Positions 1 through 64,000 of a DNA stretch of 64,000 bases are shown here, piece after piece. How positions within the stretch are numbered: the stretch's first letter is position 1; each line of letters starts with the position of its first letter. The translations under genes were made by a program, and so were the position numbers. The notes under the pieces are model-generated. The model did no database searches. It had not been told where the DNA came from and saw only the letters and a list, made by a program, of their open reading frames with translations. The stretch comes from Tubulanus polymorphus. Its lineage: Eukaryota > Animalia > Nemertea. Where the stretch lies: contig NC_134025.1 in the NCBI RefSeq assembly GCF_964204645.1, positions 9,486,001 through 9,550,000 on the forward strand, given 5' to 3'.

Positions 1-264
1 TTGTTGTTGTTTCTTTTGGTTATCTGCTGTCAAATGCTAGGGGCCGTACTCTTATGACATCCGAAGTTTCAATCCGAAATTCCTGGTTGGCTCCACACGA
101 AATCCGAATCATACCACCGTGACAGAACGGAGGTTTCAGGTCACGTGATCAATAATAGAGTAGGATTGGAGGTTTCCCGATCTGATAAAAGAGTACTCCT
201 TAGAGGAATAGGCATCGAACATCTTTTTGTATTGATTTATAAACGTTTTCGTTTGTTTTTTCAG

Positions 265-19745
<19,481 letters not shown>

Positions 19746-22700
19746 ATTTTAAATCATTGTTACATATGTTAAAGGTGAGATTCGAGTGTACGAAGTGAAG
19801 CTGTTTTCATGGTTGTGATCTGAAGTATGTATTGACGATCCCTCTTACCCTGTGATAGAAAAGTTTCTGTGGATTGAAAATAAGTCATGCAAATGTCCAT
19901 GTTGTTGTTCAAGGATAACTAGATAACTACGCATAAGTTGCTCAATGATACTAATCGTGTTTGTTTACATGGGTTTTTTGGAATGAGATCCCTGCATGTT
20001 TCTTGGTGTAGCACAATACGTCCCTTAAAGCATACCGATATCTAAATGTACTCGTCGAAAAATATCGAACACATTCCAAACTTGTGTTTACACTCCTGAA
20101 TATCAGATTTCTTAATACAGAATTCGATGTTTGAAATACTTAACTCCATTGAGCTGAAAGAAATTTTACATGTGTCTTCATCCATGTTCATGTATACACA
20201 ATTCACATATTTAAGTGGATTGTTTTTCACAAACAAGAGAACAATTATATATATATATATGTATATATATAACCCCGACTTTTTTGTTGATACAATGTTG
20301 TTATTTCTATGGTTTCCAGGGTGCTATACATCAAGCCATATTTTAGAGACTATTTTTATAAGACGAGTTGAAGCGCTTGTTTATCTGTTTGTCGTCGAGT
20401 CTCAGCCAGATGTGTCTCAAGAGTCAACAACCCTACAAAGCTCTCCCTTCGTTGAACAAAAAACGACCTCGCATAATTTCTTTTATTTATGATTTCTCCT
20501 TCACACGTTCTTTTATTCGCTATATGAACACAGCTTTGAATTCGCATATGTCCGGCGGTGATAGATGAACATTTCAGAACTGTCCTGTTGTCTCTCGCTA
20601 TTTATTATCTATGATACATATAGAATTACCATTCAAATTGTTTAGCGAATTTAATACTGAACTACCTCACATTCTGAAATTCTGTCTATTTCCGCTTGCA
20701 ATTGCCTGTCGAGCTTCATCTTGTCACATTCTTGAAGACTTCAGTTCAAGACAATACCGGTAGTTGATAATTCGTTTGAAAAAATAGGAAGGAAAATCTA
20801 TATATATTTATATGTATGTTACAAACGGGACTGATAGCAGCCAAAACAATTACACTTGAAGTTTGATCTTAAGTAGGCATTCTAGTCATTCATGTATGCC
20901 CATCTATAGAGATCTGAAGATATACAATGTATATCGAATGGCTATAGATTTCAATCACAGTATATTCGGATATTCGGTGGTTTAACATTACTCAAAAGTT
21001 TATAATACTCTGTACTGCATTTAACGTAGTTAGTAATTATTTGTTGGTATTAAATGTCCTGATTTTAAGGTCACTCAATTATTTCTATTATTTATTATTA
21101 TTTATACATTATATGATTATTATCATGACGTTTTAGTTCTTTATTGTTGTTATTTTTGTTGATGTTTTATTTGATATAGTTGATGACCATCCATCACTAT
21201 TAAAGAAAAAACCAACTGGGAAAATATACGTATAAGCTTATAAATGAATATACATAGATAGATTTTTTCATCCTGTAGTCTGCCCCTATTGCAATTATAT
21301 GAACACAAATATATAGTTAAGATACATAGAAATTCATTTCATCATTTTAGAAATTTGATTTTGGCATTTATCTATGTCCAGTAATGTGTACCGTTCGAAA
21401 CATCTGGTATGTGGTGTCCACGTGATAACCAAACCACTATGATGATATACATATACATAAATATTTACACATTTATATATACATACAAATTATCCGACTT
21501 TTATACACTTTAATATACTCTTATATTTTTTGGTAAATTATTTTTAGCAAGCTAACAAATGACAGTTCGAAGTAGTAGTTCACGATTCGAGTACCATACT
21601 TAATTTAAGCGGGAAACGCGACAGATTACACACGACTTTATAACAATTGTATATTAGCTTAGCTTGACAAACTGAATATAGTCTTTTATTGAGATTTCTT
21701 TTTAAAATGGAAATGAACGAAGTATCAGTATTGATTGAGCCTGATATTCTGATTGTAGCTATTCATCACATATAAGTCACGTGTTTATTCGTTGCTAAAA
21801 TGATTAATCTTCTCTATGGTTTACGTCATAAACTCAGATTTCCGCCCTCTAATTTATATTAGTTGTTCTTATTGTTATCGTTTGTCTCCGGCGACTGGGA
21901 GTTTACTGAACATTCTCTTAAGGCTAGAAGAATTCTTCCGGCTGAAAAAAAGAAGACATTACTTGCACTACTCGCAGTTGTTTTAGTATAAAACCCGGTA
22001 TTATTGTGTTGTATGTAACCACTACCCGTTCACACCACTCTCACTATCCTTGTTGTTTTGCATGTTTAGCAGTAATATCGTAAACATGTAGTTGTTTTCT
22101 CTATTCTTTGAATATTCCCGATGATTATTCAAAGGATCTGTTGACTTCATTGATAACCGAACTCTGGCAGACATGCGTGATTTCAAATTTGGTTATTCAT
22201 TGGAATGTTACTACTTTTCCTCTCTTTTGATTGTCTGTCAGTGTTTGTATGTTTGTTTCATCCACATCAAGACATTCTCTGAAAGTCTCTCCATTTTGTC
22301 CCAGACCAGATCGAATACCTTTTTTTGGTTCTTCGATTCTTTCTATGCTTCAATTTTTCTTTTGAATTGATTTTTTCATTTTTTTTTATGGCTTACTTTA
22401 ATTGATGACCATTTCAGGCTTTTCATTCAATCTATCCATATTTCATATCACTACAATTTTTTTCAATTTTGAAATCTATTTTTTTATACTAATTTATTTT
22501 TACTAATACATCTTAATTATCCAAAGTGAAGCTATAATGCTCAAAATCATTTGTTCATCGATCAAAAACTATGTTTATCGTTTCAATCGATACGAAAGTC
22601 GGCGTTTATTATGTGTAAATCATTTTATACATGTTTCAGAGAATTGTCTTACGATGACAGTGTTTTCTTTCTTTCAGTTGCGTGTAAAAATCGACTGTGT

Positions 22701-25700
22701 TTACAAAATCTAATCAACCCTTTCCTTGCTTCTCTTGTAGCAAAAAATACAAAACACGTGTGGTGTGCCCATCGTAATCCCGGCGTGAACGTCTTGTCCA
22801 TTCTCCGTGTGCTGTAAGCTGCGTGGTGTCCAAATAATACAATCGACCTAGTTTTCACATCTTATTCTCGAAAAAATCTGTGCTTGCTACAGTTGATTGG
22901 CCAATGTTAGACATCTGTATGATTTCCTTCTGTAAATCAGGGTTGACAGCGCTATAAATTCACCCCTCCGCCTATTACTGTTTGGTGGAACTACAAATTT
23001 AGTCAAAGGGTTAATAGCCTTCGGATTAGAAACAATTTACATCATCGAAAAGTGATACTATCTCGAAATGCTTCGTTAAACGTCTAAAATACAAATTTAG
23101 ATACCAACTTTAAATGATATTTGCGCTGTCATCCCAGGCGACATGTATATGTAAGCTAATTATTATAAATCTGTAATTGTTACTCTTCTCATCATTTCTT
23201 CTGAGTACTTTTTGTGTCAAATTGTATTTAATCATACATGAGCAGATGTACTTGCAAGCCATGACACATACGTACACACTTATTCACTCACATATGCGGT
23301 GGTAATACACACCTATGTTGGTTGTTCTATTGAATAAATTTTTTTGAGAAAAAAACAAATGACGTGATTTTTGTACTGCACACCCTGTTTTAGATATTTA
23401 TAATTCGTTGTTCCATGTGTCCTATCACTGGTGGTAAATCTGACAATCAAAACAATCATTCGCTTTAATTATGATCCACGTCAAATGTGGGGGGCAATTA
23501 GATGGTTAGATAATTGAGTGTAAATGTCCGATTAAGATTTCGCTAATTGATCGATTTTTTTAAGATAATCAGTGTCCATTATGTTTTATGAATCTTTTAA
23601 TCTAATTCAGAAGACTAACTTCATTCACATACACACAACCATTATATGTGTTGTCGGAAAAAAAGACATTCGTTTTTATAAATAGTGTATGACAAATTTG
23701 TACTCAGTATTGATGCATATTGATAATGATCATCATCATAATGATAATGATAATGTTATCTTGATATATAGATCTGGCTCAAAAAGTGTCCGTTCTTATC
23801 CACATATGGAAAGTTCATTTGGTCGTATGAAAAGGGTCACACGGGATGGCTTTCTTTTAACATGGGATATACAATTTATCACGATGATTATAAAAGTTAT
23901 GTATGTATGTATGTATGTATGTATATTTGTATTGTACCGATGTATGCACTGTGTAGCTTTTAGAGGCTTGGCTTTTACGTAAACCATAGTTCATATTGAT
24001 TGATTCATTAATTAAGATTAAATGTTGCACCTATTACCTGAAAATGCGTTGTGTTCATGATGTACAATTGATATAACGCTTTGAACAGTTTACGAACATA
24101 ACACTTGGAACCCACTCCGGGCACATTTTTGATTTGGACCGTCTACAGTGTTGTTTCACAGGATGTATTATTTTTTCTATATATTATATCTATATATGTA
24201 TTGATATATTAAAATATGATTCAGTGGATTTGTCTTATAGATATAACTTCATTCTTGCTTCATCAATCATGTTTTTAGTGTCTGTTAGAATTGCACCCGA
24301 CTCCGGCCAATGTTGATAGCTGTGGTGGTATTAACAACAACACATTTGACTACTACTACTTGGTTCTTCTTCATTCACCTTGTTTACGTACTTAATTACA
24401 ATTTGGAAAGTTCTATTAAGGCTGAAAGTGTTATAAAACCGCTGCCATCTGAAGTGATAGTATTAATGATCTCATTATTACTTAAACCTAGTCGCTGAAT
24501 CTGCAATATATTTCTAAGAAAAAATCAAAAATTATTTTAGTATTGTTCATGTCTTGCGTGTTGAGTTTTATGAAAGTTACTGACAATTTTGCATAATACA
24601 TTTCAATAGGGCTCTTCTATTTTCATTGAAGTTAGTACACCAGGAGCCAGCTGCTCCGAAGTTGGTTAAAGATAACCAGTGGACAAATACCATACTAACG
24701 ATGAACTTTCAATTGTCACTATGTTAACTATCCACTGGTTAACTAACCAAATTTTGAACAACTAGCCCCAGTAAAGAATGCAATGAACTTGAATGACTAT
24801 CGAATTGATAAACTTGAATGAGATTGAATAGATCAGTTCAACTTTATTGGCCGATGTTTGAGTGCGTTCTAACAGCCCTTAAAAAATTTAATTTGTCAAA
24901 AATGTGTACTTATATATTTTACAACGTTCACCTTGTAAAATATACGCTTACTGTTTTTAAAACAAAATGACAGCCATAGAAGAAGCTTTCGCAAGGTGAT
25001 CTTGCTGGAAAAAAAAAGAATTTGTTAACGAACGGGATTTATGTAGATGGCGCTGTTGTTGTTGTTTCTATAAATAATTATTGACTCGTTGACACATTTT
25101 CGCTTATTAAAATCATGCGTTAATTACTCGTTGACTATTATATTATGATTATTGATATTGATAATAAGGTAATCGATTTGTGGCTTAGTTTTTGTTATCA
25201 GCGCCATCCTGACCAGTTCTCCCCGATTGCGTTGGAGTGTGATAGAAGTGATATGATAAGTGAACGACCTTTAAGGATTTTAAGTTTCAGTCAGTCGTTT
25301 AGAGAACAAGTACGTGTAATGATGAATAATGGAGTACGGTTGACTCTGTGTCAGTTCGACCTGTCTGTTTTTTCAAGCGAAAAAGTGTCTTCAATTTAGA
25401 GATGTAGTCGAACTTGTTCGTCTTCTTGTCTGCCGCGCTAACGTTTTATGATGAATCAAACTCTTTAAAGGCTGTGATAATTTTTTCGAAATGGTGCAAA
25501 ACAAAACATCGTTCTGTTACTAGTTTGTTATGTGTGTATTTGTGAAAAAAATATTAGAAAACCACTAGATATGGATAGGTAATGAAGGGACCTCAAACTG
25601 TGGCTGATCAGCCCCTGTGATAATCATAGGCCGTGACTGTCTACCTGTATTTCATTGAATATATCAAAATATATATTTGGGTGATGTTGATTATTATGTC

Positions 25701-27300
25701 TTCAATAAAGCCAAAAATCATAGTATTTTGGTCTAATTATACCTCAGCTGGTTGGCTACGCAGTACGAAAGGTGTGGTTAAAGCATTATATGCATTGTGT
25801 GATGGTGGTCAGAATCGAGCTCAATGCATCGTTGCAAATGAAATATCTGAAAAATTATTATGGAAAAACGAATTCCTGATTTCGTTGGCCACCTCGGAAA
25901 GCTTCTTTTATGGTTGCGTATACTGATTTAAACTGATTTACCATGTTTGTATGTGTGTGTATTATTATTGTGTCGATAATCGTGTCTTTTGAGCTTTAAG
26001 TGTTTTTTAAAAAATGAGCCAGGATCAGCGGTGTTTCGAATGCGGCATATCAAGATAAACAACGTAAAAGGGTAGCTACAACGTTTTTCCCTCAGTGGCT
26101 GTTAATGATTATTTGTTGTTGTAAATTAAACGATCATTGTACGAAATATTTTTCTTGCTCCTCGTGTCTGTCGCGTGAGACGGGACAGATGATATGTGCG
26201 TCGTCGTGGTGATGCTCGATTGTTGTAGCATCGTAACCGTGTTTATTTTTTCTTTTAAAAAAAAGAGGTCATTGTAAGAAGACTTCGATTTCTAGTCACG
26301 AAATAATACGTACCATGAATCATGGTGACAGTGGATATTTGTTATAGATATTTTGATGATGACAAGAAAATATTGTTCGCCTGTTTGCAGAATGGCCTGT
26401 TGATTTCTCTGCATAGTTCAGACATAAATATATTTATGTTTATGTATGTTTGAATTGTCAAATGCAAGGATTGCCGATTAGACTTGTTATTTGAACCGGA
26501 GGCCTTGCACAGAAGTTTCTCCGTACTTCAGATCAATTATGACAACGTATATTTTTTATGAAAAACATTTTATCCTCACTCACGTCTGTACAGGGCCTCT
26601 GAATTTTTTGAAGCGAACCGGTCCCGAGTGAGGGATTTTTTAAATTATTTATTTCATGATTCGAGCGTAATTGTTATTTTAGAAAATGGCTTTGAAAACT
26701 ACATACAACTACGTACCTGTATTTTACAGATTTCAATAACTATCCAGTACTTAGATTCTTTAGAACGCGCTTTCAGTTACAAAGCGATCAGGTCGAAGTT
26801 AGATTGTTATTAGTCAAATTCCAATTTTCAGTGCGCTTTGTGGAAAAGTACATATACTTTATTTTACAGCTTTTGCCACTTCTTACGAGATACATTGTAA
26901 ACACGTAGTTAAGCTGTTATTGAAAAAAAAATTGTCTCTTCATCGACATCTTTTAATGGGAGATAATCAAAATGTATATTTGTGAAGCATAATCAAAATA
27001 TGATGATTCTGATGCCTTGCATTTATTCATAATGTATTTGCAAATTTGATGGTCAGCGTTTTAAAGTCTTTTATAAAAAACTTTTTTAATTTTCAATCTT
27101 GCTCTATTATGATATTCTTGGTGAAAGTTCTCATCTATCTTGTTGATAAACAATGTTTAGTTGTTCATTGTAGTGACAAGCTGTATATTTTTTGTTTTGG
27201 TTGGTAGTGTGGATATTATCGTTTCTCAAACAAAAAAACAGGAGTTGCAATGTAAAATCTAGTTGAAGTGCATTTAATAAACGGAATTAACCTATTCACA
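19746..27300 (+). other. Long CELF 3'UTR with a probable UTR intron (19775-20319)
   Basis: No coding ORF; U/UG-rich. Donor AAG|gtgaga 29 nt after the stop, acceptor ttccag ending 20319. AATAAA at 27276-27281 followed by a GU-rich tract at ~27302-27335. Other AATAAA sites (e.g. ~23333, ~25704) could give shorter isoforms. Confidence 0.6.
24644..24768. mobile_element. MITE family B (PIF/Harbinger-like) within the CELF 3'UTR
   Basis: Imperfect TIRs flanked CAG/CAG. Internal AATTGTCACTATGT shared with the copy at 58832-58950. Confidence 0.7.
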
Positions 27301-28261
27301 ATGTGTTAGTTTTTGTGTTTGTTCAATGTTTGTTCATATTTCAAGAATTGACTCTTGGAAAGAGGATAGTATATTCTTGCTCCCTGTTGTGAGAACCCTT
27401 TGTGGAAAACCAGGACTTCCCAAGCGACGTCGCCAAACATGCCCAAAAGATGAAGAATGCACAACCCCAAACCCAAACCGAAAGAAGCAAGTAAATTACT
27501 GCCTATCGAAATAACAAATTTTGATGCTATTACTGACGGGAGAGACAATATTATATAGACATGGCACTGACCAGGGACACTATGAATAGATATATGTTTC
27601 TTGTCATGGTCTGACCGGGGACGCAACAAATAGAAGAAATAGGTGTGGTACTGCGCGAGGACGGTACTGAACGAAGAGGAGGGAGTAAATCTTTATGAAT
27701 CTCATAAGTTAGGCTCCCACTAGAAAACAATTTTTTTTTTTAAACAGTTTGGTTTTCTCGCGCGAGAAAACAAAAAATTGGATGTAAAGATATTTCTATC
27801 GTTCGTCTATCCGTAAAAACCAACAAATTGTATTCTCTACAAAACCTTGCAAAAATACTAACATCGAATTATGATTTCAATTGGTGTATGAATTCTTACC
27901 ACTCATGTACGCGAAACGATTGACTTACACCAAAGATGTTCGTTTACTAAATATTATGAAAATTTCATTTTCCTGGGATTCAGTTCACCTTAAAAAGGCA
28001 TCTTCATCCGTGACATTTCACTTTGGGGTCAGATAAATGATGGACGTATAAACTAGACGTCTATGATGTAGGCACGGGTACCACATTCGTGTCTAGCGAC
28101 TGGCAGTAGTGAATATTACGCCATCTTTCATTTAGGTATCGTATATTTCACAGTAAAACATCCAGCAGTTCCCTATTGATGAAGTCAGTACATAAATTAT
28201 TTCCAGACAACAACAGACAGACTGACATATACAGACAGACATTAACAAACGTTACGTAAAT

Positions 28262-31200
28262 ATGGTGGCGAAGAGGAAGTTACTCGCTGCACTGCTGATG
28301 GTAATTTCATTGGGCGCCGGTAAGTTCTTGGACGTATAGTTTACACGACCCTGGTTCGATCATGAAATAGATTGTGTACATGGTACGACAGAAGGCACTG
28401 CTCTTAGTTGTCTTCTTGCCGGTGGTAGGGGAGTTTGAAAAGGGCGTTGTCCCAGCCGAGGCACAACGCACGTTTACGCACAATCCATCCAGGCCCAGAT
28501 GCTGGGCTTAAGAAAATTTGACAATTGATTTTTTTAGTACTTTATTAGTTCCAGCTGACTTGGTTTCCAACCACACTATAATTTTTGCATATATAGGCTA
28601 CTTGATGCTAAATGAGATCTTCTCCATCTCAACATACACATATTTTTGTTAACTCATAAGGGATCATTCATTTATTATCATTCATTTATTACGTACGCAT
28701 GAATTTAAATTTTTTCAATAAATGAATGATCCCTGAAGAAAGTACAAAATAACTTACATTATCTGGAAAGATATAATATATAGTATGTATATAGATGGAC
28801 ATCAAAACTACGATAAAATCCTGGGTCCAGTTTTAAAGACTGATATTACCTTTAACCCGGGGGCTAACTCAATTCATTTTCAATTGAGTTAATCTTCGGG
28901 TTAAAGGTAATACCAGTCTATGAATCCAGCCCCTAGTCGCATTTTAGACGTTGCAAGGCCGGTGGAACCAAGTTGACACTGGTCCGGCTCATATCCGACA
29001 GAGTGGGCGTTATTCGCGGGAAAAATTCGCGCCTCGGAGAAACTTTTTTAAACGGTTTGATTTCGAAGGCTCGCAGGGGCTATTTCAGACGATAGTTTTC
29101 CGGTGTCGATTGAGTCAATGAATGTCACGGATCATAATGTTTTATACTGGGAGATGCGTTTTTTTGCTAGAATTAGTGCTGAATCGACCAAGACGAATTT
29201 AATAACGGCAGATGCGAAAAAAAAACGAGTCGAATAATTTGCCGAATAAGTAACAAGTAACGCTTCCTTTCTCCTGATTTGACGTTGATATTCGAATAAG
29301 TATCAGGCCTCCTAATCGGTGATGAAAGGCCATCTGTTGTTTTAGACGTTTCCAATGCTAGGGGCGGGATGTAGTTTTGCTAAAATTACAGTGATGAATC
29401 GATTTAGGGGGATCTAAAACGAAAAAAAAGTAGCCGAATAAGAAGCGGAATAGGTAACCAAATTCACATTTGAATAATTAACCGAATAAGGAACAAGAAA
29501 CAAGTACCGTAGCCGCAAGTGTGGTGAATGGATAGTTGAGTTAATCCCATTACAATACAAATTCAAAACTTAAAAAAGTTAAACAAGAGTTTAAAAGTGA
29601 GAATCATAAATAAAGACACGAAGTTCCCGACTCTCTTTATGGACTGTTGCTCGAGGTTCTGGTTTTCAAACGCTTCAACAATTTTGCGTATTTACTTTAG
29701 TTAAGTTAAGTTAAGTTAAGTTTATTGCTCCACAATTAACTCATTGCACAGAGCTAAACATACTATACAATATATTTATAGAAAAGAAAATTAAAACAAA
29801 AGAAAAAAAAATTAGAAAAATTACAATAGTCACGTATATACACATAATAACAACACGGTGAACATGACAGATATTAATAGAATAATTGCAAACCTTTTTT
29901 TATATATATCGCCAAATTGAGAAGGAGTGATCCAGATAAGTTGAACAGATTTTGGAGTTGGCTTTGGTGTGGGGAGCGCCAGAAATATCTAGGGATGAAT
30001 TTAGTTCTTAAATTTTGTGAAAATGGACACACTAAAAGAAAATGAAATTCGTCACCAACCACACCCATATTACACTTAGTGCATATTCTTTCATTCCGCT
30101 CAATATGGAGTCCGTGGTGTAACCAATAATTATCTTTTGATAGCAGTGGTGATTGCGAAAAGGGATGGAACAAGGAGGTCTACATCGAGCAGTACAAGCC
30201 GAAGGAATGAGAAAAGTAGAAAAACAAGATATTCGAAACCAAAAGTGGTTCGCTCGGGGATCAGATCCAGAATTAGATCGCCGGATAGATTTCGTATCAT
30301 AGTCGTCAGTGGAAGTATCTACGGATCACATTATTACACGAACAGACGGAACTACTACAGAAATCAGGAGGCAGGTTCGTATCGGCTTCATAACGTGAAA
30401 ATGATTATTCGTAAAACTCGTTTCAGAAGGTAGATTTTCTACGAATTATCCCAGTAATGAAAAACATCCTCGTCGATCAGCACAATGCAGTGTAATAATG
30501 GGTAATCAACGGGTCAGACCAAGCCAACAACGTTCCGTGGATAGTGATCCTTGTTTTTGGGTTCCGTGACTTTCCAGGTCGAATTGACTACTTTTTCTGA
30601 ATTAACGTTTAACCCGATTACACTCTGAGTCTGGTACTAATTTCCGTAATTATTTAAAATTTTAAGGACGAGTTTCCAACATACACCACTAACGCTTGCC
30701 GGTGTCGTTACTAAGATCGATCCACGCGGCAACAAACGTTTGGATTCAGAAATAACAACATACATTAGTAACTAACAACATTTGATATCCATTTACGGTG
30801 TGTACCAACTTCGAGCAATTATCTGTTCAGATAATTGCTCGTAGGCCCCAACGGGCTGCTGTAGCAGGCAGAGTACCGAAATGAAGATGCAGATTTTACC
30901 ATTTCGTATGTGGTGTTTGAATCCGCACGGAATTCTTAATCGTTGCTGTCGTTGGCGCCCGCAAGTTAAATCTCAATAATTACCGAAGCATCAATAGAGG
31001 CTGGGCTTGATGTTAGGTAAAACCGTACTACCCTATTTAAGTCGTATGAAACATTAAAAGCTTTCATTTCATGATTAGGTACGTTTGATATCGAATTAAA
31101 CATGAAGGGCTTTAATTGCATACGTACGAAACCCAGGGAATGGCTGTATATCAGTTGCTGCTGGATGAATCGATTCAAGAAGATGGAGATATGTTGAATT

Positions 31201-32958
31201 ACAATCGAGGATTATTAGGAATTTTCAGATAAAACTTCAGTTTTAACCTTGGCTCTTGCCTATCGCTGTCCCCGTGCTATCTCTCACAAAAAAAAATCAA
31301 ACAAATTTTCATTCGCCACGGATACGGATTATAACTTGTATATAGATTATGATTACATGTAATCCCATTTTACGTCCGAGAAATGCTCGGTGACGTGTTG
31401 TCATGAACTTAATGATGCAACCTTTTTAGCGATGATCGAATGTTTACAACGTTTACACATCTATATGATTTTAGAGCCAACAATATGTACAAACTTCCAA
31501 GTTGTTGGGAATTTAACGCAGTTCCCATTGGGAAGATTCATATGTCCAACATTTGGCAATATGAGCGATGATCACTCGTACTGCTGTGGCAACCCTGGAG
31601 AACAACGGTGCTGTACATTTTGGGATGAGTAAGTACCTGTACTTACGACGTTCGATCCTGGACTCTAGATACGATAATATGCTTACGCAATAAGCTTAAT
31701 CATCATCAGCACATTCCAGACATAGATGAACTAAATTTTGATCGAAATAACTGGACTACTGTACAATTTAGTTGCCAATATTTTGAGGTCACTGATAACT
31801 TCCCCTAACAATCCAACAACGCATCACTCAATAATTTTTACGACACTGTGTCGGAATGCTGCTCCCCGTGGAACGTATTTGTTACTCATGGTGTTATTGG
31901 AGATCGTCAAGCTCTTGGAATCTCATGAGTTTCTCTAGCTGATGTTGTTTGTTTTCTTATTTTACAGTACGAGTCGGGTTGCCGGATCGATAATAGGATC
32001 TATCATTTTCTTTGGTATTATCGGGCTTATCATATGGTGCTGTTGCAGGCGGTTCAGAAAGAAAGATCCACCGAAGAAATCGGCTAAAGTTCGTAAGGAA
32101 ATTATCATAAATTACGTTGTATTTTTTGAAACGATCTTCTGACCGGTATTCACCCGGGTTACATGATCGTCGGGTAGTTAAAACATTCCCGAGGATAACG
32201 CTGTCAAAAAATTAATATTCTGTTATCTATTGCTCAAATTATGATAATACATGTACATTAACTATTCACTTGCAGGTTATGAATCTGGTTCATCAGACGA
32301 GCATTCAGGTAAAGAATCTGACTATACTGTTCATTTTTTCCAACAATACTGTTCATTTTTTTCCGGTGACAATAATGTCATGCAAAAGGATTTTTAGCAT
32401 GAGCATTTATCATTTTTAGATACTCCAAATCCTGCAAAATTGGCCAATGAAGGGAATATGGCACCGTACCCAGGACAAGCGCCATCAATGGGTGCTCCAT
32501 ATCCTGGGCAGCCACCAGTGATGGGTGCTCCATATCCTGGACAGCCACCAGCAACGGGTGCTCCATATCCTGGGCAACCGCCAGCAACGGGTGCTCCATA
32601 TCCTGGGCAGCCACCAGTGATGGGTGCTCCATATCCTGGACAGCCACCAGCAATGGGTGCTCCATATCCTGGGCAGCCACCAGCACCGGGTGCTCCATAT
32701 CCTGGGCAGCCACCTGCCATGGGTGCTCCATATCCCGGGCAACCGCCAGCCATGGGTGCTCCATATCCTGGGCAACAACAAGCCCCATATCCTGGACAAC
32801 AACCGCCTATGGGTGCCCCATATCCAGGATTTGCACCAGATTCTGGACAAACGTCGTATCAAACGCCATGTAAGTCAGGGGAATGAAAATATGTTTTGTT
32901 CAATGAAATACACTTCAAAGGATACCCTGTGATGTGTACGTTCTCTCTTTCAGCGTAA
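28262..32958 (+). CDS. Shisa-like single-pass membrane protein: signal peptide, basic R/S region, Cys-rich domain, TM helix, Pro/Tyr repeat tail
   Basis: Exons 28262-28319 (MVAKRKLLAALLMVISLGA), 30144-30374, 31475-31628 (ICTN...FICP...YCCG...RCC), 31968-32092 (TM then WCCCRRFRKK), 32276-32308, 32420-32869, 32954-32958 (stop). All phases are compatible; AATAAA at ~33355. The FxCP...YCCG...CC-TM-CCC-Pro-rich layout is typical of Shisa/WBP1/VOPP1-like proteins. Confidence 0.8.
28659..28734. mobile_element. Short inverted-repeat MITE remnant
   Basis: AGGGATCATTCATTTATT ... AATAAATGAATGATCCCT, perfect 18-bp arms. Confidence 0.55.
28824..28932. mobile_element. Palindromic MITE, family A, second copy
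   Basis: GACTGATATTACCTTTAACCCG ... CGGGTTAAAGGTAATACCAGTC, the same arms as 10583-10666 with a longer centre. Confidence 0.75.
29699..30120 (-). mobile_element. 5'-truncated non-LTR retrotransposon (LINE): ORF2 C-terminus plus 3' tail
   Basis: Minus ORF reads RICTKCNMGVVGDEFHFLLVCP, the CCHC zinc knuckle typical of LINE ORF2 ends, with a stop at 29874. It is followed by AATAAA and a (CTTAA)n tail at 29699-29726. Clade (e.g. RTEX/L2 group) not determinable by eye. Confidence 0.8.
32458..32830 (+). repeat. Coding 30-bp minisatellite, about 10-12 copies of xGAPYPGQPP
   Basis: Unit (ATG)GGTGCTCCATATCCTGGRCAGCCACCAG repeated in tandem. Confidence 0.95.
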
Positions 32959-35402
32959 AATGTATAAAGGCCAACCTGATAAGTACCCGTACGAGGCCTA
33001 TAGAATTATTACCATTGCTGATGAGCCTTGAGTGGATCGCTATGTGCACGTGTATTTCAGCCCATCTTAGCATATATGGCAATGTTGATTGTTTTTAGAA
33101 GAGGAACCTGTGATGTTCTAGCCATTGTTAACATGGTTGACAGTGATCAATCTACCATATATTGCTATATTAAAGACAACTTCAGCTGTACAATCTATGT
33201 CTATACTTTTTCTACAGTAAATCTATTTCTATACCTGTTTGAAAATATATGACTTGTTCTTATGATTGTAATGAATCATGTAGTTTTTATGAAGATGTTC
33301 AAAACTCTCACATTAGATACTAATACAATTTTGATCCAACGTGTCAAAGTCTTCAATAAAAGATATAATCTATGAAATGTTTTTTACTGATGAATAGTTT
33401 TAGAGATGTTTTTCATAGTAATGTTCTAAATGTTTTTTTATCAAATCGTTAATGGACGCGCGCTACTTAGTATCATATGGTATACTTAAGTTTTTAACCA
33501 CAACACAGTCAAATTCCACGTAAAGTTGTCAAGTCATGTTATATAATCAGTTCTTCCCCGTTCAAAATGCCTTCGAAATAACGATGATGTCGTATTGTTA
33601 CTAAGTCGAACGCATAAGTTGCGCTGATTGGAAGTTTTGTCGGCCGATTTCTTGCGAACCACAGTGAAGGCCTAGTACGTTAGGCTAAAAATGTTACGTT
33701 GTTTCTCATAATCGGCCGGGTCATTTTGTGTAAATCTCATTGACATTTGTAATCAGTTCTTTTCTTTAGCTGGCCGGTCTGTTATGGTTTGCTTGATCGT
33801 GATTAAAAATGGTCTTGTACACGGTAGATAGGCGGCCGGCAAAAAGGAGAAACAAGGTACGCACGTATCAATTCTTTTAGCCTTAGCAAGTAAAAATCGC
33901 TAAAATGTATTTGGAATATCTAACAGAAGAATATTTGGTCTAATCCTATAAATGTTTATGAGTGCAGTAAAAAATCATCCGTCTTATGTACTAAACTCGA
34001 TCGCTCACCAACTCGCATTCCTTAGTTCGCGAACACTTAAAAGATTTGATTCACCATTTTGGATTATAATGATTGCAAAGCAATACAAATACAAAATTTC
34101 AAGATGGAGGGGACGCATGAAGAAACCAATTAAAACTTACAGAGTTTGACTGCAGTATCAGTAGTTATATAGGGCTATATAACTACTAGTATCTATAGTT
34201 AGTAAATGTTGAATTCAATCCAACTTTTCACCCGATGTAATGCCGTAAAAGCTTTTAGGCTATGGTCACGTTATTATATATACATATTTTTTACACGCTG
34301 ATGGTCCACGGCTGAGATTTATCTTTTCGGAGGTATCTTAACCTCTCGTACGTGTGTTGATGTTAACAGGGTATAATTTTTACCATTGAATACATTTTTA
34401 ACCTTTATTTTATATACATGTTTTCACGTTGATGATTTGTGCAATATGGTGTAATGTATATATCTACGAAATATCCTAACGCACAGAGCAAAACACCCGA
34501 AACATGAATGAAAAACGCTTTTCACGTGTAGCGTGGTTTATAAGTACGTATTTTGCTCCGAAACGGTTTCGGCAAATGTATGTAATTTATTTCATCATCA
34601 ATTATAATTGCAAATAAAATTTACAACAAAAATTAGATTGATGATGAGGGACCTGAACAGAGCCTTAAAGGCTGTACAATCACTAGGACGTTCAGGCCCC
34701 CTAGAATAAAAAAAAATCGTTTTTCATGTTTCAAAGCAAAGCACAGATTCTACGAAACAAGCCAGAAAAGGTGATTTGCGTTTCGGGGTTTTGGTCTTGC
34801 CGTTGATCGATTGTAGCGCGTCGGCGAAATAAACGAGACCGAGAAATTTTTCGGACTCTTGTTTTCTTTTAGCAGGGGCGGATCCAGGTTGCCTTCCATG
34901 CCTTCCGGAAGGCAGTCAAAATTTTTAGGTTCCCTCAAAAATCAAAGTAATAAATTTTTCTTTAAACTCTGAGAAAAAAATTGCCCCTGGCATGCTTTCA
35001 AAAACGAAGTGGTGGTTTTCCGATGGAATAAACCAGCAACACGAAACAGAAGTTCTGTGTCACATGAGTTCGGCGCTGATTCGGTTTGCTGGACGCTGCC
35101 AAACAGAAAAACCGAACCGGTACAAATAACCCCACTTGATGGGAAATGGCGGTGATTTTGGTCACTATTAATTCGTTATTGTTTGTCGATGATTCTTGTC
35201 CATTTACTCGTTGATCTCCTCGAGCTTCCTGCGTATGCTTACATCACAATAAATATAGGCTATATAATTCCTTGTGGCTTCATTCAGAAAAATTGGTTTT
35301 GTTGGCTCAGTACAGCGAGAGGATTGCAATTTCATTTCGTTCGGGCCCGTCACGGCCATTCATATCATATCAGGGATGCTTTCCCCTTCGCCAGAAAGTC
35401 AA

Positions 35403-35870
35403 CTACTGTCTGTGTCACACCTGCTCTCTGTGCGACGTTTTGGTCCGTAATTTCGTTAATAATCGGTTTATCTCTAAATATTATGCATCAATTTGTTCAG
35501 TAAGGAATTTGCATTCAGAAATAAATCATGAAGTGGCATATATTTGTTTGCACTTTCATCTATCAGCGATAGTTTACCTAGCATACACTCACGTAATGCT
35601 GAAAACGGCTTTTATGGCCCATCACGGAAACGGATGACGTCACTGTAACGTTTCCGAGCGTCCGCGGAGGATTTTTGCAGCATTACGCGAGCGTATGCTG
35701 AGTAAACTATCACTCATAAATGAAAACAAAAACCACTTTAGTAAAACTTGTTGTTTATTTCTGAATGCAAAGTCCTCACTGAACAAATTGATGCGTAATA
35801 AAGGTAGATAAACTGTTTATTGACGAAATTACCAAAACGTCGCACGGAGAGCAGGTGTGACAGACAGTAG
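35403..35870. mobile_element. MITE with ~55-bp imperfect TIRs (family C)
   Basis: CTACTGTCTGTGTCACACCTGCTCTCTGTGCGACGTTTTGGT...AATTTCGT versus ACGAAATTACCAAAACGTCGCACGGAGAGCAGGTGTGACAGACAGTAG. A related end lies at ~60491-60585. Confidence 0.75.
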
Positions 35871-36280
35871 GGGTGCCGCAACTACTCCATCCAATAACTA
35901 CTGAAAATGCCGTGCAGATGCCCTTGTCCCACACAGTAAGCACTTTTCGGCGCTTTTGTTGAGGAAAAAGAAGCGTGTTTTAGTGACTTGCGATCGGCGC
36001 TCATCTTCATACGGCATCATTGTTATATGTACAGAACATACCCTATCTTCTAACCAAAATCAAGACTACATCATTTTAATTTAGAATCATCAGTTCTATT
36101 TAGAAAGTGGCTTTATTGTCTTAATCAATGACTAATTAATTCAGTGAATAATCTCAAATAAAGCAACCATTACACAGGAATTATATCGGTCATATCTTGA
36201 CCGTTTGGTGCTGCCTCTATACACAACGATAGTTGGAAAATGTGAACTAACATAATACTCGCTTGCCAGAGTTTCAACAG

Positions 36281-36823
36281 GGTCGTCATTAGTTCCAAGA
36301 CGAGTTTGTCGATGACGTCATATATAAATAATAACATAACCACGTGCGTCCTGGTACGCGCTCTTATCTGTTAGAGCAGTTGGAAATGTCTATTTCAACT
36401 TGACTTGAGAGAGAGCATCAGACGGTGGCCTAGCTCAGTCGGGCTTGATAGTAAATACCTGATAAAAAGTCTGATCAGGACTCGAAAGGACTGGCAGTTG
36501 ACCTAAAACATCGTTTTTTAATCCATTCTTTACTGTGAAGGATTGCAAAAGACATGTCGGTCTGAATCGAACTCTACTGAGAAGGCTTATCTGAGAAGAA
36601 AAATAAAGAATGTTTTGTTTCGTGTTTTATGTTGTTTTTTTTCTGAAATCTCTTATGATAAGCTATCAGTTAGTTCATACTACTGAAATAGGACAGGGTT
36701 TCGAATTTTCACAGAATTGGTTGAATAAAGTCTTTGTATTTAAGTCTGTTCCTCACGCACGTTGTTATGTTATTATTTACCAATGACGTCATCGACAAAC
36801 TCGTCTTGGAACTAATGACGACC
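36281..36823. mobile_element. Non-autonomous element with perfect 41-bp terminal inverted repeats
   Basis: 36281-36321 GGTCGTCATTAGTTCCAAGACGAGTTTGTCGATGACGTCAT is the exact reverse complement of 36783-36823. No ORF inside. Confidence 0.8.
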
Positions 36824-37584
36824 TTTGAACAGCCGTATATGACAAACTATTTACCGATTTTCCGGCCAGATTCAGAGACAATACTCAGAATCGTAAAACA
36901 GCAGTGAAACTGCCAAGTTGGCACTTTTTTAATAACAGAATTAGTTTGCTGAAATGAGTAAATATGTGTGGATTTATGAATTGTTCTTTTGAAAACACCT
37001 TCTTTTTCTCCTTAAGAAAGTAAGAAAAGTTTAAGTGATTTAGACAATGAGAATTTTTTCCAGAATTTAGTCTGGGAATGAATTCCGAAAATCTGTGATC
37101 CGCTCCTGATTGCGATACATCAATAGCGCGGAACGAGTTAACTCGGCGGCTGTGTAACTAGTTCATAGCTTCACCGTCAAGGGACAGCACTTGACGGTTA
37201 TGATCTCAGTTGCAAGTACATGTACATCTTGCCTTTAAGCATAGAATGATTTTCATGTCTTCAATATGAAATATATTATCCTCTGCGTACCAATACTTGC
37301 CTAAAAAGTAATCAACTTCTGTATTCTATAGTTTGATGTCAAACGGATCGACATTCCGACTAAAGACATGAGAGCATCATGCAGATTTTACATCAACTTA
37401 GATTAACTACATGCATTTTCTGAGGCTTGTTTGCTCATGTAAAATCTCGTGAAAAAATTCCTCAGCGTACTCCCTCCACAACATAAGAAAATTGATCCTT
37501 TGCGAATTTATCGTAAACCCATAAGCAAAAATACCATGTACACTTGTTTTTTTTTATTTGCCCAATAATTTACAAAATATGAAA

Positions 37585-39685
37585 CTAGAATTGGATCATC
37601 TGGCCCTGAAAAACAAAAAGTATATACAATAAGTCATTTAGTCACTTACAGAGCCGTCGGAAGGAATTTTTCAGTGGCGAGGCTTATTTCTGAAGGGTGG
37701 TCTGGGGGCCTGGAAAATTCAATCGCCACAGATGCGTTTTGGGGCCATTTCATGGTCTCATACACAGAAGCATGAGAAGTCGTGAGCCAACCACCCAGTA
37801 CAGAGAACGACGAGCTGCTACGCGGTACAGCGTGCTTTTGAAAAAAAATTTGTTACGCAAAAAAGTTCCGACCGCCCTGAAATGCGTTCAGTACAAACCT
37901 TTCTCTTCTTGTCTCCACCCAATTCAAAATGTTTGCATCGCTTGATGGCCAATTGTTTTCTGAACTTGCAGTCCGTGCATTCCATACGCAATACAATCTT
38001 CTTCGTAGTCTTAGCCTGAAATAAGCCATAACTCGCATTTAGTTATTAGCAGCAAACATATCCTGGATCAGATAAAATTCTTGTTCATCGAACAGGGACT
38101 GGTTTTGTGGATGTGGAGCAAAATGGGGGTTTCAAATTGAAAGATTTTAATCATTTTAGATCGGACATAACTATCTCTAACGATGAACTGATTTTCTGGT
38201 CCCCTGAAGTTTTTTGTTAAGAGGTGCCACCGTACTACGGTGGTTGTCAGTCATGCAAGATGTTTGCGGATTTACCCCCAAGGATAACTTTGAAACCTGG
38301 TCTATGGTGATATAAGCAGCTGTGGCTACAATGGGTATAGGAATTCAAAACCTTTTCGCAAAACTGGAACCCAGGGCAATTTGAAGAGAAAATTTAACTC
38401 TTAAAAACCTTTTTCATGAAAGTGACGACTGTAAACCCAGGAAATCATTTGAATAACAAATGCAAGTGGTAATCTTACTTTTCTTACCCCACTTTATGAA
38501 TTTGCTTACCTTTTTGTGGAACACCGGTTTCGTTTGACCACCATAACCCGATTGTTTCCTGTCGTATCTTCTTTTACCTGAATTGCAGAAAGAGGCATTT
38601 TTCATTCGAAACGTGAAGATATACAACAGATCACTGGATTAGATTTTAGATAAAGAGAATGCGTATGTTGATATTACCTTGGGCGTACACCGAAGCCTTT
38701 CCGGTCTTGTATTGCGTCACTTTGTGTAAAGTGTGCTTCTTGCATTTCTTGCCTTTGCAGAAAGTTCTGCGTGTCTTTGGCACGTTCACCTACAACATTA
38801 AATACAGAATATGTGAATACAGTAAAACTGTCATAACACAATCGACGAAACCAAGAAAAATATGACGTCAAAAAGAATGTTATTGCCATTGACTTTGAGT
38901 GAGATTTGACAAATTTGGTCTCTCAAGAATTATGCGTTCGCTAAATAAGGACAGCGTTAACACAGGCTTTAACTAACTGAGATTGAACTTTTTAGCTAAT
39001 CTGTAGTATCTAGCCATTATTCCTGATGAAACAAGTATTAGTAAGGGGCAGGGCGCATAACCTGTGTATGCAACCACATGCTTATAATTCAGGTCCTCAA
39101 AATATCGAAGAAATAGTAAATTGAGCGTAACACTACACTTCAAGACCTTGTCCTTGAGCAATGGCTTTTTAAACAGAGTACAACCGCCACGACAGGCCGA
39201 GCAAGTAGTTTAAGCCAAGTCTTGGTTGTTACTTGGCTCACCATGGAAGTTGTGGGCAGAAAGTAAGATAAATTGCGATACGAGGCCAGGCAGGCTACAA
39301 TTTTTACATTCTTCCCCGCAGTTATAACTTATAGGTCAATTCCCAACTACAAATAAACAGATCTACGACAACAAAACCAGTCGTGGCGTAAACCGATAGG
39401 TACTTATCAACAACACACTGAAGAAAATTGTTTTTTGACAACGAACAAAGTTATCTTATCTAGAAACGACTTTTATTTAGGGTACCCGCCGTCGTAGTAA
39501 CGTAAGAAGGTTACTCTGAAGTGGCTCGGTTTGTGACCCAATACGACGATAACGAGACAAAAAATAGACCACATTAAGGAGATAAACAATTTGACTTTTA
39601 AGTAACGATCATTCCAAAGGCTGACGACCGTAAAATAGGCCGATGATTTACGATAAAAAATTATTACAAAATCGCTACGTACCAT
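37585..39685 (-). CDS. RPL36A: 60S ribosomal protein eL42 (L36a/L44), copy 1, canonical Pro56
   Basis: Exons 39685-39683 (ATG), 38789-38678, 38577-38510, 38015-37899, 37605-37585 total 321 nt, 106 aa: [20 protein letters not shown]...[36 protein letters not shown]...GQMIQF*. AATAAA (minus) at ~37553-37558. Confidence 0.97.
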
Positions 39686-39705
39686 CTTAGATTTTCAATA
39701 TGGCC

Positions 39706-39905
39706 GAGAGGAAGTGCAGTCAGCGGCTATCAGCAATTCAATTCATTTTTATTCCACCGCAAAAATTGTTTACCCACCTGCGCATGCAGACTCCAGATAT
39801 CTCTTCTCTATCGTTATTTACAAAAATGTTCACACTAATAACCAAAACAAAAACAGGAATGAAATTAATTTTTCAGACCGTCAAAAGTGGCGCCATCTAT
39901 CGCAG
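39706..39905. promoter_or_regulatory. Bidirectional promoter for RPL36A copy 1 and SMAP, including a TCT/5'TOP start
   Basis: Minus-strand CTTCCTCTC (39714-39706) 20 nt upstream of the RP ATG. NRF1-like TGCGCATGCA at 39779-39788. SMAP non-coding exon donor at 39906. Confidence 0.65.
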
Positions 39906-39976
39906 GTAGCTTAATTTCTTTTATGGTTTGTGAAAGCTTCTACGGTTTTCGGATAAAAACAACGTTTCTGTAGAGG

Positions 39977-41703
39977 ATGAGCGACGGTTCAACTAACAGA
40001 GCTGCAGCAGAAACTAGCGCTGAACGCGGAGAGAAAAGACCGGTGGATGAAGATGTAAGTGAAGACGAGAGTTACATATTTAGGACCCAACAACACTTTT
40101 TTCAACCAATTCAATCACAATCAATTCAATTAAACTACTACCATCAACAAGTACTATGTTTGGGCGGGTGGTGGTACCTGGTGATGTTTTACACCAGAAT
40201 CCCAGCCAGGGCTTTTTTGGTAGATGGTGATTTGTGGATATCAATTAATTAGTAAATTCATTGTAATTCGTACCATCTACCCACCTTACCCCACCACTTA
40301 AAAAATCCTCGACACAACTCAAGAGAACTCTTTCTGAGTTGATCAAACAAGGAAGCCTTCTAGCTAGGCACGGATCCATTGTTACTACTACTGTAAAATT
40401 ACCCGCTGACCACAAGCCAGAATTGGCCGCTGTCATCCAGATGGAAGAGATAACAACCACTGTGTCTGTGACTGTACTCCCATACCACAGCTGAGCTGGC
40501 ATAGAAAATGAATGCCCTTCAATACCAGGCAGTTAAACAACCAAAATTTCGGTTATTGGCCATTACCAATCGTAATTTCGGTCAACGATACACAGGTTTT
40601 AATCAATTGGTGGCTAATTTAATTCAAAATGAACTAGCCTACTTCGTAGTGACCATATAGCCACTGTGACAAGAGGCTATGGTTCTTACTGACAAGAATA
40701 CAGTAATTAATTTTATCAATTTCGATTGTTGCAGGTTCATTCAGCAAATCAGTGGGAAAGTGTCGATCTCGGTGACAATGATAGAAAGAACAAGTTTTTA
40801 CGATTGATGGGTGCATCGAAGGTATGAAGTCGAATCTAATATTCTATCTACAGCTTCTAGCATAGTTATAGTTCGATATAGTGTAGAAAAAATCAATGTT
40901 TTTCAGAAAGAACATCATGGACGGTTTGTAATCGGAGACTCTCACAGAGATCATACGAAGGCTGGAGGTGAGTGAGTTGAATTTCAGCAGGTATCAATCA
41001 CTCAGCAGTCCGGACCAACCCTCTCAGATATTTATCACCATTACTCAAATTTTTGGTCGTCTAGGCTTCACCTGTGGTTGAGGCCTCACCTCTGATATTT
41101 TTAATTGAAAGTAAACTAAATAGTCGACTACAATGTCATTTATTGTAGTCATTTTACCACAATGCACATTCAAAAAGTGATTTTCAAGACTTCACCCAAC
41201 GATGGTGAATATCTGAGCAGATGGTTCTAGGCTGTATATTGGTACTAGATTTGACAAAGTCATATTAGATTTGATCATTGATGTCATGATGATCACGGGT
41301 GTTCCTAACGTCGTCGTGTCTTCGCATAACTTTTCTATATTTTCGATTTTTCGTTTCTTCCCTTCCAGGGAACGTCGACGAAAAAGACATCGAGAAGGAG
41401 TTTGAAAAAGGAATCGATTATAAATTGTCAAGTGGCTATAAACAACACAAAGGTCTTGGATTTCATGAAGAGCTGGACGCGGAAAAAGAGAAAACTGCCG
41501 ATGCAAAGGCAGGGTGTAGTGAGGAAAAGTCGACCGAGGATGCATCCAAAAGCGATACAAACGACAAGAAGGAGGATACAAACGGCCAAAAACCAATAGT
41601 CTCAGAAACTAAAAATAGTGAAAAAACGACGGAGAAAAGTACAGATGAATCTTCGAAACAACAGGGAATTAAGAAAATGACATTTGTTAAAGCTAGCAGT
41701 TGA
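39977..41703 (+). CDS. SMAP: Small acidic protein (SMAP, C11orf58 homolog)
   Basis: Exons 39977-40054, 40735-40821 (HSANQWESVDLGDNDRKNKFLRLMGASK), 40907-40967 (KEHHGRFVIGD), 41369-41703 (KLSSGYKQHKGLGF...KKMTFVKASS*). These are the characteristic SMAP motifs. Confidence 0.92.
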
Positions 41704-42301
41704 TTTGTTTGATAGATGTATCATAATTGCTTGAGCATTTAAAGAATCTGTCCTAAGGTTTCTTAAAGTAAAATAAGTCAGCCTCTTAGCGGATGTTATG
41801 TAGATGATGACATGCGTTGATTCACAAAGGTACGTTGTTGATAAATTGTGATATACGATGGTTATCTCACTGGACTTACCCCTTACAAAATATCCAAATT
41901 GTTGGAAAGCGTAAAATCCTGGCTAGGTATAACTGCAGTAACCAGAAGATATTTTTGTGCAGTACATTTTTCAGTGTCTGTGAAATGGGTTTGTGAATAT
42001 ATGTAAATGTCTGCTGTACATTCGATCATGAATCATGAACAATTCTTTCAAAAAGAAAAAATAAACCATTGTTTTATACAATAAAATACTCTTCTCTTTT
42101 TATGTTTTGGAGGATGTTTTGGCCCTTCTGCTCATTTGGATGGATGTACATTGTACCTATACCGGTGCCTGCGTCGTATTGAAATAAGAAATGCTATTTT
42201 ACCTGTTGTTAAAACTGAGTGGAACTTTTATTCAGTACAAAGAGACAATCAGAAAAATAAAGCACTACATTCATAGATTTGGTCTTAATAATCGGTGCTC
42301 T

Positions 42302-43544
42302 CTAGAATTGAATCATCTGGCCCTGAAAAAGGGAAAATGATCCATCATCGAAGGTGAATTTTTGAGAATTTGTTGGAGGTTATGACCTTTGTCCTTTAAA
42401 CTCCTTACCTTTCTCTTCTTATCTCCACCTAATTCAAAATGTTTGCATCTTTTTATGGCTAATTGCTTTCTGTATTTACATTCCGTGCATTCCATACGCA
42501 AAACAATCTTTTTAGTCGTTTTAGCCTAAAATATGTAAATCAAAATTTCTTAATCTTTTCCTTGCAGATAAGCATACTGTCGTGCATAACTCCTAGGTTA
42601 ATGGGCGTATTATTCAAATTTTCTCTGACCTTTTTACGAAAAACTACTTTAGTCTGGCCACCATAACCTGATTGCTTTCTATCATATCTCCTTTTACCTA
42701 CACGAGATAAGATAATAAAACGCATGAAATCAAGTGTATATTCTATGCTATACATCCTTCTCAAATTGCACGTGAATCATGAAATTTACCTTGCGCTACT
42801 AACGAAGCTTTTCCAGTCTTGTATTGTGTTACTTTATGTAAAGTGTGCTTCTTACACTTTTTGCCTTTGCAGAAAGTTCTGCGTGTCTTTGGTACGTTCA
42901 CCTATTGTGTATTGGGAAATAACTTCTACATCTTAAACTTAACAATTAACATTTTGGAGCACATCCAGACAAAATCATTGAGAAAATTTTTCAAAGGAGG
43001 TAGCTCTCCTAGAAATTGAATAAGCTTCGGAGAACACAGTGGAATTTGGTAGTTTGGAGAAATCTTTATTCAAGGAAACCGTGTGGGCTTAAATCTCAAA
43101 TGAATCTATGAGTCACTTCAAAACTTTATGAATGTGCAGTCGACTGTTGATTTAATTAAAATTAAAAATCCTTATATAGAGTAGCACTCGCTTCATTCGG
43201 ATCGTCTGGGACTGGAAATTCCGACTTAAACGAAATCCGAATTACGTGCTCTTGTTTGAATAGAAATAACCTAGTTGGGACTGTAATTTTAGTAAAATCT
43301 GAAGAAAACCAATATGAATTAAACGATTTATATTGTAGTAATCTTATCCAGATTATTTAATATCAAGAGTATGATTTGAAATATCTTAATTTCTTGATCT
43401 AGATTCGTTCAGCCCAGTTTTAATATCGATATTTTGACTAATAATTCTCAACTCCTTCTTGTGAGTCAGTCAACCATGAAATACAAATTCCTTGAAGAAT
43501 TGAAGAACCGTCTAGAAAATGTTCCAAGACATTATACATACCAT
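42302..43544 (-). CDS. RPL36A: 60S ribosomal protein eL42 (L36a/L44), copy 2, Pro56Val variant
   Basis: Exons 43544-43542 (AAAAATG|gtatgt, inferred), 42901-42790, 42697-42630, 42525-42409, 42322-42302. Exon sizes match copy 1; intact 106 aa with [19 protein letters not shown] (minus) at 42227-42232. Confidence 0.95.
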
Positions 43545-45492
43545 TTTTGTTAGTCTTTTAGTTAAGTCTCCACTGCGATCTTTAATAAACCAATGGCCAC
43601 TGATAAATGCACCAAAAATTGTGTCATGCACTTCGATTTTTATTTAGTCAAGTGGCAGCATGATTTATGTCCTGAATTAGTATGATAAAAGCCATGTGTA
43701 TTGCCAAGGTATGTCGCAATATCCAACATGACTCAACCCAAGCCAACTTACCTAGGTGATAAATGTACTCTTCCCAAGAACATTTCAAGCTTAAATGCAA
43801 TCAGAAAATAAACAAAAACGACAAGATTTCACGGTTATTTTTGCAAACAATATATTGTGTATTTTGTTATTTATCAAACATGCCATAAGAATTATTAAAG
43901 CTTCAGAAATCAAATGACAGATTTTCACTTTCATCATTGTCATGTAGTACTGCCATCTTATTATTGTGTGCACCTGATACCCAAGGAGGGAACTGCAAAT
44001 TGGATAAAACATATCAGCTATTTCTTCTATTTCAAACCAATAGATAACAGATCAAATAGAATTCTTAGCTGCAAAGCAACTGTGCTAAGATAAAGAGGCA
44101 TTTGTCTGAATATACTGATTGCCATCATTAAGAATGATTAGTAAATTCTAAGATGGTCAAAATTCCCAATCAATGACCTTTCTTCCAAAATTCTCTACTG
44201 ACTCAACAATAACAAACTTCATTGCAAACTGCAGAAGGCGTACACAAATCAGTACCCCGCTAATTTGTATTTCTTGGACGGTATATAAATGAATATAGTC
44301 GGACGGAATCTTCAACAGCACTGCCGGTAGGTAAAATAACTGGCAATAATAACAAGTTGTTTCTCTTTTCGAATTCATTAATGAACAATTTTACAACATC
44401 TAGCGATCATATATCACATTTTGAATCTGTCATACACGGTTTTTTCATACATAGCTCGGACGGAATCGCATGCATAGAATAAGTGAACTGATTGGTTTGT
44501 GCTTCAACCAATGGGAACTAAGACTAGCTACTTGCATATGTATATAAGACACAGATTGCTAAGTACATACCGGTATACTACATGCTAAATACATCGTAAA
44601 CATTTCAGTGTGGTCGTAAATAGAATATTCAATGCCAGCGGAATGAATAAGAGTTTCATAAAGCAGCTAAGATGAAATGGTTATCATCCAATGAGTAGTA
44701 TGGATCTTGAACAAATTCAGTAAATCATTAAATTTGGCAATATGTGTGCATGTTCTTGAACCATAACTTACCAAAAGAAGTGGCTTTCTTTATCACAGAA
44801 TATATCATGTTCCTGGAGTGTCATTTAACCTTTCGGTAATGAGCATCCAATATACAATTACTAAAGCTTTTTCTACTTATTCCAACTAAAAATTCAACTA
44901 GCTTGCTCAAAGGGTTAGCATACAGAATAACCTGTAAAGCTTATTTTACACCTGCATTTAGAGATAAATATAGATTTTTCCAAATATATAAAACAAGAAA
45001 TCATTATCCATCACAAAATGTCCAAATGGCAACACTTCTTTACTTGGCAAGACTAATGGGAGACGTGGTGAGTAGTTTCAGGAATGTTTTCAAAAACATT
45101 ATTCGGATATCGCGGCATCCACTCAAGTTCTATCTTTATCTACACAGAGGGTAATCGGAAGTCATCCAATAATCAAATACCCGCGTTTCATAGCAATAAA
45201 TTTGACGAAATATCGGTGGCATCCGAAGCCATCAATCAGTGCACATATGATGTAACGACAAAAATTCCAGTAAACAACCGATATTACAATATAAACAGTA
45301 AGAACAACTAATCCACAGCGAATGAAAAGAGCAGCAATGTCCGCGCGCGCGAATCGACCGTGGCAGAACAAGAGAATATTTACAACTATTCAAACACGCT
45401 ATCGATATTTACAATCAACTGTTTTCACTGTCGATTCACAATCCTTAGTGATCCAACTAATGTATTTTCCTCAAACAGGACTCGCTGAATGA

Positions 45493-48967
<3,475 letters not shown>

Positions 48968-49901
48968 TATAGGTGGCGCCCCGACTGCAATGAAAAATCA
49001 TCGCATAAACATGAAAATTTTCAAGTTTGAAAGTAGTTTTTTCTTTTAGATTACTAAGAAATCTGATATGACCTGATGTCAATAATTTCTGCACAGTATA
49101 TATTGAAGTTCATCTATTGATAACAGAGGGCATGTGCAGTACCCGGATTAAAAATTTCACTGAAGAATTTCAACTTTGTTAGGACGCATGACTGAACTTC
49201 TTTCACTTTAATGCCATCTCATCATAGGGGTCCAAGGCAGACAATGGCAAACACATAAATAAAAGGACCACTATACTTTGTACGATATTTCGTTTCAAAG
49301 GAATAATCTGTTAAATAGCTTTATCGACAGAAAAATAAATTGATATGCAATTATTAGTGCCTATATAGCCATTTAATAATCATGAACGCGTCAAGAACTG
49401 AACACAAACGAGGCAAAAAAATTTCCACCTACCATTCTATACTGGTAATACATTTTTCATATTTCGCTATCCATTCTCAGCTTTTATCGGTTAACTTTTT
49501 TTATTCCATCATCCTGTGAAATGAAGATTTAAAATTTGAATTTGAATCAAGAGATCAATTCGAAGTGACTACAGCTTTACGAACATGTCTTTAGTAAAGC
49601 TTGCTTGCGCGCCATGCCAGCGAAATAAATTCTTACGTACGTATTTTTTCTTCTGATAATTGAAGTGCCTCAAGCATGACAATTATCAGAACTATGAGGT
49701 ACACCAGAGGGATAAACAATCCATAGAAATATAGGCCGAGACCACAAAAGAACTATCTTAGGTAATAGTTATCCGATCATAAAAAGGTGGCCCCAATACA
49801 CAGAATTGTCACATTTCATTTCTTGAAAAACGGGTTTACGGTGCATTCTAATTGAATGAGATGTTCTGTATATATACATTTGTAACGGTTTGTGTACATT
49901 T

Positions 49902-49928
49902 CACACACACACACACACACACACACAC
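49902..49928. repeat. (CA)n microsatellite
   Basis: Directly visible. Confidence 0.9.
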
Positions 49929-52326
49929 GACAGCACACACACAAAAATGTCGCACTGTCTACCCTCTATACAGACAATGAATAAACGTAAGGACAGACGA
50001 AGACATTCCGCAAATACATGTCCTAGTACGCGCGGTTCTACTGTCGCTCGAGCATAATTACTTAATTAAATGAGACCAGAGGCGTACGAGCGAAGATAGA
50101 TCTCACACACATAAGAGTAATCAGATTGAAAATATACCATGGTGTTTATGTATTTTACCAACGTTTATACATTAAGCCGGTTTAAAAGCAAACAAAATAT
50201 ATAGATATAAGTCATCCGTAAACAAGAGCATGTAAAAATCATCTGAGTGTAGCCAGAGTTGAATGATAATCATTTTGCCCTTCGGAGATAATTTGTCAAC
50301 AATATCCCTAAGCTATATTTGCATTCGAATTTTACATCCAGAGTTTGCTAAGTAATTGAGCTAATTATCGGTGGTAAACTTTCAATATTGGGAAGGCTTG
50401 TTTGCGAAAACTTAAATGGTCAGGTAATCGATTAGAGTTTACTGAACTGTAGGGTAAAAGATAAGAACATTACCACTCACGACAATCTTGCTGCATTCAA
50501 CAGAAAATCAATTTTGTCGCGGATTATTCAATTACGGTAACAACGTTTCTCGGTTGGATATCAGTTGAGATGATTAGCTAATGAAAAATTCATTTGCAAG
50601 CTAATGGATGAAAATATTATCGCATTAAAGTAGTCATTTCACATGTTCATAACCAATCCTCTTAGCCTCCCAGGAAAGCTATTATGGAATGGTCTAAGGC
50701 TAACAGTCAGTAACCTGTCGGTGGTTCAGTTTCACGATCGGATATTTTCACAAGCCCATGCGATTATAAAATGCTTACCACCAACGATTAGGTAACTAAC
50801 TAAGGCTAACCTACTACCAGACACAAGAGAATTCCAGGGGATATCTCAACAACAAATAAGCCTCTGTCAAATCTAATTTTAAGGCCTAATGCTAGGCTCC
50901 TTCATGATGGTTTGAACACCAGAAAAAAAGCCATCTCTTAAGGGGTAGCCCATTATAATCCAATTTTCAAAAAGGGATCGTGATTAAACCGGACGCAAAA
51001 ATGCTAGGAAATACTCCTTCCGTCACAGTGGTGAACGAGTAGAACTCGCTTACGGAAGAGATAGTGAATGCTCCTCCATCAACAAATGCTTTCTAATAAG
51101 GCCTATGTCTCGATAAATACAGGCAAGAAAAGCATTTCTACATTTCCTAGGCTAATATGTATCGAGAACTACTAATTTGGACTTGAATGTTTCCTGGAAG
51201 CTATTTTTTTTCCTTTACCAAAGTGCTCCCAACACCTAGCAACTAGAGTGAAAGTGAAACATCTAGGCAGTCAAACGAAAGTCCAACCCTAACTTAACAC
51301 TAGTAATTAACCCTTATTTAGCCAATACTAGGCCTTATTCCATTTGATAGCTGCGAAAATGATACGATACGATAAGGAATATCAAACATTTGATTCACAA
51401 CCATTAGAATTCGCAGGATATTCAAATATTCGGATTCAGCCATCGGTTGAATAAGGCTGCTGCATACGATACATGTAAACGTAAAAAAACAACAAAATTA
51501 ATTTTCGTTGAATTTGTTATGCTTCTCAAGATGTAATACATGTTCCAATGTTTAAACGAAAATCAAACAACTTCCTACTGAGTGGATGATCATCATTAGT
51601 AGATTATCAGATAATTTTCAGTTAATTGAATTACCTATATAGTAGATAGATTACTGAATATGCAGAAGTAGAAGTTGAAGCGATACGTCCAGCGAATATT
51701 TGGTTACTTGAATTCTAAAGATACTCTATGCCTGCATAGGACAATGTGTGCCGTTCTGGGCACTGATTCGAAGCGATATAAACCAAAACTAATGAATGAA
51801 ACGATTCACCTCTAAAGATTTACTTAAAACGAATATTACACATTTCTCTTTTAAAAAAGTGAATGTATATCACCAAGAAAACATTTTCAAAAAGTTTTCC
51901 ATTCTAATGTAATCAATTGAATTTTTTGCCTTCCCCCTAAAAAGATCTGTTGATTGATGACGAAAAAGAATAGCAGGGGTATTGGTTCAAGTTGCTCAAA
52001 CACTTCTTCAAATTCCCTTTCGATACAAATTTATTAAAGGCCAGAAAAAATCAGATTACTATGGAAAATATGGTTTTTATTATGTAAACAATGGGTTTCA
52101 AGACAAATATCAATATTCCTTCATAATGCGCCTTAAATGCAACACAGAATCCAAGTTATTTCAAACTCAATTCTATTTCCATACTAGAACTGCCATATCT
52201 TACAGATCCAAAATCATTCCATACTTCACAAACTGGATGATAGTTTTGTCGACATTTGTTGAAGTCTTAACAAAGTACTACCCTTGGTCATTATATAACT
52301 TTAGTTGCACAAACGTCAGTAGTCCC

Positions 52327-53356
52327 TCAAACGGGTCGATCGATGTTAGCCTGAATTTTTTTCGCACAGTCCAACAACGAGTCATGTATTTCTTTTGCGC
52401 ACGATATTTGTTGTTTAATCGTTCCAATAAACTGGGGATAACTCTGCATTTCTTGACCAGGTGGAGGTAAGTCCTGCTTGCCCGAATGAACAGGTACGGG
52501 TGTATTCTTCATACTATCCGTGTTCAGATTATTACACTCAACTGCTAACCTCTGAAAGAATCCGTGAAACAAATGAAAAAACTATTTGATGTTGGAAGTA
52601 TGATAGCAGTGGTGAGTGAGGTTATACTCACCAAGTTAATTTCAATTTGGTCACACATTGAATAAAATTCTTCCAGGCTTTTGTCAAATCTTTGTAGTGG
52701 TGCTTCACTTTTTCTGGAGTAAACAAATGAGTTATATTAAGATAAATTATGTGAATCTAGTGTAATCATTCCAACTTGACTTGACTGACACGGAAGTCTC
52801 AAGTCAAGTTCGGAAATGTTTGGAAATAGACATAGTCAGTCTGTGGTTCAGTTTTACAATCAGAAATTTTCAAGCCCATTCGAATATTACAGCTTGCCAC
52901 AAATAACGGATTAGGTACGGTACCATAACTAAATCAAGTGAAGTGGTGAAGAACAAAATTCAGATTTGATTGATGAAAGGCGTGGTAGGTAAATGTGATA
53001 CGTACGAACAATTGTCAACTTGTGCATTGTGATGAAAGTTCTGCGCAGCAATTTTCATGAGATTCTGGAATATGAAAAAAAGTATGACTGCAAAATCAAA
53101 TTTCCCTGGAACGGTTGCTTTTAGTAATTAGTAGTACAAAAACAATACTCACAGAAAGCGACTCTTTTAATCGTGGAATTAAGAGTCGTACTTTAATAAC
53201 TGGATCGACTTCGGCGACCTGTTGTTGCTGCTGCTGGGCTTGTAAATGTTGTTGCGGAGGCCCGGGCGGTTGCTGGTGGAGAGGATTTTGCATCGGGTTC
53301 TGCATTGGAGGCATTTGATGCATTGGAGCCATTTGCGGTACGCCGGTCCCAGCCAT
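52327..53356 (-). CDS. MED29: Mediator subunit 29 (intersex homolog)
   Basis: Exons 53356-53153 (Q/P-rich, DPVIKVRLLIPRLKESLS), 53064-53006 (NLMKIAAQN), 52713-52632 (RFDKSLEEFYSMCDQIE), 52551-52327 (QSYPQFIGTIKQQISCAKEIHDSL). Confidence 0.95.
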
Positions 53357-53723
53357 TTTCTAAGTCCAATAATGAGTCCAACATCCGAAATACTACCTTA
53401 CCAAAATACTACCTTTCGCGACACAGGCCGATTTTCCATCTAAACTGGTTTGACAAGTGACAGTAACATTCTCAAGCACTCGCTGGGTCTTTCTATTTTT
53501 CAGGTCAATCATTTTCTCGTTATCATTTCAAAACCGGAAAGTTTCTTCAATAAAACGATAATTTAATTTGATCCGACAAATACCGATAACCGATAGGAAA
53601 CGCGGAAGTAAAAAACTGCTTTCAACTACTAGTAAAAACGATCTCATTTTCGGTAATTATTCTGGAAGTAAGTCAACATTGGATTCGTAAAAACTTCTGG
53701 AGCATCATCTGGTTATGTGAGAA
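53357..53723. promoter_or_regulatory. Bidirectional promoter region for MED29 and PAF1
   Basis: 367 bp between divergent ATGs. ETS-type GGAAG cores: CGCGGAAGTA at 53601-53610 and CTGGAAGTA at ~53662. Confidence 0.6.
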
Positions 53724-56700
53724 ATGGCTCCTACAGTCGGAAGACGCGACGAGTCGGAGAGGAAAAGTCAAAGAGGCGAGAAGAGGTAAAACTAGGACTG
53801 TGCTAAGTATCGAAATAAAACATCGAAAAAAAATTTCAATTTGATTAAAAAATTAAATTGTGTCACAGGGGCCTGACACAAAAAGTTTTTGACTCCAAAT
53901 AACAAAACTACTTTTTATATATAGTACCTAGGATACTGGGGTCAAAAACCCTTTTGACCTGTCAGCCCCTGCTGTAGATTGTGTGTTGTATTTTGTTCTA
54001 TTATTTCATTTGTATGATGAGCCTTGATATTGATTGAATTGCAACATCCTTTTTTAATTTCTTTGAAGGTCTGAATTGGTTTGCCGTGTGAAATATAACA
54101 ATACGTTACCGGATATTCCATTCGATCCAAAATTTATCACATACCCATTTGAATCTAATCGGTAAGTTTCAAAACGATACAATCAAAAGTAGAAACCTTG
54201 CAAATTATCGGATGAAAGTTGGAACTACATGATAAACCCATAAGAAACCTACCCAAATGAATATCAATTTCAGGTTTCTACTTTCTATCTTATGGTCTGG
54301 TTACTGACTGATGTCAACCCTGATGCAAAGTCCTCAAACAATCCCAAAATTTACTGATATCATCAATTAAAGATCATTATCATGAAATCATTTTCAATTG
54401 TCTGTATTTGAAGGTACGTCCAATACAACCAGACATCACTTGAACGCAGCTATAAACATGAATTACTGACTGAACATGATCTCGGTGTAGTCATCGATCT
54501 TATTAACCCTGATACTTACAAAATTGATCCTTACGGTAAGTTATACTGTATTGATGGATTGCTAAAAAGTCTTTATTATCTCATGTTGAAAGAATCGAGT
54601 TTGATGCAAAATGATGATGATTGAAATCTAGCTGCTGAGAAAAATTGCATCATGATTTGTTTTTGAATCTTTCAGCCAATCTTGATCCAGAGGATGAAAA
54701 ACTGTTGGAAGAAGATTATCAAGGACAAAATGAATCTAAAAGGTATTTTTTTGTATTCATTCTTTTTGCTCGAAATACATATATCTAACTTTTTATCTAT
54801 ATCTTTTTATATATCTAACTCTAAAATTGATCCTTTCCTGTGGCTGAGTGCTTTCTTCCATAGATAGAAAGGGAATTCCCGCTCTGGTGACCGGAATCTA
54901 TTGTTCCTCTTTCCGATTATTAAAGTAAAATTTGGGGTTTGTTCATTGCAGATCAAGACATCATAATAAGAACGTGTCATGGCTGCGAAAGACAGAATAT
55001 ATCTCCACAGAATACAACCGATTCACGCAATCAGCTAGCAAAGTTGAAGCCAGGTACATTCAATATTTTTGCCTTTCACACAAGCAAAAATGCTAGTCTA
55101 TTATACCATGATTTTCCATCATAATAGTGATATTGATTGAAACAGCGAAAATACCAATTTGAAGGTGGTTCAGGGCCTGTTTTCATAAAAGATTTTTCAT
55201 AAAAAAATAATTGTGCACGCGGTTGTTACTCTTCACAATATCTTTCTGCTCCTAATATTTGTTTCTGATTTGTTGTTGACTTGTTAAACCTCCCCCTCTC
55301 TGGCTCTTATTTAACTGAACTGTGAAATTTATGAAGACCATTATATTTGACCATTGTATGCAGGATTGGATACAGTATCAAAAAGAGCCTTACAGAGGAT
55401 CATCTTTACAAGGACAGAGATAGTCAGATACAAGCCATAGAAAATACGTTTGAAGAGGCTAAAAAACCGGTATGAATGAACTTTGGAGGTTTTTCTGTGA
55501 GAAAAGAAAAAAGAAATCTGACAAGAAATTTTGAAGTAATGATGAGTATTTTTCATTGCAGATCACCGCACATTATAGTAAACCAAATGTTTATCCTATT
55601 GATGTTTTACCTGTGTTCCCGGACTTCGAGGTACATTTTTTATGCATAAACATATTTGATGTTGAAACCTGTATAATAGATTGATTATGAATTCATTTTG
55701 AATTTCTATGCAGATGTGGAAGCATCCGTGCGCTCAAGTCATTTTCGATACGGATCCAGCTCCAAAAGGAATACCAGTTCAAGCCCAAATGCAAGAAATG
55801 TCACAAGCTATGATCAGGTTAGTTCAAAAGGCATTGATTTCTCAATTAACATCGCCACAGTTCATTTTACTCATGGATTGATGCGCTGTTTTGTTTTGCA
55901 GAGGTATGACTGATGAAAGCGGTGACCAGTTTGTTGCATATTTCTTGCCGACCGAAGATACAATTACAAAACGTAAACGAGATTCAGATGAAGCTGTTGA
56001 TTATAAGTCGGATGATGAGTAAGTTTGTACAAATAATCCTGGATAGGGGCAGTGGCCGACTGGCAGTCATTGGTCACTGGTCTCATTGGGTGGCACTAGA
56101 CTTTTTTTGTAGAAGATTCTTCTTAGTAAAGGCCATGAGAGTCACTGCAAATGCATCATACATTCTTGATCATCAACCTATCCTTCCTGATGGATTGAAT
56201 CGGTGCTAGTTAAACTTATCTTGGGTCCCTGATATTTGCTTATTTTTAGTCAATCGTTCAGTCCGTTAGGAATGCAAGAAATTCTTAATTTTTTTGGCGA
56301 TTTCAGGTATGAATACACATTGTCGAGAGAATACAACTGGAATGTGAAAAATAAGGCATCGAGAGGATACGAAGAAACATATTTCTTTGTTCTGAAAGAC
56401 GATGCTGTCTACTATAACGAATTAGAAACGAGGTAAGAACTGTTGACTTGGAGGGTATCTGATACATTGAACTGATACGTTAAATTAACTTGTTGCTTGA
56501 AGTTTTTTATTCAAGAGTGAAAAACATTGAGTTGATTTTATTGTCGAACGTTTAAAAAAAACTCATACGACTGATTATGATCCTTTTTCCACAGAGTACG
56601 ACTTAGCAAGAGGCGAAAAATTGCCGGGGCACCTCAAGGTACTTCGAAACTAATAGTAACGCACAGACCTTTGAATCAACACGAACTTAGAGCTCAGGTA

Positions 56701-57362
56701 GGCAGAGAAAAATAAAGCGCGTTATTATGTTATTATAAGAGGGGTAAGGTGTATCATTGTTAATTGAATTAATTATTTTTGAACAGGAAATTCGACGAAG
56801 TATGTTGGATGCACCCGGCGAAGAAGAAGAGGAAGACATGGGTGACGAATTTGGAATTAAATCAGGTGAATTGATAATACCGATAGCTAAAAAAATGATT
56901 ACACCAACTTGTGTGAGCGTTTGAATTGATAATCATCAATTTCGTTTTCCAGATGAAGAAAAAGGACAGATGGACCAACCAGGCAGCGGCGATGAGGAGC
57001 AAAATCAAAATGACGCCGAAGACAAAAATAGCGATGCGGGAAGCGACGACGAAGCTGCGGGTAGGAAAAATAGTCCGGCACGATCGCGTTCGGGCAGCGA
57101 AAGCGACCACGAAGATCGAACAGCTGTTGCTAGCGATAACGAGGACAATGCCAGTGTGGCGTCGAGCAGGGGTAGCAACCGGGGAAGCGATAACGAAAAA
57201 CGTAACGAAGCCAGCGACAACGAGGCCGCAAGTAATAAAGGCAGCGACGACGAGAAAGCGGCAAGCGCGAGTGAAAGCGACGATGACGACGATGATAGAC
57301 GGACTCATAAACAAGAAGAGGAAATATTCGGTAGTGGTAGCAGTGGAGCAGAAAGTGACTAA
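53724..57362 (+). CDS. PAF1: RNA polymerase II-associated factor 1
   Basis: Exons 53724-53785, 54069-54161, 54414-54535, 54676-54742, 54952-55053, 55364-55469, 55562-55630, 55714-55817, 55902-56018, 56307-56432, 56595-56697, 56787-56865, 56953-57362. Motifs [49 protein letters not shown], and an acidic Ser-rich tail. Confidence 0.96.
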
Positions 57363-58426
57363 CGCATTTGTATATAATGCCTATTATTTATAAAACTGTG
57401 CAGACTGAATGAAATACTGTTCATTTCTTAGCAACAAGCGCGATGAAAATTATATATCGTCTGTAGAATATTTTTGCATGTAAAATAATAAATGTGAATT
57501 TATAAACATTGTATGTTCAATATTCGAGTAGTTAGTGGAGATTTTATCATTCTTATGCATGATATTCATTCGATTTCTGAAAATTCATTTTTCAAATGCG
57601 GACCTTTTTCAGATTTTGGGCAGTTCCTTTTAACATCCCCCCTCCCCATGTTATGGGCCTGTCCTGTGGCAAATTGTTAAGTTTTCACAAAATCGTCAAA
57701 AGGTGTCAGAAATATCGTATCCCAACAAGCAGGGTTTACATTATTGTATTAAATGCAGCATCTTCTTGTCATAGATCTACTGTACACAGAATTCTTGAAA
57801 TATTTCTCAAATTAATTGAAAACAGAAAACTCAATTTTTCTAAAAAATATAAAATTCATTACTTTTATTTTGAATGTCTGAAGGTATTCATTATGAATGA
57901 ATGATGAAATATACATAAGTAATAGTACTACATAATAAGCACCAATGGCATCAATATACATCCTCCCCACCTCCAGGGATTCATATTTAATGGCATCGCT
58001 AGTCTCAGCCACAGCAGCACGACACCCTATCACACTACGAGTATCACACTTCACCGCAAGAAAACTTGTGGCACCAGATTGCCAGATTAATCACAGGGGC
58101 AAATTTCAGGGATAAACTATAAATGGCAATACACGGTAAAAATGAAATCGGATTCCTGATGGGCTAATAATGACATCATCTAAGTGTGACAGGGTTTCAT
58201 GCCATCAGGTTTGAATCCCTGCCGGGGAGGATGGAAATATATGAAATTTTTTTCACGATTTTCATTCAATAGAATTGGTCATGTACTGAATTATCAAATC
58301 AACTGATGAAATCTCATCTATCACATACTGGTGTGCATATTGATGCACTGTGAATTAAACATAATTTCGATTTCATGTAATAAAAACTGTGATTGGCAAA
58401 AGGGGCTAAAAAGTCATCAAGATCAA

Positions 58427-60148
58427 CTAACACTGTCTAGACGATTGCGGATATTTAGTTTTCAGTTCAATTTTAAACTGATGTAACAGCTGTCGATTTT
58501 TGAACATCTCTTCTTGTTTACTTTCGTGGAAGCCGTGTTTTAGTTTATGCCCCATGTGAATGATGAAAGCGTGATTGAGGACGGCAAAATGATATTCCGC
58601 GATGAACATTTCGCATATCTGTAAAAGTAGGAAAAAAGAAAGTACATCATTCATCTATTTTGAAAAGAAACAAGCATTGAAATACTGTCTGCGAATAGAT
58701 TTTGCAAGGCTACCTCCACGAATATTCCAAATCAAGGAAAGTTAATACTGCAATAGCCTATAAAAGCAGTTCCAGGAGCCAACCAGCTTGTTGGACCAGT
58801 TAATTTGATTAACTCAATTTACTGACAGCTGGGGCAAGTTGCTCAAAAGTTGGTTTAAGATAACTGGCGGATAAATAACATATTAACAATGGATTTTTAA
58901 TTGTCACTATGTCAACTTTCCGCTGGTTAAGTCTTTCGAGCAACTGATTGCTGCTTTATTAACCAAGGGATTAAACTTAGAGCTGGTCATGAAAACTGAA
59001 TCCAAGGCGGCAATTCACTTAAAACTACTGACTAGGTTAACATCTACATTTTCGATTTCATGATGCAATGAATTTACCTGGCTAACTCTGTTATAGCCAT
59101 ACTGCATGAACCTCTCATCGTACAAAGGTATATTACGATGAGCGATGAAAAATGGCTCCCAGGGATGAGACCAGTTTTTGAAATATGCTATATCTAACGG
59201 AGCTGAATGTTTCAGGTTTTTATATTGCACGATCCATTTATCGTAATCCATGATACCCTGGCATTTCGGACACGGTTCGATGTAAAACTGACGTATAAAT
59301 CCGTCGTTTAATCCTTGGAACAATTCCCTCCGGTCGTACGGAATGCTTTCTTCATTTATCGTTTCGAACACGGGAATCACGTATACGACGCGTTCGCGCA
59401 TTTTATTCGCCGAAAACAGATCGTTCCGATTCGCGAACTCTAGGAATTCTTCGCGTAACGTCCGCTTCGGAGCGAGGTCTGCATCAGCGACGAGAATGTA
59501 TTCGGTTTGACTGTGTCGAATACCGACGTTGCGCAATAAATTATTCGGATATTTCACGCCGCGTATACCATAGCTCTCGATATCCTTCGTCATTTTCATT
59601 TCGCGAAACGCCAAGCGGCAAATCGACCGATCGTCTAAATTCGAGTACATTTTCAAATCGCGAGCCGGCAGCGTCAACGGCGCCACGAAATGAAAAACGA
59701 TACGCTGCATCAAAGAACCTTCGCAATAATCCAGCCGTATTATGTGTTCCATAGCGACTATCGCGTCTTGTCCCGGCGTGAACACGACCACCGAAATCGG
59801 ACCTTTCCACAATTTAGCTATATCCGCGAGATGATACATTCGATTTATCGAACAATGTATAACTAAAGTGACGTCGCGTTTTAAACGTTGTTCGTACATT
59901 TCGCTGCCTATCCATATACGAGGTATGATACTGTAATGTCCGCTCGAATCGATGACATGGCGGTTTTCGTACACGCGTTTCATTCGGTCAAACTCGCTCG
60001 AGATGAGAAACGCTTTTCGATCGCGATCGTTGATTTCTTTTTGTACGTTGTACTGCGTTAACAACGTCGCGTAGAATAGCTGTAAAATGATTAAAGCGAT
60101 GACGAGACCCGACGTCAATTTACACCAATTGACGCGAATTGTATTCAT
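58427..60148 (-). CDS. B4GAT1: Beta-1,4-glucuronyltransferase 1-like (GT49 family, type II Golgi membrane protein)
   Basis: Exons 60148-59078 and 58618-58427, 420 aa. N-terminal TM, W(K)GPISVVVF, YPNNLLRN, DxD motif (ADAD), WEPFFI, PLYDERFMQYGYNRVSQ|ICEM. A probable 5'UTR intron lies at ~60203-60734. Confidence 0.88.
58832..58950. mobile_element. MITE family B, second copy (B4GAT1 intron)
   Basis: CAAGTTGCTCAAAAG ... CTTTCGAGCAACTG, flanked CTG/CTG, colinear with 24644-24768. Confidence 0.7.
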
Positions 60149-60409
60149 AATGGCGCATAACCGGCCGTAGCGCCATCGACTTCAACCACAGCAAGCTCCA
60201 ACCTGAAAAAATCTATCCAATAAAACTTAAGCTGCAAAAGCTATGCCTACGCTGGTAATGGTCATGGTTTCTACACTAACAGTGCCAACACTGCTTTACT
60301 TCTAAGCAATAGAACCACAGGGGCTTGTCACAATTTGGGATTCAAATGGACAAGCATGTGAGTGCACAGTGCTCTAACCTCTGGAGGTATCGAGGTATCT
60401 TTTTTACTA

Positions 60410-60585
60410 GAGGCCTCCTCCACCACAGCCCATTACTGTCTATCACACAGAGATAGTGATGAGATGAGGCCTCCTCCACCACAGCCCATTACTGTCTGTC
60501 ACATGACACCTGCTCTCCGACCCTCTCGTCCCGGCCTCCGGGCTCCGTCCGTGCGACGTTTTATTGGTCCGTAATTTCGTTAAAC
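60410..60585. repeat. Local tandem duplication plus a MITE family C end
   Basis: GAGGCCTCCTCCACCACAGCCCATTACTGTCT occurs twice (~60410 and ~60466). The second copy runs into sequence similar to the 35403 TIR. Confidence 0.7.
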
Positions 60586-61766
60586 AGTTCCACCGTAAAA
60601 TACAACCCCTTGGCTTAACCCTTTTCTCACCCTCTACTAAACACACCCTAACTTTCCTTTCTGTCGTTGAAAAGCATTAAAAAGCCACTGTTTAAATTAA
60701 AGGCAATTTAGAGAAAAACAAGCGATAACCTTACCAAATATTCACTTCCTGGTTTGGTTGTACTATCTACCGAAATTAGTTAGTTGAGAATAAAACACGA
60801 AACCGGAATCAGAGTGCATATCGTAAAATCCAAATTAAACTTTATTGATAATAAATTTCTACTACGCGAACGAAGGATGCACCAACTGACAAATTCACTG
60901 CATTTTCGTATTATAATTTGAAACGCCGTAAGATAATCGCATATCAATAGAATAATCATCCTTTCAAAAAGTTTAGAACGGCAATCAGGCCGGGTGAGTC
61001 ACAAAATGTCACCCGGGAGTCAGGGAGAGAGGTGCGCCCAACCCGCAATAGTCACTTTGTCGTTCAGGTGGGCGGATTTCATATAGTCGTTGACGTATTT
61101 TGGGGTCTACTCGCGCCGTGTTGCTACGACGCACTGGCTGCTGCCTTAACCACGTCAATTTAAACTATCCAATTATGAAAGCTTTATTACCGGTAACGGT
61201 TAACTCACGTTTTAATTACTCTTCGGTCAAGTACCAAGTCCCAGCCTCCGGAGAACCCATTGCATATCTGTCCTCATCGCAGACGCTCCAACCGATTTGC
61301 CGAATCAGCGATGCAATAAACGTGAGTAAAGAGGGATATGATCGAAAAAGCAAATATATTTGCATAACGAATCACTCATCTAAAATGTAGGCCTATATAC
61401 ACAACTGTTAACATTTTGGCGCGGATCAGAGTTGCAAAAAAATGGTCAGGTCACATTCCTTCTGGAATGCCACGACGTAACAATCACACAACAATGTTCT
61501 ACCCTTGATTATACAAATAATTCCACATGTATAAAAGTTAAATCTCACATGATATAGGGTTTATGTTCATTATCACAATTCAGTCGAACGATTCTGTTTA
61601 CGATGATTTCCAGCATGTCCTGGCGCTAAGATATTTATATCAATCAAGCTTTGGATAACACGAAACCCGTTTATAATACGACAATTTCACTCTTGCCCAC
61701 AAGATTCGTATTTAACAATAATCAACTGTATACCCGCAGTACAGTGCATGTTACATGTACAGTGTA

Positions 61767-63599
61767 CTACATCTTTTCTTTTTGCTTTTTACCAATCTTT
61801 GGTAATTCAAATAACCCCAAAAACATTCGCTTCCGTGGTTTCTGTAGGCACGAATTGCAGAACATCGAATCACGTCCATGGCTACACTGCTGTGATTCAA
61901 TTTCCGACTGTTCCGCCGGCAAAATCATTTCAAAATCTGAAGAAGTTGGCGGCAAAGAAGGAAGCGCGGACGCATCTTCAAATAACTCGCGATAGTCTGT
62001 ACCGGTTATTGTCGATTTAATCGATATATCTAACTCCTGAATAGAGTTGAAATCATCGCGGGGCCGTTTTTCATCTTTAGTTAAACGCAGGGGCGATTTG
62101 ATGCTGGCGTAAAGTCGGTCCCAGAACCACACTCTACAGTCTGGCCGGCAAAAGTCGATTGGTGTTATCGGCTTCAAAACACCTTCCAACGGACAGTCTT
62201 CTAAACGAACGGGGAGTATTTTCTTTCCAGTAGCACCTGAAAATATACCATTATTTACCTACGTACGCGAGCTTCATAATTTTCCAATCTGGAAGCATCA
62301 AAAAATCGTACCTGGTGATAGGCAATGCGCATACTGAGTTTGAAATTCACACTCCTTACTTTGCATATAGCCGTTCGTAACGATAATCACCAGCCTCCGG
62401 CACCTGGATGAAAAGTATATACATGTATTATTAAGTTTTTTCAATATTCAAAAATAAAATCTCCCAGCTAGTTTGTCAATACCTTTTTTCGATGAGTTCA
62501 CACGAAACTTTACCGCGGTAACCACCGCCCAGTAAATCTCGAGACGGAATGAATAGTTTCACTTTCGGTTCAAGATGGGTAATCATCGAATGAACAAATC
62601 TGGCTGCCAAGTCGGTCGGATCGTCACAAAATAATACAGCCGCATCGTAATACGTTATCCGGTTGTTATGTGCTGTAAACAATGATTATACATGTATTTC
62701 AATACTGTCAGAGATCTACAGGCCTAAAATAATTTTGGAAAAAAACTACTGCATTAAGTGTAAGAATCTACTGATATACACGAAGTAAACTTACCGTCCT
62801 CGACGGTGTACCGGTGGAAATCTTCAGTGGCGGGATTTTCTGAGGTGCTACTTACTACAAATGAACAATACGCTTAACATCTTTACACATTATATATAAT
62901 TTGATTCCCTTCATACGGGAGATTTCGAATAACCCCGGATTTTAAAAAACAAAACAGTTATTACTCGAATATGAGAAACGTATTTCGTAATTAAAAACAC
63001 GGTACAAAAATCACAAGGAAGTTACGTAGTTTCTCACTTTCAGGAACTTGCGGGGGGCAAATTGCATTTCGCCTGGCCTGCTCTCTGCATCGTAGTGCTT
63101 CTACTTGATCACGGTACAAGCGAACGTCATTTTCTGTCAAAACACACAGATGGAGATGAAATGATTTGAAATTGATAAAAAGTAGATAGAGATGATAAAA
63201 CCAATGCGGATTGAAAAGCTTCTGACGCTCACCCAAACATTTCAATTTGTCGAGGTCGTAAAGAACATCTTCTCTTCCTAAGTATTCGAGAATATCTAAT
63301 AAAGACTGGACCGACCGCGTCGAGGGATCATCCGGTTGATGGAAAGTTGTTTTATTCCAATCTTCGAGAATCTCGCCCATCGGATCCGAACTTCGCCTGA
63401 ATCGCTCGATAGAATAATAGTCGAAGCCACGACATTGCGCTACACCTCTGTAGTCTACTAGGCATCCGCACGATATGTTTACCAATGGGTTTTCGACATT
63501 GAGAAAGTTCGACAAAATATTCCTTGTCAAATAGTTAAGAGCACTAACAGGAATATCATGCAAATGATTGCGCGCTTTCTTGGTAAGCGATGCTGCCAT
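61767..63599 (-). CDS. MYD88: Myeloid differentiation primary response protein MyD88 (death domain, TIR domain, C-terminal extension)
   Basis: Exons 63599-63233 (death domain IPVSALN...LLDILEYLGREDVL), 63133-63038, 62854-62795, 62672-62483, 62403-62312 (RCRRLVIIV...SKECEFQTQYAHCLSP), 62236-61767 (KKILPV...WFWDRL plus a tail). Confidence 0.92.
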
Positions 63600-64000
63600 T
63601 TTGCATATATATATTCCAACTCAATAAACACAGAATAAGTAGGATGCACTGAACAGAATGAATCGTAAAACACTATTTATATCATCAATCGCTTATCAAT
63701 TCTTATACAAACTTATATCCAGTCCATTTCATAAATCCGCGCTGGACGTATGGTCCGATTAGTGACCAATTCAGGTGACCAAGACGTAGCCAGAACGCTC
63801 CCACAGTACCACTGCCTACAATTTCAAATCTGTAGGCATTGTTATTATAGATCTGAATGTAATGGTCACTGTCAGCCTCACTAACATCCGTTATCTATTC
63901 TCTTCGTTTTGACAAACAATCCATGATCCATCTCAAATTCAATCATTTTCAGTATAGCAGTACAGTACTACCGTACTGCGACTATATGAAGCGATAAAGA

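What the first reader, a model, noticed from the sequence alone, without database searches (positions are those of the whole stretch)
37585..43544. Two intact eL42 (RPL36A) paralogs, one with Val at the cycloheximide-resistance residue Pro56: candidate toxin-resistant or specialised ribosome system
Seen: two same-strand 5-exon copies with identical exon sizes, non-alignable introns, many synonymous changes and only six amino-acid differences (V35L, Y36V, P56V, H59R, D76E, F79Y). Copy 1 has GGQTK-P-VF (CCG at 38527-38525) and copy 2 has GGQTK-V-VF (GTA at 42647-42645). Pro to Val needs at least two base changes. Established: eL42 Pro56 (yeast numbering, identical here) lines the 60S E-site pocket; P56Q confers cycloheximide resistance in yeasts; Candida maltosa keeps both P- and Q-type L41 genes; the adjacent Lys55 is a methylation site. 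The E site is also targeted by lactimidomycin and by marine toxins such as lissoclimides, mycalamides and tedanolides. Inference: an old duplicate under purifying selection with a targeted E-site change could give an animal an inducible or tissue-specific ribosome that resists dietary or symbiont translation toxins. Val has not been shown here to confer resistance.
Basis: partly seen in the sequence, partly recalled or inferred. Interest (0 to 1): 0.85.

Follow-up and report, generated by a model that had tools for sequence, protein, structure and literature searches.

The report
Recurrent Val56 eL42 ribosomal protein paralog
This animal (likely a ribbon worm or relative) keeps a second, intact and spliced gene for ribosomal protein eL42 with valine in place of the proline that lines the ribosome's drug-binding exit site, a change also found in sponge, sea-squirt, clam and acorn-worm records that likely arose several times and would probably blunt natural protein-synthesis toxins.

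Summary
Observation confirmed. There are two intact five-exon eL42 genes with six amino-acid differences and CCG versus GTA at codon 56; dN/dS is about 0.03. A DNA-like run carries both copies on overlapping contigs. An RNA-like run shows copy 2 spliced, with GTA.

New here: Val56 recurs. It occurs in 22 of 379 retrieved eL42 entries covering the site, including Halichondria, two Ciona, Ruditapes, Mercenaria and Saccoglossus. It is rare in sets not aimed at Val (1 of 152). Trees without columns 56 and 59 make the two window copies sisters and reject a single origin of Val56 (AU p 0.005 and 0.018). All 22 have Arg/Lys59, against His59 in 184 of 349 Pro56 entries; the independent-pairs test is not significant (p 0.125). 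Siboglinid tubeworms have Leu56+Arg59.

Gln and Leu at 56 are published cycloheximide-resistance changes. I recall, but could not read, a yeast saturation study placing Val as moderately resistant.

Best reading: a repeatedly evolved E-site target-site change that lowers toxin sensitivity (about 0.5). No toxin, tissue pattern or ribosome incorporation is shown. Specialisation without toxins and tolerated drift remain open.

The parts
39683..39685 (-). eL42 copy 1 (Pro56), coding exon 1 (ATG)
   Evidence: an RNA contig runs from exon 2 into 15 nt matching this exon (loose end at 38790)
38678..38789 (-). copy 1 exon 2 (112 nt)
   Evidence: spliced to exon 3 in X2
38510..38577 (-). copy 1 exon 3 (68 nt), Pro56 CCG 38527-38525, His59 CAC 38518-38516
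   Evidence: both flanking joints in X2
37899..38015 (-). copy 1 exon 4 (117 nt)
   Evidence: (PF00935)
37585..37605 (-). copy 1 exon 5 with stop; AATAAA at 37558
39706..39714 (-). pyrimidine tract (TCT/5'TOP-like) 29 nt before the copy 1 ATG, in a CpG-rich promoter (CpG o/e 1.44) facing the SMAP gene
   Evidence: function inferred from recalled knowledge of ribosomal-protein promoters
43542..43544 (-). eL42 copy 2 (Val56), coding exon 1 (ATG); no comparable pyrimidine tract within 400 nt upstream, CpG o/e 0.59
   Evidence: inferred from the splice donor, not seen joined in RNA
42790..42901 (-). copy 2 exon 2 (112 nt), Val36 GTA at 42799-42797
   Evidence: spliced to exon 3 in X2
42630..42697 (-). 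copy 2 exon 3 (68 nt), Val56 GTA 42647-42645, Arg59 CGT 42638-42636
   Evidence: X2 contig 42634-42693 with 0 differences and both flanking joints; matches eL42 residues 40-61 of yeast and other PDB chains
42409..42525 (-). copy 2 exon 4 (117 nt)
   Evidence: (PF00935)
42302..42322 (-). copy 2 exon 5 with stop; AATAAA at 42232
39977..41703 (+). SMAP (small acidic protein) gene between the copies, 4 exons, 186 aa; head-to-head with copy 1, tail-to-tail with copy 2; a bystander
   Evidence: three joints in X2, open frame, PF15477

Best explanation
Copy 2 is an old, spliced, purifying-selected duplicate of eL42 whose Val56, with Arg59, is predicted to reshape the 60S E-site pocket, so that the ribosomes carrying it would likely keep translating when a natural E-site inhibitor blocks the Pro56 ribosomes. 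Shown: an intact gene, constraint, splicing, the identity and position of the residue, and repeated occurrence of Val56+Arg/Lys59 across animal phyla with a single origin rejected. Inferred: the protein enters ribosomes; the beta-branched side chain and freed backbone at 56 lower affinity for glutarimide- or lissoclimide-like compounds; Arg59 is a permissive or compensating partner; exposure to microbial, dietary or symbiont toxins is the selective reason. The Pro56 copy keeps the housekeeping-type promoter and would supply ordinary ribosomes, giving a mixed pool with partial resistance.
For: (1) dN/dS 0.03 at dS about 1.2, no disabling change. (2) Spliced copy-2 contigs in X2, absent from DNA-like X1. 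(3) Copy 2 is not degenerating: against two Lineus proteins and the column majority, three changes fall on each branch (copy 1: V35, D76, F79; copy 2: V36, V56, R59), and without columns 56 and 59 the copy 2 branch is the shorter (0.014-0.017 vs 0.041-0.047). (4) Val56 in 22 of 379 entries, named in Porifera, Tunicata, Bivalvia and Hemichordata; the tree needs 9 changes; one clade is rejected (AU p 0.0049; 0.018 with the mixture model). (5) Val needs two base changes from Pro, yet the one-step residues Ala, Ser, Thr, His and Arg were seen in 0 of 379 entries and Leu in 6 (one false Ala match dropped). (6) Pro56 lies 3.1 A from cycloheximide and Gln56 clashes with it (PMC9132455); chlorolissoclimide hydrogen-bonds the Pro56 and Phe58 backbone (PMC6451132); Pro-to-Leu in RPL36a gives cycloheximide resistance in Chlamydomonas act2 (10.1101/2022.01.27.478094); C. 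elegans P55Q heterozygotes with mixed ribosomes are partly resistant (PMC12132315). (7) Recalled only, text not held: Bae et al. 2018 (reference seen) classed yeast P56V as functional and moderately cycloheximide-resistant.
Against: No toxin, producer or exposure is identified for this animal or any other Val56 carrier. Val is smaller than Gln and has no carbonyl, so the published clash mechanism does not carry over directly, and backbone-binding lissoclimides might be little affected. Two of three homolog searches were aimed at Val, so the lack of Ala/Ser/Thr is partly a sampling effect; only 120 of 1025, 2604 and 1979 hits were listed, and 90% clusters hide variants. The 56/59 coupling is not significant on independent pairs (5 pairs, mean 4.1 same way, 0 opposite, p 0.125). 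The alignment has only 103 columns; starred branches force only 4 changes, or 2 under the mixture model. One RNA-like run from one study, tissue and treatment unknown; contig depth cannot rank the copies. Many other marine invertebrates show only Pro56 in what was retrieved (Mya, Mactra, Tegillarca, Lingula, Arenicola, Lineus).
Confidence: 0.5

Rival explanations
1. Specialised ribosome without a toxin. Val56+Arg59 tunes E-site tRNA release, elongation speed or the Lys55 methylation context for a tissue or state (germline, dormancy, low oxygen), and any drug resistance is a side effect.
For: The copies have different promoter types: copy 1 has a pyrimidine tract and CpG o/e 1.44, copy 2 has neither (0.59); GC3 is 0.59 vs 0.36. 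That pattern resembles germline-biased ribosomal-protein paralogs (recalled). Recurrence across phyla fits this reading as well as it fits toxins. Several carriers (venerid clams, Saccoglossus, siboglinids) live in sediment or sulfidic settings (recalled).
Against: P55Q worms look wild type without drug (PMC12132315) and act2 grows almost like wild type, so position 56 has little reported effect on normal translation. Its known large effect is on inhibitor binding.
Confidence: 0.28
2. Tolerated drift. The duplicate is kept for dosage, Val is simply one of the few residues that work at 56 once residue 59 is Arg, and recurrence reflects a narrow set of allowed states.
For: Arg59 with Pro56 is common (161 of 349 Pro56 entries), so Arg59 can arise first. 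Substitutions at 56 can be viable. The Val-aimed searches inflate apparent recurrence.
Against: Pro56 is kept in 148 of 152 entries of the sets not aimed at Val. No Val56 was seen among the named vertebrate, arthropod, gastropod and flatworm Arg59 entries retrieved. The two-step residue is commoner than any one-step residue. Copy 2 shows no general speed-up.
Confidence: 0.17
3. One ancient Val56 paralog, inherited from early animals, lost in most lineages and made to look lineage-specific by gene conversion with the Pro56 copy.
For: The copies here are only 4.1-4.7 kb apart. The venerid Val56 proteins group with the annelid Arenicola Pro56 protein (98/89) and not with other bivalves, which a simple recent origin does not explain.
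Against: One Val56 clade is rejected. The window copies are sisters (98/89-91). Ciona Val56 groups with tunicate-like Pro56 proteins (95/80). No conversion tract was detected (longest low-difference run p 0.37) and the introns do not align.
Confidence: 0.05

Closest known systems
Cycloheximide-resistant eL42/L41 P56Q of yeasts (Candida albicans, Kluyveromyces lactis, Candida maltosa)
   Same: Same protein, same residue, natural substitution lining the E-site pocket (PMC9132455; PMC12132315). C. maltosa keeps both P- and Q-type genes, the Q type inducible (recalled, not read).
   Different: Val instead of Gln, paired with Arg59; in animals; resistance and inducibility untested here.
Laboratory alleles at eL42 residue 56: Chlamydomonas act2 Pro-to-Leu, C. 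elegans P55Q, Salpingoeca P56Q, human L36a P54Q, yeast saturation series (Bae et al. 2018)
   Same: Show that the site tolerates change and that an aliphatic residue (Leu) can confer resistance. Recalled only: Val moderate in the yeast series; a Pro-to-Leu change in C. elegans rpl-41 resists the sponge toxin psymberin but not mycalamide A (Wu et al. 2012).
   Different: Selected or engineered single alleles; this is a natural, long-retained paralog with parallels in other phyla.
Target-site insensitivity by paralog duplication, e.g. cardenolide-resistant Na,K-ATPase copies in milkweed bugs and Leptodactylus frogs (recalled)
   Same: A sensitive and an altered copy kept side by side; the same substitution recurring in distant lineages; a partner substitution.
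   Different: The target is the ribosome; the toxin is unknown; resistance is not measured.
Tissue-specific ribosomal-protein paralogs (Drosophila germline paralogs, mammalian RPL10L, RPL39L, RPL36AL; recalled)
   Same: A second copy with a different promoter type and codon bias.
   Different: An intron-bearing local duplicate, not a retrocopy; few changes, centred on the E-site loop; tissue pattern unknown.

Membership tests
eL42/L44e (Pfam PF00935) | Profile match | tested here: met
   Exon 4 of both copies scores 45.9 and 42.9 bits against a cut-off of 25; exon 3 of copy 2 matches PDB eL42 chains
eL42/L44e (Pfam PF00935) | Four zinc-ribbon cysteines, and Lys55/Phe58 of the E-site loop | tested here: met
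   C12, C17, C74, C77, K55 and F58 are present in both translations; K55 in 149 of 149 aligned proteins
eL42/L44e (Pfam PF00935) | Incorporated into the 60S subunit | not testable with these tools
   Needs ribosome proteomics
Cycloheximide-resistant eL42 alleles | Non-proline at residue 56 | tested here: met
   GTA in the window, in X1 and in X2
Cycloheximide-resistant eL42 alleles | Gln56, the natural yeast type | tested here: not met
   The residue is Val, so it is not filed as a P56Q-type allele
Cycloheximide-resistant eL42 alleles | Measured drug resistance | not testable with these tools
   Leu shown in Chlamydomonas; Val only recalled from Bae et al. 2018, text not held
Candida maltosa-type two-gene P/non-P system | Sensitive-type and altered-type genes coexist and are expressed | tested here: met
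   Both copies are spliced in run X2
Candida maltosa-type two-gene P/non-P system | Altered gene induced by the inhibitor | not testable with these tools
   One run, condition unknown
Tissue-specific ribosomal-protein paralog | Restricted expression | not testable with these tools
   No tissue-resolved runs listed
Tissue-specific ribosomal-protein paralog | Loss of the housekeeping TCT/TOP-type promoter | tested here: inconclusive
   No pyrimidine tract or CpG enrichment near the copy 2 ATG, but its transcription start is unknown

The most novel reading that the evidence does not exclude
Marine invertebrates of at least five phyla have independently evolved the same Val56+Arg59 eL42, and siboglinid tubeworms a Leu56+Arg59 version, as target-site resistance to a widespread microbial E-site translation toxin. 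This would be a ribosomal counterpart of cardenolide-resistant Na,K-ATPase, with this animal holding sensitive and resistant copies side by side.
Probability: 0.4. Interest if true: 0.87.

Novelty: new variant of a known kind. Interest (0 to 1): 0.72.

Why it matters
Natural changes at eL42 residue 56 are described for fungi; the papers read show animals with Pro. A repeatedly evolved Val56+Arg59 in sponge, tunicate, bivalve, hemichordate and this animal would be natural target-site change in the animal ribosome. It makes two open questions testable with one residue pair: how invertebrates that host, filter or eat producers of E-site toxins protect their own translation, and whether ribosomal-protein paralogs ever have a definite biochemical job. 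This locus is a clean natural comparison, because both versions sit 4 kb apart, are both spliced and differ at six residues.

Tried and rejected
Assembly or haplotype artefact: rejected (non-alignable introns, an even-depth DNA contig linking both copies). Pseudogene or relaxed copy: rejected. Gene-conversion tract: not detected (p 0.37). No whole genome is held, so further eL42 copies in this animal could not be sought. No run is on record as RNA; X2 is read as RNA only from its GT..AG joints. X3 and X4 show patchy low depth, no spliced joints for either copy and no cover of 42108-42749, which is not evidence either way. Contig depths at the joints (copy 1 13,833 and 18,435; copy 2 5,462 and 6,135) are reported but not used to rank the genes. 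Independent-pairs test of the 56/59 coupling: not significant. Pro56 copies in Ciona, Mercenaria, Ruditapes, Saccoglossus or Halichondria were not met among the 83 newly listed members of ten clusters; at most 15 members are listed per cluster, so this is no evidence of absence. A search for cycloheximide sensitivity of Ciona gave 10 listings, none read. The psymberin and yeast-saturation papers are not held; the one supplement searched (PMC9132455) has nothing on Val. Three look-ups in earlier findings were empty. No structure or complex was predicted, because the loop's shape depends on rRNA.
Full report
Observation. Each has five coding exons of 3/112/68/117/21 nt with GT..AG introns and gives 106 aa. 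The six differences and the two codon-56 positions are exact. Only exons align between the loci. Thirty-six codons differ silently and six do not; NG86 gives dS 1.16 (0.69-3.2), dN 0.035 and dN/dS 0.03 (0.003-0.07), Fisher p 6e-25. Exon 4 of each copy passes the Pfam Ribosomal_L44 cut-off. Exon 3 of copy 2 aligns to residues 40-61 of yeast eL42; the three alignments printed, of 50 hits, all have Pro opposite Val.

Reads. Four runs from one study hold the stretch, none on record as RNA. X1 behaves as DNA: even depth, no spliced joints, and a 4136-nt contig from copy 1 exon 2 to copy 2 exon 2 with no difference at codon 56. It may be the source sample. X2 behaves as RNA. It skips introns 2 and 3 of copy 1, introns 2 and 3 of copy 2 and three SMAP introns at GT..AG ends. 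A 60-nt X2 contig over 42634-42693 has no mismatch and includes GTA, though the codon is only 11 nt from its end. So copy 2 is transcribed and spliced. Contigs cannot give level, start or tissue.

Surroundings and host. A SMAP gene lies between the copies. Copy 1 faces it across a CpG-rich promoter with a pyrimidine tract 29 nt before the ATG. Copy 2 has no such tract near its ATG, lower CpG and lower GC3. The neighbouring B4GAT1-like protein's best match among 1.84 billion representatives (372 bits, next 275) shares a 90% cluster with Lineus longissimus (46% identity to the Lineus protein). A nemertean or another lophotrochozoan is therefore likely. The eL42 trees do not join the window copies to Lineus, so this placement is loose.

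How rare is Val56? Three homolog searches and two eL42 cluster look-ups returned 430 eL42-family entries; 379 cover the site: 349 Pro, 22 Val, 6 Leu, 2 Gln (50 lack the site and one false Ala match was dropped). The two sets not aimed at Val give 148 Pro, 1 Val and 3 Leu of 152. Searches were aimed at Val, and the members came mostly from Val clusters. Named Val56 proteins are from Ciona intestinalis (P0125), C. savignyi (P0227), Halichondria panicea (P0131), Ruditapes philippinarum (P0152), Mercenaria mercenaria (P0178) and Saccoglossus kowalevskii (P0153). The other 16 are unnamed and partly redundant. Names are database labels. Leu56 occurs in the siboglinids Ridgeia and Lamellibrachia (P0506, P0509, and the mis-modelled P0032) and in three mammalian entries that are probably retrocopies (inferred). 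Each search listed only its best 120 of 1025, 2604 and 1979 hits, and 90% clusters hide variants, as the siboglinid Leu56 inside a Pro56 cluster shows.

One origin or many? I built trees without columns 56 and 59 on 54 and 71 rows, chosen from the full-length proteins as all Val56 rows, their nearest Pro56 neighbours and named representatives; most vertebrate rows were left out. The window copies are sisters (98/89; 98/91; not starred in the quick mixture tree). Twelve Val56 rows need 9 changes; starred branches force 4 or 2. Holding them together is rejected (AU p 0.0049; 0.018). With 103 columns the exact number of origins is uncertain, but one origin is unlikely. One oddity is that the venerid Val56 pair groups with Arenicola Pro56.

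Partner residue. All 22 Val56 entries have Arg59 (21) or Lys59 (1), and the five readable Leu56 entries have Arg59, while 184 of 349 Pro56 entries have His59. The close Pro56 relatives mostly have His: copy 1 here, both Lineus, Mya, Mactra, Dreissena, Arenicola, asteroids and the tunicate-like P0193. On independent pairs the direction is consistent (mean 4.1 of 5 same way, 0 opposite) but not significant, p 0.125. Polarised against Lineus and the column majority, copy 2 gained V36, V56 and R59, and copy 1 gained V35, D76 and F79. Copy 2 is therefore not decaying, and two of its three changes sit in the E-site loop.

Mechanism. From papers: Pro56 is 3.1 A from bound cycloheximide, Gln56 narrows the pocket, and C. 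albicans extract is about 1000-fold resistant but still phyllanthoside-sensitive (PMC9132455; passages and part 1 of 2 of its results section). Chlorolissoclimide bonds the Pro56/Phe58 backbone (PMC6451132; passages). Pederins, mycalamides and tedanolides are listed as E-site binders, with structures only for some (PMC7689648, PMC8430933; passages). Pro-to-Leu gives resistance in Chlamydomonas (10.1101/2022.01.27.478094; passages). P55Q worms are normal without drug and heterozygotes are partly resistant (PMC12132315; passages). P56Q and P54Q work in a choanoflagellate and in CHO cells (passages). PMC9894252 and PMC6557518 were searched for passages and gave nothing on eL42. Recalled and unread: Bae et al. 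2018, seen only as a reference, put Val among functional, moderately resistant residues; Wu et al. 2012 found a Pro-to-Leu change in C. elegans rpl-41 that resists psymberin. The inference is that copy 2 yields a share of ribosomes with a reshaped E-site pocket that keeps working under an inhibitor. I put this at 0.5, specialisation without toxins at 0.28, tolerated drift at 0.17 and one ancient paralog at 0.05.

Novelty. Ten literature searches showed no listing on natural Val56 in animals; 'eL42' with 'P56V' gave 0 papers. The library lacks most subscription journals, one PMC supplement was searched, and no preprint supplements could be seen. An earlier scan note describes a divergent second eL42 in Naegleria with a rewritten E-site segment (unchecked). 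The protein is an ordinary eL42, and a sensitive-plus-altered gene pair is known from yeast, so this is a new variant of a known kind. What is surprising is the recurrence of the same residue pair across animal phyla.

Noticed in passing
proteins P0506, P0509, P0032 (not in the window): The siboglinid tubeworms Ridgeia piscesae and Lamellibrachia satsuma have Leu56+Arg59 eL42; Pro-to-Leu in this protein is a published cycloheximide-resistance change in Chlamydomonas. Two Ridgeia gene models both appear to have Leu.
   Followed up: partly
window 37649-37866: A high-copy interspersed repeat of about 220 nt in intron 4 of copy 1 (depth above 10,000 against about 46 in X1, many loose ends).
   Followed up: no
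window 39683-39700, run X2: A copy 1 RNA contig follows the genome for 15 nt of exon 1 and then carries 29 letters, ending in GGG at the junction, that were not found in the window. There is no AG at the junction, so a template-switch adapter is likelier than a spliced leader.
   Followed up: partly
window 43600-43620, minus strand: An acceptor-like sequence lies about 57 nt before the copy 2 ATG, so copy 2 may have an extra non-coding first exon further upstream.
   Followed up: no
window 42797-42799: Val36 in copy 2 differs from copy 1 Tyr at all three codon positions and is rare in the family (3 of 149 including this one); its structural role was not examined.
   Followed up: no
window 5691-18185, 48716-48997, 53096-53359, 59015-60181, 62991-63620: Ordinary neighbours: an RRM (CELF-like) gene, a protein kinase, a Med29-like exon, a B4GAT1-like glycosyltransferase and a death-domain (MyD88-like) gene (the 'like' names are partly recalled).
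   Followed up: partly
window 32398-32886, plus strand: A 33-nt tandem repeat encoding an 11-residue Pro/Gly/Tyr-rich unit in one long open frame; no Pfam match.
   Followed up: partly
proteins P0152, P0178 vs P0510: The venerid Val56 proteins share uncommon residues with the annelid Arenicola Pro56 protein and group with it (98/89), not with other bivalves; unexplained.
   Followed up: no
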